NCBI GenBank assembly: GCA_964404795.1
Contig: CAYOLI010000003.1
Span: forward strand, 31,621-95,620
Length of the DNA: 64,000 bases
Source of the DNA: an uncultured Candidatus Saccharibacteria bacterium
Lineage (GTDB): Bacteria > Patescibacteriota > Saccharimonadia > Saccharimonadales > 2-12-FULL-41-12
Reading direction: 5' to 3'
The translations under genes were made by a program, and so were the position numbers. The notes under the pieces were generated by a model. The model made no database searches and was not told where the DNA came from. It saw only the letters and a list, made by a program, of their open reading frames with translations. Positions 1 to 64,000 of this stretch are shown here, in pieces. Position 1 is the first letter of the stretch. Each line of letters opens with the position of its first letter.

Positions 1-410
1 GTCGCATAATTGATAGTGGTGAAGATTTAGCCAATAAAGAGTCGCAGTTCGTTGAAGGGCTTATTGACCAGAATATTTTTGCTCCAGAATTTATTAACCG
101 TTTTGACGAAGTCGTTTTGTTTAGGCCACTAAACCAAGACGAATTATTGCAGGTTGTTGATTTAATTATCGCTACTTTAAACTTAAATCTGGATAATCAA
201 AAAATAAGTGTTGTTTTGAGCGAACCAGCCAAAAGGTGGCTGGTACAAAAAGGGTACGACTCAAAGCTTGGAGCACGTCCAATGAGAAGAGTTATTCAGC
301 GTTATGTCGAAAACATTATTGCCAAAAAACTTTTAGAACAATCAACGCGTTCTGGTGAAGCCATCAATCTTGATGTTGCAGATTTTGAACAGCAGGATAT
401 AGATGCATGA
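1..410 (+). CDS. C-terminal fragment of a Clp/Hsp100-family AAA+ ATPase (ClpC/ClpB-like); 5' end lies outside the window
   Basis: Frame 3 is open from the window edge. The translation contains PEFINRFDEVVLFRPL and LGARPMRRVIQRYVENIIAKKLL, typical of the Clp D2 small domain. Stop at 408-410. Confidence 0.8.
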   Translation, partial: RIIDSGEDLANKESQFVEGLIDQNIFAPEFINRFDEVVLFRPLNQDELLQVVDLIIATLNLNLDNQKISVVLSEPAKRWLVQKGYDSKLGARPMRRVIQRYVENIIAKKLLEQSTRSGEAINLDVADFEQQDIDA

Positions 411-1048
411 TAGCTATCGCTTTATCGATAGCTACTTTCTTTTTGCTACTTTTAATAGTAGAAATTTTATGGCGTAAAAAAACTCTTAGCGCGGAGCTGT
501 CTCGCAAAATAATCCATATTATTGTAGGAAGCATTATTGCATTTTGGCCATTTTTTATTGAATGGCGAGTTATCCAACTACTATCCATAATTCTATTTGT
601 AGGCATTACGCTCTCTTACAAACTGCATTTATTCAAATCAATTCATTCAGTTAAGCGTTCCACCAAAGGAGAATTACTATACCCAATAAGTATTGGGATT
701 TGCGCATTAATGCAACCAGCGCCTTGGATATTTACGGCCGCTATTTTACACTTATCTTTTGCTGATGGGCTGGCAGCTATTGTTGGCTCAAAAACAAATG
801 GTTGGACACAGTACAAGATTTTTGGTCATAAAAAATCGCTCGTTGGTAGCGGGGTATTTTTTATTGTTTCTTTATCAATAATTTGTGCAAGTTATGCTGT
901 ACTGGCTACTGATAATATAGCTGGCGTTTCGTCGGTAATGTTACTACTAGCTGCAGTTGGAATTTCGGTTGTCGAAAACATATCTTGGTATGGGCTAGAC
1001 AATTTAACGGTCCCCATTAGTGTGATAATCTTTTTAAGTGTTTTATAG
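407..1048 (+). CDS. Polytopic membrane protein of the CTP-dependent polyprenol/phytol/dolichol-kinase (CdsA-like) superfamily
   Basis: 213-aa ORF with several hydrophobic helices. Motifs SRKIIHIIVGS and FADGLAAIVGSK resemble this family. Overlaps the upstream stop by 4 nt. Confidence 0.55.
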   Translation: MIAIALSIATFFLLLLIVEILWRKKTLSAELSRKIIHIIVGSIIAFWPFFIEWRVIQLLSIILFVGITLSYKLHLFKSIHSVKRSTKGELLYPISIGICALMQPAPWIFTAAILHLSFADGLAAIVGSKTNGWTQYKIFGHKKSLVGSGVFFIVSLSIICASYAVLATDNIAGVSSVMLLLAAVGISVVENISWYGLDNLTVPISVIIFLSVL

Positions 1049-1051
1049 ATT

Positions 1052-1129
1052 TGGGGCGAGCGATGGGAATTGAACCCACGACCTTCTGGACCACAATCAG
1101 ACGCTCTAACCAACTGAGCTACGCCCGCC
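1052..1129 (-). tRNA. tRNA-His (anticodon GTG) with genome-encoded G-1 and CCA
   Basis: The reverse complement folds as a cloverleaf: G-1 opposite C73, acceptor GCGGGCG/CGCTCGC, anticodon loop TTGTGGT, T-loop GGTTCAATTCC, 3' CCA. Confidence 0.9.
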
Positions 1130-1176
1130 TCGACGCTTGAAAGAATAATTTATTAATAATACTTACAACAGGGGTG

Positions 1177-1205
1177 ATTATAGCCCAATGTAATCAATAT
1201 TACAA
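1177..1205 (-). promoter_or_regulatory. Putative sigma70-type promoter for tRNA-His
   Basis: Minus strand reads TTGTAA-N17-TATAAT. The -10 lies in the motif GCTATAATCACC, which is also found upstream of tRNA-Gly, about 48 nt upstream of the tRNA. Confidence 0.4.
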
Positions 1206-1634
1206 TTTTTGAATGTATCGCTTGAGCGTTGGCATGATAGACAAAAAGAACTCTCTATCTTTTTGGTGTGTTAGATAGTTCGTTACTTCGTCGATATTGA
1301 CCCACCTTGCTTCTGGATTTTCAGGATCTTCTGGGCTCAGAATTGTCTGATTTGTTATGTATAAAAACATAGTTATTCTTTTTATTTCCGTTTTGTCTTC
1401 TGGCTTATTATGCAGGGCAATGCGGTGTCTGTTGTAGGTGCCGATTTTCTTTATATAAACCAAATCATAAAGACCTGTTTCTTCTCTAATCTCGCGTAAA
1501 GCAGCAGTTCTTACGTCTTCATTTTCGTCAATTCCGCCCTTTGGCAATGACCAAGAGTTACCTTGTTGACTAACAATCGCAATTTTCCCTGATTTACTGA
1601 TGACGACTCCGCCGGCTGTTTCTCTGATTTTCAT
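1200..1634 (-). CDS. NUDIX hydrolase
   Basis: 144-aa ORF with a Nudix box, GGIDENEDVRTAALREIREETGL (GX5EX7REUXEEXGU pattern). Confidence 0.85.
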   Translation of the reverse strand: MKIRETAGGVVISKSGKIAIVSQQGNSWSLPKGGIDENEDVRTAALREIREETGLYDLVYIKKIGTYNRHRIALHNKPEDKTEIKRITMFLYITNQTILSPEDPENPEARWVNIDEVTNYLTHQKDREFFLSIMPTLKRYIQKL

Positions 1635-1644
1635 AATCCAAACA

Positions 1645-2012
1645 TGGTACCCCAGGAGGGACTCGACCTACCTTCGGCAGGCCCGAAACTTTATCTTTGA
1701 AAACATAGTTTTCAAGAGAAGATTTCCTTACGGATTGCTACCAGCAACCCTCACCCCGACCTTTTCTAGCGTCGGGTGTTCACTTTAATTACCACAACTA
1801 TCTCTTGTCAGACATCGAAGGATAATCATGGTACCCCAGGAGGGACTCGACCTACCTTCGGCAGGCCCGAAACTTCATCTTTGAAAACATAGTTTTCAAG
1901 AGAAGATTTCCTTACGGATTGCTACCAGCAACCCTCACCCCGACCTTTTCTAGCGTCGGGTGTTCACTTTAATTACCACAACTATCTCTTGTCAGATATC
2001 GAAGGATAATCA
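1645..2012 (-). repeat. Two tandem 184-nt units, each ending (tRNA strand) in the last 22 nt of tRNA-Arg(UCU); candidate tRNA-linked structured RNA
   Basis: Units run 1645-1828 and 1829-2012 and differ at only two positions (1692/1876 and 1813/1997). Each plus-strand unit begins tggtaccccaggagggactcga, identical to the tRNA-Arg 3' end at 2013-2034. Several strong hairpins are present and no credible ORF. Confidence 0.85.
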
Positions 2013-2089
2013 TGGTACCCCAGGAGGGACTCGAACCCCCGACCTTGACGTTAGAACCGTCTTGCTCTAATCCACTGAGCTACTGGGGC
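2013..2089 (-). tRNA. tRNA-Arg (anticodon TCT)
   Basis: Reverse complement is GCCCCAGTAGCTCAGTGGATTAGAGCAAGACGGTTCTAACGTC...GGTTCGAGTCCCTCCTGGGGTACCA. It folds as a cloverleaf with anticodon loop GTTCTAA and encoded CCA. Confidence 0.85.
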
Positions 2090-2093
2090 AAAA

Positions 2094-2168
2094 TGGTGCG
2101 GGTGGCGAGAATCGAACTCGCATCACTTGCTTGGAAGGCAGGTATATTAGCCATTATACGACACCCGC
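2094..2168 (-). tRNA. tRNA-Gly (anticodon TCC)
   Basis: Reverse complement is GCGGGTGTCGTATAATGGCTAATATACCTGCCTTCCAAGCAAGTGATGCGAGTTCGATTCTCGCCACCCGCACCA. Anticodon loop is CTTCCAA. It closely resembles classical bacterial glyT-type tRNAs. Confidence 0.9.
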
Positions 2169-2198
2169 TAGTGCACATTTGCTTCAATAACAGAGGTG

Positions 2199-2227
2199 AT
2201 TATAGCACAAAAAAGATTACTTGTCAG
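2199..2227 (-). promoter_or_regulatory. Putative sigma70-type promoter of the tRNA-Gly/tRNA-Arg transcription unit
   Basis: Minus strand reads CTGACA-N17-TATAAT (TGTGCTATAATCACC), about 30 nt upstream of the tRNA-Gly 5' end. Confidence 0.55.
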
Positions 2228-2298
2228 AATGCAAATAAATAAAACAGCTTTATACATCTAATGTCTTTAAGATACAATAAGTACATTCGAGGAGAGTT

Positions 2299-3579
2299 TT
2301 GGTGAAAGACAAAATAGTTAAAAAACTTATTGATGCCGAAAATAAGCGTCAACGCGAGGGGCTAGAGCTAATTCCTAGTGAGAACTATGTCAGTAGAGAC
2401 GTTTTAGAGGCCATGGGCAGTGTGTTTACAAATAAATATTCCGAAGGATACCCATTTAAACGTTATTACGGAGGCCAAGAGTATACGGATCAGTTAGAGC
2501 AATTAGCAATTGACAGAGCAAAGCAGTTATTTAAGGCCGATCATGCCAATGTACAACCCCACTCAGGTGCTCCAGCCAACGAAGCAGTATATAGTGCTTG
2601 GCTTGAGACAGGCGATACTGTGCTAGCAATGGATTTAAGTCACGGAGGTCATTTGACTCATGGGGCGCCAGTTACAAGAAGCGCCAAGTTATACAACTTC
2701 GTTCGTTATAAGATGAAAGACGTAAATACCGGAGAGATAGATTACGAAGAGCTAAAGACGTTAGCAAAAAAGTATAAACCCAAAATAATTTTAGCTGGCT
2801 TTAGTGCCTACCCAAGAGAGTTGGATTACGAGAAGTTTGCACAAATTGGCAACCAAGTTGGTGCATTGTTAATGGCGGATATGGCGCATATCGCAGGATT
2901 GATTGCTGGCGGGGTAGCCAAAAATCCATTCGACTATGGCTTTCATGTTATAACGACTACAACACACAAAACACTTCGTGGTCCACGGGGCGGATTGATT
3001 TTATCGAAGGGGATTGTTAGTAATCCACTAAAGGCCCCTGAAAAAACTATAGAAAACATACCAACATTAATAGACCGAGCAGTTTTTCCTGGTATGCAAG
3101 GAGGCCCTCACGAACATATTATCGCAGCGAAGGCCGTGGCTTTTGGCGAGGCATTAAAGCCAGAGTTTCGTGTGTATGCTAGGCAAGTGGTAACCAACGC
3201 AGAATATCTCGCAAAAGAGCTCATCCGGAGAGGTTTCATGCTCATCACTGGTGGAACAAGTAACCACCTCATACTGGCAGACGTACATTCTAGTTTTGGT
3301 ATTGATGGTAATGAGGCAGAAGTGACTCTCGACAAAATTTGTCTTACACTCAACAAAAATACAATCGCTGATGATCCACTGCCACCTTTTAGGCCAAGCG
3401 GAATACGCCTGGGCACACCGGCGATTACTACTCGAGGACTTGTCGAAAAAGATATGACAAAAATCGCTGAATGGATGAAATTGGCGCTAGAGAATAGGCA
3501 TAATGAAAAAATACTTAACAAGTTAAGTGTCGAAGTAAAAAATTTCGCAAGACAGTTTCCTTTGCCGAGCGATAGTTAG
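2299..3579 (+). CDS. glyA: Serine hydroxymethyltransferase
   Basis: 426-aa ORF with ELIPSENYVS and the PLP-lysine motif TTTTHKTLRGPRGG. GGAGAG RBS just upstream; TTG (2299) or GTG (2302) start. Confidence 0.95.
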   Translation: MVKDKIVKKLIDAENKRQREGLELIPSENYVSRDVLEAMGSVFTNKYSEGYPFKRYYGGQEYTDQLEQLAIDRAKQLFKADHANVQPHSGAPANEAVYSAWLETGDTVLAMDLSHGGHLTHGAPVTRSAKLYNFVRYKMKDVNTGEIDYEELKTLAKKYKPKIILAGFSAYPRELDYEKFAQIGNQVGALLMADMAHIAGLIAGGVAKNPFDYGFHVITTTTHKTLRGPRGGLILSKGIVSNPLKAPEKTIENIPTLIDRAVFPGMQGGPHEHIIAAKAVAFGEALKPEFRVYARQVVTNAEYLAKELIRRGFMLITGGTSNHLILADVHSSFGIDGNEAEVTLDKICLTLNKNTIADDPLPPFRPSGIRLGTPAITTRGLVEKDMTKIAEWMKLALENRHNEKILNKLSVEVKNFARQFPLPSDS

Positions 3580-4601
3580 ATTATCTCTGGCTCCTGAACA
3601 AGATCGACATCGAATTTCTTTTTAGCTGCCTGCAAGATAGCATCTCTAAAAGCTATTAGCGAAGCAGTAGAAGATGCCCTTTCGTTTACCAGTACCAAGG
3701 GTTGTTTTTCCCAAACTGCCATGCCAGTTGTTGGTTCGTGATACCCCTTTAAGCCCAGTGCTTCCATCATCCAGGCCGCAGAAATTTTAACCGTATCATC
3801 GCTAACATCCCAGTAGACAATACCGGGGTACTGCTCTTTTAGCTCTTCCAGTTGCATACGTGGAATAAAGGGGTTTGTAAAGAATGACCCACAATTTGCT
3901 ACTTCCCTTGGATCTGGTAATTTATTGGATCTAATATCGATTACCGCCTGTCTAATTGCTGTTGGGGTGTATTGTTTAATTTCATGTTCGTTCAAATAAT
4001 TTTGTACAGCAGAGTAAAAGGGTGGCATTGGTGGTTTATTGCTTAGTGTTAAAGTAACCGAGGTTATAAAAAAGCGCCCTTTGTCTTTGGTTTTGAAGCG
4101 ACTAGTTCGGTAATCTAGGTCGCAGTCAATTTTTGGGATGGTAACCATCTTTTTTTCTAGTTTGTCATATGCTTGTACACAAACCAATACGTCTTTTATC
4201 TCGCGTCCGTAAGCACCAACATTCTGCACGGGAGTTGCGCCAGCCAGCCCCGGAATTAGAGATAATTGTTCTATGCCTGAGAGGTTTTTATTTGTGGTTT
4301 GTTCGACGATATCGTCCCAAACTTCTCCTGCACCAATAGTTAAAAATGACCCATCGCCTTGCTCCTGAAACTCAACACCTTTAATGTTGTTTACCAAAAC
4401 CAGCCCATCATAGCCACTGTCTTGCCAAATGATGTTACTGCCAGCCCCAATCATAATGACATTTGCAATTTTGTTACTTTCGGCCCAGTTCAAAGCCGTT
4501 TCTATGTCGTTTATGTTGTTTATTTGTTGCAAGTATTTGGCCATGCCTCCAAGACGCATTGTCGAATAACCCTTAAGTGAAATATTTTCCTGTGGTTGCA
4601 T
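3576..4601 (-). CDS. murB: UDP-N-acetylenolpyruvoylglucosamine reductase
   Basis: The ORF extends to 4709, but conserved MurB sequence starts at the internal ATG at 4601 (MQPQENISLKGYSTMRLGG...). FAD-binding region is IMIGAGSNIIW. The long form would overlap the divergent gene. Confidence 0.9.
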   Translation of the reverse strand: MQPQENISLKGYSTMRLGGMAKYLQQINNINDIETALNWAESNKIANVIMIGAGSNIIWQDSGYDGLVLVNNIKGVEFQEQGDGSFLTIGAGEVWDDIVEQTTNKNLSGIEQLSLIPGLAGATPVQNVGAYGREIKDVLVCVQAYDKLEKKMVTIPKIDCDLDYRTSRFKTKDKGRFFITSVTLTLSNKPPMPPFYSAVQNYLNEHEIKQYTPTAIRQAVIDIRSNKLPDPREVANCGSFFTNPFIPRMQLEELKEQYPGIVYWDVSDDTVKISAAWMMEALGLKGYHEPTTGMAVWEKQPLVLVNERASSTASLIAFRDAILQAAKKKFDVDLVQEPEII

Positions 4602-4640
4602 TGCTATTAGTATAACCGAAATCAAATTAACTAGTTTGTA

Positions 4641-5228
4641 GTGAATATTAAAACGTGGTCTTGCCAAAGGGACTCGTTGAGGCGTAACATAATAGATGTG
4701 AAGCAACAAAACAAAGGCCCATATGAGGCACTAGGGCGAAAAATAAAACACCTGCGCGAACAATGGCGCCAGTCGCTAGTGGAGGTTTCGGGCACTCTAG
4801 AGATAGATGAGTCAACTTTGCTTTCGATTGAAAAGGGACAAATTATGCCTAGCGAAAATGTTTTGAATATGCTCATAAGTCATTTTCTATTAACCGACGA
4901 ACAGGCAGACGAATTACGTAATTTGGCTGAACATTATAATGCACAGATGGGCGATGCTTTAATGGGTGGCATCGAAGACATGTTGATGAAGCAAATAGTG
5001 ATGTATCTACCGGTCGACAATAAAGCAATTTTTACAGACAGTATGAATGCTACAGTAAACGATCATGGGGTTGTTTTGCAGTTCATGCAAAACGGGCCAG
5101 ACGGCAAGCCCTTACCAATAGGTCGGGTCGGTATGAGCAGAGAGCATGCCGAGAGAATGATAAAAGTAATTCGCTCTACACTGGATCAGCACGACAAAAC
5201 TAACGATTCGAAACTACTTCCTTCCTAA
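4641..5228 (+). CDS. XRE-family helix-turn-helix protein with a DUF3467-like C-terminal domain
   Basis: HTH region is EALGRKIKHLREQWRQSLVEVSGTLEIDESTLLSIEKGQ. C-terminal region is VLQFMQNGPDGKPLPIGRVGMSREHAERMIKVI. The true start may be the GTG at 4698. Confidence 0.6.
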   Translation: MNIKTWSCQRDSLRRNIIDVKQQNKGPYEALGRKIKHLREQWRQSLVEVSGTLEIDESTLLSIEKGQIMPSENVLNMLISHFLLTDEQADELRNLAEHYNAQMGDALMGGIEDMLMKQIVMYLPVDNKAIFTDSMNATVNDHGVVLQFMQNGPDGKPLPIGRVGMSREHAERMIKVIRSTLDQHDKTNDSKLLPS

Positions 5229-5245
5229 AGCCAATTTATAATATC

Positions 5246-5274
5246 TAGAAAATAAATGGGTAGCGTGTTAAAAT
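5246..5274 (+). promoter_or_regulatory. Possible promoter for the tRNA-Arg/tRNA-Lys pair
   Basis: Extended -10 TGTTAAAAT at 5266-5274, with a weak -35 TAGAAA 17 nt upstream. It lies about 23 nt before the tRNA-Arg 5' end. Confidence 0.35.
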
Positions 5275-5296
5275 TACCCCTGTATTTTGGCTTTTA

Positions 5297-5373
5297 GCAC
5301 CCGTAGCTCAGTGGATTAGAGCACTGGTCTTCGGAACCAGGTGTCGTAGGTTCGAATCCTACCGGGTGTACCA
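5297..5373 (+). tRNA. tRNA-Arg (anticodon TCG)
   Basis: GCACCCGTAGCTCAGTGGATTAGAGCACTGGTCTTCGGAACCAG...GGTTCGAATCCTACCGGGTGTACCA. Anticodon stem CTGGT/ACCAG, loop CTTCGGA, CCA encoded. Confidence 0.9.
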
Positions 5374-5381
5374 ATAGTATC

Positions 5382-5458
5382 GGGCCATTAGCTCAGCTGG
5401 TTAGAGCACCTGCCTCTTAAGCAGGGTGTCCAGGGTTCGAGTCCCTGATGGCCCTCCA
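5382..5458 (+). tRNA. tRNA-Lys (anticodon CTT)
   Basis: GGGCCATTAGCTCAGCTGGTTAGAGCACCTGCCTCTTAAGCAGG...GGTTCGAGTCCCTGATGGCCCTCCA. Anticodon loop CTCTTAA, CCA encoded. Confidence 0.9.
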
Positions 5459-5528
5459 ATAATAAACAAATTTAATTATTTTAGTGAATGGCGTCGGAAA
5501 ACTGGAAATATATTTTTGAAAGAAAAAA

Positions 5529-5828
5529 TTAAAACAAGAAAATTGGAGGGTCAAAAAGATGGCCTATTATATACGCACCGATGATAACTCCGACGGTGTC
5601 AAACACAATATCTGAAAGCGAGTTTCTAATTGACTCATATCCGAAAGTAATACCGATTTTACCTAATAGTGGCGATAGTATGAGTACTTCTAGTGGCTCC
5701 CAAAGAACTAATATAGCTAGCGCATAAAATGGAGACATTATCCAGCCAAGTAGAACACCCATCAACAAATGAACGATGCTCCAGTTGTCAAACAGATTGC
5801 CATTTCGGGTGTTTTGGTTCTTGTCCAT
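5529..5828 (-). CDS. Small hypothetical membrane protein
   Basis: 99-aa ORF with three hydrophobic helices and no competing ORF. No family recognised. Confidence 0.5.
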   Translation of the reverse strand: MDKNQNTRNGNLFDNWSIVHLLMGVLLGWIMSPFYALAILVLWEPLEVLILSPLLGKIGITFGYESIRNSLSDIVFDTVGVIIGAYIIGHLFDPPIFLF

Positions 5829-5923
5829 GACTAAATCCTATACCTGGAGTATGCATACTACAATATGGTTTTGAAAATTCTGTATCTGGCAACAGAGGTA
5901 GATGACTGATATTATGGAAATGA

Positions 5924-6727
5924 ATGAAACTATTAAATGGATCAGATATTGCTGGTTTTGTAAAAGAAAGGCAAGCTCGATCGGTAAGGGGGCTTATTCA
6001 GGCACATAGCATCTACCCTAAGCTCGCAATCATTCAGACTAAAGACGATCCCACAATCGATACTTACGTTCGGCTTAAGAAAAGGTATGGCGAGGATATT
6101 TCGATCTCCGTTGAAGTTTACAGGATTGACCAAAAAGACGCGCTGTCACGAATTAAAAAACTAAATAGCGACAAATCGGTCCATGGCATTATTGTGCAAT
6201 TGCCACTAGAGAATATATCTCAAACAGATGAAATATGTAATGCCGTTGACCCAAAAAAAGATGTTGATGCGCTTGGAAAAGATGCTATCTTTGAGCCAGC
6301 TACACCTCTGGCAATACTTTGGTTGCTTGCAGGGTACAACATAGATTTGAAAAAAAAGAATATTCTACTCATTGGTAAAGGCCGACTTGTTGGGGGGCCA
6401 CTAAAAAGAATGTTAATAGCTAGTGGCCATAGGGTATCCATAGCCGATAGATCTACAAAAGAACTTAATACGTTAAGTATTAGTGCTGATGTCATAATTA
6501 CAGCCACCGGGAGTCCAAATGTTTTACGCTCGGATATGATAAAAAAAGGAGCAGTTGTAGTCGATGCAGGTGTTGCAAGCGAGGGAGGGCAGACACTGGG
6601 CGACGTTGCCGCCGAGGTCTATAACAGAGATGATATTATTATTACGCCTACAAAAGGTGGAGTTGGCCCGTTAACAATTAGTGCATTATTTGAGAACGTA
6701 ATTACTGGGGCGAAAAAGCAATTATGA
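5924..6727 (+). CDS. folD: Bifunctional methylenetetrahydrofolate dehydrogenase/cyclohydrolase
   Basis: 267-aa ORF with GIIVQLPL, ATPLAILWLL, a Rossmann segment LIGKGRLVGGPL and a C-terminal GGVGPLTISALFENV. Confidence 0.9.
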   Translation: MKLLNGSDIAGFVKERQARSVRGLIQAHSIYPKLAIIQTKDDPTIDTYVRLKKRYGEDISISVEVYRIDQKDALSRIKKLNSDKSVHGIIVQLPLENISQTDEICNAVDPKKDVDALGKDAIFEPATPLAILWLLAGYNIDLKKKNILLIGKGRLVGGPLKRMLIASGHRVSIADRSTKELNTLSISADVIITATGSPNVLRSDMIKKGAVVVDAGVASEGGQTLGDVAAEVYNRDDIIITPTKGGVGPLTISALFENVITGAKKQL

Positions 6728-7377
6728 ACGCCAAAGTAGGCGTTTTCGATTCTGGAATTGGGGGGCTATCTGTTGCCAATGCTATAAAAAACAACTTAGA
6801 AAATGTTGAGGTAATTTTTAGAAACGACCAACAACACATGCCTTACGGCGATAAGGGCTTAGAGGAAGTACTCTCTTTGTCTTTGCCGATAGTAAAATCG
6901 CTAGAGAATGACGGTTGCCAGGTGATAGTACTAGCTTGTAATACTATCAGTACTACTCTACTAGAACATATTGAAAAACACATAAAAGTACCCTTGATTG
7001 CCGTCGAGCCGATGATCTTACAAGCATCGCAAAAAACAAAGAGTAACAAGATAACGGTGTGCGCCACACCCAATACTTTAGCTAGCAGTCGATACCAATA
7101 TTTAATCGAAAAATATGCAAAACATTTGAGTATTTTTGAGCCAGATTGTAGCGACTGGGCCTACTTAATAGAAAAAAATGAGATGTACAAAGAAACAATC
7201 AGTGATTGTATTTTGCCATCAATTTCATCAGGGTCAGACGTAGTAGTTTTAGGGTGTACACACTATCACTGGATAGATAAAGAGGTAAAATTGATAGTTG
7301 GCCATAAAGCCAGTGTACTACAGCCAGAACAGCTTATTGTAGATCAGGTTCGGGAAGCTTTAAAACGGCTTGATTGA
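6724..7377 (+). CDS. murI: Glutamate racemase
   Basis: VFDSGIGGLSV plus the catalytic Cys motifs LACNTIS and LGCTHYHW. Start overlaps the folD stop (ATGA). Confidence 0.9.
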   Translation: MNAKVGVFDSGIGGLSVANAIKNNLENVEVIFRNDQQHMPYGDKGLEEVLSLSLPIVKSLENDGCQVIVLACNTISTTLLEHIEKHIKVPLIAVEPMILQASQKTKSNKITVCATPNTLASSRYQYLIEKYAKHLSIFEPDCSDWAYLIEKNEMYKETISDCILPSISSGSDVVVLGCTHYHWIDKEVKLIVGHKASVLQPEQLIVDQVREALKRLD

Positions 7378-8659
7378 ATTGGTCTCCTCTATCTTGGTAG
7401 TTTTTAAAGAGTCCAAAACTAGCACAAGCGGGAGATAGCAGTACTACGTCGCCAGCAAGGGCATGTTCAGATGCAGTACGAACAATCTGGTGCATAGTTG
7501 TGCTTGTAAGTAGTTTTATCTTGTTTTCTGGTATGTCAGCTCCTTGAAGTGCTTCCATTAGTTTTGGTCCGGTGTTACCGATCAGAATAATAAATCTTAT
7601 ATCGCTATTGGCAATCAACTTTACAAGTTCTGAATAATCGGATCCCTTATCTGAACCACCTAAGATTATAACTTTCGGGGAACTAAATGATTTTATAGCA
7701 ACCATTGCCGTTTCTGGGGTAGTTCCAAAAGAGTCATTGTAGTATTTTACGCCGTTTAGTTCGCGGATAAACTCGAGTCGGTAATGCAAGCCCTTAAAAG
7801 AGGTTATAACCGAGTTTATTGCATCTAAGTCTTTTGTAATTTGCCAAACGACAGTTACTGTCGCGCAGATATTCTGCCAGTTATGTTCACCAAGTAATCC
7901 TACCTCACTTAGAAAGCAACAAGTTTGTCCATCGATAACAATTTTATCTCCGTCTACATATGCGCCAGGTGGTCTGTAGTAGGGTATTTTTTGTCCTATC
8001 GAAGAAGAGCCAATATCTGTTGAATCAAGGTTATCGCTGTAGTAAATTGCAATATCCGAAGTTGTTTGGTGTAAAAATAGTTGTCGTTTAGCATCTTTGT
8101 ATTCTTGGTAATCTGAATGCCAATCTTGGTGTTCAGCTGCCACCATAAGACAAACTGCGATATGGGGTGAGAACTGCAAGTCAATTAGTTGAAAGTTAGC
8201 GAGTTCCAATACTACAAAATCTTCTGGCTGTATATTATTCTTTAGCATGTCTAGTGGTGGAGTACCAATGTTGCCTCCTAGATGCACCCGTTTACCGCTC
8301 GCTTCAAGCATTTTTGTTATTAATGTACTGGTAGTTCCCTTACCCTTAGTACCGGTTACACCGATAATATTTTTGCTAGGGCAAACTCGGAAAAATTCGT
8401 TTGTAACCGTTGTTACCCTATCTGATACACTTGGATTCTTCTTGCTGATGTCGTCTGGGTGTACACTTGGGCTTCTAACTATTAAATCGAAGCGGTCAAG
8501 GCCTGATAAGTAATTGTCTCCAAGCTGTGAATCTACGTCAGACGGTAGTTTTATATTGGCGTTTTCGTCGCAAATAGTTATTGTGTTGTTTGCGTCTTTA
8601 CTCCAGTACTCTAGTGCGGATTGACCCTGAGAGCCGAACCCCAATATAGCTATTTTCAT
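7334..8659 (-). CDS. murD: UDP-N-acetylmuramoyl-L-alanine--D-glutamate ligase
   Basis: 441-aa ORF with an N-terminal Rossmann segment ILGFGSQGQS and the Mur ligase P-loop GVTGTKGKGTTSTL. Its 3' end overlaps the murI 3' end. Confidence 0.9.
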   Translation of the reverse strand: MKIAILGFGSQGQSALEYWSKDANNTITICDENANIKLPSDVDSQLGDNYLSGLDRFDLIVRSPSVHPDDISKKNPSVSDRVTTVTNEFFRVCPSKNIIGVTGTKGKGTTSTLITKMLEASGKRVHLGGNIGTPPLDMLKNNIQPEDFVVLELANFQLIDLQFSPHIAVCLMVAAEHQDWHSDYQEYKDAKRQLFLHQTTSDIAIYYSDNLDSTDIGSSSIGQKIPYYRPPGAYVDGDKIVIDGQTCCFLSEVGLLGEHNWQNICATVTVVWQITKDLDAINSVITSFKGLHYRLEFIRELNGVKYYNDSFGTTPETAMVAIKSFSSPKVIILGGSDKGSDYSELVKLIANSDIRFIILIGNTGPKLMEALQGADIPENKIKLLTSTTMHQIVRTASEHALAGDVVLLSPACASFGLFKNYQDRGDQFNQAVLKLPEPDLQ

Positions 8660-8665
8660 ATCAAA

Positions 8666-9034
8666 TTAGTTATTCAGTTTAGATTTTACTAGCTCGGCAA
8701 CCTGCCTAGGAGTCATATCCGCCTTTAGTATAAAAGCGCTGACGCCAAGATTTTCCATTGATTTTGGAATTTCTTGCTCCCCCATGTTTGTTAAAACGAT
8801 TACTTTTATATCTTTTCCCCACGGTGTCTCGCGTAGTTTCTGTAGCATTTCGTCCCCAGACATTTCGGGCATCATCAAGTCCAACAGAATAATATCGGGT
8901 TGCATTTGCTCTACAAGCTCTAGGCCAAACTTACCGTTTTCCGCGGTTTCGACATCGAACCCTTCGGTTTCAAATTTGATGCGATACATTTGTGCAATCG
9001 CGTGGTCGTCTTCAATTATGGCTATTTTAGGCAT
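8666..9034 (-). CDS. Stand-alone response-regulator receiver (CheY-like) protein
   Basis: 122 aa with IIEDD, the phospho-acceptor context DIILLDLMMP, and VIVLTN...K. No output domain. Confidence 0.85.
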   Translation of the reverse strand: MPKIAIIEDDHAIAQMYRIKFETEGFDVETAENGKFGLELVEQMQPDIILLDLMMPEMSGDEMLQKLRETPWGKDIKVIVLTNMGEQEIPKSMENLGVSAFILKADMTPRQVAELVKSKLNN

Positions 9035-9166
9035 ATTGTGTATCCAATTATAAACTAAATTCGTATACCCTAATAGTGTGTAAATTTAAAAACAGAGTGT
9101 TTCTGTTATTGAATATATTATAAAAATATGCTCTAATAGTATTAATATTCAGTAATATACGTTGTA

Positions 9167-9943
9167 ATGGAAATAGAACGATCCATAGAATCTAGTAATG
9201 ACTTGATTACTCCCAACCCAACTGGCGAGGAAGCTTTAATCGAACGATCATCTGACAGTATTCGCAGAAAAATCATAGGCGGGGCAATTGTCGGTTTGGC
9301 TACCGCAGCGCTATTTGTTGAACAAAGCCCACTAAACGAATCTGTTAGGATTCCGCCCGCAGCCGCAGTATTCCGAAGTACGGGTAGCGAACTAAAAACA
9401 GGAGGAGTCGTGGGCGCCCTTACTCTTGGAATTGAAATTCCTACAAGTATACTAGTATCCGCAGGTCTAAACTACGAAAGAGACAGGATAAGAAAAGTGG
9501 TCAATAGGTTTAAGGGAGCTGATACTGGCTATAGTAAAAAAGATGAGACTCCAAAAGATTATGGCTTAAGAGATATTGTGACGGATACCAGTATAGCTTT
9601 CGGTTTGGGTCCATCAGTTCTCGTTGCCAAACGACATATTCAAAATCCAGAAAGAACATTTAAATCTAATGTAAAAACGGGAGTAAAAGCGTCTGTTGCT
9701 GTTTCTGCTCTTGCTGCTAGTATAGGAGGTATTTCTGCAGTATTGTTGAAGCAAGCAGATAACCTGGGTGCGTTTAAGAAACCTGCAGAGTATTTTGTAG
9801 ACTACGCTACTGACTGGAAATTTTGGATTGGTGTTGTGGGGAGCATACAGGTATTGTCGTATGCTAGGAATAAGCTACGAGGTAAACGGCGTAGAATGTC
9901 GTCAAAAGATGAAATTTTGGCAGAAAGGGACAATCGTGAGTAG
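9167..9943 (+). CDS. Hypothetical polytopic membrane protein (first gene of a three-gene overlapping operon)
   Basis: 258-aa ORF with about five hydrophobic segments (e.g. IIGGAIVGLATAALFV, GVKASVAVSALAASIGGISAVLL) and a basic tail. No family recognised. Confidence 0.55.
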   Translation: MEIERSIESSNDLITPNPTGEEALIERSSDSIRRKIIGGAIVGLATAALFVEQSPLNESVRIPPAAAVFRSTGSELKTGGVVGALTLGIEIPTSILVSAGLNYERDRIRKVVNRFKGADTGYSKKDETPKDYGLRDIVTDTSIAFGLGPSVLVAKRHIQNPERTFKSNVKTGVKASVAVSALAASIGGISAVLLKQADNLGAFKKPAEYFVDYATDWKFWIGVVGSIQVLSYARNKLRGKRRRMSSKDEILAERDNRE

Positions 9944-10739
9944 ATACAATCAGGACAAAGTAGAAGCAATGTTACCTCCAGTAAGTGACGAGCATTTTGG
10001 GTTCAATAATGAAGCACGGTTTTGGGTTGGGCGAGTTGCTACCAAGTCAGTAGTAGATGCCCCAGGTATACACGATAGTTTATTGCAGTTTCGCGGGAAT
10101 GTTTATGTCCGGGAATGCGGTTTTTTGCCAGAGAATAGCTTAGATAGTAAGGGACGTGAGAGTGATTCGGATGATCTTCGGTCATTACTTTTTTCTGCTG
10201 TTGAAAAATACACTGACGATGGTGAAACTGGAGCAAGGGTTGTGGGCTCTTCTAGGATTATTATGAAAGACTCTGATCAAATCTTGCCTATCGAGAACTA
10301 TTTTCCTGAAGTATTTAAAAAATTCCCGGCCGAGGGTAATATTTCTTCTGAAATTTCGAGATATATTGCCAGACATCCAAACAAGTTTGTTCAAGGATTA
10401 GTATCTTTGGCGTTAGTGCGAGCCATGTTTAATGTATGCATTCAAGAAGGCATAGAAAATGCATACGCAATGCTAGAAGAGAAACCGTTAAACAAACTTA
10501 GGCGGACGGGCATAGAAGCTAATGATATTGGCTCTTCAAAATATATTGCAGAACTAAAAGGTGTAATCCAACCTGTTGTTTTTCGTCCCTTTGAACTAGT
10601 TAATACTCTGTATGCCGAGTCGGCTGACGTAGACCAGCCCCTGACAGCTTCACAAATTTTCTTCCAGTTCGATCAAAACAAAGACGGGCATGGGTTTTAT
10701 AATGAAGATTTGATGAGAAAAGATCATGATATCTCGTAA
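9936..10739 (+). CDS. LuxI/FeeM-fold GNAT N-acyl (amino acid/homoserine-lactone-type) synthase-like protein
   Basis: FRGNVYVRECGFLPENSLDSKGRESDSDDLRS, EISRYIARHP and LEEKPLNKLRRTGIEANDIG follow the autoinducer-synthase/N-acyl amino acid synthase pattern. The ORF opens at 9828, but the GTG at 9936 follows an AAAGGGA RBS and overlaps the upstream stop. Confidence 0.6.
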   Translation: MSRYNQDKVEAMLPPVSDEHFGFNNEARFWVGRVATKSVVDAPGIHDSLLQFRGNVYVRECGFLPENSLDSKGRESDSDDLRSLLFSAVEKYTDDGETGARVVGSSRIIMKDSDQILPIENYFPEVFKKFPAEGNISSEISRYIARHPNKFVQGLVSLALVRAMFNVCIQEGIENAYAMLEEKPLNKLRRTGIEANDIGSSKYIAELKGVIQPVVFRPFELVNTLYAESADVDQPLTASQIFFQFDQNKDGHGFYNEDLMRKDHDIS

Positions 10740-11610
10740 ATTTGAACGTAATCTAGGTTTTATGACTGTTGAGGAACAGGAAAAAATAAATTCCTCTAGC
10801 ATCGCTATTGCTGGTGTAGGAGGGGATGGCGGTCTTCTTGCAATTCAGATGGCAAGATTGGGTATACAAAGATTTAACTTGGCCGATCCTGATGATTTTG
10901 AAGAGGAGAACACAAACAGACAAGCGGTTTGTACACAGACAAGTATCGGCAAGAATAAAGCTGAGGTAGTAGGAGAGTACTTGCAGGATATCAACTCAGA
11001 AATAGAGATCTCAGTATTTGATACAGGTATAAATCAAGACAATGTTGGACCTTTTGTCGAGGGTTGTGATCTAGTTATAGATGAAACGGAATTTACTATG
11101 CATAAATTAGGCATTATGCTTGCAAGAGAATCTAGGGCTAGAGAAATTCCTCAGATGACAGCGCTTAATATTGGCTTTGGTGCAATAGTTACTACTTACC
11201 ACCCAACGAGCAGGTTTACACTTGAGAAGCAACTTGGGTTTAATAAAGAAGACGATATTTCTGAAGTTGAAAAAAGCCAAGTTAAACTGGATAGATGGCT
11301 ACCGTATGTCCCGTCTTACGGTGACTTATCCGTTTTAGGCAAAGTATCGACAGGCAAAGTGTCTGCTCCGTCCATTGCCCCTGGCGTCGCACTAGCAGCA
11401 GGTGTTGGGGCAACGCAAGCTACATTAAACCTCTTAAGTGAGTCTAATAACAATAGGCCAAAGCCCATCTACGCTCCGAGAGCAATCGTTGTGGATGCTG
11501 TGGAGCAAGTTTTTAAACAAGTCAGAATGTCTCGACTCAGTCACTATAGGCATTTAAGTAAATTGGTTTTAAAAAATACTTTAGGTATGAATCCAAAAGC
11601 AGATTATTAG
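10726..11610 (+). CDS. ThiF/MoeB/HesA-family (E1-like) adenylyltransferase
   Basis: Nucleotide-binding loop IAIAGVGGDGG, then ADPDDFEEENTNRQ (the NxxRQ motif) and DLVIDETE. No Cys-rich or rhodanese extension. Overlaps the upstream gene by 14 nt. Confidence 0.75.
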   Translation: MISRKFERNLGFMTVEEQEKINSSSIAIAGVGGDGGLLAIQMARLGIQRFNLADPDDFEEENTNRQAVCTQTSIGKNKAEVVGEYLQDINSEIEISVFDTGINQDNVGPFVEGCDLVIDETEFTMHKLGIMLARESRAREIPQMTALNIGFGAIVTTYHPTSRFTLEKQLGFNKEDDISEVEKSQVKLDRWLPYVPSYGDLSVLGKVSTGKVSAPSIAPGVALAAGVGATQATLNLLSESNNNRPKPIYAPRAIVVDAVEQVFKQVRMSRLSHYRHLSKLVLKNTLGMNPKADY

Positions 11611-11649
11611 TTTTCCATGTAAGTATGGTTATATGAGATAATTGTACTT

Positions 11650-13830
11650 ATGCTTGATGGATATGTAGCAACCAGTTTTATTCTTGCTATATTATTTTTT
11701 ACGATCGGAGCGATCGTTTTTGTCAGGAACCCGAACAAAAAAACTAATAGAACATATCTAATCTTCAGTATTTTCGTTGGAATATGGCTGGTCGCGAATT
11801 TTATTGCTAGTTCGACCAAAGTTGATACGCAGGTTGCGCTAATAGCAAATCGTATAGTTTTTGTATTTGGCGGGCTTGCGGTCACCACGATGTTTGTCTT
11901 CTTTCTTTACTTAACTAAAGCCAAGCTAACTTTGAGTATGAAGATATTAGTATTTTTCTCGCTCTTTACAAGCTTGATAGGATTGTCTCCGTTAATAGTT
12001 AAGGATGTTTTTTTAAAGGGGGATACATATGGTATTAATTTTGGCCCACTGTCTAGCTTGTATTTTCTTTTATTAACCATTGTTTTTGCAGCCACCATTA
12101 TAAATCTCGTTGTCGGAGTTACTAGTAAAGAGTCAGAGAGAAAAGAGCCATTTAAAATAATATTGATTGGCATTACTATTACTTTCATCGGTATATTTAT
12201 TACTAACGTTGCACTTCCGGTCGGCTTCAATTATTTTGGGTTAGCTAATATAGGGTCGTATTTTGCCATCTTTGTTGTGGCCAGTATGGCATATGCAATC
12301 ATTAAGCACAGATTATTCGATATAAAATTTACCATAGCTAGGATTATGACATATGGTCTCTTGGTGTCGACGTTAAGTGCCATCTATGCGGTTACTGTAT
12401 TTGTTTTTGCCAGCAAACTTTTGGACGCAGAATCTTTGTTCGCTCAGCAGGTAATACCAATTACTACGGCAATATTCCTAGTATTTACCGCTCCGCTATT
12501 AAGAAAACTATTCGATAAAATTACAAACAGGATTTTTTATCAGGATGCTTATGACCCCCAAGTATTTCTAGATGAATTTAATAAAGCGCTTCTTAATAAT
12601 ATCGAATTACCAATTTTATTAAGACATTCTACCACTGTGATTCAAGAAAATTTAAAAAGTCAGTTTTGTGTGGTCGTTGTCAACGAGGACGGTCCCGAGC
12701 AAACCAGGATAATCGGTACTGAACGGTTGCGTTTGTCTGATTCGGAGAAAACATTTCTACGACAGGATTTAGCTAACTCTAGAGAACGCGTAATTGCTGT
12801 CGACGAAAGTCAAGATCTACATCCAAGACTCAGCCGTATACTGAAGTCAAAAAATATTGCAGTGGCTGTTCGATTGGATGCAAGCTATCGTACTGGAGAA
12901 GACTCGCTCGCGTATCTGATGATGGGACCAAAAAGTAGTGGTAGTTTTTATAATAAAAATGATCTGAAAATTATCGAGATAATCTCGGATGAGTTAGTAA
13001 TTGCCATTCAGAACGCCCTACGATTTGAGGAGATCCAGGGCTTTGCTGCTACCTTGCAAGAGAGAGTCAATGACGCCACGGCTAGCATTAAGCGTACAAA
13101 CGAAAAATTAAAAGAAATCGACGAAACAAAAGATGAGTTTATTAGCATGGCCTCTCATCAACTCAGAACGCCGCTTACGTCAGTCAAGGGGTACCTTAGC
13201 ATGGTTTTAGAAGGGGATGTGGGTGAGATTAGCGAAAAACAGCAAAAACTGCTTGGACAGGCGTTTGTGAGCTCACAGCGTATGGTTTATCTGATTGCCG
13301 ATTTGTTAAATGTTTCTCGCCTTAAAACCGGCAAGTTTGTTATTACGCCTGCGCCGTCCGATCTCGCCGAGATGGTACAGGGCGAAATAGACCAGTTATT
13401 AGAGGTGGCAAAGAGTAAGCGGATCAAAATTAATTACAAAAAGCCAAAAGAGTTTCCACTGCTTATGATAGACGAGACAAAAACCCGTCAGGTTATCATG
13501 AACTTCATAGACAATGCCATATACTACACACCATCATCTGGCGAGGTAGACGTATCTGTTAAAGAAGATAAAAACCATGTTTATTTTACTGTCAAAGATA
13601 ACGGTATTGGCGTACCAAAAGAGGATCAAAAACATTTATTTACTAAGTTTTACAGGGGTTCTAATGCTAGAAAAACTCGACCCGATGGAACGGGGTTAGG
13701 GCTTTTTATGGCAAAAAGAGTCATTATTGCACAAGAAGGCACGGTCTTATTTGAGAGTCGAGAGGGCAAAGGTAGTACCTTTGGCTTTTCTCTAAACAAG
13801 TCAAAACTAGCGGTTAATCAGGAAAATTAA
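11650..13830 (+). CDS. Sensor histidine kinase with a multi-TM N-terminal domain
   Basis: About 7-8 N-terminal hydrophobic helices. H-box SMASHQLRTPLTSVKGY, N-box FIDNAIYYTP, G1 VKDNGIGVP, G2 GTGLGLFMAKR. Confidence 0.9.
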   Translation: MLDGYVATSFILAILFFTIGAIVFVRNPNKKTNRTYLIFSIFVGIWLVANFIASSTKVDTQVALIANRIVFVFGGLAVTTMFVFFLYLTKAKLTLSMKILVFFSLFTSLIGLSPLIVKDVFLKGDTYGINFGPLSSLYFLLLTIVFAATIINLVVGVTSKESERKEPFKIILIGITITFIGIFITNVALPVGFNYFGLANIGSYFAIFVVASMAYAIIKHRLFDIKFTIARIMTYGLLVSTLSAIYAVTVFVFASKLLDAESLFAQQVIPITTAIFLVFTAPLLRKLFDKITNRIFYQDAYDPQVFLDEFNKALLNNIELPILLRHSTTVIQENLKSQFCVVVVNEDGPEQTRIIGTERLRLSDSEKTFLRQDLANSRERVIAVDESQDLHPRLSRILKSKNIAVAVRLDASYRTGEDSLAYLMMGPKSSGSFYNKNDLKIIEIISDELVIAIQNALRFEEIQGFAATLQERVNDATASIKRTNEKLKEIDETKDEFISMASHQLRTPLTSVKGYLSMVLEGDVGEISEKQQKLLGQAFVSSQRMVYLIADLLNVSRLKTGKFVITPAPSDLAEMVQGEIDQLLEVAKSKRIKINYKKPKEFPLLMIDETKTRQVIMNFIDNAIYYTPSSGEVDVSVKEDKNHVYFTVKDNGIGVPKEDQKHLFTKFYRGSNARKTRPDGTGLGLFMAKRVIIAQEGTVLFESREGKGSTFGFSLNKSKLAVNQEN

Positions 13831-13836
13831 CTCTTT

Positions 13837-16440
13837 TTAACGCAGTTTTACTGCATCGTCCTCTTTTAACATGTAGCTGTCTTGTTCAACGGTTTTCGAT
13901 GTTAAATTGGTTTTTTCTACAACTGATCCACCGAGTAGCTTGTTTTTGTCCGATTTCGTTTTACGTTTTCTGGTGCGTTTTCTTTTTCTTGGGGTAGTGG
14001 TTGGTGCCATTTCGGGCTTTAGCTCTAGCTTTCTCTCTATAAACTCGGGGTTGGTTGCTGGTTTGTCGGCTACAACAGCAGTATTAGTTGGTTTTTTTGC
14101 TTTTTGCTTGGTCGCAGTTGGCTTTATTTTTGACGTATCCAGATTATGCCTAGCGTTGATATATTCCTCCACCTCTGTTACAGATAGTGCATATTTTTTT
14201 CGACTCTGATCTATGATGGTTTCCGAATAATCTTGCCCATATTCTTCAAGATCGGTTGTAATGGCTGAGAAGGCCTGTGCCTTTTCTCCGTTAATGGTCA
14301 TACTAATTACAAAACTGCGGTTGTGCATGTGTACTAGATCGTGCTCGCTAAATTTGGGTTCGAAGTATTTAAGCATGATCCTGGCATCATCAGCACTGGT
14401 TCTAAAGGATATAATCGACCCTACGTTGCCAAAAACAGCATCTTTTACACTTTGCATCATCTGGGCGGTGTATTGGTTGGCCACCGTAAGGTTAAGGCCA
14501 TATTTCCTCGCTTCGGACAAAATGGTTGCAAAAGAATCGGTTGCAAAATTTTGGAACTCGTCTACATATAGGTAAAAAGGTATACGTTCATTAGGTGGTA
14601 TGTCTGCACGGCTCATGGCAGCCATCTGTATTTTGGTTACCATCAGTGCTCCTAGAAGTCCAGCATTATCTTCGCCTATAAGACCACGAGAGAGGTTAAC
14701 AATTAGTATTTTTTGGTAGTCCATAATCTCACGAATGTTAAAACTGCCTCTCGGTTGGCCAATGATGTTTCTAACCAGTGGGTTGGCGGTAAAAGCCCCA
14801 ATTTTGTTCAGAACTGGGGCAACCGCTTCGGCCGCAAATTTGTCGTTGTAGCTGGCAAATTCGACAGTCCAGAAGTTTTGTACAACTGGGTCGTTAACGT
14901 ACGTTAGCACCTCTTCTCTAAACTTTTTATCGGTTAAGATGCGGGTGATATCCAGCATTGTGGCCTCTGGGTAATCGAGCAGTGCCAGTATGCTGTAGCG
15001 CAAAATGTACTCTAGTCGTGGCCCCCAGGAGTCAAACATTCTTTTTAATACCCCAATCAGTTCAGAGCAGGCATGAGTTCGCAATTTGGGGTCAGTTACT
15101 TCTAAAGGGTTAAACCCTATCGGATAATCGCTGTCTGCCGGATTAAAATAGATAACGTCGTTTACTCTGTTGGCTGGAATACGTTTAAGTACATTTAGTG
15201 CATAATCTCCGTGAGGATCGATTACGGCAAAGCCCTGTCCGTCTACAATGTCCGAAAGGGTTAACAGCTCTAATAAACCCGACTTACCAGCGCCAGTTTG
15301 GCCAATAATGTACAGATGACGACCTCTGTCAGATCTTGGTAGACCAAATAAGGTGTTATAGCCCCTAAAGTTGGTGTGCGCCATCATGCTAACTTCTGAG
15401 GATTTTGTAACTGGCAGATTAGCTGGTGGCTCGGCAGTTGTAGCGTTTGCCCAGAGGATATTTGGGGTTTCTACGTTAGTATGGGGCAGATGGTATAAAC
15501 TGGCTAGCTCTTCTATATTAAGAGTCATACTTTTTGCCCCTAATAATCTGTTTTGATAAGATTTAACACTGCTTAATCCCGTTTGCACCTTGCTAGAGCT
15601 AAAACCGTTTAAATAGGTCGAATTGAACTGTTTAAACCCTGCTACTATGGACTGCAAGCGCATTTGTGCCTGCGAATCGGTAGAATTACCAAGATAGATA
15701 ATCCTAACCGCTGCTGAGTACGCCAGTTTGTGGCTCTTCTCCTCCGATGCGGAGGCCCGTGCAGATTCATGTTCGACCAACTTAGGTGTTTGTGACTGCT
15801 TTTGCTCGGGCGGAGCGCTTAGAGCACCCAGTAGCCCTACGTATTGGCTGGAGTTAATTCCTCCACTACCGCGAATGGACTGCGAATAGCGCTCACTCTT
15901 CTTGTACCAGCCGTTTTTGGCTGGTTGGACTACCACCTGTATCCAGGCACTTTCATCTGGGGCAAACTGAGCTAAACTGGCGGTGATTCCAGCCAGCGGA
16001 TCTACCTCAAAACTAGGAAATGTCTTGATTGGTAAGGGGTCTGGCGCAATTAGCTTTAACTCGGTCGAGATGGTGTGTTTGCCACTATTTGGTAGCCGAG
16101 AGTAGTCGTCTACCTCTGATATCTCTACATTTGGGTATTGGGCATATATTTGGTCTTGAACGTATTGTTTTAGTCGTGTAGGGCACCAGACAAAGAAGTT
16201 AATTTGACCACTTATAGTAGCAATTTCGAAACTAATCCTATCGTGCACGGCAGAGGTAAAGAGTCCACTAGATTGCTTGGTAAGCAGTCCATGTATAGCC
16301 GCAAGCATCTGTTCGGCTGCCAACTCCTTTTTCTCGTTATTACGGGGTACTTTCAACAGTAAAACAGAGGTATCTTCCGTTATCTGGCCTTGCTTTTTCT
16401 TAAATAACATTGTATGCATTATATCACTATGCTTATGCAA
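13837..16440 (-). CDS. VirD4/TraG/TraD-like (type IV coupling protein-like) P-loop ATPase with a large N-terminal domain and a basic tail
   Basis: Walker A IIGQTGAGKSG, FAVIDPHGDY, Walker B-like FYLYVDEFQNFAT and LNLTVANQY. C-terminal tail is rich in K/R (PRKRKRTRKRKTK). A TATAAT sits 7 nt before the third ATG (16410), so a leaderless start there is possible. Confidence 0.65.
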   Translation of the reverse strand: MHKHSDIMHTMLFKKKQGQITEDTSVLLLKVPRNNEKKELAAEQMLAAIHGLLTKQSSGLFTSAVHDRISFEIATISGQINFFVWCPTRLKQYVQDQIYAQYPNVEISEVDDYSRLPNSGKHTISTELKLIAPDPLPIKTFPSFEVDPLAGITASLAQFAPDESAWIQVVVQPAKNGWYKKSERYSQSIRGSGGINSSQYVGLLGALSAPPEQKQSQTPKLVEHESARASASEEKSHKLAYSAAVRIIYLGNSTDSQAQMRLQSIVAGFKQFNSTYLNGFSSSKVQTGLSSVKSYQNRLLGAKSMTLNIEELASLYHLPHTNVETPNILWANATTAEPPANLPVTKSSEVSMMAHTNFRGYNTLFGLPRSDRGRHLYIIGQTGAGKSGLLELLTLSDIVDGQGFAVIDPHGDYALNVLKRIPANRVNDVIYFNPADSDYPIGFNPLEVTDPKLRTHACSELIGVLKRMFDSWGPRLEYILRYSILALLDYPEATMLDITRILTDKKFREEVLTYVNDPVVQNFWTVEFASYNDKFAAEAVAPVLNKIGAFTANPLVRNIIGQPRGSFNIREIMDYQKILIVNLSRGLIGEDNAGLLGALMVTKIQMAAMSRADIPPNERIPFYLYVDEFQNFATDSFATILSEARKYGLNLTVANQYTAQMMQSVKDAVFGNVGSIISFRTSADDARIMLKYFEPKFSEHDLVHMHNRSFVISMTINGEKAQAFSAITTDLEEYGQDYSETIIDQSRKKYALSVTEVEEYINARHNLDTSKIKPTATKQKAKKPTNTAVVADKPATNPEFIERKLELKPEMAPTTTPRKRKRTRKRKTKSDKNKLLGGSVVEKTNLTSKTVEQDSYMLKEDDAVKLR

Positions 16441-16495
16441 AAAATAGACCTCTTTGATAACAGATGAAAAAGGTTACGTTTATTAGGCAATAATA

Positions 16496-16524
16496 TTGAC
16501 AAAATATAATGTTTGTGGTAAATT
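16496..16524 (+). promoter_or_regulatory. Strong sigma70-type promoter (TTGACA-N17-TAAATT with an extended -10 TG)
   Basis: TTGACA at 16496-16501, a 17-nt spacer ending TGG, and TAAATT at 16519-24. It is the only good plus-strand promoter in the 500-nt gap upstream of the 16971 gene. Confidence 0.6.
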
Positions 16525-16529
16525 GTAAT

Positions 16530-16970
16530 CATCGTTTCAAGTGGTGGGGTGGAGCTCACAAGCAGATTCGATAGCAAATTAACAATTTATAAAAACAAGC
16601 TAGATAGTCATGGGTTTTTAATCCTGGTTGAGATTCACTCAATTCTTTGAATTGCCAGACCCACACCTCTACAGGGTTTAACCCTGTAAACAACTCCCAC
16701 AAGGTTAAACCCTGTAGAAGGGGGTGGGGTGTTTGGAGTTTGCGGAATTGAGTGAAGCTCCTAGTTGATAAAAAATCCTAATAAACCCGACTACTATTAA
16801 ACAACACTCTCACTGATACAGAGTACCTTTATAACTGTGGACGATGCGTTTTGCTAGTAATAATTTGCTAGTAGCACGCATCGCCCAGAAGGGTCTTTTG
16901 TACTCAGTGAACTGATCACTCACTGTTTTAGGCAATCATGCCATTTAGACACCTTGAAGGAGGTGGAGAA
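16530..16970 (+). promoter_or_regulatory. About 440-nt structured 5' leader or independent ncRNA upstream of the secreted-protein gene
   Basis: Nested long-range pairings: 16632-16645 with 16745-16758, and 16655-16678 with 16708-16736. These compete with local hairpins at 16671-16687 and 16701-16717. There is also a hairpin at 16839-16886 and a terminator-like stem CAGTGA/TCACTG plus TTTT at 16905-16929, just before the RBS. Confidence 0.5.
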
Positions 16971-18176
16971 ATGATCATTTGCAAGAACAGGATCAAGGTC
17001 GCCTCCTGGGCGATCACCCTTATCATCACGACGCTTGCGTTTGTGATGATGGCTAACACGGCTTCAGCAAATAGTCGAGGTCAGTGTAACGTGTCACCTG
17101 GCAACACGGTGACTTCCACCAGTGAATGGCTCGGCGTCCTCCGCAAGGAAGGCGTTACCGGACAGGTAGGACGAGTATTCAACTCCGCAGGATATCGGTC
17201 TTATGACCAAAATCTTCGGCAGTGGATGAGTCAACGTGTCATTCGTACGAAGTCCCACCGTTCATTCCGAGCAGTGGATTACGGTTGTCGGGGCGGCAAC
17301 CTCTTTTCGGTAGGAATTCGTTCCTACGGGAAGGGCAAGCAGATCTTTGTGGTTATGCCTTTGAAATACTCAAAGGCGGACTTTCGCACTCGAAAGAGTG
17401 GAGGTTACACCAAAAAGGTCGCTATTTCGGTGAAGGTGATTGGTCTTTCTGATTGCGGAAATCCCGTGATTGGAACCACCACTATCATCGTTTGGGTCAA
17501 GGGTAGTAAACCCAGCAGTCCAAGCAAGCCGAAGCCGACCCCCAAGCCGACTCCAGCTCCGACCCCCGAGGTTGTGGTGAGTTGTCCTACCGGTACGAAC
17601 TGGAATGGAAGTCAGTGCGTTGGCAATGTAAACCAGGCCGAGCAGGACTGCCGTGCAACTGTTGGTGGCACATGGAATGGAGACATGTGTGTCAATACTC
17701 AGACCAACAACAATTGTGGCAACACGAATGTTGGGTCCGGTAACAATGCATCTGGGGACAACTGCAACACGACGAACATTTGTTCGAATGTTAACAGCCC
17801 TGCAGGTGTCGTCAATTGCACGGTCCCGCCTCAGGCGAAGTCAATCAAAATTACCTCATCGGTGACTTTGAATGATATCCCTGTAGGGAAGAACTCAGGA
17901 CCATTTACCCTTACGGTGAATGCTTCTGAGAGTGGCGGTAGTGTTACTGTTGACCCCGGGATTGGTGCTGTCAGCAAGTGTGACAGCACGACGCCTGTTG
18001 CTTCGGCAACATTTTCATCGCTCCCTGCTGGGAATTCGGAGTTGTGCGTTATTTTTTACGCACCCTCTGACCCGGCAAGGCCTACAAGTATGACGATCTC
18101 TATGGTCGCCACCCTCGGCAGTTCCAGCGACATCAAGTCGCAAACATTCGCAATCACCTACCCGGTTCGTCCGTAG
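16971..18176 (+). CDS. Secreted Cys-rich protein with a Pro/Thr/Lys linker; compositionally foreign (GC-rich)
   Basis: Strong RBS GAAGGAGGTGGAGAA before the ATG at 16971 (the ORF opens at 16938). Signal peptide MIICKNRIKVASWAITLIITTLAFVMMANTASA. Linker SKPSSPSKPKPTPKPTPAPTPE. Cys-rich NxC repeats. Clearly more GC-rich than its neighbours. Confidence 0.75.
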   Translation: MIICKNRIKVASWAITLIITTLAFVMMANTASANSRGQCNVSPGNTVTSTSEWLGVLRKEGVTGQVGRVFNSAGYRSYDQNLRQWMSQRVIRTKSHRSFRAVDYGCRGGNLFSVGIRSYGKGKQIFVVMPLKYSKADFRTRKSGGYTKKVAISVKVIGLSDCGNPVIGTTTIIVWVKGSKPSSPSKPKPTPKPTPAPTPEVVVSCPTGTNWNGSQCVGNVNQAEQDCRATVGGTWNGDMCVNTQTNNNCGNTNVGSGNNASGDNCNTTNICSNVNSPAGVVNCTVPPQAKSIKITSSVTLNDIPVGKNSGPFTLTVNASESGGSVTVDPGIGAVSKCDSTTPVASATFSSLPAGNSELCVIFYAPSDPARPTSMTISMVATLGSSSDIKSQTFAITYPVRP

Positions 18177-18244
18177 TTAGGTGGCTAAACCACAACATTC
18201 TAGAAAGGATGTGATGCCATTGTTTGTTTAATAGTTCATAGATC

Positions 18245-18314
18245 GGGTAACTGGTCACTTATATTTTTTGTTGAGCATATGCTCCGAAAAATCCCTAAGT
18301 GACCAGTTTTACCC
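18245..18314. repeat. Long inverted repeat enclosing a 12-bp perfect palindrome
   Basis: GGGTAACTGGTCACTTA ... TAAGTGACCAGTTTTACCC are 17-nt arms with a 2-nt bulge. They flank GAGCATATGCTC. The repeat lies between the GC-rich gene and the LPXTG gene. Confidence 0.7.
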
Positions 18315-18422
18315 AAGTTCATTGAATCATTAAAAACCAGTGTCTATCTGGCTTGCCAAAGATCAAACATTTTGTAGATTGAATTTTTATTTTAACCATT
18401 AATTTTTAAGAAGGAGAAGGTC

Positions 18423-19370
18423 ATGAAAAACCTTAAGAAATTTGCTTCTGCTACAACAGTTGCTGTTGTTGCAATCTTTGCTTCTGCTACCGTTTTTGCT
18501 GGTAGCCCGGGGCAATTGGCCGGTGGTGATAACTACTTGGCAAAAAATTTAACTAAAGGTGGCGATTACTCAAACAACGTTAGCGCTACTTGTGACGATA
18601 GCGTTCAATACAGTATGCAAATAAGCAATACTCAATTTGGCGCATTAAATAATGTAACTATGAAAGCATCTTTGCCAACAAATGGTGGCGTAAGCACTGC
18701 TGTAGTTACTACCGATTTGGGTGGTCAATCAGGCACCACTGACACTACATCAGTGACCTTGCCAGCTAACGCCAAGCAAGTTTTGGTAAACGGTTCTACC
18801 ACTTTATACGATGGTAACGGTAATGTTATAAAAACTTTACCTGACACTATTGTAAGTGGTGTCAACATTGGTACTCTTGCTGGTTCTACAACTGAGTTTG
18901 TCAACTTTAAAGTTAAAGTTGACTGTCCCAAGGAGCCCCCAGTAATTTCTACTGGAGCTTGTAAGTTGGTAAACGTAAATGTTAGCGATAACCGAAAAGT
19001 AACTGTATCAATCGATACAGTAGTAAACAATGCTACAATTGTTGGTTACAAAACTGACTTTGGTGATGGCACAGTTGCCAACACTCAGACCTCTAGCCAT
19101 GTTTATGCTAAAGACGGAACATACAAAATTGTTTCTAGCGTAAATGTAAAATATGCCGATGGTCACACCGAGTGGAAAACGGCTGATGCTTGTTCTAAGA
19201 GCGTAACGTTTACTCCTAATGAGGAGCCAGTTGTTACTCCTGTAACTCCAGCTACCCCAGAGGCATTGCCAGAGACAGGTGCTGGTAGTGTAGTTGCTCT
19301 CTTTACCGTAGTTAGTGCAGTAGCAAGTATTGCCTACTCGATTGTTAGCCGACGCTTGAGTCGTCAGTAA
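18423..19370 (+). CDS. LPXTG-anchored cell-wall surface protein with a PKD-like domain
   Basis: RBS AAGAAGGAGAAGG. Signal peptide. PKD-like DFGDGTVANTQTSSHVYAKDGTYKIV. C-terminal sorting signal LPETG, followed by a hydrophobic helix and RRLSRQ. Confidence 0.85.
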   Translation: MKNLKKFASATTVAVVAIFASATVFAGSPGQLAGGDNYLAKNLTKGGDYSNNVSATCDDSVQYSMQISNTQFGALNNVTMKASLPTNGGVSTAVVTTDLGGQSGTTDTTSVTLPANAKQVLVNGSTTLYDGNGNVIKTLPDTIVSGVNIGTLAGSTTEFVNFKVKVDCPKEPPVISTGACKLVNVNVSDNRKVTVSIDTVVNNATIVGYKTDFGDGTVANTQTSSHVYAKDGTYKIVSSVNVKYADGHTEWKTADACSKSVTFTPNEEPVVTPVTPATPEALPETGAGSVVALFTVVSAVASIAYSIVSRRLSRQ

Positions 19371-19490
19371 TTTGATTGTGGATAAACACTAGCGCCAAAC
19401 GGCAGTTTGTGCTATGGTAACAGTAGTTTAGCTACTAAGAGCACCGACTGACCGCTCTCGCACTAAATAAAAACATTTTAAGAGAAATAA

Positions 19491-19538
19491 GATCCCCCGA
19501 TGGTGATTGAGATATTTTGCCTCGGGGGATTTTTGTTT
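19491..19538 (+). terminator. Rho-independent terminator of the LPXTG gene
   Basis: 9-bp GC-rich stem ATCCCCCGA/TCGGGGGAT (19492-19500 and 19522-19530) followed by TTTTTGTTT. Confidence 0.8.
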
Positions 19539-19604
19539 GATATCTGTTTTTGGTAAACTTTAACGGTGGAAGAGTAGGTTGGGTTTACAACTAGTATAGA
19601 TTTT

Positions 19605-19663
19605 GGCCTCATCGTGCAGGCGGTTAGGACACCGGGTTTTCATCCCGGCAATAGGGTGAGGCC
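19605..19663 (+). pseudogene. T-arm-less copy of tRNA-Glu(UUC), either a pseudo-tRNA or a tRNA-like domain
   Basis: Matches tRNA-Glu at nearly every position over the first 52 nt (five differences, all within the D-arm). It then lacks GTTCGATTCCCCT and continues directly with TGAGGCC, a perfect complement of its own 5' GGCCTCA. No CCA. About 20 nt of the upstream flank is also duplicated. Confidence 0.75.
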
Positions 19664-19766
19664 CGCCAGTGGCGGGGCGCAAGGGAGCCAACTCTTGCAA
19701 ACTGGTTTGCAAAGATGTTGCGTTTGCGCTCGCCGAAGGTGAGTCGGTTCAGAATCGAACCCTCAT
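19661..19766 (+). ncRNA. Candidate structured RNA, homologous to the core of the 184-nt units at 1645-2012
   Basis: Hairpins at 19661-19678, 19693-19715 and 19729-19743, plus 19740-19765. They align with hairpins in the tRNA-Arg-linked units, with compensatory base-pair changes and shared bulges. Confidence 0.6.
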
Positions 19767-19788
19767 AGTTTACAATTAGTACAGATTT

Positions 19789-19863
19789 GGCCTCATCGTC
19801 TAACGGTTAGGACACCGGGTTTTCATCCCGGCAATAGGGGTTCGATTCCCCTTGAGGTCACCA
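19789..19863 (+). tRNA. tRNA-Glu (anticodon TTC)
   Basis: GGCCTCATCGTCTAACGGTTAGGACACCGGGTTTTCATCCCGGCAATAGGGGTTCGATTCCCCTTGAGGTCACCA. Anticodon loop TTTTCAT. Possible promoter TTCAGA-N17-TACAAT at 19748-19776. Confidence 0.9.
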
Positions 19864-19955
19864 AAAATTACTAACACCGTTAATTGAGTATTTCCTATTT
19901 ACCTAGCATAATATCTTGATTGATTAAGCCATAAGCAGTTACACTTGATATAGTT

Positions 19956-21386
19956 ATGCAATCAACTCTGAAAGCGCCAAATACACCGCTAGATTCGGTC
20001 AAGCGCACTAAAATTGTTGCCACAATTGGGCCTGCAACAAACAGTTATGAACAAGTACTAGCGATGATTAAGTCCGGGGCTAATGCAATTCGTATGAATT
20101 TTAGCCACGGAACACATGATGAGAGAGAGCAGCAAATAGCATGGATTAGGAAGGCCTCTGAAGAGTATGCAAAACCAGTCGCCATAATTCAAGATTTACA
20201 AGGGCCTAAGATGCGACTGGGTGATTTTGATGGGGTGATAACTGTTAAAAAAGGCCAACAACTGAGCTTCAAGTATAAGTCAAATTATGTCGAGGATGGT
20301 CATATACCACTTCAATATGATCTATCTAAAAAGGTTAAACGTGGCGAACGGATGAATTTGTTTGATGGGCGAATAAAAACAACAGTTGTTAGCGTGTCTG
20401 CTGGCGTGATACACGCCAAAGTGGAGAATGAAGGTATTTTAATAAAGCGAAAAGGCATAAATCTGCCAGATACTAATTTTAGTGGCAGCGTAATTACTAC
20501 CAAAGATAAAAAAGATATTGCTTTTGGGGCTACGCGAGATATTGACTACGTGGCACTGAGTTTTGTACACACCGCACAAGACGTTAAGGACTTAAAAAGG
20601 TTACTTAGAAACCACGGCAGTAGTGCAAAAATAATTGCCAAAATCGAAACCAAAGAAGCCAGCGATCAGATTGAAGATATAGTAAAAGAGGTCGATGGAA
20701 TAATGGTTGCTAGAGGCGATTTAGCTTCTGAAACGTCGCCAGAGTCGGTGCCGATAATGCAGAGACAGATTATTGGTTTGTGCTTGCAGTATACAAAGTT
20801 CAGTATCGTTGCGACACAGATGCTTGCCAGTATGGCTGAAGAGCCAGAGCCCACCAGAGCGGAGGTGTCGGATGTGGCAACAGCAGTTATAGTTGGCGTA
20901 GATGCGGTAATGCTATCGGATGAGACGGCCAACGGCAAACACCCCATAGAAGCCGTTAAGGTGATGAAACGAATTATTCTTTACACTCAAGACAATATGC
21001 CGCTCAGGGCAGAATTTGATTATGTTAGACAACATACGCCACAAACGGCTATATCGAAGGCAATTATTGGTTTGTCTAAAGATTTGAAAGCCAAGGCGGT
21101 GGTAGCCGAGACAAAATCTGGAGCAACGGCTCTTCAGATTGCTTCGTACAGAATTGATAAACCAATAATTGCGGTGACTTCGAGCGTACGAGTTGCCCAA
21201 CAACTCACATTGATTTATGGAGTAAAAAGCTATGTCCGACCAGATTCTAAGATGGCAGCGCTGAAGTTGACTAACTGGTTGCAGCTCAATCGAGCGCTCA
21301 GTAAAGGGGATATAGTCGTTAGTGTATCTGGTGAATATCCTGGTGTAGTTGGTACAACTGATACAATAAAGGTAAGAGTGTTGTAG
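19956..21386 (+). CDS. pyk: Pyruvate kinase
   Basis: RTKIVATIGPAT, NFSHG, IAKIETKEA and MVARGDL motifs; 476 aa. Confidence 0.95.
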   Translation: MQSTLKAPNTPLDSVKRTKIVATIGPATNSYEQVLAMIKSGANAIRMNFSHGTHDEREQQIAWIRKASEEYAKPVAIIQDLQGPKMRLGDFDGVITVKKGQQLSFKYKSNYVEDGHIPLQYDLSKKVKRGERMNLFDGRIKTTVVSVSAGVIHAKVENEGILIKRKGINLPDTNFSGSVITTKDKKDIAFGATRDIDYVALSFVHTAQDVKDLKRLLRNHGSSAKIIAKIETKEASDQIEDIVKEVDGIMVARGDLASETSPESVPIMQRQIIGLCLQYTKFSIVATQMLASMAEEPEPTRAEVSDVATAVIVGVDAVMLSDETANGKHPIEAVKVMKRIILYTQDNMPLRAEFDYVRQHTPQTAISKAIIGLSKDLKAKAVVAETKSGATALQIASYRIDKPIIAVTSSVRVAQQLTLIYGVKSYVRPDSKMAALKLTNWLQLNRALSKGDIVVSVSGEYPGVVGTTDTIKVRVL

Positions 21387-21392
21387 GGAATT

Positions 21393-22697
21393 TTGGTGGG
21401 CGATTCTATTTTTTATAAAAAGACGATTAAAGACATTGATCTTGCTGGTAAGGTGGCTTTGTTGCGGGCTGATTACAACGTACCGATGGAGAATGGCAAA
21501 ATCACTGATGATTACCGTATTAAAAAATCTTTGCCAACTATTCAATATTTGCTCGAGCGGGATTGCAAAGTGGTTATTTGCTCTCATCTTGGCCGCCCGA
21601 GTGGAAAAGATGACCTTTTGGCCTCGCTCGAACCGATAGCAAAAAGGTTGGCGAACCTGCTGAAGAAGAATGTAGGATTTGTAAATGATTGTGTAAGTGA
21701 TCAGGCAAAGAAATGCATAGAAGAGATGAATTCAAAAGATGTGTTGGTGCTCGAAAACCTAAGATATTACCCTGAAGAGGAAAAAAATGATCACGATTTT
21801 GCGCGTCGACTGGCGGAAGGGATAGATATTTTTGTACAAGATGGATTTGGGGTTTTGCACAGAGCACATGCTAGTACCGATGCAATTACAAAATTTTTAC
21901 CTAGCGTAGCAGGGTTTTTGGTCGAGGCGGAGATGACGGCGATCAACCGTTTTACAGTTGAGCCCCAAAGACCACTGATGGTCTTGGTTGGTGGGGCAAA
22001 AATTGGCGATAAGATAGACTTTATCGATAGATTTGTGGATTTTGCGGATATTGTAGCCATTGGTGGCGCAATGAGTAATACTTTTTTACTTGCTGAAGGG
22101 ATAGGTGTTGGTGAGAGTTTGGCCGAGCCAGAAGAAGTGCCACTTGCCAAGAAAATACTAGAAAAAGCACGTAAAAAAGCTAAGCAGGGAGAGTTTGTAT
22201 TTTATGTTCCACAAGACGGTGTAGTTTCGAAAAAGATGGAATCAAATACCACAACAAGAATTGTGGATTGGGGAACTCATATTATTGCCGATATCGAGAG
22301 CTACCCCAAAAAGCCGACTCGCGAAGCCGGTAAGATAGGTAGGGATGAACAGATTTTAGATATTGGTCCATTTTCGGGAGCATTTATTGCTGGCAGTATG
22401 CAACTAGCTAATACGGTTATTTGGAATGGAGCAATGGGAGTCACCGAGATTGAAGGACTGCTGTCGGCTTCTGGTCCGTTTTCGCATGGTACAGAGCTGG
22501 TTGTTGAGGCACTGCTTGGAAAATTTGGTCATCGTCCGCAAACATTTGTGGGCGGCGGAGATACGGCCGGTTATATAGAACAACGTAGTCTGGTCGAGCA
22601 TTTCGACCATGTTTCGACTGGTGGTGGGGCAAGCATGGAGCTGATGAGCGGCAAAAAACTTCCAGGAATAGAGGCATTACTTGATAAAGATAAGTGA
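21393..22697 (+). CDS. pgk: Phosphoglycerate kinase
   Basis: LLRADYNVP, CSHLGRP and STGGGASMEL motifs; TTG start. Confidence 0.95.
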   Translation: MVGDSIFYKKTIKDIDLAGKVALLRADYNVPMENGKITDDYRIKKSLPTIQYLLERDCKVVICSHLGRPSGKDDLLASLEPIAKRLANLLKKNVGFVNDCVSDQAKKCIEEMNSKDVLVLENLRYYPEEEKNDHDFARRLAEGIDIFVQDGFGVLHRAHASTDAITKFLPSVAGFLVEAEMTAINRFTVEPQRPLMVLVGGAKIGDKIDFIDRFVDFADIVAIGGAMSNTFLLAEGIGVGESLAEPEEVPLAKKILEKARKKAKQGEFVFYVPQDGVVSKKMESNTTTRIVDWGTHIIADIESYPKKPTREAGKIGRDEQILDIGPFSGAFIAGSMQLANTVIWNGAMGVTEIEGLLSASGPFSHGTELVVEALLGKFGHRPQTFVGGGDTAGYIEQRSLVEHFDHVSTGGGASMELMSGKKLPGIEALLDKDK

Positions 22698-22715
22698 TAC
22701 AATTTAAGCATAAGT

Positions 22716-23492
22716 ATGAACAGAACATTAATTGCCGGAAATTGGAAAATGAACTTACGGCCTTCTCAGGCCAGTTTGTTAGTGTCGCGTTTGCATAAGT
22801 CGATAAAATCGCATCGCGATATAGAGGTAGTTTTAGCTCCAAGTATGTTAGTTCTTCAGCCACTTAGCTTACAGATTGATCGTCGACGTTTTCGACTTGC
22901 TGCCCAAGATGCCTATCCGATTGACGAAGGTGCCTACACTGGCGAAGTCTCGTTTGCAATGCTACGCGATTTGGTTCATTACGCAATTGTTGGGCACTCG
23001 GAGCGTCGGATATATTTTGGTGAAGAACTAGGTCTAATTCGTGATAAAGTTACGGCGGCTGTTAGGAATGAGATTACGCCTATTTTATGCGTTGGCGAAA
23101 CTTCACGCGAAAGAAGAGCTAGCGAAACAAAGCAGGTACTTCATGATCAAATAGTAACCGCAATCAGTAATTTAACAGCAGACGAAGTAGAAAATTTGGT
23201 AATTGCTTACGAGCCAGTTTGGGCTATTAGTACTTTTGGTGGAGAACTTGCCAAGCCAGACCAGATAGAGCCAATCATTGGGTATATCCGATCGCAAGTT
23301 GGGGATTTGTACGGCAAGAAGGCCTCGAAGCAGGTTCGGGTTTTGTATGGTGGCAGTGTTGATGAGCACATTGTTAGTGGCTACTTGCAGATGAAGGGTT
23401 GCGACGGGGCATTGGTTGGCAATGCAAGTTTAAACTATCAAAAGTTTGCCAATATTGTCGAAGCGGCCTACAAACACGATAGGAAAGAATGA
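22716..23492 (+). CDS. tpiA: Triosephosphate isomerase
   Basis: IAGNWKMN, VGHSERR, IAYEPVWAI and YGGSV motifs. Confidence 0.95.
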   Translation: MNRTLIAGNWKMNLRPSQASLLVSRLHKSIKSHRDIEVVLAPSMLVLQPLSLQIDRRRFRLAAQDAYPIDEGAYTGEVSFAMLRDLVHYAIVGHSERRIYFGEELGLIRDKVTAAVRNEITPILCVGETSRERRASETKQVLHDQIVTAISNLTADEVENLVIAYEPVWAISTFGGELAKPDQIEPIIGYIRSQVGDLYGKKASKQVRVLYGGSVDEHIVSGYLQMKGCDGALVGNASLNYQKFANIVEAAYKHDRKE

Positions 23493-24157
23493 TGCCCAAG
23501 AAAACTACCCCAGAAGGTTCTAGCGAAGAGACAAAACAAACAACTCCTCATGGCGATCCAAGAGTGTTTGATGTAGCTAAGCCAGGACAGACGGCGGCCG
23601 CCGCAACATCGAGGCCAGTAATTGTTGGCCATGGTTCCATGATTAAACAAGACCCAATGGTTAAGCCAGCTACTCCAAAAGAGAAGATATCGACTGCTAG
23701 TTCTAAGACCATATCTCCGATAAACGATATTGACAACAAGAAAGAACAAACCGATAAATCTGAGGTTAATGAAGATAAAGAGTCCGTCGAGACACCAGAG
23801 GAAGTTTCTGATAAGGGCCAGAGTGAAACAGTGGAGGATAAAAAAACTGCGGATGAGTCAGATGCTTCACCAAACTCAAGCGGAGAGATATCGGCAAATG
23901 TGCTTGCGGATAAAGCACTTGAAAGTAAAGAAAAAAAACAACGCGCAGAACTTGAAGAAAAACGAGCTCAACAGGTCGAAGAACTAGTCAGTAGCAAGCA
24001 GTATTTTGTAAAGATTCACCAAGGGCCAACAGGCAGTTCGGCTGGTAATTGGTTGCTTGGATTGTTGTTATTGGTGGCTATAGTCACACTTATAGCAATC
24101 GATGCTGGACTGGTCGATATTGGTGTAAAATTGCCATTTGACCTTATAAAAAACTAG
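23489..24157 (+). CDS. Acidic, low-complexity protein with a C-terminal transmembrane anchor
   Basis: 222-aa ORF overlapping the tpiA stop (ATGA). Long E/K/D/S-rich region, then WLLGLLLLVAIVTLIAI near the C-terminus. No family recognised. Confidence 0.5.
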   Translation: MMPKKTTPEGSSEETKQTTPHGDPRVFDVAKPGQTAAAATSRPVIVGHGSMIKQDPMVKPATPKEKISTASSKTISPINDIDNKKEQTDKSEVNEDKESVETPEEVSDKGQSETVEDKKTADESDASPNSSGEISANVLADKALESKEKKQRAELEEKRAQQVEELVSSKQYFVKIHQGPTGSSAGNWLLGLLLLVAIVTLIAIDAGLVDIGVKLPFDLIKN

Positions 24158-24180
24158 CCATCCAGATACAATAGATTGGT

Positions 24181-26295
24181 ATGTCCGATAGTTTATTGCT
24201 GGAGTTAAACGACGAGCAAAGAAGAGCAGTCGAGACCACAGAGGGCCCAATGCTTATCTTGGCTGGTGCGGGTAGTGGTAAGACCAAAACTTTAACGCAC
24301 AAAATCGCATATCTGATATCGTCGGAGCGGGCTAGTCCATATAATATTTTGGCCGTTACTTTTACAAACAAGGCAGCAAAAGAAATGCGTACTCGCTTGT
24401 CGAGATTGCTAGGATACGATGCAGAAAATCGTTCCTGGATTCCTTATATGGGAACTTTTCATAGTGTATGCGTGACCCTTCTTAGGGCCGATGGCAGTTA
24501 TATAGGGGTGCCAAATAACTTTGTAATATTTGATGAACTCGATAGGTTAAGCGCTATCAAACAAGTTTATAAAGTGCTTAGCATCGATGAAAAAACTTAT
24601 CCATCTCGTCAAGTTGCGGGGCTTATAAGTAGTGCCAAGAATGAGATGATTACTCCAGAGGAGTATGAGTCGATTGCGTCATCGCCAATTCAAGATGTTG
24701 CCTCTAAAGTATATCCTAGGTATCAGACGGTCCTTAAACAAGCTGGTGCCTTGGATTTTGATGATTTGATTGCCCGAGCAGTTAAATTAATTGAGGGCCA
24801 TCCAGATGTAAGGTCGAAATGGCAAACCACTTTTCGATATGTATTGATTGACGAGTATCAAGATACAAATGCTGCGCAGTATAAGCTGATCCGGCTTCTA
24901 ACAAACGAAAAGAAAAACATAACTGTTGTTGGTGACGACTGGCAAAGTATTTATTCGTGGCGGGGCGCAGATTTTCGAAACATCTTAAAATTTGAAAAGG
25001 ACTATCCCAATACTAAGGTAATCAAACTAGAGCAAAACTATCGAAGTACCCAGAGCATACTAGACGCTGCTCACGGCGTAATAAGTAATAACTCCGAGAG
25101 ATCCGACAAGCGTCTTTGGACAAAATCCGGCAAAGGTCGCCCAGTACAAGTTATAAGCGTTCAAAACGAGCGGGCAGAGGCAGAATTTGTAATTCAGCAG
25201 ATAAAACGTAGCGTGGACGTTCGGGCTCGGCGTTTTAACGACTATGCTATTTTATACAGAACCAATGCTCAGAGCCGAGTTATCGAAGAGGCATGCTTGC
25301 ATTATGCACTTCCATATAAAGTGGTTGGTGGAGTTCGTTTCTATGATCGTAAAGAAATTAAGGATGTTATTGCCTATTTGCGGCTGATCTTTCAGCCAGA
25401 AGACAGAGTCAGTTTTTCTAGGATTGTTAATGTACCAACTAGGGGTATTGGTACCATATCGATAAATAAGTTTTATGCCTGGATGGATAGCAATGGTTTT
25501 ACGCTAAGCCAAGCTCTTCAAAAGGTTAACCAGTGCGAAAATATTACGCCAAAGGCGCAATCATCGCTGAGCACTCTTAATGCTTTGTTGGACGAATTGC
25601 GAGAAGTAAGCAGTGATACGACTGCATCGGGACTAATCGACTCTTTACTGAGAAAAATTGATTATCTGGGATTTTTAGATGATGGAACTATCCAGGCCGA
25701 ATCGCGAATAGAAAACGTAAAAGAGCTGTTAAGTGTAGCAGGCGAATATCGCGATGAGGGGCTCGAAGATTTTCTTGAAGAGGTTGCACTGGTGAGCGAT
25801 GTAGATGGGCAAAATGATGCTCAAGATTCGATTACGCTAATGACCTTGCACTCTGCCAAGGGCTTAGAATATCCAGTCGTATTTATTGTTGGGTTAGAAG
25901 AGACAATCTTGCCGCATTCTAGGGCTTTGTACGACCAACACGAGATGGAGGAAGAGAGAAGGTTGTGCTATGTCGGCATGACCAGGGCAAAACAGGAGTT
26001 AATAATGACTCATGCTAACTCGCGTCTATTGTATGGTGGGGTGCAGCATAACCCTCCATCTAGATTTTTAGCAGAATTTAGTAGTGAGGCGGCAGACCTA
26101 GCGTTGCAAAAACCAACTCAAACGATTGATCAGCCAAGATATGTTTTAGAGCTCGCAGAGGGGGATAAGGTAAAGCACCAGCTATTTGGTATAGGTACGG
26201 TTATGGAAATTCAAAACGACACAGCTGTAATTTATTTCAAAGGCCGTGGCAGCAAAAAGTTGAGTATTGACTTCGCTCCAATTGAGAAGTTATAG
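24181..26295 (+). CDS. pcrA: ATP-dependent DNA helicase, UvrD/PcrA family
   Basis: LNDEQRRAV, the P-loop AGAGSGKTKTLT, VLIDEYQDTN, LEQNYRST and LMTLHSAKGLEYPVVF. Confidence 0.9.
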   Translation: MSDSLLLELNDEQRRAVETTEGPMLILAGAGSGKTKTLTHKIAYLISSERASPYNILAVTFTNKAAKEMRTRLSRLLGYDAENRSWIPYMGTFHSVCVTLLRADGSYIGVPNNFVIFDELDRLSAIKQVYKVLSIDEKTYPSRQVAGLISSAKNEMITPEEYESIASSPIQDVASKVYPRYQTVLKQAGALDFDDLIARAVKLIEGHPDVRSKWQTTFRYVLIDEYQDTNAAQYKLIRLLTNEKKNITVVGDDWQSIYSWRGADFRNILKFEKDYPNTKVIKLEQNYRSTQSILDAAHGVISNNSERSDKRLWTKSGKGRPVQVISVQNERAEAEFVIQQIKRSVDVRARRFNDYAILYRTNAQSRVIEEACLHYALPYKVVGGVRFYDRKEIKDVIAYLRLIFQPEDRVSFSRIVNVPTRGIGTISINKFYAWMDSNGFTLSQALQKVNQCENITPKAQSSLSTLNALLDELREVSSDTTASGLIDSLLRKIDYLGFLDDGTIQAESRIENVKELLSVAGEYRDEGLEDFLEEVALVSDVDGQNDAQDSITLMTLHSAKGLEYPVVFIVGLEETILPHSRALYDQHEMEEERRLCYVGMTRAKQELIMTHANSRLLYGGVQHNPPSRFLAEFSSEAADLALQKPTQTIDQPRYVLELAEGDKVKHQLFGIGTVMEIQNDTAVIYFKGRGSKKLSIDFAPIEKL

Positions 26296-26378
26296 GGGTC
26301 AGCTTTAGCAATATGTGGTAAAATGAGTTCTCTAGGGTCGGTTTTTTTAATGTTTTTTCTCCTTAGATCGTTCAATAT

Positions 26379-27566
26379 ATGAGTAAATTGAGTAGCCAAA
26401 ATAAGCCCAAGCTTACAATTAGCAAAGGTTTTTTCTCTCGAAATTGGCATAAGCACCCGTTTGCAATACCTGTTATAACCCTCTTGGTCTTGATGTTAAT
26501 TTCGATGTCGAGCTTTTTAGTATTCGGGGGTCAAACCATTGCTTCGGGCGATAGGCGGGTTGTTCAGCTGTTTATTGATGGCAAAAAGCAAACCATTCCT
26601 ACAAGTGCCGATAGTGTTGGCGAACTGTTAAGTCGGCTTGATATTACGCTTAGAGAAGGTGATGTGGTTGAGCCCGCGAAAGATGTGCCAATATCGACAG
26701 ATAATTTTAGCATAAATGTTTACAAATCTCGGCCAGTTCAAATAGTCGATAGTAATGGCAAAATAACCTCGGCGCATATTGCTGATCGTAAGCCAGCAGA
26801 TATTGTAAAAAAAGCAGGTATCAATTTGTTTCCAGAAGATGAAGTCGCGATTGCTCCTCCGGATGAGTTGATGGAGAAGGGCATTATTGGTGATAAAGTC
26901 GTAATAAAACGTGCCCTGCCAGTAACACTAAGTTTATACGGATCCACCTACTCGGTTCGCACGCAGGCGGAAACTGTTGCAGATCTAGCAAAAGAACGAG
27001 GTATAAGTTACGACAACGCTTCAATTTTGCCTAGTCCCGAAACTAAATTAAAAGCAAACGATGTGGTGTTTGTGACAGAACCAGGCAAACAAATTACAAC
27101 AGTCGAAGAAGAAATACCGCAAACCGTGCAGTATGTAATGAGTGTCGATGTTGAGGCAGGCAAAACTCAGGTTAGAGAGGAAGGTAGCCCTGGTAAGAAG
27201 GTTGTTGTTTATGAGGTAGCCAAGGACGGGTCGAAACGAGCCCTTCAAGAGATTATAGTATTACAACCAGTACGTAAGCTAGTTGCCAAAGGCGCGGCAA
27301 AAAATAATTTTAACGGTGATTTTAATTCAGCTCTCGCAAGATTGCGTAGCTGTGAAGGGAGCTATTCTAGTAGTACTGGTAACGGCTACTACGGAGCGTA
27401 TCAGTTCGATATTAGGACATGGAATAATTATGGTGGCTATCCAAATGCTGCTGCTGCTCCACCGATGGTGCAAGATCAAAAAGCATGGGAAACTTACCAA
27501 AGACGTGGTTGGCAACCGTGGCCTACCTGCAGTATTAAAATGGGCTTGCAAGATGTATATAGGTAA
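26379..27566 (+). CDS. RpfB-like protein (TM anchor, DUF348 repeats, G5 domain, Rpf/transglycosylase-like domain)
   Basis: N-terminal TM helix. G5-like EEEIPQTVQYV...VREEGSPGKKVVVYEV. C-terminal CEGSYSSSTGNGYYGAYQFDIRTWNNYGG...QPWPTC matches the Rpf catalytic-domain pattern. Confidence 0.75.
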   Translation: MSKLSSQNKPKLTISKGFFSRNWHKHPFAIPVITLLVLMLISMSSFLVFGGQTIASGDRRVVQLFIDGKKQTIPTSADSVGELLSRLDITLREGDVVEPAKDVPISTDNFSINVYKSRPVQIVDSNGKITSAHIADRKPADIVKKAGINLFPEDEVAIAPPDELMEKGIIGDKVVIKRALPVTLSLYGSTYSVRTQAETVADLAKERGISYDNASILPSPETKLKANDVVFVTEPGKQITTVEEEIPQTVQYVMSVDVEAGKTQVREEGSPGKKVVVYEVAKDGSKRALQEIIVLQPVRKLVAKGAAKNNFNGDFNSALARLRSCEGSYSSSTGNGYYGAYQFDIRTWNNYGGYPNAAAAPPMVQDQKAWETYQRRGWQPWPTCSIKMGLQDVYR

Positions 27567-27572
27567 ACTCGC

Positions 27573-28361
27573 ATGAATTTACCAAAAAAATCACTAGGCC
27601 AACACTGGTTGAACGACAAAAGTAGCTTAATAGCAATGTGTAATGCCGGAATGTTGAAAGTTAACGATGTCGTTTTAGAGATTGGTCCTGGTCCGGGGGC
27701 ACTCACAAAACTGCTAGTTGAGCGTGCAAAGCAGGTTTATGCTGTTGAGTTCGATAGAGTGCTAGCCGAAAGTTTGCCCAGCAAAGTCGATGCGAATAAT
27801 TTAGTGGTTATAAACCAGGATTTTTTAAAATTTGATCTTAATACTCTACCAAGTATATATAAGGTCGTTGCGAATATTCCCTATTACTTGAGCGGAGAGA
27901 TTGTTAGGGTTCTTTGCGAGTCTGCCAATCCTCCAAAACTAGCCGCCTTACTGGTTCAAAAAGAAGTTGCCCAGAGGATGTCTGCATTACCTGGGGATTT
28001 GTCAATCTTGGGGGTAACCACTCAAATGTATTACCAAGTAGATGCGTTAGAGATAGTCAAAAAAGAACTATTTTGGCCTATACCAAAGGTGGACTCTCAG
28101 ATAATTCGTTTAACTAAAAGACCTTATCCGCTCTTTGAGGGTATAGATAAGCAGTCTTTGTTTAGAGTTGTTAAGGCGGGTTTTAGTAACAAAAGAAAAA
28201 CCTTGATTAACTCGCTTGCGGGGTTATACCATGATAAGTCAGAAATACAACAGATAGTTTTAGAAATGGAATTGCTTCCAACTGTTAGAGCTCAAGAGCT
28301 GACACTTCAGCAATGGATTTTGCTATGTAAGTCGCTGTACTCCCCCACCACAATTACTTAA
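27573..28361 (+). CDS. rsmA: 16S rRNA (adenine1518/1519-N6)-dimethyltransferase
   Basis: LGQHWL, the SAM motif VLEIGPGPGALT and ANIPYYLS. Confidence 0.9.
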   Translation: MNLPKKSLGQHWLNDKSSLIAMCNAGMLKVNDVVLEIGPGPGALTKLLVERAKQVYAVEFDRVLAESLPSKVDANNLVVINQDFLKFDLNTLPSIYKVVANIPYYLSGEIVRVLCESANPPKLAALLVQKEVAQRMSALPGDLSILGVTTQMYYQVDALEIVKKELFWPIPKVDSQIIRLTKRPYPLFEGIDKQSLFRVVKAGFSNKRKTLINSLAGLYHDKSEIQQIVLEMELLPTVRAQELTLQQWILLCKSLYSPTTIT

Positions 28362-28374
28362 CGTGTTAAGTAAT
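28353..28374. promoter_or_regulatory. Perfect 10-bp inverted repeat; candidate MarR operator or weak rsmA terminator
   Basis: ATTACTTAAC-GT-GTTAAGTAAT spans the rsmA stop codon, followed by TTTT. It lies 36 nt upstream of the MarR-family gene. Confidence 0.45.
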
Positions 28375-28409
28375 TTTATATTATCTGTTTTTTTGTTACT
28401 ATTTTTGGT

Positions 28410-28826
28410 ATGGATGACGGCAACATTGGCTACCTTCTCCATCGGATATCTTTTGGGTTAAATTATCGTTCTAATTCTATACTAAAAAAGCAGTTAAACA
28501 TTGGTTTTTCGCAGTTTAAAATACTACTTGTATTGTTAGGGCGCAATAAGTGTTCGCAGAAAGATATTGCTAGCGCACTTACTCAAAGTGAGGCAAGCAT
28601 AAGTCGTCAAGTCAAAAAAATGACCAAACTCGGACTATTAGAGCCCGAGCTTAACTTGTCCGATAGACGTACTAAACATACTGGTCTGACCAAGAAAGGA
28701 AAGCGTCTTTGTGAGAGAGGGCTTATCTATCTGAATGATTACTATCAGCCAATGTTTAATCATTTAAGTTACAAAGAACGCAGTGATCTGTACAAATCGC
28801 TTATAGAGCTTAAAAATTTACTCTAA
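28410..28826 (+). CDS. MarR-family transcriptional regulator
   Basis: 138 aa. Winged-HTH region is SQKDIASALTQSEASISRQVKKMTKLGLLEPELNLSDRRTKHTGLTKKG. Confidence 0.8.
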   Translation: MDDGNIGYLLHRISFGLNYRSNSILKKQLNIGFSQFKILLVLLGRNKCSQKDIASALTQSEASISRQVKKMTKLGLLEPELNLSDRRTKHTGLTKKGKRLCERGLIYLNDYYQPMFNHLSYKERSDLYKSLIELKNLL

Positions 28827-29431
28827 AAAAGAGTGCTCCAATAATACCAAAATCTTTTTAATATTAGAGCTATGATAATTAGGTACCAACTAATTAAGAT
28901 GTCGATATGGTGTGTCTGTACAAATCGCACAATACCTTGCAAATGTTTTGGTGTTTTTAGATGTCGCTCACGTAACACATAAAGAAGTAGGTACCAAAAA
29001 AGTGGAATTGTAACTGACCAAATTACCATACAGTAAAGACAAAGCGCTCCGATTGAGTACAGCGCTTCGTATATCAACCAGTGAACAAAGACAATTGCAA
29101 ATGTAGCTCCAGCTAAGGTTGCCAGCCAAAACCAACGTTTTAATTTAGCTCCAGCAAGTAAGGTCGCTCCAATAGTGGCGATTACTGCGAAGCCAATCAT
29201 GCCAGCAAATGGAGTTGGAAAACCGAGCGCATTGGATTGGGGTGAGGTAGCTACAGAGGTGCAGCTAAAAATCGGATTAAGGTTACAATCGGGTTTGTAG
29301 TTTGGGTTAGCAAGCTGATTCATAGTATGTGAGGTTAAAATGGCGGAAGCTATAATGCCCACTACCCCAATGAAAACCAGGATGTACCCAATATTTTGCC
29401 TAAGCGTTCTTTTTTTTATATCCCTGAGCAT
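28823..29431 (-). CDS. Vitamin K epoxide reductase (VKOR)-family membrane protein
   Basis: Four to five TM helices, a loop Cys pair (KPDCNLNPIFSC) and a CxxC (CLYC). The ORF's TTG start at 29461 lies inside the ssrA terminator, so the ATG at 29431 is preferred. Confidence 0.75.
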   Translation of the reverse strand: MLRDIKKRTLRQNIGYILVFIGVVGIIASAILTSHTMNQLANPNYKPDCNLNPIFSCTSVATSPQSNALGFPTPFAGMIGFAVIATIGATLLAGAKLKRWFWLATLAGATFAIVFVHWLIYEALYSIGALCLYCMVIWSVTIPLFWYLLLYVLRERHLKTPKHLQGIVRFVQTHHIDILISWYLIIIALILKRFWYYWSTLF

Positions 29432-29460
29432 AACTTGTATCGATTTGTAGTATAGCAACA

Positions 29461-29484
29461 AAAAAACCTCACATAAAGTGAGGT
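29461..29484 (-). terminator. Rho-independent terminator of ssrA
   Basis: Minus strand reads ACCTCAC-TTTAT-GTGAGGT followed by TTTTTT, 5 nt after the tmRNA CCA end. Confidence 0.75.
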
Positions 29485-29489
29485 ACTAT

Positions 29490-29882
29490 TGGTGGAGCTG
29501 GCGGGTACTACCCCCGCGTCCATCGGATTTACTGTGACTAGCCGTCTTCGTACATAGTTTATTTAAAAAAGTTTCTTTACTATTTCGTTAATAAAAATAA
29601 ACAAAAACTAACAAGATAGTGCACTCAATATTTTTTAAGAGCAATCATTTGAGAGACGATACTCCGTAGCCAGTAGATATGACACACAAACTAATTCTTT
29701 CTGGCGAGAATTAGGTGTGGCTGTAGTGATTAAGCTACAGCTGGTGCGAAAGCTGGCATGGTAAACATGCTAGCTAATCGCTGAGTAAATGATTTTGCAT
29801 TTATTCGGTTTATCTATAACGCTGATAAGCGGTACGCAAGCTAATCTGTAAATGTCCAATGTCGAGCTTAAAATTCAGCCCC
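29490..29882 (-). ncRNA. ssrA: tmRNA (SsrA)
   Basis: 5' end is GGGGCTGAATTTTAAGCTCGAC. 3' end is GGACGCGGGGGTAGTACCCGCCAGCTCCACCA, a tRNA-Ala-like acceptor with CCA. Internal tag frame at 29798-29730: GCA... AKSFTQRLASMFTMPAFAPAVA, then TAA. Confidence 0.9.
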
Positions 29883-29955
29883 AATAACCACATTTTAGCA
29901 TAAAAAGTATCTTTTGTACAGATTATTGATGTTATATAATTATGTAAGTTTATTC

Positions 29956-31002
29956 ATGAAAAATTCCAAAATATCGGTTTTGCAGATATATTTGCTTACT
30001 ACGTTAATATCGATTGGGCTGTTGGTTTTTGTTGGACTAAAGGCCGGCTTGGTCGCCTTGTTTATAACTTTGGTTTTGGTGGGTCTCGAAATTACCTTTA
30101 GCGTTGACAATGCGGTTGTTAACACCAAAATCCTTGAAAAAATGAATCCTGCATGGCAAAAAGCATTTCTAACGATAGGCGTTGTTATTGCGGTTTTTGG
30201 GGTTAGAGTGCTCTTCCCTTTGCTTTTGGTTGCAATTGCTTCTGGTATTAGTGTGGGGCAAGTTGTAGAACTAGCGCTACATAGACCAGAAAGTTATGCG
30301 TCGGAACTGGAGCACGCACATCCGATTATTAGCGCATTTGGAGGTATTTTCTTGTTTATGATTTTTCTAGATTTTTTCTTTGAGAGCCGACGAACAAAAT
30401 GGTTGGTTCGGCTAGAAACAATTCTTGAAAAAGCCGGAAAGCTAGAAAGTATTAGTGTAGTTTTGGCTTTGGTTGTACTGCTGACAATTAGTATTACTCT
30501 GCCCTACGAAATACAACACATGACTCTTCTGAGTGGTTTGATAGGTCTGGCAGTTTATCTGATGATTAATTCTCTCGATACTCTGCTTGAAAAATCAAAT
30601 ATAAACAAAGAGTTACAAGCTAGCTCAAAGTCAGCGTTTAAGGCCGGTCTAATTGGTTTTTTGTACCTAAACGTATTAGACGCAAGTTTTAGTTTGGACG
30701 GAGTAATTGGGGCCTTTGCTATAACCAATAAAATTTTACTTATTGCGGTTGGGCTTGGCATAGGAGCACTTTATGTCAGGGTAATTACAATCCACATGCT
30801 AAGTAAAGGGGTACTTAGTAGGTATCTTTATATTGAGCATGGTGCACATTATGCAATCGGTATCTTAGCAATACTAATGCTGACATCTTTAAAAGTGGAC
30901 GTTCCAGAAGTAGTGGCAGGGCTTGCTGGCTTGATTTTTGTTGGTACAGCGTTTTGGCACTCATACCTTAAGCAGTCCAAGAGTCCCGCCTCGACCAACT
31001 GA
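29956..31002 (+). CDS. TerC/DUF475-family integral membrane protein
   Basis: About 9 TM helices with EITFSVDNAVVN and a second DASFSLDGVIGAF motif. The ORF opens at 29914, but the ATG at 29956 leaves room for the ssrA promoter. Confidence 0.7.
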   Translation: MKNSKISVLQIYLLTTLISIGLLVFVGLKAGLVALFITLVLVGLEITFSVDNAVVNTKILEKMNPAWQKAFLTIGVVIAVFGVRVLFPLLLVAIASGISVGQVVELALHRPESYASELEHAHPIISAFGGIFLFMIFLDFFFESRRTKWLVRLETILEKAGKLESISVVLALVVLLTISITLPYEIQHMTLLSGLIGLAVYLMINSLDTLLEKSNINKELQASSKSAFKAGLIGFLYLNVLDASFSLDGVIGAFAITNKILLIAVGLGIGALYVRVITIHMLSKGVLSRYLYIEHGAHYAIGILAILMLTSLKVDVPEVVAGLAGLIFVGTAFWHSYLKQSKSPASTN

Positions 31003-31042
31003 GGTAGCTCTAATTGGCTAATTTTGTTAACCTAGATAGGAT

Positions 31043-32500
31043 ATGCCGAGAAAAAAAACTAAGAGTGCTACATTTTATGTAACAACTTCAATACCTTATA
31101 TTAACGGTGAACCCCACCTGGGCCATGCTATGGAGTTTATAATGGCTGATGTTTTGGCCAGATACGCTCGTCAGCAATCGAAGGATACTTTGCTTAGCAT
31201 TGGCACTGACGAACACGGTGGCAAGGTGGCCGAAAAAGCTAACGAGCTTGGGCTTGAGCCGAAGATTTTAGCAGACCAGATGAGTGCCAAATTTCGTGAA
31301 TTATCAAGTTCGTTACTTATTTCGAATGATCGGTTTATTCGTACAACTGACGAGGGGCACGAGCAAAGAGCTGCTATTATCTGGCAGAATTTAAAAGAGG
31401 ATATCTACAAAGACAAATATGTTGGCTGGTATTGTGTTGGTTGCGAAGAGTTTAAGACAGAGTCGTATGTTAAAGAAACTAATGGCATCTGTCCAGAGCA
31501 CAACCGACCTTACGAAAAAATAGAAGAAGATAATTATTTCTTTCGGCTAAGTAAATACGTACCTGAAATAAAAAAGTCGATTGAATCGGGAACTTTTAAA
31601 GTTATTCCAAGCTCAAGGCGTAACGAAACACTGGCTATTTTGAATGGTGAAGTTTCGGATATAAGCATTAGCCGTCCAAAAGATAAGATTAAATGGGGTA
31701 TAGATGTGCCGGGCGATAAAACTCAGGTGATGTATGTTTGGTTTGAAGCACTGATGAACTATATTACAGTTCTTGGGTATCCTGAACATGATGATTTTAA
31801 AAAATATTGGCCGGCAGATGTACAGGTTGTAGGTAAGGGGATAAATAGGTTTCATAGCGTAATCTGGCCTGGTATTTTGCTTGGTTTGGGGCTAGGTTTA
31901 CCAAAAATGCTATATGTTCACGGCTACATTACCGTTAATAATCAAAAGATGAGTAAGAGTATTGGTAACGTGGTTTCTCCGGCGCAAATTCTAGAAAAAT
32001 ATAGCGCCGATGTATTTAGGTATTTCTTTTTGAGACATATTCCAAGCTACGAGGATGGTGACTTTACCTGGGAAAAACTAGAAGAAATATACAACAATGA
32101 GCTAGCCAATGAGCTTGGAAACACGGTAAACCGAGTATCTGCCATGATTTTAAAATATCAGTCGGGTGCAATTGGCGAAACTCCTGATCCAGGGCATGAT
32201 GAAGCGCAGTATCATCAGGCAATTGGAGAATGTCATTTCGATCGTGCAATTGATGAAATTTGGGAGCAAATTAGAGGGTTGAATCAGTATATTGATGAAA
32301 CCAAACCATGGGAAATTTCATCAGAAAAAGATAGTAGCCACCTGCAGGAAGTTTTAGCATATTGTGTAAGTAACCTTCTACAGATTGCCGAACTATTAAC
32401 ACCCTTTTTGCCAGACACATCAAAAAAGATCAAGAATGTATTTGAAAGTGGGATTGTTAGACCTCTTGAGGGCACTTTATTCCCCAAAAGCGAAGCTTAA
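31043..32500 (+). CDS. metG: Methionyl-tRNA synthetase (short form)
   Basis: HIGH-type motif PHLGHA, KMSKS motif KMSKSIGN, and Zn knuckle CVGCEEF...CPEH. At 485 aa it has no C-terminal tRNA-binding appendix. Confidence 0.9.
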   Translation: MPRKKTKSATFYVTTSIPYINGEPHLGHAMEFIMADVLARYARQQSKDTLLSIGTDEHGGKVAEKANELGLEPKILADQMSAKFRELSSSLLISNDRFIRTTDEGHEQRAAIIWQNLKEDIYKDKYVGWYCVGCEEFKTESYVKETNGICPEHNRPYEKIEEDNYFFRLSKYVPEIKKSIESGTFKVIPSSRRNETLAILNGEVSDISISRPKDKIKWGIDVPGDKTQVMYVWFEALMNYITVLGYPEHDDFKKYWPADVQVVGKGINRFHSVIWPGILLGLGLGLPKMLYVHGYITVNNQKMSKSIGNVVSPAQILEKYSADVFRYFFLRHIPSYEDGDFTWEKLEEIYNNELANELGNTVNRVSAMILKYQSGAIGETPDPGHDEAQYHQAIGECHFDRAIDEIWEQIRGLNQYIDETKPWEISSEKDSSHLQEVLAYCVSNLLQIAELLTPFLPDTSKKIKNVFESGIVRPLEGTLFPKSEA

Positions 32501-32504
32501 GGAC

Positions 32505-33293
32505 ATGCAACTAATCGATACTCATACTCATATTCATTTCGATAATTATGGGCTTGATAGCGAGGAGGTATTAATTAGTGCCAACAAAGCGAACGTGGCT
32601 GGCTTAATTGCGGTTGCTTGCGACCTGGAGACCAGTAGAGCTGGTCTTGATTTTGCGTTGACTCACCAAAATGTATGGTCGACCGTGGGAGTTCATCCAC
32701 ACGAGGCCGACCAATTCCTAGCCGATAGCGCTAACGAAAGACACCTCAAAGATTTACTAGACAACAAGATATCTAAATTAGTGGCAATTGGAGAATGCGG
32801 TCTTGATTACTTTTATGACCATTCATCGAAGGAATCTCAGATTAAATTGTTAGAGATGCATCTGCAGCTAGCAAGCGAGTATGCAGTGCCGGTTTCTTTT
32901 CATGTTAGAGATGCACACAGTGACTTTTGGCCAGTGCTAGATAATTTCAGAGGCGTTAGGGGAGTTTTGCATAGTTTTTCGGCAACAAAAAAAGAACTTG
33001 CTGAAGCGCTAAAAAGAGAACTCTATATTGGGTTAAATGGCATAATGACTTTTACTAAGGATGAATCGCAGCTAGAGGCAGCCAAGATGGTTCCCAAAGA
33101 TAAACTCTTGCTAGAGACAGATGCGCCCTATCTATCTCCAAAGCCGTTTAGAGGCAAAATATGTAAGCCGGAGTATATGGTTAAAACTGCAGAGTTTTTA
33201 AGTGATATTAGGGGTGAGGATATAGAGGCCTTGGCCACCTACACAGGGAAAAATGCGAAAACGTTGTTTGGTATTGAAATAGAGAATAGGTAA
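32505..33293 (+). CDS. tatD: TatD-family metal-dependent hydrolase/DNase
   Basis: MQLIDTHTHIHF, IGECGLDY, HVRDA and LLLETDAPYL. The ORF opens at 32436 inside metG; the ATG at 32505 matches the family N-terminus. Confidence 0.85.
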   Translation: MQLIDTHTHIHFDNYGLDSEEVLISANKANVAGLIAVACDLETSRAGLDFALTHQNVWSTVGVHPHEADQFLADSANERHLKDLLDNKISKLVAIGECGLDYFYDHSSKESQIKLLEMHLQLASEYAVPVSFHVRDAHSDFWPVLDNFRGVRGVLHSFSATKKELAEALKRELYIGLNGIMTFTKDESQLEAAKMVPKDKLLLETDAPYLSPKPFRGKICKPEYMVKTAEFLSDIRGEDIEALATYTGKNAKTLFGIEIENR

Positions 33294-33299
33294 TTTATT

Positions 33300-45644: not shown

Positions 45645-46616
45645 ATGATGATTGTCAAAAGAGTAGCAATTTATTTGCTAGTTAGTTTATTTTCATTAAC
45701 AATTGCATCGGTGGCTGTGGCACAAGAGAAAGTGCCCGGTAGTGGTCTAAGGATTTCACCAACTCGTACAGAGTTGACACTAGATAGAGGGAAGTCAGCG
45801 TCAATTAAGATCACACTAAAAAACGTATCAGGTGGTGACGTTATTGCCAAGGCAGACGTAAATGATTTTGAAGCAGAGGGAGAAACAGGGGATCCGAAAT
45901 TACTAGTTAACCAGGGCGATAAAAGAACTCCAACCAGCGTAGCACCATTTTTGTCCGATGTTAAAGACGTCTCCTTGAAGACAGATGAATCTAAAGAAAT
46001 AAGCATCCCCGTTAACATTCCATCAAACACTGCTTCTGGGGCCTATTACGGCGTAGTTCGTTATTCTGCAATTCCTGCCACGGGCCAGAATGAGCCAGGC
46101 AAGGTTTCGTTAACGGCCAGTGTTGCTACACTAGTACTTATCGAAGTACCAGGCAATATCACTCAGCAAATTCAGCTCAGTGATATTATTGTTTACCAAA
46201 GGAACAAAGAGGCAACATTTTTTTCAAAACCACCGACAGATATAGGAATTAGGATAAAAAACACCGGCAATAGTTTCTCTAAGCCATTTGGTCGCGTAGT
46301 TATCACTAACAGTTTTACAAATAAAGAAGTTTATTCATACGAGATGAATAATACTACACCCAGGAACAATGTACTCCCAGGAACAACGCGTGTATTTAAA
46401 GATGCATTAAAAAACGTTAGTAAGCCAGGTCGATACACAATTACTGCTGGAATATCCCATGGTAGCGGTGGAGAGGTAATTACTAAAAGAGTATCGTTTT
46501 GGTATATTCCTGGATGGTTGATGTTCGTGTTGGTAGTTATCGTTATTGGACTACTGGTTTCTGTATTTTATCTGGTTAGGAAACTCAAGAAGAACAACAA
46601 AAGAATTAAACGATAG
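45645..46616 (+). CDS. Ig-like, chaperone-like cell-surface protein with a C-terminal TM anchor (DUF916/DUF3324- or PapD-like architecture)
   Basis: Signal peptide. LRISPTRTELTLDRGKSASIKITLKNVSGGDV. A second beta domain GIRIKNTGNSFSKPFGRVVI...LPGTTRVF...PGRYTITAGI. C-terminal TM helix WLMFVLVVIVIGLLVSVFYL plus a KKNNKRIKR tail. Confidence 0.5.
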   Translation: MMIVKRVAIYLLVSLFSLTIASVAVAQEKVPGSGLRISPTRTELTLDRGKSASIKITLKNVSGGDVIAKADVNDFEAEGETGDPKLLVNQGDKRTPTSVAPFLSDVKDVSLKTDESKEISIPVNIPSNTASGAYYGVVRYSAIPATGQNEPGKVSLTASVATLVLIEVPGNITQQIQLSDIIVYQRNKEATFFSKPPTDIGIRIKNTGNSFSKPFGRVVITNSFTNKEVYSYEMNNTTPRNNVLPGTTRVFKDALKNVSKPGRYTITAGISHGSGGEVITKRVSFWYIPGWLMFVLVVIVIGLLVSVFYLVRKLKKNNKRIKR

Positions 46617-46676
46617 ATAGGCCTCTTACGAAAAGGTGAGGTGGATATACTTTAAACAAAATAGCGAGGTTTTAGG

Positions 46677-47576
46677 TTGTACAGCCCAACACGCGTTACT
46701 TTAAAGAGAGTTAACTTGCTAATAGTTGTAGTGACTGTTTTTTATATTCTTATTTTTTCTTTTTTGCCAACTAATGCAGAAACAAGTAAATCGGGGTCGA
46801 TTGGTTTAGAGGGCACCATTCCGGGTGGTGTGCCAACGCAAGCTGCTAGTATTACCTTTCCAACCAATGGGGCAACAATCAATAACCTGCCAATAACGGT
46901 TATGGGTATTTGTCCAAAAGGTACAGTAGTTAAGTTATACAAAAATAATGTTTTTACTGGGTCTGCGCAATGTAGTAATGGTAGTTTTAGCATTCAGACC
47001 GATTTGTTTACTGGATCCAACGAGCTTGTTGCGAGAGTTTATAATGAGCTGGATCAAGCTGGTCCGGACTCCAATATAGTTACGGTAAATTATCCGCTAT
47101 CACAATTTGGAGTAGTAAACCGAGTATCGCTAACATCAACTTTTGCTAAGAGGGGCGCAAATCCTGGAGAACTACTCTCTTGGCCAATAACCTTAAGTGG
47201 CGGAATTGGCCCATATGCCATATCTGTTGACTGGGGCGATGGTACAAAGCAGGATTTGATTAGCCAACAGTTCCCTGGTGCATTAAATATTAGCCACAAG
47301 TACGAGAAGTCAGGGACTTACGTTGTTATTGTTCGGGCTTCGGATAAAAATGGTGAGATTGCTTTTTTGCAGCTAATTGGTGTGGCCAATGGTCCAGTTA
47401 CCCAAGATGATGGCAAGAAAGATGGTGCCGGTACAACTACAATTGTAAAAACTAGGATTTTGTGGCTTCCTGCATTAATCGCTCTTCCGTTAATACTTGT
47501 TGCTTTTTGGTTGGGTAGAAAACACGAACTTGACACAATTCATAAACGACTTGATAGAGGTGATAGCGACTTTTGA
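46677..47576 (+). CDS. Surface protein with Ig-like and PKD-like domains and a C-terminal TM anchor
   Basis: N-terminal signal/anchor. PKD-like ISVDWGDGTKQDL...HKYEKSGTYVVIVRASD. C-terminal TM helix ILWLPALIALPLILVAFWL. Confidence 0.6.
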   Translation: MYSPTRVTLKRVNLLIVVVTVFYILIFSFLPTNAETSKSGSIGLEGTIPGGVPTQAASITFPTNGATINNLPITVMGICPKGTVVKLYKNNVFTGSAQCSNGSFSIQTDLFTGSNELVARVYNELDQAGPDSNIVTVNYPLSQFGVVNRVSLTSTFAKRGANPGELLSWPITLSGGIGPYAISVDWGDGTKQDLISQQFPGALNISHKYEKSGTYVVIVRASDKNGEIAFLQLIGVANGPVTQDDGKKDGAGTTTIVKTRILWLPALIALPLILVAFWLGRKHELDTIHKRLDRGDSDF

Positions 47577-47615
47577 ATCTGGCTTTAGTTTAATCTGTGC
47601 TATAGTGTCTTTTCT

Positions 47616-48662
47616 ATGAGTTTGAAAACTGTTTTTGTTGGTATGAGCGGGGGCGTAGATAGCTCTGTAACTGCTGCTATTTTAAAAGAGCGGGGGTATA
47701 GGGTTATAGGTGTGTATATGAAAAACTGGACCCAGGATATTGCAGGCACTATTTGTCCATGGAAGGAGGATTATCAAGACGCTCTTAAGGTCTCGGTGCA
47801 GCTCGATATCGAATTGCTAGTTTTTGACTTTCAAAAAGAGTACAAGAAAAAAGTGGTTGACTATATGATTAGCGAATATGGTGCAGGGAGAACTCCAAAC
47901 CCAGATATTATGTGTAACCAAGAGATAAAGTTTAAGTTGTTTTTGGACACCGCACTCGAGAGAGGTGCAGATTTTGTTGCGACAGGACATTACGCGCGGA
48001 TTGTGGACGGCAAGCTTTTTATAGCCAGAAATATCGATAAAGATCAAACTTATTTCTTGTATCGGGTTAACGAAGATGCTTTGCAGAGGGTTCTTATGCC
48101 TATTGGCGAATTCGAGACGAAAGCCGAAGTTCGAAAAATTGCGAAGAACTTCAAATTGGTAACAGCCAATAAGAGAGATAGCCAAGGAATTTGTTTTGTT
48201 GGTAAGGTGGGAATCAAAGATTTTTTGAGCCAATATATAACAACTAAACCGGGTTCAATTATCGACCAGGACGGTGATGATATAGGTCAACATGATGGAG
48301 CAATTTTTTACACCATTGGTCAACGTTCTGGACTGGGCGTAGGGGGTGGACTACCATATTACGTGATTGGTAAAAATATGGAGAAGAACGAGGTTTATGT
48401 TACCAATCGTTTAGACGACAAAAAACTTTGGAGCAAGGAAATTTCAATTACTGACTTAAGCTGGATTACCAAAAGCCCCGCTCCCAAGAAAAAATATATG
48501 CTTAGAACGCGACACCGTGCTCCGCTAGTCGGTGTTAGGATTGAGCAAAGTGGAAATTTTGCGAAACTACTCTTAGATGATGAGATTAGAGCAGTCACAT
48601 CTGGGCAATCAGCAGTAATTTATGACGTAGATCAGGTGGTTGGTGGTGGTATTGTTGTTTAG
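47616..48662 (+). CDS. mnmA: tRNA-specific 2-thiouridylase
   Basis: PP-loop VGMSGGVDSSV, NPDIMCN, GHYAR, KDQTYFL and SQGICFVG. Confidence 0.95.
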   Translation: MSLKTVFVGMSGGVDSSVTAAILKERGYRVIGVYMKNWTQDIAGTICPWKEDYQDALKVSVQLDIELLVFDFQKEYKKKVVDYMISEYGAGRTPNPDIMCNQEIKFKLFLDTALERGADFVATGHYARIVDGKLFIARNIDKDQTYFLYRVNEDALQRVLMPIGEFETKAEVRKIAKNFKLVTANKRDSQGICFVGKVGIKDFLSQYITTKPGSIIDQDGDDIGQHDGAIFYTIGQRSGLGVGGGLPYYVIGKNMEKNEVYVTNRLDDKKLWSKEISITDLSWITKSPAPKKKYMLRTRHRAPLVGVRIEQSGNFAKLLLDDEIRAVTSGQSAVIYDVDQVVGGGIVV

Positions 48663-48731
48663 CTAATACGCATTAGCATTGTTTACGCACTGATTTGTTA
48701 AGATTGACATGCTATTGATAGAATATCCTCA

Positions 48732-50621
48732 ATGACTGCCCAAGAAATAAGAAATTCTTACATAGATTTTTTTGTAAGTAAAAAACATGTTGACATTGGT
48801 CGTTCGTCTTTGCTTCCTAGCGAAGATTTAACAACGCTTTTTACTGGAAGCGGTATGCAGCCACTAATTCCGTATTTACTTGGCGAGGTGCACGCTAGTG
48901 GTAGGCGACTAGTCAATTCACAGACCTGTTTGAGGGCTCAGGATATTGAGGAAGTTGGAGACAATCGACATACAACATTTTTTGAAATGCTTGGGAATTG
49001 GTCTTTAGGTGACTACTCTAAACGTGAGCAGATATCTTGGTTTTTTGAATTCTTAGTGGATGTTGTTCATTTAGATCCGAAGCGTCTTTATGTAAGTTGT
49101 TTTATTGGTAGTGAAGAATATGGCATTGAGCGAGATAATGAAACGGCGAGTATTTGGCAAGAACTTTTCAGATCAAAAGGTATTGACGCCAAGATTGTTG
49201 AGATTGGTAGTCAGTCCGATGGTGACAAGAAGGGTATGCAAGATGGTCGGATATTTTTTTATGATGATGGCGAAAATTGGTGGAGCCGCAACGGGGGGTT
49301 AAAAAATACCCCTATTGGAGATCCCTGTGGACCAGATAGTGAAGTGTTCTACGACTTTGGAGATCAATTTCACGATGTCAGCTACGGGTTACCACATCCA
49401 GCTAGCGAGAGTGGCCGATTCATGGAGATTGGCAATCAAGTATTTATGCAGTACCAGCGGACTAACGCTGGTTTTATCACTTTGACTAGGCAGAATGTTG
49501 ATTTTGGTGGGGGGTTGGAGCGAATTGCTGCGGCTAGAAATAACAGTCCAGACGTTTATAAAACAAGCATTATCTGGCCTATTATTCAGAAACTAGAATT
49601 GCTTTCGTCAAAAAAATACAATTCTCACACGCGTAGTATGAGAATAATTGCCGACCACCTTAGAGGGGCTACTTTTTTGGCAGTAGATGGGGTGATCCCC
49701 AGTAACAAAGAGCAAGGTTACGTTATGAGGCGGTTAATCAGGCGAGCTATGGTTCAAGCATTTGATCTTGGGGTAGAACATAATTTTTTGCAAGAAATTG
49801 TTCCTGTCATCGCAGACCTGTATCATGACGATTTTCCAGAGGTAGCAAAGAATCGAGAAAAAATTATTAGTTGCTTAACTAAAGAAGAGAGTATTTTTAG
49901 GCAGACACTGCGCAAAGGGCTACATGAATTCGAAAAGATAGCTGCTCACGCTAGTGGAACAATTTCGGGTAGGGATATCTTCAAGCTTTATGATACTTTT
50001 GGTTTTCCTGTAGAGCTTACAAAGGAGGAGGCATATAAACGAGAGATTAATTTAGAAGAAAATGCCGATATAGTCTTCAACGAATTAATGCAAGAACAGC
50101 GTGCTCGTTCACATTCATCCCAAAAAGGAGTGTTTCGCGGTGGTTTAGTAGACCATAATCCAGACACCATCAAACATCATACCGCAACCCACCTAATGTA
50201 CCAGGCATTAAGGCAGGTTCTTGGAGACGAGGTAGTTCAGCGTGGCTCTAAAGTAACTTCCAATAAAACCCGTTTTGATTTTAGCTATCCTAACAAACTA
50301 AGCGAGGATCAGAAACGTGCTATAGAAGATTTGGTAAACCAAAAAATTGAACAAGATCTTCAAGTGACCTTCAATGAGTATCCTGTAAACGAAGCATTTA
50401 AAATGGGTGCAAAAGGTGCATTTGGTGATAAATATGCCGATGTCGTTACGGTTTATTCTATAGGCGCACAGAACCAAAAGCCCTTCAGTATCGAAATTTG
50501 TGGAGGGCCACATGTTAATCATACTGCTGAGCTTGGGTATGGGGGTAAAAAGTTTAAAATTCTTAAAGAAAAATCATCTTCAGCTGGAGTTAGAAGAATT
50601 GAAGCATCGCTTGTCGAGTGA
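48732..50621 (+). CDS. alaS: Alanyl-tRNA synthetase, short form (catalytic and editing domains, no C-terminal C-Ala/DHHA1 region)
   Basis: RHTTFFEMLGNWSLGDY and FGGGLERI in the catalytic domain. Editing-domain motifs HTATHLMYQALRQVLG and CGGPHV. 629 aa. Confidence 0.85.
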   Translation: MTAQEIRNSYIDFFVSKKHVDIGRSSLLPSEDLTTLFTGSGMQPLIPYLLGEVHASGRRLVNSQTCLRAQDIEEVGDNRHTTFFEMLGNWSLGDYSKREQISWFFEFLVDVVHLDPKRLYVSCFIGSEEYGIERDNETASIWQELFRSKGIDAKIVEIGSQSDGDKKGMQDGRIFFYDDGENWWSRNGGLKNTPIGDPCGPDSEVFYDFGDQFHDVSYGLPHPASESGRFMEIGNQVFMQYQRTNAGFITLTRQNVDFGGGLERIAAARNNSPDVYKTSIIWPIIQKLELLSSKKYNSHTRSMRIIADHLRGATFLAVDGVIPSNKEQGYVMRRLIRRAMVQAFDLGVEHNFLQEIVPVIADLYHDDFPEVAKNREKIISCLTKEESIFRQTLRKGLHEFEKIAAHASGTISGRDIFKLYDTFGFPVELTKEEAYKREINLEENADIVFNELMQEQRARSHSSQKGVFRGGLVDHNPDTIKHHTATHLMYQALRQVLGDEVVQRGSKVTSNKTRFDFSYPNKLSEDQKRAIEDLVNQKIEQDLQVTFNEYPVNEAFKMGAKGAFGDKYADVVTVYSIGAQNQKPFSIEICGGPHVNHTAELGYGGKKFKILKEKSSSAGVRRIEASLVE

Positions 50622-50671
50622 TTTATAGATTGTGAATGAATTAATCCCGACAATCGTTGTATAATACTCTT

Positions 50672-51955
50672 ATGTTAAATAAACTGAAGGCAACTGTTGC
50701 CAACAGAACTACTCAGCACAAAAATTCAAATAATCGCTACATTGTTGCTCTCGATATTGGAACGGTCTTTGTAAAGGCCCTCATCGGTCAGGTTAAGGGT
50801 AGCGAAATTGAAATTGTTGGTGTTGGTAGAGCCCACCAGGCCTATACCGACATGCAGGCCGGCGCAATTGCCGATATTGAGTCGGTTGTGCAAAATTGCA
50901 ATCAGGCCTTAGCAATCGCAGAAGAGCAGTCAGGTGTTAGTGTCAGAAGTGGCGTAGTTGGCATTGCTGGGGAGCTTGTAAAGGGTACAACCAGTACAAT
51001 TCACTGTAATCGCAAAGACCCAAATAAAGAGATAGATTTGGATGAGATGGAACAAATCGTCCAGCTTGTGCAGGAAAGAGCGGAGGCCAGAGCCCGCAAA
51101 ACGTTAGCTTGGGAGCTTGGTGGAAAACAGGTTGACGTTCGTTTGGTCAACAGTGCTCTTGTTGGTATATCAATTGATGGTTATGTAGTTACAAACCCTA
51201 TCGGTTTTAAAGGCCGTGACGTTGTAGTTCAGCTCTATACCGCGTTTGCGCCATTAATTCATATTGCGGCTCTTGAAAGGACCGCATCCGAGCTTGACCT
51301 TGATTTATTGGCTGTAGCCGCTGAACCGTTCGCTGTGGCTCGCTCGGTAATTGGGGATAATCCAAATACTTCGATGAGTGCTGTTTTGATGGATATTGGT
51401 GGCGGTACTACAGATATTGCAGTTGTAAATGAAGGAGGAGTACAGGGTACTAAGATGTTTGGCATTGGCGGACGTGCTTTTACTAAGTCAATTGAGAAAG
51501 ACCTTAACATAACATTTGAAATGGCTGAGAAATTAAAACTAAATTTGGCAGAATCAAAAAACCCAGAACAGCACGAGGCGGTGATAGAGGCACTAGATAA
51601 GGTGAGCGACGTTTGGATTGGGGGTGTAGAACTAGCCCTAAGTGAGTTCGACAATCTTGACCATTTACCTCATCAGGTTTTACTGTGTGGTGGAGGATCG
51701 AGTCTAGAATCGGTTATGAAAACTCTGAAGGAAACAAACTGGTATAGCCAGCTGCCATTTGCTAAAAAACCAAAAGTCAATTACATCACTCCTGATCAAG
51801 TCATTGGTATTACTGATAAAAGCGGTATGGTAAATGATCATACATTTGTTACAGCAATGGGGCTATTAAGAGTCGGACTAGACACCATCGAACAAGACGG
51901 AATTAACAGTTCGGGCTCGGTTAAAGATCGGTTAGATAGAATATTACAGGTATAA
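50672..51955 (+). CDS. ftsA: Cell-division protein FtsA (actin-like ATPase)
   Basis: ALDIGTVFVKALIG, MDIGGGTTDIAV and LCGGGSSL. The ORF opens with TTG at 50657, but a TATAAT 6 nt before the ATG at 50672 suggests a leaderless start. Confidence 0.8.
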   Translation: MLNKLKATVANRTTQHKNSNNRYIVALDIGTVFVKALIGQVKGSEIEIVGVGRAHQAYTDMQAGAIADIESVVQNCNQALAIAEEQSGVSVRSGVVGIAGELVKGTTSTIHCNRKDPNKEIDLDEMEQIVQLVQERAEARARKTLAWELGGKQVDVRLVNSALVGISIDGYVVTNPIGFKGRDVVVQLYTAFAPLIHIAALERTASELDLDLLAVAAEPFAVARSVIGDNPNTSMSAVLMDIGGGTTDIAVVNEGGVQGTKMFGIGGRAFTKSIEKDLNITFEMAEKLKLNLAESKNPEQHEAVIEALDKVSDVWIGGVELALSEFDNLDHLPHQVLLCGGGSSLESVMKTLKETNWYSQLPFAKKPKVNYITPDQVIGITDKSGMVNDHTFVTAMGLLRVGLDTIEQDGINSSGSVKDRLDRILQV

Positions 51956-51967
51956 TAGAAGTAAATT

Positions 51968-53623
51968 ATGGCAACAGACACAAAAGACATTATTTATCTG
52001 GATATAGACGAAGATATCACGGGTATTATTCATAAACTACAAAAAAGTCCAAAAAGTATCGTCGCGTTAGTTTTGCCTAAACGGGCAACGGCACTTCAGT
52101 CAATAGTTAACATGAAGTTATTAAGGAGGACTGCCGAGCAAAATGGTAAAAAAGTTGTCCTGATAACTTCTGAAGCTGCACTAATGCCATTAGCAGGTGC
52201 GGCATCGGTGCACGTTGCATCTAACTTGAGCTCTAAGCCGTTTTTGCCACCTTCGCCCGAAGTGAAGCTGGCCGAAGATGATATTGCTGAGTTGCCGATA
52301 CGCCAAGCGCAACAAGAATCGGCTACTCAACACATAAAACCAGAAGAGGTTATTCAGGTCGATAATACAGCAAGGCAACCATCGACATCGGCAACTTCCC
52401 AAAATGGAAAAGATAAAGAGTCGAAAAATAAGAAAAAACTTAAAGTTCCGAATTTCGAGAGTTTTCGAAAGAAACTGATAATTGGGGTTATAGTTGCTCT
52501 ACTGTTGATTGGCGGTCTAATTTGGGCATTATTTTTTTCTGCGAAGGCGACAGTTACGCTCAAAACCGAAGCTAGCGACATATCGGTAGACTTAGATTTT
52601 ACAGCCGATACGAGTGCTAGTAGTGTAGATGCTATGCGCATGGTTATTCCGGCCAGTAAAAGAGAAAGCAATCAAAACGCGTCCGAAAAAGTTCCAGCAA
52701 CGGGTAGTAAGGATAAGGGAACTAAGGCCGGTGGAACAATATCTTTAAAAAACTGCGGTAGTAATTCGGCTACTATTCCGGCGGGCACTGGTGTAAGCAG
52801 TGGAACATTTACCTTTATTACTCAGCAATCGATAAGTCTGAGCGACGGTAACTTTGATGGTAGCGGAAATTGTAAAAACAGTGGTTCTCACACTGGAACA
52901 GTCAATGTTGTAGCACAAAATAATGGCGATCAGTATAATCTGAGCGCTCGGACCTATACTGTATCCGGATTTTCTCAAATAACAGCCAATGGTTCACAAA
53001 TGAGCGGTGGCTCTAGTAACGTTGTAAAGGTTGTCTCAGACCAGGACGTAGAGTCAGCCAAACAAAAGATTACCTCTAAAAAGGATGAAAAAAAGCAGGA
53101 GTTATCGGATCAGCTAAAAAAAGATGGCTATATTCCGATAGCAGAAACGTTTAGCGACAACACGCCAACATTTAACGTATCACCTAGCGTAGATAGTGAG
53201 GCGACCGATGTTACTGTGAGTGCAACGATTACCTACAGTATGATTGGCATAAAAGAGTCCGATCTTAACCAGTTGGTCGATGCTAAAGTAAAAGATCAAA
53301 TTGATCCAAGCAAACAAGGTATTTTAGGCAGAGGACTTTCAAATGCTCTATTTAAAATTGGTGACGACAAAAATGGTAAAACAAAAGTATCACTTAGTAC
53401 TGTTGTCTCGGTAGGTCCCGATATTAACCAGGATGAGTTAAAAAACGAGATATCTGGCAAAAAAACTGGGGAGGCCGAAAAGATTTTGTCAGCTCGACCA
53501 GGTATTATTGATGCAAAAGTTGTAGTAACACCTAGCTGGAATACTAAATTGCCAAAACCGTCAAAAATTAAATTGGTTATTGAAAATGCCGATGGGAAAA
53601 AGCTTGATACCCAAAAACCCTGA
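51968..53623 (+). CDS. Large hypothetical bitopic membrane protein downstream of ftsA
   Basis: 551 aa. Cytoplasmic N-domain, K-rich linker, TM helix LIIGVIVALLLIGGLIWALFF, then a beta-rich ectodomain (GTISLKNCGSNSATIPAGTGVSSGTFTFITQQ). No family assigned with confidence. Confidence 0.5.
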   Translation: MATDTKDIIYLDIDEDITGIIHKLQKSPKSIVALVLPKRATALQSIVNMKLLRRTAEQNGKKVVLITSEAALMPLAGAASVHVASNLSSKPFLPPSPEVKLAEDDIAELPIRQAQQESATQHIKPEEVIQVDNTARQPSTSATSQNGKDKESKNKKKLKVPNFESFRKKLIIGVIVALLLIGGLIWALFFSAKATVTLKTEASDISVDLDFTADTSASSVDAMRMVIPASKRESNQNASEKVPATGSKDKGTKAGGTISLKNCGSNSATIPAGTGVSSGTFTFITQQSISLSDGNFDGSGNCKNSGSHTGTVNVVAQNNGDQYNLSARTYTVSGFSQITANGSQMSGGSSNVVKVVSDQDVESAKQKITSKKDEKKQELSDQLKKDGYIPIAETFSDNTPTFNVSPSVDSEATDVTVSATITYSMIGIKESDLNQLVDAKVKDQIDPSKQGILGRGLSNALFKIGDDKNGKTKVSLSTVVSVGPDINQDELKNEISGKKTGEAEKILSARPGIIDAKVVVTPSWNTKLPKPSKIKLVIENADGKKLDTQKP

Positions 53624-54014
53624 ACCATTCAGTAGTATTTTGGGATTAGATGTTGGCCAGAAGAGAATCGGCGTAGCTATTTCTAATGTCATCGCTAAGA
53701 TGCCGCGTCCTCTTTGTACTTTAACCAACAATGAACAGATTTTTTCAGAAGTTGGTAAAATAGCTAAAACTGAGCGAGCAGGGTTTGTGGTAGTTGGCCT
53801 GCCAAGGAATTTGGATGGACTTGAGACGTCTCAATCTGAGGAGATTCGTGAGTTCGCTACCAACCTGACTTTGGCAACAGGCCTGCGTGTTGAGTTTGCC
53901 GACGAAACATTGAGCAGTAAAAGGGCAGAGCAATTAATGAGAACCCATCAAACAAAGCATGGGCTTGATGAGTTTGCTGCATGCTTTATACTAGAAGAGT
54001 TTTTTGCTAATTGA
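53580..54014 (+). CDS. ruvX: YqgF/RuvX-family pre-16S rRNA nuclease / Holliday-junction-resolvase-like protein
   Basis: ILGLDVGQKRIGVAIS, VVGLPRNLDG and DETLSSKRAE. The exact start is uncertain; the ORF overlaps the upstream gene by 44 nt. Confidence 0.8.
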   Translation: MKMPMGKSLIPKNPEPFSSILGLDVGQKRIGVAISNVIAKMPRPLCTLTNNEQIFSEVGKIAKTERAGFVVVGLPRNLDGLETSQSEEIREFATNLTLATGLRVEFADETLSSKRAEQLMRTHQTKHGLDEFAACFILEEFFAN

Positions 54015-54026
54015 GTAATTACGACT

Positions 54027-55076
54027 ATGAAAATTGAAATACCCAAGATTGATAGAAGACAACAAAAATTACTAGCTATTATATTTGGAGTAATTATATT
54101 GTTAATTTTTACATCTGTTATTGTAAGGAAAACATATATTGAGAACATCAAGCCAGTTAGTGGCGATACAACCACCCAGGTAGTTACAATTAAATCGGGT
54201 AGTACCACTTCGGATATCGCTAGCGCCTTAAAGTCAAAAGGAGTGATCAGGAGCGATTGGGCGTTTGAGTGGTATGTGCGGAACCACAATTTACGGGATG
54301 AATTAAAGGCCGGAACTTATCTTTTCTCTCCGTCTCAAGGAGTTAGTGAGATTGTGAATCAGCTTGTAGATGGCAAGGTGGCTACTAATCTTGTAGTAAT
54401 TTTGCCGGCAAAACGGCTTGATCAAATTAGGACTTCATTAATTAAAGATGGATTTTCAGAGTCAGAGGTGGATAACGCCCTAAGAGCAGACAATTACAAA
54501 GACCATCCTGCCTTGCGTGATAAGCCCGCAGGGGCTAGTTTGGAGGGTTTTTTATACCCCGAGAGTTTTCAAAGGACAGCTGAAACAACCGCTAGTGAGA
54601 TTGTAAAAATGTCTCTTGATGAAATGAACTCTCATCTAACAAGCGAGATCAGGGAGGGTTTCTCTAGGCAAGGGTTGAGCACCTATCAAGGAATTATTAT
54701 TGCCTCTATTGTCGAGCAAGAAGTGAGCGACAAAAATCCTCTAGATCGGGCACAGGTTGCCCAAGTGTTCTTAAAAAGGTATAAACAGGGTATGGCTCTT
54801 GGGTCCGACCCAACTGCATTCTATGGAGCCGCTATTGCAAATCAGCCAAAAAATTTAAACTTTGACTCACCATATAATACAAGAATGTACCCTGGTCTGC
54901 CTCCGGGCCCAATTGGGAATGTATCAGAGAGCGCTATGAAGGCAGTTGCCTTTCCTGCTGGCACGGAATGGTTATATTTTGTGTCTGGGGATGACGGTAA
55001 AACATATTTTTCAAAAACACTTAAAGAACACGAAGCGCTTACCAGAGATCATTGCAAGGAAAACTGTAACTATTAA
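54027..55076 (+). CDS. mltG: Endolytic murein transglycosylase MltG (YceG family)
   Basis: N-terminal TM helix, LEGFLYPESF, ASIVEQE and YNTRMYPGLPPGPIGN. Confidence 0.9.
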   Translation: MKIEIPKIDRRQQKLLAIIFGVIILLIFTSVIVRKTYIENIKPVSGDTTTQVVTIKSGSTTSDIASALKSKGVIRSDWAFEWYVRNHNLRDELKAGTYLFSPSQGVSEIVNQLVDGKVATNLVVILPAKRLDQIRTSLIKDGFSESEVDNALRADNYKDHPALRDKPAGASLEGFLYPESFQRTAETTASEIVKMSLDEMNSHLTSEIREGFSRQGLSTYQGIIIASIVEQEVSDKNPLDRAQVAQVFLKRYKQGMALGSDPTAFYGAAIANQPKNLNFDSPYNTRMYPGLPPGPIGNVSESAMKAVAFPAGTEWLYFVSGDDGKTYFSKTLKEHEALTRDHCKENCNY

Positions 55077-55258
55077 CAGGGGTAGGAAAGGCACCAAACT
55101 TGCCTTAAGTGTTATAAATTGCTAAAATCAACCTACAGTTCGAAGTTTATTGTTAAAGGATAGGTGCAATAAACGTAGTCGAGCTGTTCTTACTTGTAGG
55201 TAGCTAGATATTTTAGATAGCCAAGTCAGGTCGACTTACTTGGAAATAAAAATTAATA

Positions 55259-56458
55259 ATGCAAGTAAGGTTGGTGCGAACTATTATTCGCCCCAGGAGA
55301 GAGAATATTCGTAACAATTTAGTGTCAGCCAGTCGATCGCGTTTGTCACATCAAACGACTGGTAGTACTCATAAAAAAATCGTTGGAATTTTTTCAAAGA
55401 GAAAATCAAGGCGATACAATAAGCACCTAATGCGTCTCGGCGTGTTGTCCATAAATTTGATATTTTTAGGTCTTGTTGGGCTATTTATTTTACACGGATC
55501 TAGTGTTACTTCTGAAAGCCCCCAGTGGAGCCAATCTTCGGCTTCACTTGCAATGGGTAAAGAGCAGTCAGATCCGATTGACAAATTATCTTCGGCAGAT
55601 GTAGCGGTTAATGTGGCACGACTAGTGCGTTTGGACGAGTCAACGGCAGTTACGAACAACGCAGATACTATAAGTACGCAACAAATTGTAGCTGCTTCTA
55701 CCGATAGATCGGTAGTAAAGCCACAAATTGTAACTACGGCTCTTAAATCTAATAAGGACATAAAGAAGTACGTTACAGTGAACGGCGATACTGTATCCTC
55801 GGTCGCTGCAAAATTTGGTATTACCAGTGACACAATTCGTCTTTCAAATAATATTTCTGGAGAGGCACTGCCAGTTGGCAAAGAGCTATTAATTAGCCCA
55901 GTTAACGGGGTTGTTTATTCTGTAAAGGCCGGCGATACGGCCGATTCGGTGGCCGCTAGGTATAGAGCCAGTAAAGAGCAGGTTATAGCTTTTAATGATG
56001 CCGAAATGACGGGGCTAGTTCCTGGGGCGCAAATCGTTATACCTGATGGCTTATCTCCAGCTTCTGCTGTTGTACGAACAAGTTCTGCATATGTTGGTGG
56101 TTTTGCTTTTGGTTCTTCGGCAATGTATGGGGGTAATGGTTACGATTATGGCTGGTGTACTTGGCATGCTGCAAACCGAAGAATTCAAATTGGTCGTCCA
56201 ATTCCAACCAACTTTGGCAATGCTATCTCGTGGTTAGGTGGGGCTAGGGCTGCTGGACTGGCTGTTGGTAGCGCTCCTCAGGATGGAGCGGTGCTCTATC
56301 AAACAAATATCGGTGGGTTAGGGCACGTTGCATTTGTTGAGCATGTCAACGCTGATGGAACTGTTTTGGTCTCTGATATGAATTACCCAATTTGGGGTAA
56401 AGTAACATATCGAACGATTAGTCCTGGTGAAGCATCTTCGTATCGTTATATTTACTAA
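55259..56458 (+). CDS. Peptidoglycan hydrolase with LysM repeats and a C-terminal CHAP domain
   Basis: TM anchor. LysM-like YVTVNGDTVSSVAAKFGI and YSVKAGDTADSVAARY. CHAP-like YGWCTWHAANRR...GHVAFVE. Confidence 0.8.
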   Translation: MQVRLVRTIIRPRRENIRNNLVSASRSRLSHQTTGSTHKKIVGIFSKRKSRRYNKHLMRLGVLSINLIFLGLVGLFILHGSSVTSESPQWSQSSASLAMGKEQSDPIDKLSSADVAVNVARLVRLDESTAVTNNADTISTQQIVAASTDRSVVKPQIVTTALKSNKDIKKYVTVNGDTVSSVAAKFGITSDTIRLSNNISGEALPVGKELLISPVNGVVYSVKAGDTADSVAARYRASKEQVIAFNDAEMTGLVPGAQIVIPDGLSPASAVVRTSSAYVGGFAFGSSAMYGGNGYDYGWCTWHAANRRIQIGRPIPTNFGNAISWLGGARAAGLAVGSAPQDGAVLYQTNIGGLGHVAFVEHVNADGTVLVSDMNYPIWGKVTYRTISPGEASSYRYIY

Positions 56459-56499
56459 GGGTGGCGTCGATGAGGCAACTTATAATATGCTACTAGTAA

Positions 56500-57771
56500 A
56501 TGTTTGTTGATAAAGTACAGGTCGAAGTCGTTGCTGGGCGGGGCGGTAACGGGATTGTTAGTTTTCGTCGCGAAAAATTTGTCGACAAGGGTGGCCCCGA
56601 CGGTGGTGACGGAGGTAAAGGGGGAGATATTGTTGCAATTTCTAGCACTAGCCAAGATACCTTAGCCGAATTTCGTTATAAAAAGAGAATAGCTGCTGGA
56701 AATGGCCAAAATGGTGGCAAGCAAAAAAAACATGGGCGATCAGCAGGCAATACGACAATCCTATTACCAGTTGGTACACTCATCACAAACGAGGATGGAG
56801 CAGTTATTGCTGATTTGGCGCAAGATAACCAGCAGCAAATAATTGCCTCTGGTGGTAAGGGAGGTTTTGGTAATGCCCATTTTGTTAGTAGCACTAGACG
56901 TGTCCCCAAGATTGCCGAGAAAGGTGAGCCAGGAGAAGCATTACTTTTAACTTTTGAATTAAAAACTATTGCCGATGTTGGTTTGGTTGGACTGCCTAAT
57001 GCTGGTAAATCGACATTACTTTCAAAAATTAGCAACGCAAAACCAGAAATTGCTGATTATCCATTTACAACCTTAAGCCCTAATCTTGGAGTTGTTGATA
57101 TAGACAAAAAAAGTAGTTTGGTTGTTGCAGACATACCTGGCCTCATAGAGGGTGCCAGCAAGGGTAGGGGGTTAGGAGACGAATTTCTAAGACATGTTGA
57201 GCGTACGAAGGTATTAGTACATATGATAGATGTGTATAACGATGATGTTGCCTTAGCATACAGAACGATTCAAAACGAACTAGCTTCGTATCAATTAAAT
57301 CTATCCAAAAAACCACAGATTGTAGTACTAAACAAAATTGAAGGATTTGACAAAGAGCGGTTATCAAAAAAATGTATAGAACTTAAAACAGTAATGCCAA
57401 AAAACGCCAAGCTCTACACAATATCTGCCAAAAGTGGTGTTGGTATCACAGATTTACTAAAAGCAGTACTGTCTCTTAGTGCAAAAACTAGTCGGCTAGA
57501 AAAGAGAAGGGATTCTAAAAATACACTACCAGTTATCAGATTAGAGCGTTCTAACGATTTTTGGGAAGTCAATAAAATTAAAAATGCTTATGTTGTAGAA
57601 GGTAAAAAAATAGCATCCTTTGCTCTGAGAACCGACTACGAAAATGAGGCGGGGGTCGAGAGATTGCGCGACATAATGAGAAAAATGGGTATTATGCACG
57701 AATTGGAACGACAAGGCATCCAATCAGGAGATCTTATCAAAATTGGCACTAACGGACAAATTAGGTACTAA
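56500..57771 (+). CDS. obg: GTPase Obg/CgtA
   Basis: MFVDKVQVEVVAGRGGNGIVSFRREKF, Gly-rich repeats, G1 GLPNAGKSTLL, G3 DIPGLIEGA and G4 NKIE. Confidence 0.95.
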   Translation: MFVDKVQVEVVAGRGGNGIVSFRREKFVDKGGPDGGDGGKGGDIVAISSTSQDTLAEFRYKKRIAAGNGQNGGKQKKHGRSAGNTTILLPVGTLITNEDGAVIADLAQDNQQQIIASGGKGGFGNAHFVSSTRRVPKIAEKGEPGEALLLTFELKTIADVGLVGLPNAGKSTLLSKISNAKPEIADYPFTTLSPNLGVVDIDKKSSLVVADIPGLIEGASKGRGLGDEFLRHVERTKVLVHMIDVYNDDVALAYRTIQNELASYQLNLSKKPQIVVLNKIEGFDKERLSKKCIELKTVMPKNAKLYTISAKSGVGITDLLKAVLSLSAKTSRLEKRRDSKNTLPVIRLERSNDFWEVNKIKNAYVVEGKKIASFALRTDYENEAGVERLRDIMRKMGIMHELERQGIQSGDLIKIGTNGQIRY

Positions 57772-57774
57772 GTT

Positions 57775-59205
57775 ATGGCAGAGACGTTGTATTTTTATGA
57801 TTTGGAAACAACCGGAGTCAATCCGCGCAAAGATAGAATCATGCAATTTGCTGGACAGCGAACAGATCTCGACCTAAACCCCCTAGGAGATCCGGATAAT
57901 TATTTAATCAAAATGAGTAATGATGTACTACCAAATCCTGATGCTATTTTGGTAACAAGAATCACCCCGCAGAGAACAATTGAAGAAGGTATATCAGAGG
58001 CCGAGTTTGGACAAGAATTTAGCAAGAATATTATGGCTCCAAACACCACATATTTAGGATTTAACAGTGTTAGATTTGACGACGAGTTTATGCGATTTTT
58101 TCTATATAGAAACTTCTATGACCCATATCAGTGGCAATACCTGGATGAGTCAAGTCGATGGGACTTGTTGGATACATCAAGAATGGCTCGTGCCCTGAGG
58201 CCCGAAGGCATTAATTGGCCTACAGATAGTAAGGGCAATCCGACAAATCGTCTCGAGCTTTTAGCAAAAGAAAACAACTTATTACACGAAAGTGCACACG
58301 ATGCCTTATCGGATGTCAATGCAACAATCGCTCTTGCAAAATTATTAAAACAGAAACAAAATCGTCTGTACGATTATTTGTTTCAAATTAGAAAAAAGTC
58401 AGAAATAGAAAGATTTTTAAGAAAAGAAGAGTTGTTTGTCTATTCAAGCGGTAAGTATGATAGTCAAAACCAAAAGACGTCGGTTGTTTACAATCTGGGT
58501 AAACACCCAGATGAGCAGAGCGTATTAGTATATGATCTTAGGTATAATCCAAAAGAGTTTTTGGATCTTACTCCAAAAGAGCTAGCCGATAGGTGGCGCT
58601 ATGATAAAGATTCTCCACAGAGCCGTCTGCCTGTAAAAAGCTTGAAATTTAACCGTTGTCCTGCGGTTGCGCCAATATCTGTTCTCGACCGAAATGCACA
58701 GCAAAGAATTAATGTTGATCTAAAACAAATAAATAGTAACTACATGATGATACAAAAAAACAATGGGTTTTTGGCGAAACTTACAGAAGCTCTCGCAATT
58801 CTAAACGATCAAAGGAGTACTCAAGGGTCGATTGATGCAGAACAGGCGCTCTACCAGAACTTTATACCAAACAAGGATAGATATCTCTCAGAGAAAGTTC
58901 ATCTGGCCAAGCCAGAGGTATTAGGAGCGTTAGCAGTAAAATTCAATGATGAACGTTTAAGGCAGATACTTCCTCATTACAAAGCCCGAAATTATCCAGA
59001 TTCATTAAGCGCAAAGGAAAGGACAGATTGGAACTCGTATCGACGTAAAATTTTAATGGAAGGAAACGATAATAGCATTGCCTCTAGATTTGGTAAGCGT
59101 TTAATTGAACTCCAAAATCAACCCAATATTACACCCGAGGACAAATACCTTCTTACAGAAATCCAATTATATGCAGAAGATTTGATGTCCAATTTACAGA
59201 GCTAA
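57775..59205 (+). CDS. sbcB: Exodeoxyribonuclease I
   Basis: DEDDh ExoI motifs FYDLETTGVNPRKDRIMQFAG, GFNSVRFDDEF and HDALSDVNAT. 476 aa with the SH3-like/C-terminal region. Confidence 0.85.
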   Translation: MAETLYFYDLETTGVNPRKDRIMQFAGQRTDLDLNPLGDPDNYLIKMSNDVLPNPDAILVTRITPQRTIEEGISEAEFGQEFSKNIMAPNTTYLGFNSVRFDDEFMRFFLYRNFYDPYQWQYLDESSRWDLLDTSRMARALRPEGINWPTDSKGNPTNRLELLAKENNLLHESAHDALSDVNATIALAKLLKQKQNRLYDYLFQIRKKSEIERFLRKEELFVYSSGKYDSQNQKTSVVYNLGKHPDEQSVLVYDLRYNPKEFLDLTPKELADRWRYDKDSPQSRLPVKSLKFNRCPAVAPISVLDRNAQQRINVDLKQINSNYMMIQKNNGFLAKLTEALAILNDQRSTQGSIDAEQALYQNFIPNKDRYLSEKVHLAKPEVLGALAVKFNDERLRQILPHYKARNYPDSLSAKERTDWNSYRRKILMEGNDNSIASRFGKRLIELQNQPNITPEDKYLLTEIQLYAEDLMSNLQS

Positions 59206-59373
59206 GCGATCAATTTCTTTGGCTTTTTTTTGTAACTTTTGTTTATGGATTTGTCTTGGGATGTATTTGTTTAGTAGTAGCAGCCCGCTGATGGATACCA
59301 AAAACAGATAAACATAAAAACCAACAGCTATGTTTGTTCCTGGTATTAGTCCTAAAACTATAAAATCTAGCAT
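59194..59373 (-). CDS. Small hypothetical membrane protein (59 aa, below the ORF-track cutoff)
   Basis: Minus-strand ATG at 59373 preceded by AAGGTGAGACAAA. Translation is MLDFIVLGLIPGTNIAVGFYVYLFLVSISGLLLLNKYIPRQIHKQKLQKKAKEIDRLAL. Its 3' end overlaps the sbcB 3' end by 12 nt. Confidence 0.4.
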   Translation of the reverse strand: MLDFIVLGLIPGTNIAVGFYVYLFLVSISGLLLLNKYIPRQIHKQKLQKKAKEIDRLAL

Positions 59374-59563
59374 TTTGTCTCACCTTGCTCCGAAGAACAC
59401 ATTATTAAGGAAAGTAATTATACTAAAAACTAGCATTATAGTCAATAACATCATGAAACTTATGCTAATATAGTTTTAAATAACTCTAAGGCACTAGAAT
59501 TAGTCTTAAAAATTCTGTATAATAATTGACCGACTAAATCAATAAAACCAGAGAGGAGAAGGG

Positions 59564-62368
59564 GTGGACTATATCTCAATTAAAGGTGCCAGAGAACACA
59601 ATTTAAAAAATATTACTGTCGATATTCCGCGTAATAAATTTGTGGTAATTACGGGCCTTAGTGGTTCAGGCAAAAGTAGTTTGGCCTTTGACACTATTTA
59701 TGCCGAAGGTCAGCGAAGATATGTTGAATCCCTGTCTGCTTATGCTCGTCAATTTCTTGGTCTGATGGAAAAACCGGACGTAGATCAAATAGACGGGTTG
59801 AGTCCTGCAATTTCAATTGATCAAAAGTCAACTAGTCGAAATCCAAGAAGTACAGTCGCTACCGTTACAGAAATTTACGACTACCTAAGATTATTGTTTG
59901 CTCGAGTTGGGGTGCCCCACTGTCCAGTATGTGGCAAGGTTGTTAACAAACAGACTCCAAGAAAAATTATAGATCAAGTTGTTGCAGACAATACTGGAGC
60001 AAGGTTACTGGTCTTGTCGCCAATTGTAGTTAGTAAAAAAGGAGTATTCGAGCACATTCCAGAGCAGTACAGACGTCTTGGGTTTGTTCGTGCCAGAGCA
60101 GACGGTGTGGTTTTTTCGCTGGACGAATGGCCACAGCTTGAAAAAAACCAAAGACATGACATCGAGATAGTAGTTGATCGTTTGGTGGTCGATAAGGATA
60201 CTCAGGGCAGGTTGGTCCAAAGTGTTGAGCAGGCGCTCAATATGGCTGATGGTCGTTTAATGATTGTTAATGCCGAAACTAACAAGAGCCACACATACTC
60301 GCTCAAGTATGCTTGTGTAGATCATCCTGAAATATCTATTCCTGAGCTCGAGCCACGGACCTTTAGCTTCAATAATCCACAAGGCGCGTGCCCAGTTTGC
60401 ACGGGTATTGGTAGTCGTTTAGAGGTTGATCCCGAACTGGTTATTCCAAATGGTAGATTAACTATAGCTGAGGGTGCAATTAGGCCATTTAATCGAATTA
60501 ATACGGATGCTTGGTATATGAAAAAAATGCAAGCGGTGGCTGATAAATACGGGTTTTCACTACATATTCCGACTGCTCAACTTAAGAAAGATGATCTAGA
60601 TAAAATTCTTTATGGTACCGACAAGCAAACGTATAGCGTAAAATTGGGCACTGGCAGGGCGTTTGATACAACTTATGAAGGAGTGATTCCAAACTTGGAG
60701 CGTCGTCATAAAGAGACTGACAGCGATTTCATGCGCCGAGATATCGAACGATTTATGCAAGAAAAGCCGTGTCACGCTTGCAATGGAGACAGGTTGAAGC
60801 CCGAAGTGTTGGCGGTTACGGTAGCAGATCAGTCGATCATGGACATCTGTAGATTATCAATCGATAATGCTACAGCTTTTTTTGGAGAACTGAAACTTAA
60901 TGATAAAGATACAAATATTGCAAAACAAATACTAAAGGAAATTAATGCAAGGTTATCCTTTTTGCAAAACGTTGGCCTTAATTATTTAAACCTACTTCGA
61001 AGTGCGGCGTCTCTAAGCGGTGGCGAAGCGCAGAGAATACGTCTGGCAACCCAGATAGGGAGTGGTCTCCAGGGCGTGCTTTATGTACTAGATGAGCCGA
61101 GTATTGGCCTTCATCAAAGAGATAATGAACGGCTTATATCGACTCTTAAGCACTTAAAAGAGTTAGGTAACAGCGTTTTAGTTGTAGAACACGATGAAGA
61201 AACCATTCGCTCTAGTGACTATGTGCTCGATATTGGTCCAGGTGCTGGGGTAAAGGGTGGAGAAGTTATAGCCATTGGTACGCCAAGCGAGGTTGCCAAA
61301 GATCCAAATAGTGTCACTGGTCAATTTTTGAGTGGCGTTAGGTCCATTGTTGTTCCAAAGAAACGGCGGAATGGAAATGGTAAACATCTAATAATTAAAG
61401 GTGCCAGAGAAAATAATCTAAAAAATATATCAGTAAGCATTCCTTTAGGCGAGCTAGTTGTTGTTAGTGGCGTTTCTGGGTCTGGGAAAAGTAGTTTAAT
61501 AAACGATATCTTAGCCCGCGAGCTACAAGCTAGATTAATGAGGGCACAAGTAACTCCTGGTCGACATGATGATATTGAAGGTATCAAGCATCTCGATAAA
61601 GTAATTGTGATTGATCAATCTCCGATCGGTCGAACCCCAAGAAGTAATCCGGCAACTTATACCGGGCTATTTACACCGATCCGTGAACTTTTTTCCAGCT
61701 TGCCAGAGGCAAAATTAAGAGGTTATAGTGCTGGTAGATTCAGCTTTAATGTTAGAGGTGGTCGATGCGAAAACTGTGCCGGCGATGGAATAATTAAGAT
61801 CGAAATGCATTTTTTACCCGACGTATATGTGCCTTGTGAGGTTTGCAAGGGCAAACGTTATAACCGAGAAGCACTCGAGATACATTATAAAGGCAAAGAC
61901 ATCAGTGAAGTTTTAGATATGACCTGCGAAATGGCCTTGGAGTTTTTTGAAAATATTCCTGCTATTGCGAGAAAGCTAAAAACCTTGGTTGATGTTGGTC
62001 TTGGGTATGTAAAGTTGGGTCAATCGGCAACAACACTAAGCGGTGGTGAAGCGCAACGTGTCAAACTAGCAACAGAGCTATCACGTCGTCCAACTGGTAG
62101 AACTTTATACATATTAGACGAACCGACCACCGGGCTACACATTGCAGATGTCGAGCGACTACTAAAGGTTTTGCAAAAGCTAGTGGATGCCGGTAATAGC
62201 ATTGTCGTTATCGAACATAACCTAGATGTTATTAAGTCGGCAGATCATATTATTGACTTAGGCCCAGAGGGTGGTGCTGGTGGCGGCCAAGTTGTTGCTG
62301 AAGGCACGCCAGAAAAAATTGCAAAGAGTCAGTCACACACCGGTAAATTTTTAAAACAAGTACTGTAA
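59564..62368 (+). CDS. uvrA: Excinuclease ABC subunit A
   Basis: [28 protein letters not shown], Zn fingers (CPVCGK, CPVC, CHACNG, CENCAG...CEVCKG), a second P-loop [10 protein letters not shown] and two LSGGE signatures. RBS GAGAGGAGAAGGGG. Confidence 0.95.
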
Positions 62369-62409
62369 TAAATTGCAATATCACAAATAAGTGGTATAAT
62401 AGGTATTAT

Positions 62410-62955
62410 ATGGAATCTATCATAAAACCACATTTGGCTTACGATGGTGAGGGATATATTTTTCCTGCATCAGAAGATATATCGTCAATTTTAGCAACTC
62501 ACGGTTCGACCATTGAAGCCGCTGGTGATTTGATAACAACAGGGTCTTTTAATGCTGGGCACAGAGTATCATCCGGAATAACTGGCTTATCGCCTCTGGG
62601 CAGTGAATTCTATGCTACACCAAATCCAAACTTCAACTTTGACGCATACCAGTTAAAGGGCGACAAGTTTAATCAAGCTGATTTAGACCAGACCGACGCA
62701 ATAATGACAGGTATTTATTATGCAGAATCGGGCGATACTGACTACGAAGGAGGTGTGGTTATTGCTCTCTCTGGTAAGGCAGCACTATTAGGTATGGAAA
62801 TTCATGTAGATACATTAGCTCACATAGATCCAGAAAAAAACGTTGTTTTAGAATTAGTACTACCTGTAACTCCAAGTATAAATCAAGTACAGGGCATTTA
62901 TCCGATTGACGAAATGTCGCATAAAAACTTGGTAGATTACATAACCAAGCAATAA
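62410..62955 (+). CDS. Hypothetical cytoplasmic protein
   Basis: 181-aa ORF in an otherwise empty interval. No signal peptide and no family recognised. Confidence 0.45.
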   Translation: MESIIKPHLAYDGEGYIFPASEDISSILATHGSTIEAAGDLITTGSFNAGHRVSSGITGLSPLGSEFYATPNPNFNFDAYQLKGDKFNQADLDQTDAIMTGIYYAESGDTDYEGGVVIALSGKAALLGMEIHVDTLAHIDPEKNVVLELVLPVTPSINQVQGIYPIDEMSHKNLVDYITKQ

Positions 62956-63588
62956 CTATTTTTTAATTTTTTTCTTGATCTCTTCAACTAATTTTCGTCT
63001 GCTGTCTTGGTCTCTAATAATGTGTAGCAGCGGAGACCCAAAAGTTAAAATCGTCATTAACAGTATTATTGGCAATATGTAGTTATCGATATTATGTATT
63101 CTGTTTCCAAGATAGTATCCAAGAGTCGTAACGCTTATAGCCCAGAAGGCACTACCAATAATGTTGTAAAGACCAAATTTAACTTCGTCCATTTTTCCGA
63201 TGCCGGCTACGACTGGCACGAAGGTCCGTACCACCGGTACAAACCTGGCAAAAATAATAGTTTTTCCACCGTGCTTTTCATAAAATTCTTCTGCCCGTTC
63301 AACATATTCGTGCTTGAAAAGAATTCCATCTTTTTTTTTGAATAACCTAGGGCCAGTTTTTCTGCCAATGTGGTAGCCGGTATGTCCACCCAGGATGGCG
63401 GCAATTACAATTACAATAATGGTATGCAGTAGCGAAAAGTGTCCTTGTGCTGCAAAAATTCCAGCAGTCATCAGAAGAGTATCTCCAGGGAAGAAAAATC
63501 CAATAAGTAAGCCCGACTCCGCAAATACTATTAGAGCTATAACCAGTAGTCCGCCAGCAGCTAATGTATTCGGGTCCAATATGCTCAT
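62956..63588 (-). CDS. DedA-family membrane protein
   Basis: FFFPGDTLLMTAGIFA, GRKTGPRLF and IIFARFVPVVRTFVPVVAG are typical DedA/SNARE-associated motifs. Confidence 0.85.
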   Translation of the reverse strand: MSILDPNTLAAGGLLVIALIVFAESGLLIGFFFPGDTLLMTAGIFAAQGHFSLLHTIIVIVIAAILGGHTGYHIGRKTGPRLFKKKDGILFKHEYVERAEEFYEKHGGKTIIFARFVPVVRTFVPVVAGIGKMDEVKFGLYNIIGSAFWAISVTTLGYYLGNRIHNIDNYILPIILLMTILTFGSPLLHIIRDQDSRRKLVEEIKKKIKK

Positions 63589-63663
63589 AAGATGAAGTTA
63601 GTATATCAGCTGTGGTACAATATAAGCTCAGAAGTTATTCAAATAGAGGGGTAAATAGGTTAA

Positions 63664-64000
63664 ATGAGTGATATTGCACTAGCCGCAAAAAAACGTGGGG
63701 TTATTGGAAAAAAAGTTAAAAATCTAAGGCGTGCTGGATTGGTCCCTGCTGTAATTCATAATCACGGAAGCAATTCGTTGCCTGTAGAAGTTGATGTTTT
63801 GGAGTTTGTTAAAGTTTATTCTATAGCAGGTAAGCATCATCCTGTAAAACTCGATGTTGATGGTAAAAAGTACACCACCTTGATAAAGGAGGTTACCCAC
63901 TATCCAGCCAGTAATAAGTTAACTCATGCGGTTTTTCAGTCGATAAAGGCTAATGAAAAGGTTCTAGCAGAAGTACCCTTACAGATTAGTGAGGACAACC
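63664..64000 (+). CDS. rplY: Ribosomal protein L25/Ctc (3' end outside the window)
   Basis: ATG at 63664. Translation is MSDIALAAKKRGVIGKKVKNLRRAGLVPAVIHNHGSNSLPVEVD..., and the frame is open to the window edge. It matches the L25 N-terminal pattern. Confidence 0.8.
   Translation, partial: MSDIALAAKKRGVIGKKVKNLRRAGLVPAVIHNHGSNSLPVEVDVLEFVKVYSIAGKHHPVKLDVDGKKYTTLIKEVTHYPASNKLTHAVFQSIKANEKVLAEVPLQISEDN

Follow-up and report, generated by a model that had tools for sequence, protein, structure and literature searches.

A conserved, strand-specific structured element at a fixed position of truncated tRNA copies in Saccharibacteria

In tRNA genes, the segment between the T-loop and the CCA end is a known integration sublocation, as Williams reportedly set out in 2002. 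Integrase-less elements are also known to accrete in tandem at tRNA sites (CIMEs; PMC5704250), and Patescibacteria carry group I introns in the anticodon loops of their tRNAs and in the T-loop of their tmRNA (PMC13011429). In the literature, we found only group I introns at position 35/36 of Patescibacteria tRNAs; elements of the kind reported here are undescribed. We analysed a 64-kb stretch of Saccharibacteria DNA (hereafter named the window) in which two 184-nt repeats lie beside a tRNA-Arg(UCU) gene. These repeats are copies of an undescribed, strongly structured element of Saccharibacteria, about 92 nt long.

On the minus strand, the order at the locus is tRNA-Gly(UCC), tRNA-Arg(UCU), unit 1, unit 2 and a NUDIX ORF (Table 1). 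ARAGORN and the ORF calls return the same order as the first-pass annotation. The latter had also proposed an exact period of 184 nt with boundaries at 1645, 1829 and 2013, and Tandem Repeats Finder agrees (period 184, 2.1 copies, 99% matches, 1643-2034). The two differences that had been counted between the units are at unit positions 16 (A/G) and 137 (G/A). Both units terminate with TCGAGTCCCTCCTGGGGTACCA, identical to positions 56-77 of tRNA-Arg, in keeping with the claim that the last 22 nt of the tRNA are reproduced. The only ORFs over the units are antisense ones of 62 and 76 aa, and the early view that no plausible ORF is present stands. Unit 2 abuts the start codon region of the NUDIX gene, with no terminator-like site between them.

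Table 1 Positions of the features at the tRNA-Arg(UCU) and tRNA-Glu(UUC) loci of the window
Feature	Position	Strand	Basis or remark
tRNA-Gly(UCC)	2094..2168	(-)	ARAGORN; opens transcription unit
tRNA-Gly(UCC) promoter CTGACA-17-TATAAT	2227-2199		Consensus match
tRNA-Arg(UCU), intact; T-arm and 3' end copied in units	2013..2089	(-)	ARAGORN
Unit 1, 184 nt, 3-prime type: spacer, inverted T-arm copy, core, tRNA 3' end copy	1829..2012	(-)	
Unit 2, 184 nt, near-identical tandem copy	1645..1828	(-)	Core at 1664-1756
Promoter-like site CTGACA-18 nt-TAAAGT, unit 1	1966..1995	(-)	Consensus match only
Promoter-like site CTGACA-18 nt-TAAAGT, unit 2	1782-1811		Consensus match only
Pre-core of unit 1, hairpin-forming	1938..1967	(-)	
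Core of unit 1: GGGUGAGG, P1, GUAAGG junction, long bulged P2, P3	1848..1940	(-)	99 bits
Copy of tRNA-Arg nt 56-77 (T-loop C56 to CCA), end of unit 1	1829..1850	(-)	
Copy of tRNA-Arg nt 56-77, end of unit 2	1645-1666	(-)	
NUDIX ORF, beyond unit 2	1200-1634	(-)	
Pseudo-copy: tRNA-Glu(UUC) upstream 20 nt and nt 1-51, altered D-arm (GTGCAGGCGG)	19583..19656	(+)	5-prime type frame
Third, diverged core	19654..19746	(+)	83 bits
Post-core: TCGGTT-CAG-AATCGA hairpin, then ACCC	19744..19762	(+)	Read from sequence
Intact tRNA-Glu(UUC), downstream of 5-prime type unit	19789..19863	(+)	ARAGORN

In unit 1, the pre-core contains GTGAACACCCGACG, an inverted copy of segment ~47-58 of the intact tRNA-Arg, and, after a loop, GGTCGGGG, which copies the variable loop and the 5' strand of the T-stem in direct orientation; together, the two segments make a hairpin. 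The inverted copy in the Arg units, GAACACCCGAC, is 11 nt long and 91% complementary to GTCGGGGGTTC of the tRNA (2033-2043). P3 of the unit 1 core corresponds to GGCCUGCC-GAA-GGUAGGUC. The hairpins listed by the first-pass annotation are recovered as the pre-core hairpin, the apex of P2, and P3. On the other hand, its "GTAA tetraloop stem" is the P1/P2 junction in the covariation-supported fold, and P1 had not been singled out.

A repeat search also detected a 36-nt duplicate of the middle of tRNA-Glu(UUC), located 183 nt upstream of this gene. It belongs to a truncated copy of the tRNA that holds a third core, and the segment AATCGAACCC after this core is an inverted copy of the T-arm of the intact tRNA-Glu. 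A covariance model built from 12 cores and run with the filters off finds just these three known cores in the window. An acceptor stem within the unit was considered at the Glu locus, where TGAGGCC and GGCCTCA could pair in the core of the window, and rejected, as the pairing is not conserved at the homologous loci L045 and L046.

Relatives were retrieved via homologues of the NUDIX gene and of the pyruvate-kinase gene that lies at the tRNA-Glu locus. In addition, one genome per species was searched with a motif pattern derived from the invariant blocks. All eight loci detected in the genome collection are true members and each adjoins a tRNA gene; seven belong to Saccharibacteria/Saccharimonadales MAGs and one to an unclassified MAG. 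In the metagenome scan, six of the ten matches are true members, the other four (L029, L031, L032, L034) being chance matches in conserved marine coding sequence. The covariance model revealed extra, more diverged copies within the fetched loci. Besides the cores of the window, the collection scans and protein look-ups yielded 18 further distinct ones. The 23 distinct core sequences in total, which correspond to 22 distinct copies and one same-species allelic variant (L017), came mostly from one sequence pattern and are therefore skewed to the commonest variant. All known cores are from Saccharibacteria-type contigs and nearly all adjoin a tRNA gene. The tRNAs beside them represent 12 anticodons (Arg-UCU, Arg-CCU, Glu-UUC, Glu-CUC, Gly-UCC, Gly-CCC, Val-CAC, Val-UAC, Gln-CUG, Gln-UUG, Ser-GGA and Lys-CUU), and one further copy is an orphan, without an intact tRNA alongside. 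As far as sampled, the family is confined to Saccharibacteria. Lack of the unit in all relatives, combined with lack of a transcript, had been put forward as evidence against the early readings of the repeat; relatives do carry it.

The core consensus, ~92 nt long, consists of GGGTGAGG, a hairpin, GYAAGGRA, a long bulged hairpin and then GCCGAAGGTRRGTCG. Among the copies of the window, the hairpin stems vary yet remain complementary. RNAalifold, applied to 12 sequences aligned with MAFFT, gives three hairpins comprising 35 pairs: P1 (11 pairs with an internal A/G mismatch, 3-nt loop), P2 (16 pairs with one-nucleotide bulges that are conserved, CUNG loop) and P3 (8 pairs, loop of GAA or GGA). 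The linkers between them measure 0-2 nt. In the alignment of the 23 cores, which was fitted to the covariance model and favours structure, standard pairs occupy 96.3% of the cells and both-side changes are observed at 26 of the 35 pairs; the independent MAFFT/RNAalifold analysis of the 12 sequences gives the same helices. None of 500 shuffles reached any of five measures, and sliding the 3' partners cuts pairing to 29-47% (maximum 46.5%). Finding the same core in 23 distinct sequences with covariation goes far beyond chance.

Two G.U pairs of P3 are near-invariant (columns 79/95 in 20 of the 23 cores and 83/91 in 22), and the 23 cores contain 73 G.U cells overall versus 30 unpaired cells. Because G.U pairs become A/C mismatches on the opposite strand, and because the model scores the cores of the window at 83-99 bits on the tRNA sense strand and at 9-12 bits on the antisense strand, one strand folds. 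According to the covariance model, this is the strand transcribed with the tRNA. A folded single DNA strand would be an alternative, as G.T pairs are tolerated there too. Overall, the compensatory changes, the single fold and the single strand are those expected for a conserved structured RNA.

In all cases, the core takes the place of the T-loop within an incomplete copy of the adjacent tRNA (hereafter named frame), and it reads in sense orientation. Two layouts are observed. In the 3-prime type (window Arg, L009, L011, L013, L014, L027b, L033a/b, L036, L045b), the intact tRNA is followed by a spacer, often with a terminator-like hairpin, then by an inverted copy of nt ~44-60, a short loop, a direct copy of nt ~44-52, the core, and nt 56 to CCA. 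In the 5-prime type (window Glu, L008, L012a, L015, L026, L027a, L045a, L046), 0-20 nt of upstream sequence and tRNA nt 1-52 precede the core, which is followed by nt 56-62, 0-3 nt, an inverted copy of nt ~50-62, a spacer and the intact tRNA. As read from the sequence, the two layouts are circular permutations of one junction design. The units are typically ~175-190 nt long (184 nt and 183 nt in the window; 181 nt in L036) and lack terminal inverted repeats. The duplicated tRNA segments span 22 nt to about 72 nt, and no frame contains both the 5' and the 3' part of the tRNA.

The junctions follow one rule in 17 of the 19 units: the T-stem G-run is copied minus its last G, TGAGG comes next, and the tRNA resumes at C56. 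This holds for runs of 3, 4 or 5 G's, and precise junctions are seen beside tRNAs with 11 different anticodons. These exact junctions imply that the core replaces nt 53-55, namely the last G of the T-stem and T54/T55. Excising the core could not regenerate a tRNA, since nt 53-55 are missing. The T-arm homology flanking the core is short, and the inverted copies are those of an uninterrupted T-arm. Reading of the sequences suggests that such a copy can pair with both T-arm halves flanking the core, which would produce a four- or five-way junction; single-sequence folds support this T-arm-closed junction in part. In L009 and L033, unrelated inserts occupy the same T-loop position, so that frame formation may be a host process independent of the core. 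The L033 arrays are made of cassettes that each end in the tRNA 3' end, one of them with a cargo ORF. Taken as a whole, the family is a new one, conserved, structured and strand-specific, located at a fixed position of truncated tRNA copies.

For at least two frames, the same locus is occupied in more than one species. In L036, where the NUDIX protein is 61% identical, a single 3-prime type unit is present at tRNA-Arg(UCU), and its tRNA-end copy bears the acceptor change of its own genome (CCCGGGG; CCTGGGG in the window). The tRNA-Arg(UCU) site is empty in L040 and L012. At the tRNA-Glu(UUC) site upstream of pyruvate kinase, a 5-prime type unit is found in the window, in L045 (the same genome as L036) and in L046, and no unit is found in L047. 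Pyruvate kinase is ~70% identical among the species that have the Glu frame. All three frames have the derived D-arm CGTGCAGGCGG, where the intact tRNA has CGTCTAACGG, and the same post-core hairpin, indicating that the Glu frame arose in one event before these species diverged. P1 of their cores differs by compensatory changes; in orthologous frames, such differences may reflect core replacement, not selection in situ. An extra 3-prime type unit lies downstream of the same tRNA-Glu in L045.

Orthologous cores are 58-77% identical, yet identities of 88-93% are seen between cores that sit at different tRNAs and belong to either layout, within one genome or between genomes. For instance, the Arg core in L036 shares 88% identity with the 5-prime Glu core of its own genome and 89-91% with tRNA-Gln and tRNA-Gly cores of other genomes, and the 5-prime type Gly core of L012 is 93.5% identical to the 3-prime type Gln core of L013. 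In L010, the tRNA fragment after the core mismatches the adjacent tRNA-Arg(CCU). These comparisons show core sequences that depart from locus orthology and, judging from the identities, point to old frames between which cores have been exchanged.

Contigs of the window's species, ~99.8-100% identical over several kb and about 99.9-100% identical outside the units, carry one or two units: one in six contigs, two in two contigs and in the window, while two more contigs break inside the unit. Variation in copy number at tRNA-Arg, which the first-pass annotation had proposed to look for, is seen among related contigs as assembled. The two-unit arrangement was assembled independently in L018 and L025, and when the L017 and L018 comparisons were mapped to unit positions, all SNPs fell inside the units. 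As a unit is flanked by direct repeats of 22-27 nt, it is expected to amplify or collapse by unequal exchange, and the simplest account of the tandem pair would be unequal exchange across the tRNA-end repeats. Alternatively, one-unit contigs could result from short-read collapse.

Promoter- and terminator-like matches give weak indications of how the units may be transcribed. In the Arg units, the best sigma-70-like match, CTGACA-18 nt-TAAAGT, scores 9/12, and the -35 block TCTGACAAG is common to these units and to the tRNA-Gly promoter; the resemblance to this promoter suggested in the first pass holds for that block. At 5-prime type loci, a recognisable tRNA promoter precedes the pseudo-copy, so that the unit would be transcribed as a tRNA leader. 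The tRNA-Glu of the window has its own TTCAGA-17-TACAAT match, with the -35 inside the post-core. Many 3-prime type units have a terminator-like hairpin of their own downstream. Several 3-prime type units lie behind such a hairpin and show no convincing promoter of their own, and RNA from these units would thus need read-through. GC skew is positive throughout the window. The Arg units (minus) and the Glu unit (plus) therefore fold on opposite replication strands, which speaks mildly against a mechanism that depends on the lagging-strand template.

The flanks sampled were the 64 kb of the source genome and up to 20 kb in other genomes. No transposase-like ORF was found near the units in these flanks. 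Recurrent ORF "families" within 2.5 kb of the units turned out to be false ORFs translated from the core itself. The genuine neighbours that recur are a small GIY-YIG protein (two loci, truncated in one) and an Xer-like tyrosine recombinase (two loci, the gene being within ~1.3 kb of the units). They are too few for a link, and no protein is consistently near the units. At one locus, a 2H phosphoesterase (LigT-like) gene lies between two units.

We compared the element with known families. At the gathering threshold, Rfam finds six tRNAs and one tmRNA in the whole window. With Rfam 15 at E<=10, positions 1000-2400 give three tRNAs and weak tRNA-overlapping matches, with nothing within the core; the sole match that reaches into a unit is tmRNA_permuted (1935-2121; 12.5 bits, with the gathering score at 47), itself an extension from the real tRNAs. 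A match to Rfam or to an IS had been considered adverse to the early readings, and none was found. The unit has no blastn match in the phage and plasmid collections. A loose motif scan of IMG/VR returned seven chance matches in GC-rich coding sequence, without the central hairpin or a nearby tRNA, and a second scan with a P1-based pattern returned zero. As for CIMEs or other tRNA-site integrative elements, direct repeats do bound the unit (the 22-nt copy of nt 56-77). However, no related autonomous integrase element appears near the units, in the phage and plasmid collections or in IMG/VR with two patterns, and the 88-93% identity of cores at different tRNAs disagrees with one element lineage per tRNA. 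A MITE or IS is inconsistent with the lack of terminal inverted repeats, the lack of a duplication of fixed length and the replacement of three target nucleotides. A group I or other tRNA intron is inconsistent with truncated frames that lack nt 53-55 and with the silence of Rfam within the core; moreover, 92 nt is too small for a group I core. In a type III toxin-antitoxin (ToxI-like) system, neither a NUDIX hydrolase as the downstream gene nor mostly single units would be expected. By eye, the hammerhead, HDV-like, twister-sister, hatchet and k-turn motifs do not fit the junctions, in agreement with Rfam, and the geometry of the archaeal BHB intron mismatches them. tRNA-primed or target-primed reverse transcription was rejected too, since it fits the 3-prime type and not the 5-prime type of the same orientation. 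Between P1 or P2 and the flanking tRNA, no guide-like complementarity was found.

We propose a joint reading, to which we give about an even chance of being correct, in which the module would act as an RNA with tRNA-derived ends, made within or next to a tRNA transcription unit. In the window, RNA could also start at the promoter-like site inside the unit and perhaps run into the NUDIX gene. The module would borrow its ends from the tRNA, either the CCA end or the tRNA 5' end, and would fold compactly into a four- or five-way junction, with helices derived from the T-stem closing it. Such a junction would probably be a protein-binding scaffold, or a decoy for a factor that recognises the T-arm. 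Cores would spread and be homogenised through the flanking tRNA and T-arm homology, by gene conversion or homing between frames, and between species possibly by transformation. New frames would be created when a duplicative event hits the palindromic TTCGA of the T-loop, leaving an inverted T-arm copy and sparing the intact tRNA. The two units of the window would result from recent unequal crossover or slippage between the 22-27-nt tRNA-end repeats around a single unit. We infer the recombination route from the patterns described above. That frames have been kept for so long suggests that the host benefits, although replacement of cores, instead of host benefit, could also uphold the structures. 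The tRNA-linked small RNA imagined by the first-pass annotation gains from the strong conserved structure, from its restriction to the sense strand of the tRNA and from its location within or beside tRNA transcription units.

Other readings share part of this evidence. One possibility, which we think rather doubtful, is that the core is itself an RNA-structured, T-loop-specific mobile module inserting at nt 52/56, with the target duplicated and the tRNA never destroyed; it could insert as RNA or as a folded single strand, by its own catalysis or with a host enzyme that binds the T-arm. An unlikely view dispenses with mobility altogether and holds that repeated tRNA duplication turned one copy into a T-loop-expanded RNA of a host-functional small RNA family, similarity between cores being ordinary descent plus selection. 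This fits the Glu frame, whose altered D-arm and post-core hairpin are conserved in three species, as well as the conservation of the Arg unit in L036 and a fold upheld everywhere. But the same 92-nt core cannot credibly have arisen separately at 12 different tRNAs unless it was transferred; the tree of the cores disagrees with the orthology of the loci, presence is patchy among close relatives, and inverted T-arm scars are found at every frame. Site-specific integration scars are distinctly unlikely. Here, a tyrosine integrase targeting the tRNA T-loop would have left CIME-like miniatures or decayed phages or islands, the tRNA fragment being attR/attL, the core an arm by attP, and the tandem a product of accretion. 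The direct repeat from T-loop to CCA, the L033 cassettes and their cargo ORF, the two nearby tyrosine recombinase genes and the known accretion of integrase-less elements (PMC5704250) are all in its favour. The related att-like insertion of the first-pass annotation keeps its 22-nt repeat, which is real and explains the tandem amplification and the differences in copy number; but the module is located at the T-loop of a truncated second copy, not after the tRNA, there is a mirror-image 5' layout, no link to an integrase is seen and the frames are old. Against integration scars in general, integrases are not a consistent neighbour of the units, phage and plasmid collections give no match and IMG/VR no true match with two core patterns, and the constant size of ~175-190 nt is unlike random deletion remnants. 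Furthermore, the 5-prime type would demand a tRNA 5' part on each element, pre-adapted fragments of 12 different tRNAs would be needed, and covariation with conserved G.U pairs is unexpected for double-stranded arm sites.

A non-autonomous transposon that uses single-stranded DNA or RNA guidance (IS200/IS605-PATE-, IS91- or IS110-like) and targets GTTCGA of the T-loop would have its hairpins recognised by a transposase encoded elsewhere. It would account for precise, orientation-specific junctions without a fixed target duplication, for folding on one strand only, for the similar 8-bp hairpins with 3-nt loops of P1 and P3, and for inverted copies of an uninterrupted T-arm, as if the core had entered one strand. 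Rfam is expected to cover transposon-associated RNA motifs. We nevertheless consider such a transposon very unlikely, given that nothing in Rfam scores within the core at E<=10, no unit has a transposase nearby, three nucleotides of the target are replaced where a clean insertion would be expected, units lie on both strands of one replichore, and intragenomic copies are diverged, unlike recent bursts. A new self-cleaving or self-ligating ribozyme that would process tRNA co-transcripts, or join itself to tRNA halves, is highly improbable: the compact multi-helix junction has invariant nucleotides, the core is always fused to the tRNA at fixed nucleotides and a LigT-like gene lies between two units, but this last link is a single case, no Rfam ribozyme family resembles the core, and its removal would restore no tRNA. 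Lastly, an assembly artefact or chance repeat is almost certainly the wrong explanation. Short-read contigs do break inside the repeat and some have a single unit, but the two-unit arrangement assembled independently in L018 and L025, and the family is present in many independent assemblies, which refute an artefactual origin of the unit itself.

If the proposed reading of an RNA module spreading between tRNA-derived frames is true, Saccharibacteria carry widespread, previously unseen structured non-coding elements built on fragments of tRNA genes, in ultrasmall, reduced genomes where useless DNA is expected to be shed. Such elements would provide a new RNA fold with very clear covariation and a way of exploiting the T-loop, the most conserved sequence in any genome, without killing the host. 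If the core proved instead to be a mobile module that inserts at the T-loop, it would represent a class of bacterial elements without a protein gene and with a universal, essential target. tRNA annotation in candidate-phyla genomes is affected by the partial tRNA copies and by repeat-induced contig breaks. In addition, persistent frames with exchanged cores would offer a small, tractable system for the study of gene conversion or homing in reduced genomes.

Among described systems, CIMEs share with the element the tRNA 3' direct repeat starting at the T-loop, the intact tRNA that is kept, and tandem units that end in a tRNA end. In contrast, there is no integrase and no larger element here, the unit is only ~180 nt long, and it displays a covarying single-strand structure, a mirror-image 5' form and an inverted T-arm copy. 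REP/BIME sequences, Rickettsia palindromic elements and Correia/ERIC-type MITEs are likewise short, non-coding, multi-copy and patchy, with hairpins in transcripts; unlike them, the present element has no terminal inverted repeats or fixed duplication, has a single defined target in a tRNA copy, and forms a three-hairpin junction with conserved nucleotides, not one long palindrome.

The group I introns of the same phylum (PMC13011429) are also structured RNAs at a precise loop with a homing-like distribution. However, the element described here sits in a truncated copy with the intact gene alongside, and splicing cannot yield a tRNA. As in the split or permuted tRNA genes of Nanoarchaeota and algae, separately encoded tRNA halves are joined to extra structured sequence, but the intact tRNA is present, so the halves are unneeded, and most tRNAs have one type only. 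Finally, YrlA Y-RNA-like RNAs, viral tRNA-like structures and tmRNA also have tRNA-derived ends or handles on another structured RNA, and the weak, sub-threshold Rfam matches to such modules lie over the real tRNAs. In the Saccharibacteria element, in contrast, the T-loop itself is replaced and one unit holds no acceptor stem.

Loci L016-L025, which are contigs of the window's own species, are ~99.8-100% identical to positions 1-9000 of the window across 2-5.6 kb. For L017 and L018, each site that differs from the window falls within a 184-nt unit (at unit positions 16, 96, 103 and 137), which makes the units the region's most polymorphic sequence. The unit repeat also interrupts short-read assemblies: contigs L021 and L022 of the same species, as well as L037 and L038 of a relative, start inside a unit, with the NUDIX gene ~150 nt downstream of that start.

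Two inserts other than the core (the ~92-nt three-hairpin element) were observed in truncated tRNA copies. The ~75-nt insert of L009, located between tRNA-Val(UAC) and a core unit, differs from the core and is not detected by the core covariance model; it occupies the same T-loop position with the same layout, and the short motifs CGCAAGGAG and GCCAGCTGGC are common to both. The ~85-nt AT-rich insert of L033 has no relation to the core and is preceded by an inverted T-arm hairpin. Since this insert lies within a tRNA-Lys fragment, the array that follows tRNA-Lys in L033 is made of four segments, each closed by the tRNA-Lys 3' end. Between two units of the 3-prime type (intact tRNA, then a unit ending in the tRNA 3' end), L033 carries an ORF of 162 aa that belongs to the 2'-5' RNA ligase / 2H phosphoesterase superfamily (Pfam PF13563, E 5e-13). 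After this ORF, 10 nt of the tRNA-Lys end are repeated once more.

In the window and in L010, L012, L036 and L040, tRNA promoters have in common the extended motif TGCTATAATCACCTCTGTT, which comprises the -10 element and the discriminator and is conserved between the species. Terminator-like hairpins are found downstream of tRNAs and units (L013, L014, L009, L033 and L045). In hairpins after tRNA genes, the outer stem pairs with the encoded CCA end and an A-rich trailer, e.g. CCACCAATATTAAAAACCC...GGGTTTTTAATATTGG.

Elsewhere in the window, neither a unit nor a duplicated end was observed next to the tmRNA gene, and the 51-nt direct repeat probably corresponds to two homologous domains within a single coding region.

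Coordinates of features in the window and in loci from other assemblies
Feature	Locus	Positions	Strand	Remarks
TGCTATAATCACCTCTGTT promoter site	window	2199-2227
TGCTATAATCACCTCTGTT promoter site	window	1177-1205
TGCTATAATCACCTCTGTT promoter sites	L010, L012, L036, L040			upstream of tRNAs
tmRNA gene	window	29490-29882	minus	standard one-piece, 79 bits
51-nt direct repeat	window	59578-59628 and 61393-61443		80% identical, spacing 1815 nt
~75-nt insert	L009	2262-2350	minus	inverted T-arm copy, GGGGTTCG, insert, CCCCCTCAGCGCCCACCA + terminator
~85-nt insert	L033	1630-1790		between GAGGGTTC and CCCCTCCTGGCCCTCCA of tRNA-Lys fragment
162-aa ORF	L033	2035-2523		= L028:270-758
Small GIY-YIG nuclease-domain ORF	L033	1204-1449		directly upstream of unit-carrying tRNA
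Small GIY-YIG nuclease-domain ORF	L015	2352-2543		directly upstream of unit-carrying tRNA
Recombinase gene	L010	5118-6065

GIY-YIG ORFs next to unit-carrying tRNAs were found in two cases only, L033 and L015, and none in the window. The L015 ORF appears truncated at the boundary of a unit of the 5-prime type (tRNA 5' part, core, intact tRNA). At tRNA-Arg(CCU) in L010, the tRNA fragment of the unit mismatches that tRNA, and ~530 nt separate the tRNA from a gene for a XerC/XerD-like tyrosine recombinase (Pfam Phage_integrase, E 5e-45). A fragment homologous to this recombinase is present in L026, ~1.3 kb from a core.

Follow-up and report, generated by a model that had tools for sequence, protein, structure and literature searches.

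What does a LuxI-like acyltransferase gene do when it overlaps a gene for a ThiF-type adenylating enzyme and is followed, in the same orientation, by a gene for a multi-pass histidine kinase? The question is raised by a short operon within a 64,000-nucleotide stretch of a Candidatus Saccharibacteria genome, the whole of which was analysed and is referred to here as the window. The best explanation, which we regard as fairly probable, is a two-enzyme small-molecule pathway, composed of an N-acyl amino acid synthase (NAS) and a ThiF-type cyclase, joined to a two-component sensor.

The locus and its conserved unit

The operon occupies the plus strand and begins with gene A ('memA', 9167..9943), which encodes an all-helical, probably integral membrane protein of 258 aa. 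It continues with gene B (9936..10739), encoding a LuxI/FeeM-fold NAS-like acyltransferase of 267 aa, gene C (10726..11610), encoding a stand-alone ThiF-family adenylating enzyme of 294 aa, and a gene for a multi-pass sensor histidine kinase of 726 aa with ~7-9 transmembrane segments (11650..13830). The original prediction that the three ORFs A, B and C are translationally coupled was confirmed: the GTG start of B at 9936 overlaps the stop codon of A (TAG, 9941-9943) by 8 nt (GTGAGTAG), with a purine run, AGAAAGGG, located 8-15 nt 5' of the GTG, and the ATG start of C at 10726 overlaps the stop codon of B (TAA, 10737-10739) by 14 nt. A longer alternative ORF for B begins with TTG at 9828; we prefer the GTG start because an independent gene call on an identical contig yields a protein of 267 aa, a public collection holds exactly this 267-aa protein, and the N-termini of 55 B homologues line up, with M1 nearly invariant. 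The flanks are also as claimed, with a divergent REC-only regulator on the 5' side and the multi-TM kinase beginning 39 nt after C, and a terminator consensus scan detected no match between C and the kinase gene. The regulator, a single-domain protein of 122 aa (8666..9034, minus strand), matches Pfam Response_reg with E 2.4e-22, and Pfam reveals no output domain in it. The AT-rich divergent intergenic region of 132 nt (9035..9166) presumably carries the promoters of the REC gene and of the A-B-C-kinase unit; matches to promoter consensus sequences occur there only at background frequency, and it contains no small-peptide ORF, as its sole ATG reads M-L-stop.

Comparison with 35 non-redundant patescibacterial loci indicates which of these genes belong together. 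The NAS and ThiF genes are adjacent in 26 of them and encode a single fused protein of ~550 aa in 8 others, and in one the NAS was undetected; by the Rosetta-stone argument, the fusions suggest that both activities act on one substrate. In 34/35 loci the ThiF gene is positioned between those of the NAS and the kinase, and in 34/35 the kinase gene lies no more than 100 nt 3' of the ThiF gene. The spacings also recur in 34/35 loci (NAS/ThiF overlap of 1-23 nt or gap of <20 nt; ThiF-kinase gap of 17-97 nt), which argues that the arrangement is not due to chance. A homologous minus-strand REC gene is found upstream in 28/35 loci, with two or more copies in 14. In many genomes the module adjoins the cell-wall genes murD and murI.

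Co-occurrence, on which the original prediction could have failed, is very strong. It is NAS-ThiF-kinase that is conserved, however, and not an operon of three genes that includes its own exporter in the membrane: the family of gene A is present in only 6 distinct loci, and a dedicated membrane protein is not a conserved component. Gene A has no match in Pfam, NCBIfam or PADLOC, and its family comprises only 12 clusters among 5.8 billion proteins. The family exhibits two strongly conserved motifs, EQSPxNE and PAEYFVDYATDWKFW; the protein has 3-4 moderately hydrophobic segments, and its AF2 model, of low confidence (pLDDT 64), is entirely helical and finds no PDB match with Foldseek. Upstream of the NAS, this family occurs only in the window and in loci L001/L007, L003, L008, L011 and L015; in 9 other loci the same slot is taken by an unrelated family, and in many it is empty. 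Both families consist of small helical proteins, unrelated to each other. Rather than defining the module, gene A encodes a lineage-specific accessory membrane protein, which may serve to hold the pathway at the membrane or to handle its product.

The kinase matches Pfam HisKA (4.7e-16) and HATPase_c (2.9e-27) as well as HisKA_7TM (1.4e-5, below the gathering score), and a hydrophobicity scan places about 7-9 hydrophobic segments within its first 280 residues. Within the kinase family the sensor region is conserved at ~30-40% and the kinase core at 55-74%. The sensor domain does not specifically resemble those of LuxN, CqsS or AgrC, the matches being confined to the core and the weak HisKA_7TM hit, and no LuxR-type regulator was found within +-10 kb.

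The acyltransferase and the adenylating enzyme

The motifs quoted in the original prediction are present in the translations, namely FRGNVYVRECGFLPE...GRESDSDD, EISRYIA and LRRTGIE in B, and GVGGDGG and NTNRQ in C. The assignment of B to the LuxI/FeeM GNAT superfamily is upheld by the structures that its family profile matches and by the Pfam matches of its homologues. LuxI/FeeM-type models do recognize the window protein itself, but weakly and below their gathering scores: FeeM with E 3.4e-5 and 24.1 bits (gathering score 27), and Autoind_synth with E 0.016 and 15.2 bits (gathering score 24). Among the 55 homologues, Autoind_synth is matched by 35 (at E<0.01, the best at 9.7e-11), Acetyltransf_5 by 26 and FeeM by 20, and a profile built from them finds the acyl-homoserine lactone (AHL) synthases BjaI (6e-8), LasI, EsaI and TofI in the PDB, with E-values from 6e-8 to 4e-5. 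The invariant or nearly invariant residues R53, E75, D77, D80, R107, E139, S141 and R142 correspond to the LuxI/NAS signature. In profile-profile comparison with hhalign, B aligns with the OxzA-like protein of the Pseudoalteromonas locus that serves here as the OxzAB-type reference (L042) with a probability of 94.7%, and with a GNAT protein from Rhodococcus plasmids with 98.7%; overall, B is roughly equidistant from the true AHL synthases and from OxzA. Its best curated match is NCBIfam TIGR03694 (E 2.4e-11). Membership in this family of PEP-CTERM/exosortase-associated acyltransferases was considered and rejected at 43.6 bits against a cut-off of 111.95, and the gene lists covering the window contain no exosortase-type family.

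C matches Pfam ThiF with E 6e-31 over residues 7-269 of 294 and contains no other domain; the third protein was correctly described as an adenylation domain standing by itself, and it lacks CxxC zinc motifs as well as a rhodanese, E2 or JAB partner. Its best NCBIfam match is PRK08223 (172.6 bits, cut-off 266), followed by PRK14851 and PRK14852, and this score is far above those of the ThiF, MoeB and TcdA models (57-83 bits); the family model of Rv1355c (TrzS) scores weakly, at 48.7 bits. Compared with the ThiF domain of an OxzB-type ThiF-nitroreductase, C shows 31% identity (E 2e-31). The motifs GxGGxGG and D-x-D...N-x-N-R-Q, together with K78 and D119, all of them associated with nucleotide binding and adenylation, are invariant in 42 homologues. 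The AF2 model (pLDDT 94.9) has AclA (9egb) as its closest solved structure, followed by ThiF, PaaA, MccB and MoeB. The conserved C-terminus reads ...NPKADY; of the 120 ThiF homologues nearest to C, 112 have Tyr and 2 have Phe as their last residue, and this terminal Tyr is lost in 7 of the 8 NAS-ThiF fusions.

Two other assignments of C were examined and rejected. As a sulfur-carrier enzyme of the ThiF/MoeB kind, or an E1 enzyme for a ubiquitin-like protein, it would lack its carrier: no beta-grasp Gly-Gly protein is encoded in the window, where the sole ORF for a GG-ending small protein (40-130 aa) is spurious and lies out of frame in the AlaRS gene. The ThiF, MoeB, MoeZ and UbaA models score only 47-83 bits against cut-offs of 152-647, the PADLOC E1-E2 models align with the Rossmann part alone, and the only cysteines are C69 and C114, with no CxxC and no conserved crossover-loop Cys. 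As a RiPP enzyme of the MccB/PaaA type, it would lack the N-terminal peptide-clamp, the ThiF domain spanning residues 7-269 of 294; MccB and PaaA align with C over the Rossmann core only, and neither the 132-nt nor the 39-nt intergenic region contains a precursor-peptide ORF. From its sequence, C is predicted to be an ATP-dependent carboxylate activator and cyclase.

Relationship to oxazolone pathways and a candidate mechanism

The pairing of B and C had been regarded as uncharacterised, a view that no longer holds. An NAS combined with a ThiF-like ATP-dependent cyclase constitutes the oxazolone pathway that was reconstituted biochemically (2021-2025) for OxzAB (bioRxiv 10.1101/2020.06.11.147165), TyzACB (PMC10404671) and TrzAS (PMC12856293), and that has been reviewed in PMC12596934. 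In the OxzA/OxzB system, found in Pseudoalteromonas rubra and about 50 proteobacteria (de Rond et al., bioRxiv 10.1101/2020.06.11.147165), OxzA makes N-acyl-Tyr, which OxzB cyclises and oxidises (10.1101/2020.06.11.147165; PMC12596934). TyzB of Mycobacterium tuberculosis, like C, is a stand-alone ThiF protein (~318 aa) and cyclises N-acyl-Tyr with ATP (PMC10404671). TrzS releases a cyclised saturated intermediate when its oxidase is disabled or O2 is limited (PMC12856293), which implies that a ThiF enzyme of the TrzS type can by itself make a saturated oxazolone.

The likeness to OxzAB extends to gene order, with a LuxI/FeeM-fold N-acyltransferase gene directly 5' of the gene for a ThiF-type cyclase, to the motifs GxGGxGG, NxNRQ and PS..G..LAAGV that the ThiF domain of C shares with that of the Pseudoalteromonas reference, and to the curated families closest to B and C, which are the ones whose cut-offs the reference proteins pass (NAS against TIGR03694, 162.5 vs ~112; the 671-aa ThiF-nitroreductase against PRK08223, 367.8 vs 266). 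However, B and C themselves score below these cut-offs, and C ends after the adenylation domain, whereas OxzB carries a C-terminal nitroreductase/FDO domain. A link to a kinase has not been described for OxzAB loci, and in the reference locus a histidine kinase and a REC gene are situated ~3 kb upstream. The resemblance to the Tyz system includes the acyltransferase, since the closest structural homologues of TyzA are FeeM and BjaI, structures that the B family profile finds as well; on the other hand, the Tyz and Trz clusters belong to a different taxon and always carry a flavin desaturase, as a separate protein in TyzC and as a fused one in TrzS, and the operon studied here includes a kinase. 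Searches for a flavin desaturase with phmmer and tblastn, in which an OxzB-type FDO domain served as the query, found none in the 64-kb window or in the flanks of the 35 related loci, nor is there any Nitroreductase family in the Pfam gene lists covering the window.

A further relative is provided by two Rhodococcus plasmids (NZ_AP026694.1, NZ_CP034155.1), in which a GNAT homologous to B is paired with the closest annotated ThiF relative of C outside the Patescibacteria (38% identity, best family PRK08223), and no nitroreductase is annotated in this 10.7-kb stretch. In contrast to the window, an IS256 element separates the Rhodococcus GNAT and ThiF genes, the ThiF match begins only at query residue 42, and the pair, itself uncharacterised, has no kinase, REC or membrane gene. 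Judged by its sequence, we regard the saccharibacterial module as related to the known two-enzyme route to N-acyl oxazolones, from which it differs in lacking the desaturase and in being joined to a sensor kinase.

We propose the following course of events. In the first step, B would acylate the alpha-amine of an amino acid, with acyl-CoA or acyl-ACP as the donor, and the resulting N-acyl amino acid would retain a free carboxylate. In the second, C would adenylate this carboxylate with ATP, as its homology to OxzB, TyzB and TrzS suggests, and attack by the amide oxygen would close a 5(4H)-oxazolone (azlactone) ring. Given that no nitroreductase-type flavin desaturase was found in the window or the related loci, the product is likely a saturated N-acyl azlactone or a derivative of it; the end product would be this more reactive saturated compound, or a nucleophile adduct of the azlactone or of the acyl-adenylate, and the stable arylidene oxazolone that Pseudoalteromonas and Mycobacterium produce would not form. 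The third step is suggested by synteny only: the A-B-C genes would be co-transcribed with the 7-9-TM kinase, next to the REC-only regulators, and the kinase may either sense the lipid-like product, as an autogenous signal or one exchanged between epibiont and host, or tune its production to an envelope cue.

Several considerations count against the oxazolone reading. B and C both fall well short of the curated cut-offs for the OxzA and OxzB families, and B lies about equally near to the true AHL synthases. Saturated 5(4H)-oxazolones readily hydrolyse and racemise, which makes them an odd end product. The gene lists of the window contain no acyl-CoA ligase, ACP or fatty-acid synthesis genes, and the REC partners carry no DNA-binding output. 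The near-invariant C-terminal Tyr of the ThiF enzyme is a feature for which the oxazolone model does not account.

A signalling role for the product of the proposed pathway is plausible. The physiological role of bacterial N-acyl oxazolones has been described as unresolved, signalling being one speculation (PMC12856293; 10.1101/2020.06.11.147165), and the idea of a signal that may be sensed by the adjacent kinase has a precedent in the LuxI-like gene and kinase already proposed for CPR bacteria including Saccharibacteria (PMC7567580). A complete circuit, present in Saccharibacteria and some other Patescibacteria, in which the activated and short-lived product of the NAS-ThiF pair or of a single fused enzyme (a saturated azlactone or lactone) is sensed by the kinase and relayed to the REC-only regulators, is a tentative and rather unlikely extension. 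If true, lipids of the N-acyl oxazolone class would for the first time have a defined receptor and physiological role, and ultra-small epibiotic bacteria would have an autoinducer-like system, which may be tuned to, or borrowed from, actinobacterial hosts that make related oxazolones. The Actinomycetota on which Saccharibacteria live make tyrazolones and tryptazolones, and it is tempting to speculate that the module could bear on the chemistry between epibiont and host. With a synthase, a cyclase and a kinase, it is a compact three-protein system, in which the idea that the product is the ligand of the kinase is directly testable.

Alternative products and purposes

The same enzymology could serve a different purpose, with the product as a structural or defensive aminolipid of the envelope, or an antimicrobial, and the kinase as a monitor of the envelope state. 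OlsB-type aminolipid synthases are among the relatives of the NAS, a fused homologue weakly matches the ornithine N-acyltransferase family (6e-6), and one relative (P0133) combines the NAS and a small membrane protein in a single fusion, which suggests chemistry at the membrane. C12 tyrazolones may reside in membranes, and the N-acyl tyrosines of Stieleria are antimicrobial (PMC12856293). The proximity to murD and murI in many genomes points in the same direction, but it may merely reflect a vertically inherited position, and a kinase gene immediately downstream in the same transcription unit, as in 34/35 loci, is more typical of producer-sensor circuits. We consider this purpose rather unlikely.

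It is also conceivable, but unlikely, that the N-acyl amino acid is made as in the first step of the proposed pathway and that the acyl-adenylate formed by the ThiF enzyme then reacts not with the amide oxygen but with a different nucleophile. A side-chain hydroxyl or amine would give a lactone or lactam (from N-acyl-homoserine, an AHL formed independently of SAM), and an external amine or hydroxyl would give an amide- or ester-linked lipid conjugate. ThiF-like enzymes share the nucleotidylation of a carboxylate and then employ varied nucleophiles, as in succinimide formation by MccB and in the other reactions of PaaA and TcdA (PMC12596934). Among solved structures C most resembles AclA from Tenacibaculum discolor, described as 'in complex with substrate', rather than ThiF or MoeB, and the active-site-proximal motif of the Saccharibacteria enzymes is D-E-T-E, as opposed to D-S-L-D or D-A-V-D in the OxzB-type enzymes. 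Capture of this kind would also agree with the missing desaturase, which would otherwise stabilise an oxazolone. Nonetheless, oxazolones are the products of all the closest relatives that have both a characterised function and an NAS next to them.

Canonical AHL quorum sensing, in which B would be a LuxI-type synthase using SAM, the kinase would sense its product in the LuxM/LuxN style, and the ThiF enzyme would be a passenger, is very unlikely in our estimation. It has been proposed for CPR bacteria including Saccharibacteria, in a 2020 survey that reported a LuxI homolog and a putative sensory kinase as a candidate AHL system (PMC7567580). The acyltransferase fold, the retained LuxI signature residues and the multi-TM kinase, adjacent in 34/35 loci, do resemble such circuits, and both the LuxI-type structures found by the B family profile, BjaI foremost at 6e-8, and the Autoind_synth matches of 35/55 homologues agree with it. 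However, B falls short of the Autoind_synth gathering score and has the OxzA-type TIGR03694 as its best curated match, there is no LuxR, and the ThiF gene intervenes in 34/35 loci, overlaps B in the window and is fused to it in 8 loci. An AHL does not offer the free carboxylate that a ThiF enzyme requires; an obligatory partner of this kind implies a product with a free carboxylate and thus argues, if indirectly, against an AHL made in the LuxI way. In Table S4 of the survey (PMC7567580) the Saccharibacteria LuxI homologue is gene 598 and the kinase gene 600, spaced as in the window; the intervening gene is unmentioned, the term 'ThiF' occurs 0 times in the supplements, and that gene was never considered in the AHL proposal. 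Our analysis corrects this earlier reading of the CPR genes, in that the overlooked ThiF enzyme is an integral partner.

Finally, the possibility that C acts on the C-terminus of a protein or peptide in the manner of E1, MccB or PaaA, perhaps on its own ...SY-COOH tail, with the GNAT acylating the target, appears extremely improbable. In its favour, most characterised ThiF-like enzymes have proteins, peptides or tRNA as substrates (PMC12596934), the closest homologues of C almost uniformly end in Tyr, and in chemical terms a peptidyl-Tyr-COOH amounts to an N-acyl tyrosine. Against it, the window encodes no ThiS/MoaD-like GG protein, the intergenic regions contain no precursor-peptide ORF, C has no N-terminal peptide-clamp domain, zinc site or conserved crossover-loop Cys, and the loss of the terminal Tyr in nearly all fusions suits a docking tail better than a substrate.

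The gene cluster and its conservation

The feature under study is real and strongly conserved. In the window, genes A (9167-9943, 258 aa), B (9936-10739, 267 aa, GTG start) and C (10726-11610, 294 aa) are followed by a gene for a histidine kinase (11650-13830, 726 aa), all on the plus strand, giving four co-directional genes with spacing near zero: A and B overlap by 8 nt, B and C by 14 nt, and C is separated from the kinase by 39 nt, a gap in which a terminator consensus scan found no terminator-like site. Promoter and terminator scans of the window locus gave background level only and are uninformative. A response regulator consisting of the receiver domain (REC) only (8666-9034, minus strand) is divergent from A across an AT-rich spacer of 132 nt. 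The GTG start of B is supported by an independent gene call on an identical contig, by the exact 267-aa protein already on public record, and by the N-termini of 55 homologues, which align there. Given these coordinates, overlaps, gap and start, every checkable detail of the layout described in the original prediction (ORFs, overlaps, gap and divergent REC gene) is confirmed.

The cluster is surrounded by folD, murI, murD and genes for a TrwB/VirD4-like ATPase, glycolysis, F-ATPase and tRNA synthetase; the relatives that bear names are MAGs of Candidatus Saccharibacteria or Saccharimonadales, and no names for the window proteins were found in public sources. The TrwB/VirD4-like coupling-protein ATPase (13837-16440, minus strand, 867 aa, with DUF8128 and TrwB_AAD_bind) is convergent with the kinase and is conserved in that position in L001/L007, the relative at 69% identity. 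Elsewhere in the window, 41623-47576 (plus strand) holds six successive co-directional genes (224, 260, 423, 351, 323 and 299 aa) without a Pfam match on record.

The comparison covered 35 non-redundant patescibacterial loci, analyzed with our own ORF calls and profiles. The gene for the N-acyl amino acid synthase (NAS, the predicted type of B) is separate from ThiF and abuts it in 26 loci, is fused to it in a single protein of ~550 aa in eight (Pfam confirms three of these), and is undetected in one; the two enzyme genes thus co-occur in other genomes, abutting or fused, in 34/35 loci. A homologous multi-TM kinase starts less than 100 nt 3' of ThiF in 34 of the 35 loci, and in 28 there are upstream REC genes on the minus strand (at least two copies in 14), beyond which murD is often found. 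This layout is kept while the identity of ThiF to C falls from 69% to ~40% across the 35 loci, which argues that the NAS-ThiF-kinase arrangement is ancient and has been maintained. Of 185,579 species genomes scanned, only a few dozen yielded the module, which is not universal in the group.

Relationship to the oxazolone pathways

C is unambiguously an adenylation domain of the ThiF family and nothing else: it matches Pfam ThiF (6e-31, residues 7-269) as its sole domain, contains two cysteines and no CxxC, and its AF2 model has a pLDDT of 94.9. Its highest scores are to PRK08223 (172.6 bits) and PRK14851 (117), compared to 57-83 for the ThiF, MoeB and TcdA models. A defence-system reading was rejected, as PADLOC gives generic E1-E2 Rossmann matches for C only and none for A or B.

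B taken alone scores below the thresholds of Pfam FeeM (24.1 bits, gathering score 27), Pfam Autoind_synth (15.2, gathering score 24) and NCBIfam TIGR03694 (43.6, cut-off 112). An exhaustive HMMER search yielded 243 relatives among 1.84 billion representatives, and a profile of 55 of them matches the solved LuxI-type synthases BjaI, LasI, EsaI and TofI (E 6e-8 to 4e-5); members of this family match Autoind_synth (35/55), Acetyltransf_5 (26/55) and FeeM (20/55), and the invariant residues R53, E75/D77/D80, R107 and E139-x-S141-R142 align with the LuxI/NAS signature. B is therefore a genuine but divergent acyltransferase of the LuxI/FeeM fold. The idea that the N-terminal 313 residues of PRK14852 are an NAS domain, which would make a triple fusion, found no support, since B has no match to this model at E<=1.

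The domain calls of the original prediction (a LuxI/FeeM-fold middle protein and a bare E1-like third protein) are thus upheld, but its claim that the pairing is uncharacterised is wrong. The literature on both domain names together leads to oxazolone pathways, and NAS-ThiF pairs are known from OxzAB, TyzACB and TrzAS. OxzA, an N-acyltransferase, converts acyl-CoA to N-acyl-Tyr or N-acyl-Phe, and OxzB (A0A5S3UR53), a ThiF-nitroreductase, carries out carboxylate adenylation, oxazolone ring closure and desaturation (10.1101/2020.06.11.147165; PMC12596934). TyzB (P95234) of M. tuberculosis is a stand-alone ThiF cyclase, and the nearest structural homologues of TyzA are FeeM and BjaI (PMC10404671). 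Further pathways of the NAS-ThiF kind are TrzA/TrzS (PMC12856293) and the Stieleriacine-type clusters of Planctomycetota. A search of the literature on Saccharibacteria and ThiF found nothing relevant.

A genome scan seeded with the window ThiF family retrieved, as a distant relative, an OxzAB-type locus, L042, on chromosome 2 of Pseudoalteromonas sp., in which a 255-aa NAS precedes a 671-aa ThiF-nitroreductase. The former passes TIGR03694 (162.5 vs. cut-off 112), and the latter passes PRK08223 (367.8 vs. 266) and matches PRK14851 end to end; TIGR03694 and PRK08223 are also the best-scoring families of B and C. C and the ThiF domain of L042 share 31% identity across 262 residues, and the profile of the B family matches the L042 NAS with an hhalign probability of 94.7%. 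As B and C fall below the curated cut-offs, they are probably divergent relatives rather than members of these equivalog families. In L042 (410-2944 and 6170-8986), genes for a histidine kinase and a REC protein are also present, ~3 kb upstream of the NAS, which may be a coincidence or a looser form of the same coupling. The closest annotated relative outside CPR is a homologous GNAT-ThiF pair on small Rhodococcus plasmids (L004, Rhodococcus qingshengii plasmid pN9T4-3, NZ_AP026694.1, 2846-5729), split by an IS256 transposase and with no nitroreductase annotated in the stretch examined. Saccharibacteria live on hosts of this kind, Rhodococcus-type Actinomycetota.

The missing desaturase and the proposed chemistry

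Every characterised oxazolone cluster contains a flavin desaturase of the nitroreductase superfamily (FDO). None is fused to C, in which Pfam finds ThiF only; the OxzB-type FDO domain used as a query has no match in the 64 kb of the window or in any of the related loci, and no nitroreductase is listed among the Pfam-annotated genes across the window. From homology and gene order, we regard the module as a putative Saccharibacteria variant of the known NAS-ThiF oxazolone pathway, coupled to a kinase and lacking the desaturase. With its oxidase disabled, TrzS releases from its ThiF domain an intermediate that is cyclised but still saturated (PMC12856293). By this analogy, a desaturase-less pair giving a saturated 5(4H)-oxazolone is chemically plausible. 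As a saturated azlactone is a reactive acyl donor, a derivative of it may be the actual end product. Oxazolones are also labile to acid (PMC12856293). Another variant of the pathway may be represented by a Pseudobdellovibrionaceae MAG (L040:6968-9012), where a bona fide PRK08223 ThiF (411 bits), with NAS undetected upstream, shares a stop/start overlap with a downstream 379-aa ORF; this ORF matches neither the OxzB-type FDO domain nor, as a query, anything in Saccharibacteria.

In the best-supported model, B would N-acylate an amino acid and C would adenylate and cyclise the product, as suggested by homology and Rosetta-stone fusions, and the kinase and REC proteins would be functionally coupled to the resulting compound, as suggested by synteny alone. 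A rival reading, in which the acyl-adenylate made by C is captured by another nucleophile, is favored by the finding that the closest solved structure to the C model is AclA (9egb) and not ThiF or MoeB; the literature searched contained no description of AclA function. The product could also be a structural or defensive lipid instead of a signal. Action of C on a protein or peptide is opposed by the absence of a GG carrier from the window, of a clamp domain from C, and of a precursor ORF. Finally, the reading of B as a canonical AHL synthase is weakened, since its obligatory ThiF partner requires a carboxylate.

The producer-sensor idea for a LuxI-like gene and a kinase is not new, as Bernard et al. 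(2020) reported LuxI homologues in CPR, 18 of which neighbour putative sensory kinases, and put them forward as candidates for complete QS systems (PMC7567580). In their Table S4, gene position 598 is a LuxI homologue of Saccharibacteria and the kinases begin at position 600, the same spacing as in the window; the one intervening gene is unmentioned there, and "ThiF" and "adenylyltransferase" do not occur in the supplements. What appears to be new is the recognition of the intervening or fused ThiF as an integral partner, which would move the chemistry from AHL to an OxzAB-like type, and the absence of the desaturase.

Variable elements of the module

The dedicated membrane protein envisaged in the original prediction is not a conserved component of the module. 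The family of gene A (memA) fills the slot upstream of NAS in six distinct loci only and comprises 12 clusters in a database of 5.8 billion proteins, a small, unnamed family. Gene A has no family match in Pfam, NCBIfam or PADLOC; it encodes three to four moderately hydrophobic helices with sharply conserved polar motifs, and its AF2 model (pLDDT 64) has no PDB match at E<0.3 in Foldseek. In nine loci from other Saccharibacteria the slot is occupied by memB, small Gly/Ala-rich helical proteins (including L009:3483-4148, L012:5594-6205, L013:5708-6241, L017:5101-5652, L023:4629-5447, L024:5670-6224, L026:5639-6226, L027:5631-6215), and in the protein P0133 memB and the NAS domain form one polypeptide (residues 15-188 and 211-445). 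Homology between memA and memB was rejected (hhalign probability 2%). The slot is empty in the other loci, including all NAS-ThiF fusions.

These fusions, with NAS N-terminal, ThiF C-terminal and the kinase following (L025:6185-7840, L029:4068-5726, L032:738-2381, L033:1268-2911, L034:6206-7861, L035:2285-3946, L036:6218-7903, L037:4012-5697), are good candidates for single-protein biochemistry. Two loci (L022:2395-3744 and L044:581-1930), one labelled as Uhrbacteria, encode a ThiF extended at its C-terminus by ~150 aa that have no Pfam match, together with a shortened upstream NAS of 152-208 aa.

C ends in ...NPKADY (11593-11610), and among the 120 closest ThiF homologues (P0004-P0123) the last residue is Tyr in 112 and Phe in two, within the motif N-P-x-[AT]-[SD]-Y-COOH. 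The Tyr motif is present in 22/26 loci with separate NAS and ThiF vs. 1/8 fusions, a correlation confounded by phylogeny. The peptidyl-Tyr-COOH of the tail would mimic an N-acyl tyrosine, and the tail may serve as a pseudo-substrate, or else as an NAS-docking element, dispensable once NAS and ThiF are fused.

Follow-up and report, generated by a model that had tools for sequence, protein, structure and literature searches.

A Conserved Saccharibacterial 5′ Leader with a Putative rRNA-Style Leader–Trailer Helix around the First Cistron of a Predicted Surface-Protein Operon

Introduction

What purpose would a bacterium have for some 440 nucleotides of highly structured, untranslated RNA in front of a single secreted protein? 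This question is raised by positions 16496-16970 of the window, which is the whole 64,000-nucleotide stretch of Candidatus Saccharibacteria DNA that was analysed. In the original prediction, the region was regarded as typical of a riboswitch, an attenuator or a stand-alone small RNA, with mutually exclusive pairings and a terminator-like hairpin close to the ribosome-binding site. All elements named there are found in the sequence, either exactly or within 2 nt of the coordinates given. They are, however, not the conserved ones, and those that are conserved point to pairing with a region downstream of the open reading frame. The best reading, to which we assign a probability of roughly 0.6, is that the region serves as 5′ leader to an operon of two surface-protein genes, the transcript of which would form a leader–trailer helix in the style of rRNA operons around its first mRNA cistron; from the comparative data we infer the formation of the helices in vivo, the participation of Nus factors and RNase III, and the outcome for the two genes.

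Promoter, Leader, and Genes of the Predicted Operon

The promoter is of the sigma-70 type and occupies positions 16496-16524 of the forward strand. It comprises TTGACA (16496-16501), a 17-nt spacer with TG at 16516-17, and TAAATT (16519-16524) in the arrangement TG-n-TAAATT, reaching a score of 10/12 with the TG included. Transcription is predicted to start at about 16531, while GGAGG is located at 16959-16963 and the ATG start codon at 16971, so that the proposal of a near-consensus promoter firing into an untranslated leader of about 440 nt is borne out. A perfect TTGACA is present at the equivalent place in all 44 family members (see below) for which upstream sequence is available, 64-227 nt upstream of the conserved core, and the promoter is also kept in loci L003, L002, and L123-L125. 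Folding of the segment 16530-16975 yields -174.5 kcal/mol on the plus strand, compared with -110.5 ± 6.2 kcal/mol for shuffled sequences (z = -10.4), and -146.7 on the minus strand (z = -7.6); the structure therefore greatly exceeds chance expectation, the more so on the plus strand. These values and the family-wide TTGACA support the assignment as a promoter-driven, highly structured, non-coding 5′ leader.

Gene 1 (16971-18176, plus strand) encodes a 401-amino acid secreted protein with a signal peptide, for which no match was obtained in Pfam, NCBIfam, or the PDB. It is the cistron that the long-range helices described below would enclose. Gene 2 (18423-19370, plus strand) encodes a 315-amino acid, LPETG-anchored surface protein with a beta-sandwich and PKD; the two genes are separated by a stretch in which no terminator was detected. 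Homologues of gene 2 fall into 179 clusters, and Pfam, NCBIfam, a PDB sequence search, an AlphaFold model, and Foldseek assign to it only PKD and Ig-like domains.

A Conserved RNA Family of Saccharibacteria

Judged by sequence comparison, the leader is a member of a widespread, conserved Saccharibacteria RNA family without an entry in Rfam 15. Scanning with a 19-mer pattern recovered about 47 non-redundant metagenomic loci (plus relatives) with the same blocks in the same order, namely, the TTGACA promoter, a boxA-like UUAACAAU motif, the nearly invariant block (G)CAAACUAGAUAGUCAUGGGUCUUUAAG, termed block C, a covarying hairpin, and the CCGACUAC anchor; three matches of the 19-mer on viral contigs turned out to be unrelated coding sequence and were discarded. 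A covariance model built from 35 other family members, with the window left out (CM R1), matches the window from 16592 onward with 37.3 bits (E = 1.7e-5) and, in addition, the minus strand at 18234-18359 with 21.2 bits. The core of the family, in which (G)CAAACUAGAUAGUCAUGGGUCUUUAAG is followed by the P3 hairpin with its 2-nt bulge and GAG/CUC and then by ACCCA and the anchor, is fully represented in the window: block C deviates from the family pattern by one mismatch in 22 nt, the base of P3 reads CUGG-UU-GAG...CUC-CUAG as the core demands, the CCGACUAC anchor is located at 16788-95, and the UUAACAAU motif lies between promoter and core in the form of TTAACAAT (16580-16587). The reverse complements of block C and of the anchor follow after one signal-peptide ORF, and an LPXTG gene comes next.

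The scan against Rfam 15 gave no match in the window region, either at the gathering threshold or at E <= 10, and no family match in 16 other family loci, which agrees with the earlier statement that no known aptamer could be recognised. What the scans of the window, the permissively scanned region, and the 16 loci did return were tRNA, tmRNA, and chance matches to miRNA-type hairpins. Full-text searching of the literature found no description of the element. Concerning its association with neighbouring genes, the VirD4-like gene upstream is accompanied by the element in only two (L002 and L003) of 25 genome loci, and a tblastn search of the VirD4-like ATPase against the family loci found nothing; since that gene is mostly found without the element, the leader travels with the downstream gene and not with the ATPase. 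Copies of the operon occur in tandem arrays. Contigs often break near the element.

The 5′ domain of the leader (16531-16595, plus strand) carries a G-rich GGUGGAG motif (16541-16559) and the boxA-like sequence UUAACAAUUUA (16580-16590), which ends 5-6 nt upstream of the leader strand of helix A; GGTGGAG as well as TTAACAAT recur in family members. Compared with the E. coli consensus ugcucuuuaacaa, UUAACAAUUUA matches the 3′ part of boxA and the adjoining spacer without deviation, and the domain shares an 11-nt identity with the boxA-spacer sequence ugcucuuuaacaauuua of the E. coli rrn operons (PMC2724277). The conservation is confined to the 3′ half of boxA and the spacer, while the GCUCUU part varies across the family. 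It is in the non-conserved 5′ part of boxA that an E. coli point mutation reported to abolish formation of the antitermination complex is located. Counted from the start of the boxA-like motif, block C follows after 18-29 nt in short-form members, among them the window with 21 nt, and after 47-140 nt in other members, in which a hairpin is inserted. Among the fetched loci, no rRNA operon was found. By analogy with rRNA operons, the boxA-like element may recruit Nus factors.

Two Putative Helices between Leader and Trailer

In the window, block C (16596-16622, plus strand; CAAGCUAGAUAGUCAUGGGUUUUUAAU), which is delineated by the 19-mer family scan and by CM R1, is complementary to a sequence about 1.7 kb downstream. 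This trailer strand (18329-18355, plus strand; AUUAAAAACCAGUGUCUAUCUGGCUUG) is the reverse complement of block C, and the two would constitute helix A with 23 Watson-Crick pairs, 2 G·U pairs, and 2 mismatches (duplex energy -37.1 as opposed to -19.7 ± 2.8 for shuffles). A second helix, designated C, would be formed from the anchor region (16785-16806, plus strand; ACCCGACUACUAUUAAACAA), which contains the conserved CCGACUAC/CCAACUAC anchor, and a trailer strand (UUGUUUGUUUAAUAG..UCGGGU) at 18221-18248 of the plus strand, 45 nt after the stop codon. Between the two trailer strands lies the intercistronic hairpin D (18249-18320, plus strand) as the mirror counterpart of P3, and gene 2 begins 67 nt after the helix A trailer strand. 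The predicted helix around the enclosed RNA exceeds 17 bp, as does that of rrn operons; what is enclosed is the 401-amino acid ORF, and rRNA is present neither in the window nor at any of the loci.

The same organization is found in all 34 family loci with enough sequence. Block C and the anchor are complementary to two segments after a single signal-peptide ORF, the reverse-complement copy of block C is located 1.3-2.0 kb downstream (it is also present in L123-L126), and between both copies there is one homologous sense ORF of 314-586 amino acids. A homologous LPXTG gene follows 28-80 nt after the trailer in 33 of the 34, and in most loci no more than about 15 nt separate the stop codon from the beginning of the helix C trailer.

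Covariation is evident for both helices. In a 17-bp test of helix A, 96.8% of the cells are paired and 12 cells carry double changes against 2.6 in the controls; 0 of 500 shuffles did as well, and slid controls reach 26-41%. The near-invariance of helix A exceeds what pairing needs and would also fit a sequence-specific DNA site. For helix C, the column-wise pair count was dropped, the segments not being column-homologous, and cognate duplexes were compared with non-cognate ones instead; the cognate mean is -25.3 kcal/mol versus -16.6 kcal/mol, with the cognate partner ranking first in 14 of 33 loci. When leader and trailer are co-folded, the minimum free energy (MFE) structure contains both helices in 34/34 loci, with a mean gain of -29.4 kcal/mol. 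This includes the window (-253.8 versus -240.5 kcal/mol); its net gain amounts to only about -13 to -15 kcal/mol, and just two of the 34 loci gain less. Strands 1.7 kb apart would have to pair in competition with local folds and with ribosomes engaged in translation. In locus L076, inspection by eye revealed one position at which corresponding substitutions are found in the 5′ strand of stem P0, in block C, and in the trailer copy. A mini-ORF in block C (AUG GGU CUU UAA) was also considered; it has no Shine-Dalgarno (SD) sequence, is broken by CAA variants and by the AUA variant of L002, and was rejected.

RNA Pairing, DNA Inversion, or Separate Elements

An almost invariant inverted repeat of about 27 bp that borders one variable surface-protein gene, and does so at numerous loci from numerous species, calls to mind a site-specific recombination system. 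Block C and its copy would then be invertase or integrase sites, and the gene-1 cassette would flip or be mobilised, resulting in phase variation of the surface protein. Invariance beyond the needs of pairing is typical of protein-recognised sites, and the tandem operon arrays, together with contig breaks often near the element, would be compatible with such a process. Nevertheless, we consider it unlikely. While the repeats that should flank an invertible segment are there, the segment is not found in both orientations: gene 1 is inverted in none of 34 family loci and none of 4 relatives (0/38), with the qualification that assemblies represent the majority state only. Contigs of the same strain are collinear in 9 cases among the matches listed, and a 'GGG' variant is always found on the promoter side. 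The two copies are, moreover, unequally conserved, the 5′ copy (50-85 bits) much better than the 3′ copy (22-40 bits), and block C has no strong internal dyad symmetry, only ACTA-GA-TAGT. Among the called genes of L123-L126, no recombinase was found.

The substitutions themselves are strand specific. Within helix A, 27 transitions are G·U-compatible and 2 are of the A·C type, a count taken from related sequences, so that not all events are independent; of the 33 loci compared, 27 have a sense duplex that surpasses its antisense counterpart in stability (p = 8e-5). Helix C displays no such asymmetry in energy (-25.3 versus -25.2). The number of G·U pairs in helix A, 39 in the sense and 67 in the antisense direction, runs opposite to the transition count and was set aside, a putative explanation being that duplex prediction adds pairs outside the helix. 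Also, the second complementary pair, that of helix C, shows covariation specific to each locus, something for which an invertase would have no use. Four results thus favour pairing in the sense transcript over DNA inversion, i.e., the compensatory changes, the transition ratio of 27:2, the locus-specific covariation of helix C, and the fixed orientation of gene 1. The 3′ copy was also considered as the leader of an antisense transcript and rejected, a promoter being absent on that side.

Somewhat less probable still is that the complementarity is real, but that the elements at the two ends act separately and the 5′–3′ duplex never forms. In this case, the 3′ element might stabilise the intercistronic RNA, serve as a processing hairpin or partial terminator, or bind the same protein as the 5′ element. 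Each element does fold its own hairpin (P3 and hairpin D, resp.), the minus-strand score of CM R1 for the 3′ element reflects a mirror-image architecture, and pairing across a translated ORF is kinetically demanding. However, the reverse complement of an RNA-binding site is a different RNA site, the antisense side lacks a promoter, and neither the locus-specific covariation between anchor and trailer start nor the compensatory changes in helix A would be explained. Pairing of leader and trailer within one transcript remains the preferred reading.

The P2/P3 Hairpin and Its Palindromic Apex

Between block C and the anchor, covariation and the MFE structure define the local hairpin P2/P3 of the family core (16612-16778, plus strand). 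In P2, GGGUUUUU (16612-19, plus strand) pairs with AAAAAUCC (16771-78) in the MFE structure; P3 has the plus-strand base CUGG-UU-GAG ... CUC-CUAG mentioned above and carries at its apex a species-specific palindrome of 127 nt (16632-16758). RNAalifold on the raw MAFFT alignment yielded P2 only, with the hairpin out of register, and an explicit structure was used instead. Across 35 members, double changes occur in 8 of 12 P3 pairs, with 75 double-change cells versus 33.6 in shuffles; 84.5% of the cells are paired versus 76.7% in shuffles, none of 500 shuffles is as good, and slid controls reach 27-42%.

It is within the palindrome that the pairings stressed by the original prediction are located. 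The C-rich segment (16655-16678) does pair with the G-rich segment (16708-16736) in a duplex of -32.6 kcal/mol, and its extension by 16632-45 with 16745-58 appears in the MFE structure as well as in the list of inverted repeats. The local hairpins also exist, with ACAGGGTTTAACCCTGT at 16671-16687 as described and its second copy at 16699-16715 rather than at 16701-16717; ACAGGGTTTAACCCTGT palindromes have 6 matches where 0.17 are expected. The second G-rich copy (16541-16559), envisaged as a competitor for the C-rich strand, is present, but much weaker (-15.8 versus -32.6 kcal/mol). None of this is conserved: the long-range and local ACAGGGTT/AACCCTGT pairings lie inside a palindrome found only in this species, and comparative alignment with relatives reveals their absence from L123-L126, which are the nearest relatives, from L003 and L002, and from about 47 other members.

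The palindrome is a lineage-specific extension of the P3 apex. That it is instead an independent entity and the functional feature of the locus, either as an inserted palindromic or MITE-like element or as a stand-alone structured small RNA, is very improbable. It is true that the inverted repeat is near perfect and raises the stability of the fold, that 6 G·U pairs are present on its plus strand, and that its inner part mimics the 3′ half of the family. Yet a blastn search of the window and about 120 loci returned only the query itself, so that it is a single copy in the window with none in the fetched loci, unlike a multi-copy MITE. It is positioned precisely on the apex of P3, a hairpin of variable length among family members, the asymmetry between its strands is small (-71.5 versus -68.8 kcal/mol), and neither a promoter nor a terminator is seen inside it.

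The Leader Downstream of the Anchor

A long hairpin (module III; 16838-16887, plus strand) is found at this position in all members examined and is kept between the window and L124 with compensatory changes; the bulged hairpin originally placed at 16839-16886 is confirmed by it. The adjoining pre-SD domain (16889-16965, plus strand) can be closed by pairing of AAGGGUC (16889-95) with GACACCUU (16948-55), thereby enclosing two small hairpins at 16905-16925 and 16932-16943, the former being the 'terminator' of the original prediction. Alternatively, CACCUU can pair with the SD sequence GAGGUG (16960-65), and the SD-sequestering hairpin is part of the MFE structure. The family equivalent of the domain is CAGGGG ... 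CCCCUG-AGGAGG.

The sequence CAGTGA-N9-TCACTG-TTTT is indeed present at 16905-16929, but a terminator scan did not call it because of the 9-nt loop. Its stem is conserved in L124 with two compensatory pairs, while the U-run is absent from L124, L123, L125, and other members. Nothing resembling a conserved ligand pocket was found in the leader. The riboswitch, attenuator, or stand-alone small RNA of the original prediction is therefore unsupported, the pairings being species specific, the U-run not conserved, and a ligand pocket missing. That the C-rich and G-rich strands and the ACAGGGTT/AACCCTGT hairpins compete so as to terminate transcription at 16905-16929 before the ribosome-binding site can practically be dismissed, since, in spite of a very stable fold with alternative pairings, a hairpin maintained by compensatory pairs in L124, and a CACCUU able to sequester the SD sequence, the competing strands belong to the species-only palindrome with a weak alternative partner, the equivalent hairpins of other members lack U-runs and are not terminator-like, an Rfam aptamer is absent, and surface-protein genes downstream give no metabolic reason for sensing a ligand. 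Mutually exclusive pairing could nevertheless matter at another scale, namely, between the local stems P0, P1, and P2 on the one hand and the leader–trailer helices on the other.

Proposed Pathway

The conservation, complementarity, covariation, strand bias, and gene order observed among the loci are the basis of the following model. The transcript would comprise, in this order, the promoter-proximal boxA-like UUAACAAU domain, block C, the variable hairpin, the CCGACUAC anchor, the long hairpin, the pre-SD domain, and gene 1, after which the intergenic region would present the anchor complement, a hairpin, and the block C complement in mirror order. The boxA-like element would recruit Nus-type factors, by which the long untranslated leader would be protected and its leader strand kept near RNA polymerase. 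During transcription of gene 1, the placeholder stems P0, P1, and P2 would retain block C and the anchor. Upon emergence of the trailer, block C and the anchor would switch to pairing with it, and helices A and C, about 25-27 bp and about 10-25 bp long, respectively, would give a four-way junction looping out gene 1 together with its ribosome-binding region. Eventually, RNase III would cut the long duplex, yielding three parts, namely, the 5′ domain, the mRNA of gene 1 with its ends paired, and the mRNA of gene 2, and this separation would set the relative stability and expression of the two proteins.

A more far-reaching version, which we advance tentatively and regard as rather doubtful in its entirety, is that Saccharibacteria have adopted the complete rRNA-operon design for protein genes, i.e., a strong promoter, a leader tethered to RNA polymerase through Nus factors and boxA, and the leader–trailer helix, with RNase III excising the gene-1 mRNA with base-paired ends and freeing the gene-2 mRNA. 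Ribosomes that terminate on gene 1 would open helix C, since its trailer starts at the stop codon or shortly behind it. If this were true, such opening could couple translation to the fate of the mRNA, and it could favour re-initiation in the manner of a bacterial 'closed-loop' mRNA.

Significance

Leader–trailer helices are a textbook feature of rRNA precursors. To our knowledge, no such helix conserved around a translated gene has been described before. Provided that the strands do pair in vivo, the family would be a natural test of the transcription complex as an RNA chaperone that loops nascent RNA, here with a non-ribosomal cargo, and would represent a further way to set the stoichiometry and stability of two surface proteins. 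A large protein family, secreted and cell-wall-anchored and so far uncharacterised, would also gain a regulatory signature; it belongs to CPR bacteria living as host-dependent epibionts, whose surface proteins plausibly matter for contact with host cells. For practical purposes, the family yields a ready covariance model for annotating such operons, and promoter, leader, and trailer make up a compact native expression cassette for the newly tractable Saccharibacteria.

Comparison with Known Systems

Inversion of DNA at multiple loci is known from the Mpi-controlled promoters of Bacteroides fragilis and from the Hin, Gin, and Cin segments. There, too, a segment is bordered by conserved inverted repeats (about 20-30 bp), and one genome has many such loci for surface structures. 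In those systems, however, both orientations occur, the repeats are equally conserved, and it is usually the promoter that inverts, whereas the present family is characterised by a fixed orientation (0/38), asymmetric conservation, and substitutions biased toward RNA wobble pairs.

Pairing between the 5′ and 3′ untranslated regions of single bacterial mRNAs has been described for icaR of S. aureus, where the 3′UTR pairs with the SD sequence and RNase III is involved, and for hbs of B. subtilis. These cases share with the element the intramolecular pairing between the ends of an mRNA, which affects translation or stability there. Their pairings are short and gene specific, and they are not known to have a conserved multi-locus family, leader machinery, or a bipartite four-way junction.

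Long, conserved, structured 5′ leaders before cell-surface genes are also found in processive antitermination, examples being the EAR RNA, the only one of them known to have an Rfam entry, the LoaP and UpxY leaders of surface-polymer operons, and phage put. As in those leaders, RNA polymerase plausibly depends on the structure to traverse a long untranslated stretch. Similarity in sequence or structure is lacking (the Rfam scan gave no match), and none of them is known to have a complementary trailer after the first gene.

The closest parallel is seen in the rRNA operons, as exemplified by E. coli rrn (PMC10250234, PMC4807359, PMC2724277). In Enterobacteriaceae, boxA is located 18-19 nt upstream of boxC; the latter belongs to the leader strand, which pairs with the trailer over more than 17 bp in a helix overlapping the RNase III site (PMC10250234). 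Both systems have a strong promoter followed by a hairpin and a boxA element, for which the boxA-like UUAACAAUUUA is the candidate counterpart here, shortly upstream of the leader strand; in both, the leader is complementary to a trailer about 1.3-2 kb downstream, and an interrupted helix of more than 17 bp, with leader hairpins between its two parts, brackets the enclosed RNA in rRNA operons and would do so here. A further gene follows the trailer on the same transcript, 23S in rRNA operons and gene 2 in the present case, for which cotranscription is predicted. The differences are that the cargo is a translated ORF with its own SD sequence instead of rRNA, that boxA is only partly conserved, and that helix A is nearly invariant across species, while the flanks of rRNA are variable. 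The element is rrn-like in design, albeit no rrn operon.

Locus and Neighboring Genes

Judged by the titles of related loci, the window is a genome segment of Saccharibacteria (TM7, CPR). A structured leader occupies the 530-nt gap separating two genes, namely, the upstream, divergent gene of a VirD4/TraD-like type IV coupling ATPase (13837-16419, minus strand; Pfam TrwB_AAD_bind and DUF87) and, on the plus strand, gene 1, which encodes a 401-aa signal-peptide protein (ATG at 16971, GGAGG at 16959-63). Together with the region after gene 1, this leader probably constitutes an rRNA-style leader–trailer bracket, conserved across Saccharibacteria, that encloses a surface-protein cistron.

Among the family loci, only the window and its relatives L002 and L003 have the ATPase gene beside the operon; T4SS genes of Saccharibacteria have been reported to be essential (PMC12857230). 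In the closest relatives L123 (1-1984) and L125 (1-2044), its place is taken by the gene of a 697-aa protein with PF01345 and PKD domains, and the operon is surrounded by other surface-protein genes. PF01345, listed as CLIPPER, is presumably the former DUF11. At the Rfam gathering threshold, the window matches comprise a tmRNA gene (29490-29882, minus strand) and six tRNA genes (1055-1128, 2016-2168, 5297-5455, 19789-19860) and nothing else. In several unrelated family loci, the leader is preceded by a tRNA gene, which is encoded on the other strand at a distance of a few hundred to about 2,400 nt (L069 607-678, L095 2279-2350, L061 1247-1318, and L072 566-637, all minus; L055 3389-3460, plus).

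The Leader in the Window and in Its Relatives

The original prediction had proposed a riboswitch or attenuator, or a stand-alone sRNA, for the leader, and all of the elements on which it drew were recovered, displaced by 2 nt at most. These are a promoter TTGACA-17-TAAATT with TG (score 10/12), C-rich and G-rich arms with their extension (duplex energy −32.6 kcal/mol), two ACAGGGTT-type palindromes, the second at 16699-16715, a bulged hairpin at 16838-16887, and CAGTGA-N9-TCACTG-TTTT at 16905-16929. The plus strand of the leader folds at −174.5 kcal/mol versus −110.5 ± 6.2 for shuffled sequences (z = −10.4), the minus strand more weakly (−146.7). Rfam 15 returned nothing in the leader region, either at the gathering threshold or at E ≤ 10, and no leader match in 16 other family members.

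Among 25 Saccharibacteria genomes fetched via the upstream ATPase gene, the leader region is common only to the two closest, L003 and L002, which share with the window the promoter, the G-rich GGTGGAG stretch, TTAACAATT, and the block CTAGATAGTCATGGGT; the long hairpin is not among these common features. Closer relatives were obtained via the downstream gene 2 (L123, L124, and L125/L126, with gene 2 identities of 77%, 67%, and 54%). Their leader is the same, with a length of roughly 535 nt; in alignment A4, the promoter, GAGGTGGA, TTAACAATT, and the near-invariant block C (16596-16622) are kept, as is the hairpin 16838-16887, with compensatory changes. Conservation extends to the small hairpin 16905-16925, for which L124 has ACGTGA/TCACGT in place of CAGTGA/TCACTG. 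The U-run 3′ of it is not conserved in L123–L126, where a short hairpin stands in for the 127-nt palindrome (16632-16758). The features supporting a riboswitch or attenuator are, therefore, species-specific. No second copy of the palindrome exists in the window or any fetched locus. It extends the apex of the variable hairpin P3, whose base in the window (CUGG-UU-GAG...CUC-CUAG) is canonical, and is a lineage-specific decoration; the original prediction picked out a real and striking structure, but for the wrong reason.

A Conserved Leader Family

When metagenomes were scanned for the pattern CTARRTAGTCATRGGTYTT, 88 loci were obtained, about 47 of which, after removal of redundancy, have one conserved order of elements in common. 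The promoter, 64-227 nt upstream, has a perfect TTGACA and an extended −10; it is followed by a 5′ domain containing a hairpin that presents GGUGGA(G/A), as well as GAGGUG beside a UUAACAAU motif, by the often present hairpin P0 (GUUUGC...GCAAAC), and by block C, (G)CAAACUAGAUAGUCAUGGGUCUUUAAG, which is almost invariant. Hairpin P3, in which a 2-nt bulge and GAG/CUC are conserved, leads to ACCCA and the anchor (CCGACUAC or CCAACUAC), after which come a near-perfect long hairpin and a pre-SD stem, CAGGGG...CCCCUG, adjoining the SD. By eye, the GGUGGA(G/A) of the 5′ domains (16541-16559 in the window) apparently lies in a hairpin loop. In many members, the SD-like GAGGUG is directly 5′ of UUAACAAU, with no start codon at SD spacing in the 5′ domains. 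Eight loci (L040, L043, L051, L054, L090, L099, L103, and L106), several of them from human-gut metagenomes, contain the 19-mer in another conserved context, TATTTAGTGTTCTATTC-CTAGGTAGTCATAGGTTTT-ATCAGTTACTTG, and are not family members.

In alignment A2 (35 sequences, window excluded), P3 covaries, two-sided changes occurring in 8/12 of its pairs, with 75 double-change cells versus 33.6 in shuffles, none of 500 shuffles being as good; 84.5% of the cells are paired versus 27-42% with the partner slid. The local stems P1 and P2 vary between G-C and G·U only, which fits an RNA on the plus strand. The covariance model R1, built from A2, matches the window element from 16592 on the plus strand (37.3 bits, E = 1.7e-5). 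It aligned to 16665-16700, inside the palindrome, and not to the true 3′ half at 16760-16796; the former segment, CTCTACAGGGTTTAACCCTGTAAACAACTCC, resembles the 3′ half of the canonical core (CUC, stem, ACCC, CAACUAC), a likeness that may be fortuitous or left over from a partial duplication.

A Mirror Copy in a Putative Two-Gene Operon

R1 also matches the minus strand at 18234-18359, directly after the gene 1 stop codon, and at least 20 loci have a weaker opposite-strand match 1.4-1.8 kb downstream. By direct search, a reverse-complement copy of GCAAACTAGATAGTCAT..GTCTTTAA was found 1.3-2.0 kb downstream in 34/34 loci (the window and the 33 family loci whose downstream sequence is 1.5 kb or longer), and L123–L126 likewise carry one. 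Without exception, the two copies flank a single ORF of 314-586 aa, which is in sense orientation and has a signal peptide. These gene 1 proteins form one loose superfamily (31/34 linked by BLASTP), with no relative in Pfam, NCBIfam, or PDB. Gene 2 starts 28-80 nt past the copy in 33/34 loci, is homologous to window 18423-19370, and encodes an LPXTG-anchored protein in whose N-terminus SPGQLAGG is conserved. The structure model of this protein comprises a beta-sandwich and a PKD domain besides the anchor; the source names of its 179 homologue clusters are only hypothetical or TIGR01451-type repeat proteins. A scan of the window detected no intrinsic terminator between the genes, and the spacer before gene 2 holds no credible separate promoter (best in the window, a 9-of-12 match at 18353-18380). 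In many family loci, a (C)UAUAAGGAG context is conserved before gene 2, 28-80 nt after the trailer strand; the window has UUUUUAAGAAGGAGAAGG instead (18395-18425).

The entire operon of leader, gene 1, trailer, and gene 2 also occurs in same-strand tandem arrays about 3 kb apart (L039 at 9219 and 12434, L109 at 159 and 3133, both plus; L072 at 3046 and 402, L070 at 4517 and 1787, both minus) and, therefore, is present within genomes as a paralogous family of several copies. The window, 64 kb long, contains a single copy.

Two Predicted Long-Range Helices

The complementarity between leader and trailer is bipartite. Helix A joins block C to its downstream copy (16596-16622 × 18329-18355 in the window) by 23 Watson-Crick pairs and 2 G·U, with 2 mismatches, at −37.1 kcal/mol versus −19.7 ± 2.8 for shuffled sequences. 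Across 29 distinct loci, its outer 17 bp are 96.8% paired (slid controls, 26-41%), and compensatory changes at four positions amount to 12 cells versus 2.6, a value reached in 0/500 shuffles. Helix C joins the anchor region to a GUAGUUGG-type segment opening the region downstream of the ORF (16785-16806 × 18221-18248 in the window); this trailer strand starts at the stop codon in about one-quarter of the loci, the median being roughly 11 nt past it. Helix C varies by locus and covaries, the cognate duplex averaging −25.3 kcal/mol versus −16.6 (sd 4.6) when leaders are combined with non-cognate trailers; in 14/33 loci, no partner ranked above the cognate one. When leader and intercistronic region were co-folded, the MFE structure held both helices in 34/34 loci (helix A, 24-30 bp; helix C, 8-35 bp), with a mean gain over separate folding of −29.4 kcal/mol (window, −253.8 versus −240.5 kcal/mol). 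The model predicts a four-way junction of helices A and C, P3, and hairpin D (18249-18320), from which gene 1 and its ribosome-binding region would be looped out. That the complementarity and the family membership are real is highly probable.

RNA Pairing versus DNA Repeats

We assign a probability of about 0.65 to the complementarity acting as RNA pairing in the transcript. Inverted repeats flanking a surface-protein gene might also be DNA-level recombination sites, which we consider improbable. Six results point instead to pairing in the sense transcript. In helix A, 27 inter-copy transitions are wobble-compatible (G or U in the 5′ copy) versus 2 of A·C type, at roughly equal opportunities and with the reservation that substitution events are phylogenetically non-independent; all 12 C>T differences fall one position beyond the helix. 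This strand bias recurs in stability, the sense duplex beating the antisense one in 27/33 loci (Wilcoxon p = 8e-5), and is absent from helix C, a point in favor of recombination sites, as is a near-invariance of helix A greater than pairing alone demands. A recombinase would be expected to treat its two sites equally, yet the 5′ copy scores 50-85 bits and the 3′ copy 22-40 bits with R1, and the copies differ consistently (CAU-GG-GUC versus CAU-YGU-GUC). Gene 1 is inverted relative to promoter and gene 2 in 0/34 loci and in 0/4 more, the nine same-strain contigs shown are collinear, and there is no promoter on the antisense side. Covariation, which a site-specific recombinase does not need, links block C to helix C and to the upstream placeholder P0; in L076, GUUUGU, ACAAAC, and the trailer copy are mutually matched. 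Membership tests placed the element neither with riboswitches, intrinsic-terminator attenuators, or MITEs nor, a single orientation being observed, with invertible segments.

Proposed Mechanism

For RNA pairing, we infer a competition of local with long-range pairing, a Nus-type role, and processing. Block C and the anchor would pair locally first, through P0 (GUUUGC/GCAAAC), P1 (UAGUC/GACUA), and P2 (UGGGU/ACCCA); these local partners look like the trailer strands, so the transcribed trailer can displace them. A boxA-like element, UUAACAAUUUA, exactly matches the 3′ portion of boxA and the spacer of E. coli rrn (CACugcucuuuaacaauuua; PMC2724277); short-form members, including the window, have it 18-29 nt before block C. 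In rrn operons, boxA precedes boxC by 18-19 nt. This boxC overlaps the RNase III site and belongs to the leader strand of a leader–trailer helix exceeding 17 bp; according to the proposed model, the antitermination complex keeps the leader strand by the RNA exit channel until the trailer has emerged (PMC10250234). An analogous Nus-type complex would shield the 200-450-nt untranslated leader and aid formation of helix A. The 25-27 bp duplex is a plausible RNase III substrate, cleavage of which would free the 5′ domain, a gene-1 mRNA with its ends held by helix C, and a gene-2 mRNA; the variable secreted and the conserved anchored protein could thereby reach different expression levels. The pre-SD domain may add a translational layer, CACCUU of the window pairing with either AAGGGUC or the SD. 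This specific Nus/RNase III scenario is tentative and rather doubtful.

Comparison with Known Systems

A description of the element was found neither in Rfam 15 nor in the full-text literature searched, and may exist outside those sources. Among known designs, the rRNA operon leader, with its leader–trailer helix, comes closest. The present element is not of that class, since the enclosed segment is an ORF and the conservation of boxA is partial. Interactions between 5′UTR and 3′UTR are known from icaR and hbs, from which the present element differs in being conserved, multi-locus, bipartite, and equipped with leader machinery.

Follow-up and report, generated by a model that had tools for sequence, protein, structure and literature searches.

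A GC-rich gene for a predicted two-module surface protein at a hypervariable locus of Saccharibacteria

Results

Gene content and composition of the locus

We analysed a 64,000-nucleotide stretch of DNA (the window) from an uncultured Candidatus Saccharibacteria bacterium. At positions 16971-18176 it contains a CDS for a 401-aa protein, preceded by a leader with a predicted hairpin and followed by a gene for a secreted PKD-domain protein, a truncated pseudo-tRNA and an intact tRNA-Glu (Table 1). The original prediction, made from the letters alone, had described this ORF as far GC-richer than its surroundings, using G/C-ending codons that are rare in neighbouring genes and having a perfect GGAGG ribosome-binding site unlike many of them. 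Computation bore out all three observations, with a GC content of 0.52 versus 0.41 and a GC3 of 0.56 versus 0.36, and placed the gene outside the normal range of the window.

Table 1 Features of the locus, with positions in the window
Feature	Position	Strand	Remarks
Upstream motif CCGACTAC (AACC[GA]A[CT]TA[CT])	16787..16794	+	Shared with homologous loci
Leader hairpin, 23 bp	16835..16888	+	83 nt upstream of start codon
Shine-Dalgarno AGGAGG	16958..16963	+	7 nt before ATG at 16971
Predicted signal peptide, residues 1-33	16971..17069	+	Model helix 8-25; cleavage between ASA and NS read by eye
N-terminal domain (NTD), residues 36-180, type N0	17076..17510	+	pLDDT 90, pTM 0.86
Linker, residues 181-288	17511..17834	+	P/T/K stretch, then Cys/Asn-rich low complexity
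C-terminal Ig-like beta-sandwich (CTD), residues 289-401, type C1, and stop codon	17835..18176	+	pLDDT >90
Palindrome/terminator-like element after stop codon	18249..18308	+	34-nt arms, 79% complementary
Downstream partner gene, secreted PKD-domain protein	18423..19370	+	Pfam PKD_4
Truncated pseudo-tRNA-Glu	19583..19664	+	Sub-threshold tRNA hit, 23.8 bits
tRNA-Glu(UUC), right-hand landmark of module	19789..19863	+	Conserved

The 1-kb bin with the highest GC content of the window is 17001-18000 (52.0%, against a window mean of 41.3%). The CDS itself has a GC content of 0.517-0.519 and a GC3 of 0.554-0.565, whereas the other ORFs (46-53 genes) average 0.413 and 0.36 (sd of GC3 0.03-0.04), and its GC3 is unmatched by any of them. 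Its own amino acids and the codon usage of the window lead to an expected GC3 of 0.366, against 0.5625 observed (z = 8.5); the same score has a standard deviation of 1.16 and a maximum of 4.2 in the other genes. Amino-acid composition could be ruled out as the cause, since the protein sequence predicts a GC3 of only 0.37. The excess is uniform across the CDS and stops at its borders, the intergenic flanks on either side having 35-42% GC. At the codon level, AAG (0.82 versus 0.32 in the background), ATC (0.57 versus 0.17), CTC (0.38 versus 0.06) and ACG (0.35 versus 0.14) are all enriched, C-ending codons are favoured in NNY boxes, and the codon count of the gene includes no ATA, AGA, TTA or CTA. 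No antisense ORF longer than 54 aa overlaps the CDS. We ruled out an assembly chimera because 23 contigs, built from different samples by different assemblers, carry this exact protein with unchanged flanks. The gene is real and compositionally atypical.

GGAGG precedes only 2 of the 53 ORFs of the window (their starts being longest-ORF guesses), and AGGAGG or GGAGG is found in homologous loci too. Further upstream, the leader hairpin consists of an outer stem, a 1-nt bulge, an inner stem and a 4-nt loop (dG -30.3 kcal/mol, z -7.2; z -5.1 for the whole leader). As the inner stem requires G.U pairs, this is an RNA structure and not a DNA palindrome. The same layout with differing arm sequences occurs in seven other loci (L007, L009, L012, L014, L015, L020 and L021), with 20-26 bp across loci: per-locus folding indicates that the structure is kept and the sequence is not. 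The hairpin has no second copy within the window and, tRNA hits excepted, the leader matched no Rfam family at gathering or E<=1 thresholds. We consider it a candidate 5'-UTR RNA element that may act as a stabiliser or as a site of RNase III size. In six of the 13 loci the motif CCGACTAC lies 27-55 nt 5' of the hairpin; a seventh locus, L022, has it ahead of the family gene, with no hairpin identified there. It might be a promoter or operator element; we treat it as a lead, because its degenerate form occurs 26 times in the window, at chance level.

Predicted architecture of the protein and its downstream partner

The signal peptide, the linker with its P/T/K stretch and Cys repeats, and the beta-rich C-terminal domain that had been read from the sequence all have counterparts in the predicted model. 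The family, which had not been recognised, indeed escaped our searches: the window protein has no Pfam match above gathering threshold and no NCBIfam or PDB-sequence match. The suggestion of a surface or host-interaction factor also gained support, the product being predicted to be Sec-secreted and Cys-rich (median of 15 Cys per protein in the family).

The NTD belongs to the commonest type, N0, an alpha+beta fold with invariant Cys39, Cys106, Cys162 and Asn164 and no fold match in the PDB (best E 0.067). It is 72% identical in L007 and unrelated in L009, L014 and L015, and we propose that it forms a variable 'head'. The linker was modelled with low confidence (pLDDT below 50-70) and is proposed to be the recombination junction between domain cassettes. 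The CTD, 49-74% identical in L009, L014 and L015, gave Foldseek hits (E 2e-4 to 1e-3) to the CLIPPER adhesin domain 9ifr, RbmA, SrpA and fimbrial subunits, which are generic rather than specific. The alternative CTDs of the family have weak hits to Big_9, Cadherin_5 and CARDB, that of member P0008 matching Big_9 at 6.7e-6. The protein lacks an LPXTG sorting motif (its C-terminus being ...ITYPVRP), and we propose that its CTD is a docking module for the downstream partner.

The partner ends in an LPETG sorting signal, a transmembrane helix and a basic tail (RRLSRQ), which suggests a sortase-anchored stalk. Its neighbourhood is rich in secreted PKD and CLIPPER proteins, and Pfam identified a TraD-like conjugation-type ATPase flanking the module and no integrase among the genes scanned. 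The pseudo-tRNA-Glu keeps the upstream region, the acceptor 5' arm, the D arm and the anticodon arm and is devoid of a T-arm; we interpret it as a scar left by recombination at the module's right-hand edge. Of 12 related loci, 10 have an intact tRNA-Glu after the module.

A conserved slot with exchangeable contents

Homologues form 278 clusters at 50% identity (E<=1e-3), nearly all of 360-480 aa. The cluster library carries no taxonomy, which is known for the contexts inspected: all of these are Saccharibacteria-type, with host GC of 41-56% and no high-GC genome among them, although an actinobacterial member among the other clusters is conceivable. The family is unannotated, and Saccharibacteria-type genomes are the only ones in which we met it. 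Searches of annotated plasmids and phages gave no homologue, and the literature that we searched mentions neither the family nor a surface gene of Saccharibacteria with anomalous GC. A strict search with the CTD seed 'DPGIGAVSxC' recovered one GTDB locus and three metagenome loci. The 13 independent loci examined, the most divergent members included, all carry the family gene in a common slot, (HisK/TraD-like) - gene - wall-anchored partner - tRNA-Glu - pyk-pgk-tpi-uvrD; one syntenic Candidatus Saccharibacteria locus carries a 71%-identical neighbour gene, in agreement with the window coming from a Saccharibacterium.

In each of these 13 loci the family gene has a higher GC content than its neighbours (0.52-0.61 for host GC of 0.41-0.56; Wilcoxon p=2.4e-4) and lies above host GC3, the window copy being the lowest and least GC-rich. 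Family GC3 ranges from 0.56 to 0.80 independently of host GC3 (slope 0.23, n.s.), with a dGC3 of +0.08 to +0.15 in hosts at 53-56% GC, where up to two other genes per locus have a GC3 equal to or above that of the family gene. The partner gene (GC3 0.31 and T3 0.45 in the window) follows host GC3 (slope 0.85, r 0.92) and is lower than the host in every locus. Codon identity at conserved residues between lineages, in the family gene and in housekeeping genes alike, is 0.35-0.49, for a random expectation of 0.32-0.38. With synonymous sites saturated between lineages, the GC signal is not the un-ameliorated relic of one transfer. Since it is shared, syntenic and independent of host GC in all 13 genomes, it is not the scar of a recent actinobacterial capture either, and we best read GC-richness as a maintained family trait.

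The contents of the slot are mosaic. At least eight NTD types and two major CTD types reassort irrespective of genome phylogeny, with 26 NTD x CTD combinations observed. Allele identity does not track housekeeping identity (Spearman 0.22 and -0.05, n.s.), and the identity pattern of the partner is likewise incongruent with housekeeping genes. NTD and CTD vary independently of each other (Mantel rho -0.06) at a physical distance similar to that between CTD and partner, whereas the CTD co-varies with the distal (N-terminal) half of the partner (rho 0.83, p 2e-4). The 5' half of the partner gene thus appears to be exchanged jointly with the CTD. The covariation suggests that the CTD docks on the partner; tight linkage combined with a hotspot in the linker could give the same pattern.

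One pair of close genomes captured a clean replacement event, the only one because this was the only such pair on hand. The flanks of L012 and L019 are 93-98% identical and their gene bodies unalignable, with breakpoints 68 nt into the CDS (97.7% nt identity up to that point, then collapse) and 58 nt after the stop codon. As read from this alignment, the whole part encoding the mature protein was replaced between conserved flanks, and the leader and signal peptide would be the conserved left anchor for cassette replacement. The window and L019 share a 74% nt HSP spanning the CTD and partner, yet their HisK proteins are only 50% identical. Within the window's own species we found no other allele, all 16 contigs with an identical TraD-like neighbour carrying the same 401-aa gene, and no near-identical alleles were seen in distant hosts among the loci compared. 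The window holds no paralogues or silent donor cassettes (the family HMM hits this ORF alone, and blastn was empty).

Discussion

A model for the locus and its composition

We consider the product of the ORF to be, probably, a disulfide-rich surface protein of two modules, secreted by the Sec pathway and encoded at a fixed hypervariable slot, and propose that it functions and diversifies as follows. The downstream LPXTG protein would serve as a sortase-anchored stalk, onto whose distal domain the Ig-like CTD would dock the secreted protein, which would then display its variable N-terminal head. The ligand bound by this head would probably sit on the host bacterium. An adhesin-like role is our best reading, and surface exposure is predicted from the signal peptide and the wall-anchored partner. 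New combinations of head and dock might arise by homologous recombination following natural transformation, with crossovers in the leader and signal peptide, the low-complexity linker, the partner gene or the tRNA-Glu region. Cassettes would circulate among Saccharibacteria, GC-richness being an actively kept property of the cassette pool. Saccharibacteria are naturally competent, and Tn-seq has shown that adhesins, few of which have been identified, are essential for their epibiotic growth (PMC10633639).

What keeps the gene GC-rich is a matter on which we are more tentative. Selection on the transcript, reinforced by repeated allele turnover, is the cause that we favour, though with less than even credence: the GC-rich, A3-poor coding body, the long leader hairpin and the perfect Shine-Dalgarno would together make an mRNA suited to controlled stability and expression. 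Turnover could also act by itself, alleles being re-imported from higher-GC Saccharibacteria and decaying to host GC free of selection on composition, with the window copy (GC3 0.56) as an older resident. We regard this reading as rather unlikely. The replacement seen in L012/L019, the clear mosaicism and incongruence, the nearly native composition of the gene in the hosts at 53-56% GC, the lowest GC3 of the window copy among the family loci and the documented natural competence (PMC10633639) all agree with it, but even the GC-richest hosts have a GC3 below that of the gene, its co-exchanged partner follows host GC3, and near-identical alleles across distant hosts were not seen. Canonical CTDs are, moreover, somewhat closer among low-GC hosts (74% in L015 and 74% nt in L019), the window CTD reaching 57-65% with GC-richer hosts (L009 being an exception at 49%), and those CTD pairs are synonymously saturated yet still GC-rich. 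Two other processes would raise GC3 within the genome. GC-biased gene conversion, in which biased mismatch repair at a recombination hotspot would push up GC3 and which we find very doubtful, would suit a locus with abundant recombination and an effect restricted to third positions and the CDS. The partner, whose 5' half recombines with the CTD, is nonetheless below host GC3 in every locus, AT-rich spacers inside the exchanged segment show no GC rise, and the excess of +0.2 to +0.35 GC3 is larger than the effect expected of such conversion in bacteria. Translational selection would make the bias the optimal-codon set of a very highly expressed gene, in line with the perfect Shine-Dalgarno, the avoidance of ATA, AGA, TTA and CTA and the preference for C-ending codons in NNY boxes. 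It is quite improbable, given that the ATP-synthase and glycolytic genes of the window (which includes no ribosomal-protein or EF-Tu genes) have an ordinary GC3 of 0.33-0.39, that the partner, a surface protein likely to be abundant, is biased oppositely, towards T3, and that the G/C preference is constant across hosts of widely differing background usage.

Acquisition from the bacterial host had been the original suggestion, and of this idea lateral exchange as a force shaping the gene holds, whereas a high-GC actinobacterial host as its source is not supported. A recent transfer of that kind, still to be ameliorated, would explain a strongly atypical composition bounded by the CDS, cultivated Saccharibacteria do live on Actinobacteria (PMC10633639), and the module has a conjugation-type ATPase and a partly duplicated tRNA for neighbours. 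Against this, each of the 13 diverged loci of Saccharibacteria type has an orthologue in syntenic position, a finding that the original suggestion had itself named as counting against it; every family member is GC-rich, the window copy least so; synonymous sites are saturated between lineages; and there was neither a homologue on annotated plasmids or phages nor a high-GC genome among the examined contexts. Typical Actinomyces and Schaalia genomes also have a GC content above the 0.52-0.61 of the family. We find such a transfer highly improbable, and tuning of the GC-rich coding for expression in or by a high-GC host scarcely credible. The locus resembles a classical genomic island in its atypical GC, GC3 and codon usage and in the nearby tRNA with partial duplicate and TraD-like ATPase, but it is syntenic in all relatives examined, its composition is common to all orthologues, and the anomaly is confined to one CDS, with no integrase among the genes scanned. 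A last alternative concerns the Asn-codon-rich Cys linker, which a diversity-generating retroelement (DGR) might use as its variable region. AAY codons abound in the linker and DGRs are common in CPR bacteria, but the eight Pfam-scanned genes around the locus include no reverse transcriptase and the linker is predicted to be disordered instead of a C-type-lectin scaffold. No segment of the gene has a template repeat in the 64 kb of the window (blastn, word size 7, E<=10), so we rejected it as a DGR target there; the chance of this reading is negligible.

Significance and comparison with known systems

For the question of what sets the host range of Saccharibacteria and other CPR epibionts and how they attach, this locus offers a concrete candidate: a two-gene module whose variable parts are swapped between strains, testable by genetics, since Saccharibacteria are now transformable and allele swaps thus feasible. 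It is rather unlikely, in our view, that the full picture holds in which a phylum-wide pool of interchangeable docks, fitting a co-evolving sortase-anchored stalk, and structurally novel heads decides attachment to bacterial hosts and keeps its composition through transcript selection and the leader hairpin. A strong GC3 anomaly would ordinarily pass for a sign of recent foreign DNA; in this syntenic family it is conserved and host-independent, a pattern that needs either long-lasting compositional selection or a closed pool of circulating genes. If true, transcript selection would be a rare case of composition itself as the selected trait of a bacterial gene family. New elements are the unannotated family (278 clusters), an NTD for which the PDB offers no structural relative, and a candidate RNA element in the 5' leader.

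Hypervariable surface-antigen loci replaced between their flanks are well known, among them O-antigen and capsule loci and mosaic pneumococcal genes of the pspA/pspC type. Like them, the family gene sits in a fixed slot between conserved genes, with unrelated alleles in near-identical genomes (in one pair, L012/L019), allele relationships that do not follow the genome tree and a variable part persistently atypical in GC, in naturally transformable organisms. Unlike O-antigen and capsule clusters, the variable unit is one protein gene plus half its neighbour and not a biosynthetic cluster, and its deviation runs in the reverse direction to that of O-antigen loci, the gene being GC-rich in low-GC genomes. 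Composition independent of host GC across the phylum and the independent shuffling of two protein domains further set it apart from hypervariable antigen loci.

The PKD/CLIPPER neighbourhood, the LPXTG partner and the Ig-like CTD recall sortase-anchored Ig-like adhesins (PKD, CLIPPER/DUF11, Big). The family protein differs from these in having neither sorting signal nor Pfam domain, in the NTD fold unmatched in the PDB and the Cys-rich linker, and in an anchoring that would be indirect, via docking. Polymorphic toxin/CDI cassettes likewise encode secreted modular proteins, and an exchange of their 3' module takes the beginning of the next gene along with it. In the family described here, however, the NTD is also variable (at least eight types), the C-terminal module is Ig-like and not a toxin, and the downstream gene encodes a secreted wall-anchored protein in place of a cytoplasmic immunity protein.

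Composition of the GC-rich gene

The GC-rich gene opens with an ATG at 16971 and encodes a protein of 401 aa; homologues gave no support to an alternative in-frame ATG at 16938. The original prediction had described this ORF as far GC-richer than its surroundings, shifted towards G/C-ending codons and preceded, unlike many neighbours, by a perfect GGAGG ribosome-binding site, and all three traits were borne out. Its GC and GC3 were 0.52 and 0.56, against 0.41 and 0.36 in the other ORFs of the window, none of which equalled its GC3. The codons AAG, ATC, CTC, ACG and ACC were raised, ATA, AGA, TTA and CTA were never used, and GGAGG preceded just 2 of the 53 window ORFs. When synonymous codons were drawn from the window's own usage with the protein sequence held, the observed GC3 (0.5625) lay 8.5 sd above expectation (sd of the same comparison in the other window genes: 1.16). 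An amino-acid effect was dismissed, as the protein sequence predicts a GC3 of just 0.366. The excess was uniform across the gene and ended at the CDS borders, the spacers on both sides having 35–42% GC. An assembly chimera was ruled out, as the gene recurs with an identical product and unchanged flanks on 23 contigs that come from several samples and assemblers.

A family of secreted two-module proteins

The protein had no match in Pfam, NCBIfam or PDB sequences, in keeping with the first reading, which had recognised no family. That reading had also proposed a signal peptide, a P/T/K linker, a Cys-rich block and a C-terminal beta-rich domain, a layout with which the AlphaFold model, built from a 26-sequence alignment, agrees (Table). 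Modelled by itself, the N-terminal domain (NTD) reached a pLDDT of 90 and a pTM of 0.86 and had no significant match among PDB folds (best E 0.067). Since the NTD alone gave none, the fold matches of the whole model (E ~2e-4; the CLIPPER adhesin domain 9ifr, RbmA, SrpA, Psa/Myf/Agg fimbrial subunits and an Fsx1 domain) are attributed to the Ig-like C-terminal domain (CTD) and are generic. Searching 1.84 billion cluster representatives with a profile (E<=1e-3) retrieved 278 family proteins, nearly all of 360–480 aa, with this layout in common and a median of 15 Cys; some alternative C-terminal modules weakly matched Big_9, Cadherin_5 or CARDB. These are unannotated, Cys-rich, two-module proteins, apparently specific to Saccharibacteria, that are predicted to be secreted and to act at the cell surface.

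Table. Features of the GC-rich (family) gene, its product and its surroundings. Positions refer to the window unless residues or a homologous locus in a related genome (L prefix) are indicated.
Feature	Position	Strand	Remarks
Family gene	16971-18176	+
Shine-Dalgarno sequence AGGAGG	16958-16963
Leader hairpin	16835-16888	+	23 bp; dG -30 kcal/mol, z -7.2
Leader hairpins elsewhere	L007 9869-9927; L009 9883-9940; L012 9866-9913; L014 9792-9844; L015 9033-9084; L020 9812-9862; L021 122-170
Terminator-like palindrome	18249-18308
Signal-peptide helix	residues 8-25		AlphaFold; cleavage site between ASA and NS judged by eye
NTD, alpha+beta	residues 36-180		AlphaFold; confident
P/T/K and Cys/Asn-rich linker	residues 181-288		AlphaFold; poorly ordered
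CTD, beta-sandwich	residues 289-401		AlphaFold; confident
Partner gene	18423-19370	+	PKD domain; C-terminal end LPETG, hydrophobic helix, RRLSRQ
Partner orthologues (examples)	L014 11367-12338; L021 1588-2355
CLIPPER/DUF11 genes	L012 3763-5100; L019 3934-5274; L015 3512-4420
Second spacer hairpin	16668-16718		entry 16665-16718
Listed sites, 21-nt motif and 15-nt repeat	15098-15118; 15270-15284; 16778-16792
TraD-like ATPase gene	13837-16440	-
GC bump, TraD-like ATPase gene	15700-16000		GC 0.54
FeeM-like/ThiF pair	9828-11610	+
Listed neighbours of the pair	8666-9034; 11650-13830	-; +
Truncated tRNA-Glu(UUC)	19583-19664
Intact tRNA-Glu(UUC)	19789-19863
Six-gene run	41623-47576	+
tmRNA	29490-29882	-	Rfam RF00023, 79 bits

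A conserved slot with mosaic content

In all 13 of the independent genomic contexts that we compared, those of the two most divergent members that could be placed among them, the family gene has the same position. It is preceded by a histidine kinase, in some loci together with a TraD-like ATPase or CLIPPER/PKD proteins, and followed by a secreted protein of 220–330 aa (the partner), usually tRNA-Glu(UUC), and then pyk-pgk-tpi-x-uvrD-G5/transglycosylase-rsmA. Housekeeping proteins of these loci share 43–80% identity with those of the window. No family homologue was found on annotated plasmids or phages.

The alleles in this slot do not follow the genomes that carry them. L007, the closest locus by housekeeping genes (66–80% identity), has the NTD in common with the window (~70%) and an unrelated CTD, whereas the more distant L014, L015 and L009 share the CTD (65, 74 and 49%) and not the NTD; across eight genomes, domain sharing and housekeeping identity showed no correlation (rho 0.22 and -0.05). 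When 130 full-length representatives were typed, the NTDs fell into at least 8 types and the CTDs into 2 major ones, which occur in 26 combinations; the window protein is N0+C1. The most direct evidence of gene replacement is the pair L012/L019: identity is 93–98% over ~10 kb of upstream flank and as far as nt 68 of the gene, the remaining gene body is unalignable, and alignment resumes 58 nt past the stop, to be lost again in the partner's 5' half and recovered in its 3' half. The window and L019 also have in common a 1.5-kb segment (74% nt) covering CTD, spacer and partner, with histidine kinases just 50% identical. Natural competence, described in Saccharibacteria (PMC10633639), could be the route of such replacement. 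A diversity-generating retroelement was excluded, as the window contains no template-repeat-like copy of gene segments.

CTD similarity was strongly correlated with that of the N-terminal half of the partner (Mantel rho 0.83, p 2e-4) and not with that of its C-terminal half (rho -0.06), and NTD and CTD were uncoupled at comparable physical distance (rho -0.06), an asymmetry that linkage alone would not produce. Partner orthologues carry LPKTG, the variant LVNTG or, in L015, MPETG as their sorting signal, with no recognisable motif in L009. These sequence patterns suggest that the partner is a stalk anchored by sortase, to whose distal domain the CTD ('dock') would bind, and that the linker may be a favoured crossover zone through which NTDs ('heads') reassort. 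LVNTG, which replaces LPXTG in the partners of many lineages, may be a variant sortase motif. The slot is hypervariable with conserved flanks, and mosaic surface-antigen loci are its closest analogues; unusual here are a GC-rich composition independent of the host, heads and docks that reassort freely and come with an anchored partner that co-varies, and a leader hairpin conserved in structure.

Expression signals

This hairpin lies in the 530-nt spacer upstream of the gene. Hairpins of the same layout (outer stem, bulge, inner stem) occur in 8 loci, with 20–26 bp and z from -6 to -10, 61–157 nt 5' of the start codon; arm sequences differ between lineages while the structure is kept, and the inner stem of the window hairpin requires G.U pairs. 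No Rfam family matched it; as a possible new cis-regulatory RNA, it might stabilise the mRNA or serve as an RNase III-size site. Together with the perfect Shine-Dalgarno sequence and the terminator-like palindrome, it suggests that the transcript is under dedicated post-transcriptional control.

The second spacer hairpin is made of the 21-nt motif ACYTCTAMAGGGTTWAACCCT, also present within the TraD-like gene, which has in common with the spacer the exact 15-nt repeat CTAATAAACCCGACT. In 7 of the 13 loci, the CCGACTAC core is found again 5' of the family gene.

Origin of the GC excess

In each of the 13 loci the GC3 of the family gene was above that of the other genes, the difference being +0.08 to +0.35 (Wilcoxon p 2.4e-4). 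The GC of the family gene ranged from 0.52 to 0.61, the window copy being the lowest, in host loci of 0.41 to 0.56, and depletion of A-ending codons (A3 0.04–0.17) is its signature. The family gene surpasses even GC-rich hosts, so that conservation concerns GC-richness as such and not codon rarity. Its GC3 did not depend on that of the host (slope 0.23, r 0.34, n.s.), whereas that of the partner, which has a marked T3 preference, followed it closely (slope 0.85, r 0.92, p 2e-4). Partner GC3 was below the host value in every locus (T3 0.37–0.53), a bias opposite to that of a gene merely ~250 bp away. At conserved residues of genome pairs with a common domain, codon identity in housekeeping and family genes alike was 0.35–0.49, just above the 0.32–0.38 expected at random. 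The synonymous sites have thus reached saturation, and the pattern cannot be put down to a single old transfer that has left an un-ameliorated relic.

Capture from an actinobacterial host, put forward as a hypothesis in the original prediction, is not supported: as a recent transfer it is contradicted by this saturation, by syntenic orthologues in all 13 contexts and by the family-wide GC-richness. GC-biased gene conversion is disfavoured, since the co-exchanged partner and spacers show no GC elevation, as is translational optimisation, given the ordinary GC3 of the ATP-synthase and glycolytic genes inside the window and the opposite bias of the partner. A serious rival is pure turnover, in which alleles keep arriving from a GC-rich reservoir: the family gene looks near-native in hosts of 53–56% GC, and the window copy has a lower GC3. 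Turnover leaves unexplained both why amelioration affects the partner and not the family gene and why the canonical CTDs of low-GC hosts have kept their GC-richness though mutually saturated synonymously. As the cause of GC maintenance we infer selection on the mRNA, which would keep the coding body GC-rich; we prefer it on circumstantial grounds, because leader hairpin, perfect Shine-Dalgarno sequence and palindrome suggest dedicated post-transcriptional control.

In L012, L019 and L015, low-GC relatives, genes for other secreted CLIPPER/DUF11 proteins within the same surface-protein neighbourhood are strongly GC-rich too (GC 0.60–0.64, GC3 0.70–0.76) and do not match the family HMM; the GC-rich trait may extend, in these genomes, beyond one class of secreted protein.

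Other features of the window

The truncated tRNA-Glu(UUC) precedes the intact gene by 184 bp. It copies the acceptor 5' arm, the D arm, the anticodon arm and the sequence before them at ~95% identity and lacks the T-arm; bordering the variable module on its right side, it resembles a scar left by recombination or integration. Encoded divergently to the family gene, an 867-aa protein combines DUF8128 with a TrwB/TraD-like ATPase of the type IV coupling-protein type; its GC3 deviation is the second largest in the window (z 4.2), and it is 71–80% conserved in L007 and L015. The type IV secretion system of S. epibionticum has no recognisable coupling protein (Wang et al. 2023, PMC10633639), to which this orphan ATPase could be relevant. 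A FeeM-like N-acyl amino acid synthase (sub-threshold Pfam match) and a ThiF-family enzyme are encoded between genes for a response regulator and a 7TM histidine kinase, an arrangement that could represent a small-molecule signalling cassette; ThiF and the kinase are kept in L012, L019 and L027. The six-gene run, whose Thr/Ala/Ser/Gly-rich products carry hydrophobic or signal segments at the N terminus, probably represents a further surface or pilus-like cluster; its GC2 is high (up to 0.57) and none of the six genes is GC3-rich. The window also carries a full-length tmRNA gene.

Follow-up and report, generated by a model that had tools for sequence, protein, structure and literature searches.

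A conserved three-hairpin module in truncated tRNA gene copies of Saccharibacteria, examined at a tRNA-Glu locus

Several described systems come close to the locus reported here. The E. coli tyrT locus contains 178-bp repeats (rtT RNA), tandem units of about 180 nt which lie directly 3' of the tRNA, end in a copy of the tRNA 3' part and are co-transcribed with it. Integrative elements make partial tRNA duplications, with crossover sites in the T-loop and the anticodon loop. In Thermoproteales archaea, non-canonical tRNA introns occupy many cloverleaf positions (D-arm, anticodon loop and T-arm), undergo transposition and have related sequences in different tRNAs; they are cut at a bulge-helix-bulge motif by the splicing endonuclease, and their host genes are functional. 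MITEs, REP/REPIN sequences, Rickettsia palindromic elements and the IS200/IS605-derived PATEs are short, non-coding, multi-copy and gene-less, have stable folds, are found in reduced genomes and can nest. In Patescibacteria, self-splicing group I introns are reported to be situated in the anticodon loop (position 35/36) of the genes for tRNA-Asn and tRNA-Asp. A paper on these introns was the closest one encountered in a full-text literature search, which gave no description of the module presented below.

The unit studied lies upstream of the intact tRNA-Glu(UUC) gene, which is the sole copy of this gene in the window (the whole 64,000-nt stretch of DNA analysed) by both ARAGORN and Rfam. The pyruvate kinase gene (pyk) just 3' of the unit has its best homologues in Saccharibacteria (TM7, Patescibacteria). 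A 184-nt repeat with a duplicated flank had been predicted from the sequence, and it is real: nucleotides 19621-19656 are identical to 19804-19839 (36/36, tRNA-Glu positions ~17-52), nucleotides 19602-19615 are identical to 19786-19799 (14/14, covering the first 11 positions of the tRNA), and the flank is repeated with two differences (Table 1). The start-to-start spacing between the tRNA-Glu copy and the true gene is 184 nt (183-185 nt). The flank remains similar only as far as -21, a point upstream of the likely start site. This probably makes the final duplication, at least, a DNA-level event.

Table 1 Features of the tRNA-Glu and tRNA-Arg loci in the window
Feature	Position	Strand	Basis
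Copy of the promoter flank, the 21 nt before the true tRNA-Glu (GTTTACAACTAGTATAGATTT), with the -10-like TACAAC inside	19583-19603	+	19/21 identical to 19768-19788
Truncated tRNA-Glu copy, positions 1-51: acceptor 5' strand, altered D-arm, anticodon arm, variable region, start of T-stem 5' strand	19605-19655	+	exact 14- and 36-nt repeats
Core module of the Glu unit, 92 nt	19655-19746	+	cmsearch match 19652-19754, 87.4 bits, E=4.6e-20 (E-values rough, from a shortened calibration; bit scores large); helices backed by covariation in 84 copies
Order within the Glu core: GGTGAG, P2 (triloop), GCAAGGGAG, P3, P4 (GAA loop)	P2 19660-19667/19671-19678; P3 19688-19702/19705-19720; P4 19728-19734/19738-19744		
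Degenerate T-loop remnant GTCGGTTC, then AGAATCGAACCCTCA, an inverted copy of the uninterrupted T-stem 5' strand/T-loop; jointly a short hairpin	19743-19765	+	
Promoter-like site for the true tRNA-Glu: TTCAGA, 17 nt, TACAAT	19748-19776	+	consensus scan; consensus match only
Intact tRNA-Glu(UUC), the gene to which the unit is attached	19789-19863	+	ARAGORN; Rfam 63.9 bits
Intact tRNA-Arg(TCT)	2013-2089	-	
Downstream-type unit 1: spacer holding a promoter-like site, hairpin P1 (1939-1960), core (1848-1939), copy of the last 22 nt of tRNA-Arg (1829-1850)	1829-2012	-	cmsearch 107.4 bits
Downstream-type unit 2, tandem copy: core (1664-1755), P1 (1755-1776), tRNA 3' fragment (1645-1666)	1645-1828	-	cmsearch 101.6 bits

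Directly 3' of the tRNA-Glu copy there are hairpins over about 90-105 nt. The original prediction regarded the copy as lacking exactly the T-loop and the 3' T-stem, through a precise deletion which spared the acceptor, D and anticodon arms. The junctions point instead to an insertion in a truncated copy. The 92-nt module is inserted at the junction between the T-stem 5' strand and the T-loop, a degenerate T-loop remnant (GTCGGTTC in the window, GTCGATTCC in the orthologous loci L001 and L002) and a short inverted repeat follow it, and nothing of tRNA-Glu 3' of the remnant is kept. The arms were not all spared either, as the D-loop is altered (GTGCAGGCGG, as also in L001 and L002, versus GTCTAACGG in the true tRNA) and the anticodon stem of the copy in L002 has been destroyed. 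Checked against tRNA models, as had been suggested, nucleotides 19605-19664 scored 23.8 bits with the Rfam tRNA model (RF00005), below the gathering score of 29 and with the T-arm skipped in the alignment, and the copy was absent from the ARAGORN tRNA calls. The -35 hexamer of the promoter-like site of the true gene falls within the 3' hairpin of the unit.

In the window, L001 and L002 the gene order is the same: a VirD4/TrwB-like ATPase gene, two ORFs, the unit, tRNA-Glu and pyk-pgk-tpi. The locus had been thought to border an accessory stretch, but the upstream genes are conserved neighbours in these relatives and the locus is thus no accessory-island border. The VirD4-like gene agrees with a report that type IV secretion machinery is general in Patescibacteria (bioRxiv 10.1101/2025.01.22.634366). 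The pyk proteins of the three loci are only ~70-72 % identical, and in a three-way alignment the spacer just 5' of the unit is saturated with changes, whereas the pseudo-tRNA part is kept, including its private D-loop, as are the core junction bases, the 3' hairpin GTCGRTTCMGAATCGAACC and, in the same region, GTCGATTCCGAATCGAACC; P2 and P3 differ by compensatory changes. Judged from this alignment, the Glu copy has been inherited vertically for a long time, and constraint acts on the unit as a whole. A period of 184 nt is common to the Glu and Arg units of the window, as predicted, but it is not constant in the family, being 183 nt in L001 and 192 nt in L002. An older, degenerate copy had been suspected at 19566-19583. 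Its best ungapped agreement (11/18), equalled by 5 % of shuffles, does not exceed chance, the covariance model described below did not match it and it was absent in the orthologues.

The same window contains two further units, in tandem and on the other side of their gene, at tRNA-Arg. Each is 184 nt long, they are 98.9 % identical and both end in the last 22 nt of tRNA-Arg. Their tRNA-derived parts are unlike those of the Glu unit, and a core of ~91 nt is common to all three; the predicted kinship of the Glu and Arg units was confirmed by cmsearch scores of 87-107 bits. There is a promoter-like site (CTGACA, 18 nt, TAAAGT) just 5' of P1 in each Arg unit, at 1966-1995 and 1782-1811 on the minus strand. 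The tRNA-Arg gene is not followed by a terminator, unlike the genes next to most downstream-type units elsewhere.

The core has the order GGTGAG, P2 (8 bp, capped by a triloop), GCAAGG, the long hairpin P3, CGGG, P4 (GCYNGCC-GRA-GGYRRGU) and TCGA. A pattern scan with one genome per species matched at least 119 loci, of which ~85 were genuine and the remainder chance matches with different spans. Among the matches listed, the genuine loci all came from Saccharibacteria/Patescibacteria MAGs or from unclassified or probably mis-binned ones; most genomes carrying cores are MAGs, and the taxonomic range and copy numbers are lower bounds. The core pattern had 0 matches in a viral contig collection. 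The covariance model built from 84 distinct copies gave exactly three matches in the window (87, 107 and 102 bits), i.e. the Glu core and the two Arg cores, and at least 110 copies in 90 related loci (622 kb), and detected no core in six related pyk loci that lack the unit. A search of three regions with the 4227 covariance models of Rfam 15, including self-cleaving ribozymes, returned nothing but tRNA and noise at E<=10.

The prediction of a structured, RNA-like element was borne out by covariation in the 84 copies. The 31 predicted pairs were standard in 97.3 % of cells, compared to 79.3 % in shuffled and 26-49 % in partner-slid controls, two-sided changes occurred in 451 cells compared to 120 expected, and 22 of the 31 pairs showed compensatory changes. 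Two pairs of P4 were kept as G·U in 81/84 and 78/84 copies and A·C was rare, so the fold belongs to the tRNA-sense strand. The unpaired GGUGA, AAGG and CGGG were invariant across these diverged copies. The Glu unit is a genuine member of a previously undescribed and widespread family in Saccharibacteria, a conserved three-hairpin module of ~91 nt located in truncated tRNA gene copies beside the intact gene. Triloops such as C-GAA-G are stable in single-stranded DNA as well, so that the core may fold as RNA or as single-stranded DNA. A conformational switch, in which the 5' GGUGAG pairs with the P4 5' strand, was considered and rejected: the pairing was possible in 85 % of cells but without covariation, and an A remained mismatched when P4 changed.

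The units lie in the tRNA-sense orientation: 143 of the 144 units with a tRNA within 110 nt share the strand of that tRNA among the matches listed. At least 10 tRNA species are involved and the unit flanks match the adjoining tRNA. In the subfamily to which the window copies belong (subfamily 1), insertion is at the T-stem/T-loop junction and two layouts occur. In the upstream type (at least 27 units, including the Glu unit), a duplicate of the promoter flank and of the tRNA's 5' part, which extends to the T-stem 5' strand, is followed by the core, by 7-10 nt left of the T-loop and by the intact tRNA. A short antisense copy of the uninterrupted T-loop/T-stem often follows the remnant (...TCGAATCCC ATTCGAACC...), with the intact tRNA 27-52 nt further on; the remnant and inverted-copy pattern of the Glu unit recurs in about 20 of the 27 upstream-type units among the matches listed. 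The individual z-scores of this fold-back hairpin are weak (mean -0.34), and its support is the recurrent sequence pattern only. The downstream type (at least 32 units, including the Arg units) consists of the intact tRNA, usually with a terminator, followed by P1, the core, a T-loop-to-CCA fragment and a second terminator, and lacks any tRNA 5' half. P1 is formed by the variable region and T-stem 5' strand together with the antisense of both, and is specific for the adjoining tRNA (9.8 with its own compared to 7.5 with other tRNA species). Beside the insertion site, the short fold-back of both layouts repeats the uninterrupted target in antisense, with specificity for the tRNA confined to the downstream type. 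The left flank of downstream-type units was also considered as antisense of the tRNA acceptor 3' strand, an idea that was dropped, the values being 5.06 for the own tRNA and 4.99 for other tRNAs. Short GC-rich hairpins (e.g. GTCCGTCCTGTCTGACAGACAGGCGGGC) were seen inside the T-loop/T-stem fragment after the core in the downstream-type units of L069, L122 and L075.

A sister subfamily (subfamily 2) was recognised from model matches and a metagenome scan for its P4 variant (GGGYCGCGGAACGTGRC), which gave at least 120 further loci. Among the matches listed, its downstream-type units have the core in the T-loop (n=31), while the upstream-type units have it in the T-loop (n=10), the D-loop (n=6), the D-stem 3' strand or position ~26 (n=21) or the anticodon arm (n=5). 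The insertion takes the place of two to four target bases (GGT, GCA, GTT and others) and duplicates none, and the tRNA copy stops about 10 nt past the core, often with a fold-back, e.g. TAGGACACCAGGCTGTCC. Two cores in one pseudo-tRNA occur in L156, L160 and L177, and cores nested inside larger core-like elements in L130, L138, L181 and others. On three metagenome contigs (L169, L190 and L245) subfamily-2 cores share a non-tRNA intergenic context, GGGTGRCG..GGYGG / core / AGCACCC ... GGCAGGACCC, for which no Rfam family was found; the host there may be another RNA gene.

The closest described systems share some features with the family and differ in others. The Arg units resemble the E. coli tyrT repeats, being downstream tandem units of ~180 nt that end in a tRNA 3' segment. 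The Glu unit differs in being upstream of its gene and in copying the 5' part. Compared by description, the tyrT repeats belong to a single locus and are not known to have a structured module common to many tRNA species, a 5'-part version or insertions in the D- or anticodon loop. With the reported Patescibacteria group I introns, the module shares the phylum and the insertion of structured RNA in tRNA gene sequence. A group I intron would have the group I core fold and >200 nt and would interrupt an otherwise complete tRNA, whereas the module has ~91 nt, gave no match to Rfam Intron_gpI at E<=10 and is hosted by a truncated copy beside an intact gene. Like the Thermoproteales introns, the cores are small insertions at many cloverleaf positions with related sequences in different tRNAs. 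Unlike them they are bacterial, and their host tRNA copies are truncated and not functional, so that splicing could not yield a tRNA.

Copy number is dynamic. The window, L001 and L002 have the unit at the tRNA-Glu/pyk locus, L123, L124 and L129 do not, and L125 has a pseudo-tRNA without a core. Tandem arrays of units are common. Cores from separate loci of one genome can be almost the same, even across layouts: the identity is 97.8 % between L086 (upstream type) and L100 (downstream type) and 91 % between the Glu unit of L002 and the Gln unit of L042, compared to a cross-genome median of 73 %. When the ORFs of the 85 loci were clustered, no transposase, integrase or reverse transcriptase recurred near cores; the recurring families were housekeeping ones only (response regulators, histidine kinases, ABC transporters, VanY and MurA-like proteins).

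The reading we prefer, tentatively and with slightly less than even confidence, is that the Glu unit may be a copy of a non-autonomous, multi-copy mobile structured element of Saccharibacteria/Patescibacteria that is co-transcribed with tRNAs. The core would have been copied repeatedly into loop positions of the cloverleaf, replacing 2-4 bases without target duplication; subfamily 1 would enter the T-stem/T-loop junction, and the sister subfamily also the D-loop, position ~26 and the anticodon loop. The genomes seem to depend on one gene copy per tRNA, and consequently only arrangements with an intact gene would survive, which would explain why the module sits in a truncated duplicate. Two such arrangements are envisaged: the promoter and tRNA 5' part upstream of the gene, as at tRNA-Glu, and the T-loop-to-CCA part with a terminator downstream, as at tRNA-Arg. 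The unit is predicted to share the transcript of the tRNA, as a leader if transcription starts at the duplicated promoter or otherwise as a trailer, and RNase P and the 3' processing enzymes would free it. Copying could have proceeded by RNA-level insertion followed by reverse transcription, by transposition of single-stranded DNA or by template switching at tRNA gene hairpins. As a precise origin, none of tandem-inversion duplication, Campbell-type integration of a small circle, hairpin-primed repair or an IS200/IS605-like route fits all junctions.

Among mobile elements, the core resembles the MITE, REP and PATE group in being short, non-coding, multi-copy, stably folded and nestable, in having no gene of its own and in occurring in reduced genomes. 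It differs from MITEs and REPs in that its ends, GGTGAG... and ...GGTRRGTCG, are not inverted and there is no target-site duplication, from palindromic repeats in having three different hairpins instead of one palindrome, and from the whole group in being limited to tRNA-derived sequence and to one orientation. As regards the subterminal hairpins of PATEs, P2 and P4 each form a GCC-NNN-GGY triloop hairpin close to an end of the core, but the long middle P3 also covaries. The varied left flanks, with no fixed target tetranucleotide, and the lack of a Y1 transposase near the cores are unlike the IS200/IS605 PATEs. A Y1 transposase was observed in one unrelated Saccharibacteria locus (L126).

The main alternative, possible though on balance rather unlikely, is that the units form a host small-RNA gene family, in which a functional non-coding core, for instance a catalytic junction or one that binds a protein or ligand, depends on the promoters, leaders, 3' ends and terminators of tRNAs to be expressed, processed and stabilised, and its copies arise by duplication and gene conversion and not by mobility. 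The invariant unpaired bases, the strong covariation and the preservation of the whole Glu unit between distant genomes beside a saturated spacer agree with such a function, and a site within tRNA transcription units would mean high constitutive expression. On the other hand, other relatives are missing the unit at the tRNA-Glu/pyk locus, insertion positions vary, cores are nested or paired in one pseudo-tRNA, near-identical copies at different tRNAs of one genome look like spread, copy number is inconsistent and no gene is associated with the core across the 85 loci. The strong conservation of the junction bases and the long retention despite genome reduction agree with a host function no less well than with selfishness. 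The mobile-element and host-RNA readings are compatible, since old copies, the Glu unit for example, may have become domesticated.

A bolder proposal, which we regard as doubtful, is that the core could represent a new class of mobile RNA which enters exposed loops of folded tRNA sequence (the D-loop, position 26, anticodon loop and T-loop, at which tRNA fragments arise) at the RNA or single-strand level and is fixed only in decoy copies beside a regenerated gene. Alternatively, tRNA-derived flanks, sense and antisense, could confer tRNA specificity on a core that is itself constant and acts by catalysis or by recruiting a protein. In both cases this would be a tRNA-directed RNA system without a described bacterial counterpart.

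It is improbable that the units are integration scars, i.e. partial tRNA duplications of the attL/attR type in which the core is the conserved end of an element whose cargo has mostly been deleted. Such scars would account for an intact tRNA with a displaced fragment that starts at the T-loop, since downstream-type units always carry the T-loop-to-CCA fragment, the classic integrase crossover position, and a second terminator. Accretion downstream of tRNAs, in arrays with different fillers, is likewise familiar from integrative elements, and in L042 an island with a large serine recombinase, which has a homologue in L009, separates a downstream-type unit from tRNA-Gln. However, the Glu unit duplicates the 5' part and the promoter flank, not the 3' part, the insertion sites include the D-loop and position 26, and units of ~184 nt have no room for a gene. 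The Glu unit has no tRNA 3' repeat flanking an integrase gene, no recombinase recurs near the 85 loci except in L042 and L009 (serine recombinase homologues were present in just three loci), and the viral contig collection gave no match to the core pattern. Covariation with conserved G·U pairs reflects a strand-specific, RNA-type fold, and not recombinase arm sites. At 1891-5100 of L042 there are, together with the serine recombinase gene, two pairs of perfect inverted repeats of 165 nt (1987-2151/3714-3878) and 120 nt (3874-3993/4981-5100); the segment may be invertible or recently rearranged, or the repeats may stem from the assembly.

That the copy is a functional T-arm-less tRNA-Glu derivative, with its acceptor, D and anticodon arms retained and an accessory RNA attached, seems very unlikely. 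The anticodon arm of the copy is the same as in the true tRNA and the predicted 7-bp GGCCTCA/TGAGGCC pairing does exist in the window, but it is coincidental: its 3' strand is supplied by the invariant TGAG and the first bases of P2 and not by an acceptor, and it competes with the covariation-backed P2. The pairing is not conserved, with TGAGAAA in L001 and TGAAAAC in L002. The altered D-loop in all three copies, the destroyed anticodon stem of L002 and the lack of a tRNA 5' half in downstream-type members also speak against it. A randomly decaying tandem duplication or assembly artefact without conserved structure is hardly credible, even though core-less partial tRNA duplications also occur in these genomes (L125), since the identical locus on an independent ENA contig (L003) rules out an artefact, a covarying fold is common to over 200 copies from many assemblies, and comparison with relatives, in which L001 and L002 conserve the unit, excluded random decay.

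If the preferred reading of a mobile, tRNA-associated element is correct, Saccharibacteria and probably other Patescibacteria would carry hundreds of copies of a structured RNA element whose sole habitat is truncated tRNA gene copies. This would explain why annotation of tRNA loci in these genomes is confused by tRNA-like fragments and tandem repeats, and the covariance model can be used to annotate the core copies. It becomes testable how a 90-nt non-coding element targets tRNA loops and yet leaves an intact gene, and whether it is a parasite of tRNA operons or a domesticated RNA in a genome of ~1 Mb under strong deletion pressure. Natural competence is known in Saccharibacteria (PMC10633639). 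The family may also point to a new route for RNAs containing tRNA fragments.

Other elements were noted in the window and at the related loci. Between a PKD-domain ORF and the Glu unit there is a conserved non-coding block at 19372-19460, TGTGGATAAAC.ACTAGC..GTGCTATGGTAAC..TAGTTTAGC..GAGCACCGACTGACCGCTCT, followed by a hairpin and T-run at 19489-19533. L001 and L002 retain the block almost unchanged, and it can still be recognised in L123 and L129; it has no counterpart in Rfam and may be a regulatory element or a further small RNA. A full-length tmRNA, missed by ARAGORN, was located at 29490-29882 on the minus strand (Rfam, 79 bits). Unrelated fillers occur in the downstream-type layout, ending in a tRNA 3' fragment and terminator, in L008 (from tRNA-Val to the core unit), in L092, and downstream of tRNA-Glu in L124 and L125, so partial tRNA duplications seem to be general in these genomes. 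A second small insert, CCCCAC(A)AAA...TTTGCGGGGACCCC, is present in the anticodon loop of truncated tRNA-Gln/Glu copies, with or without the core, in L053, L108, L122 and L125, and may be another loop-targeting element or an intron remnant.
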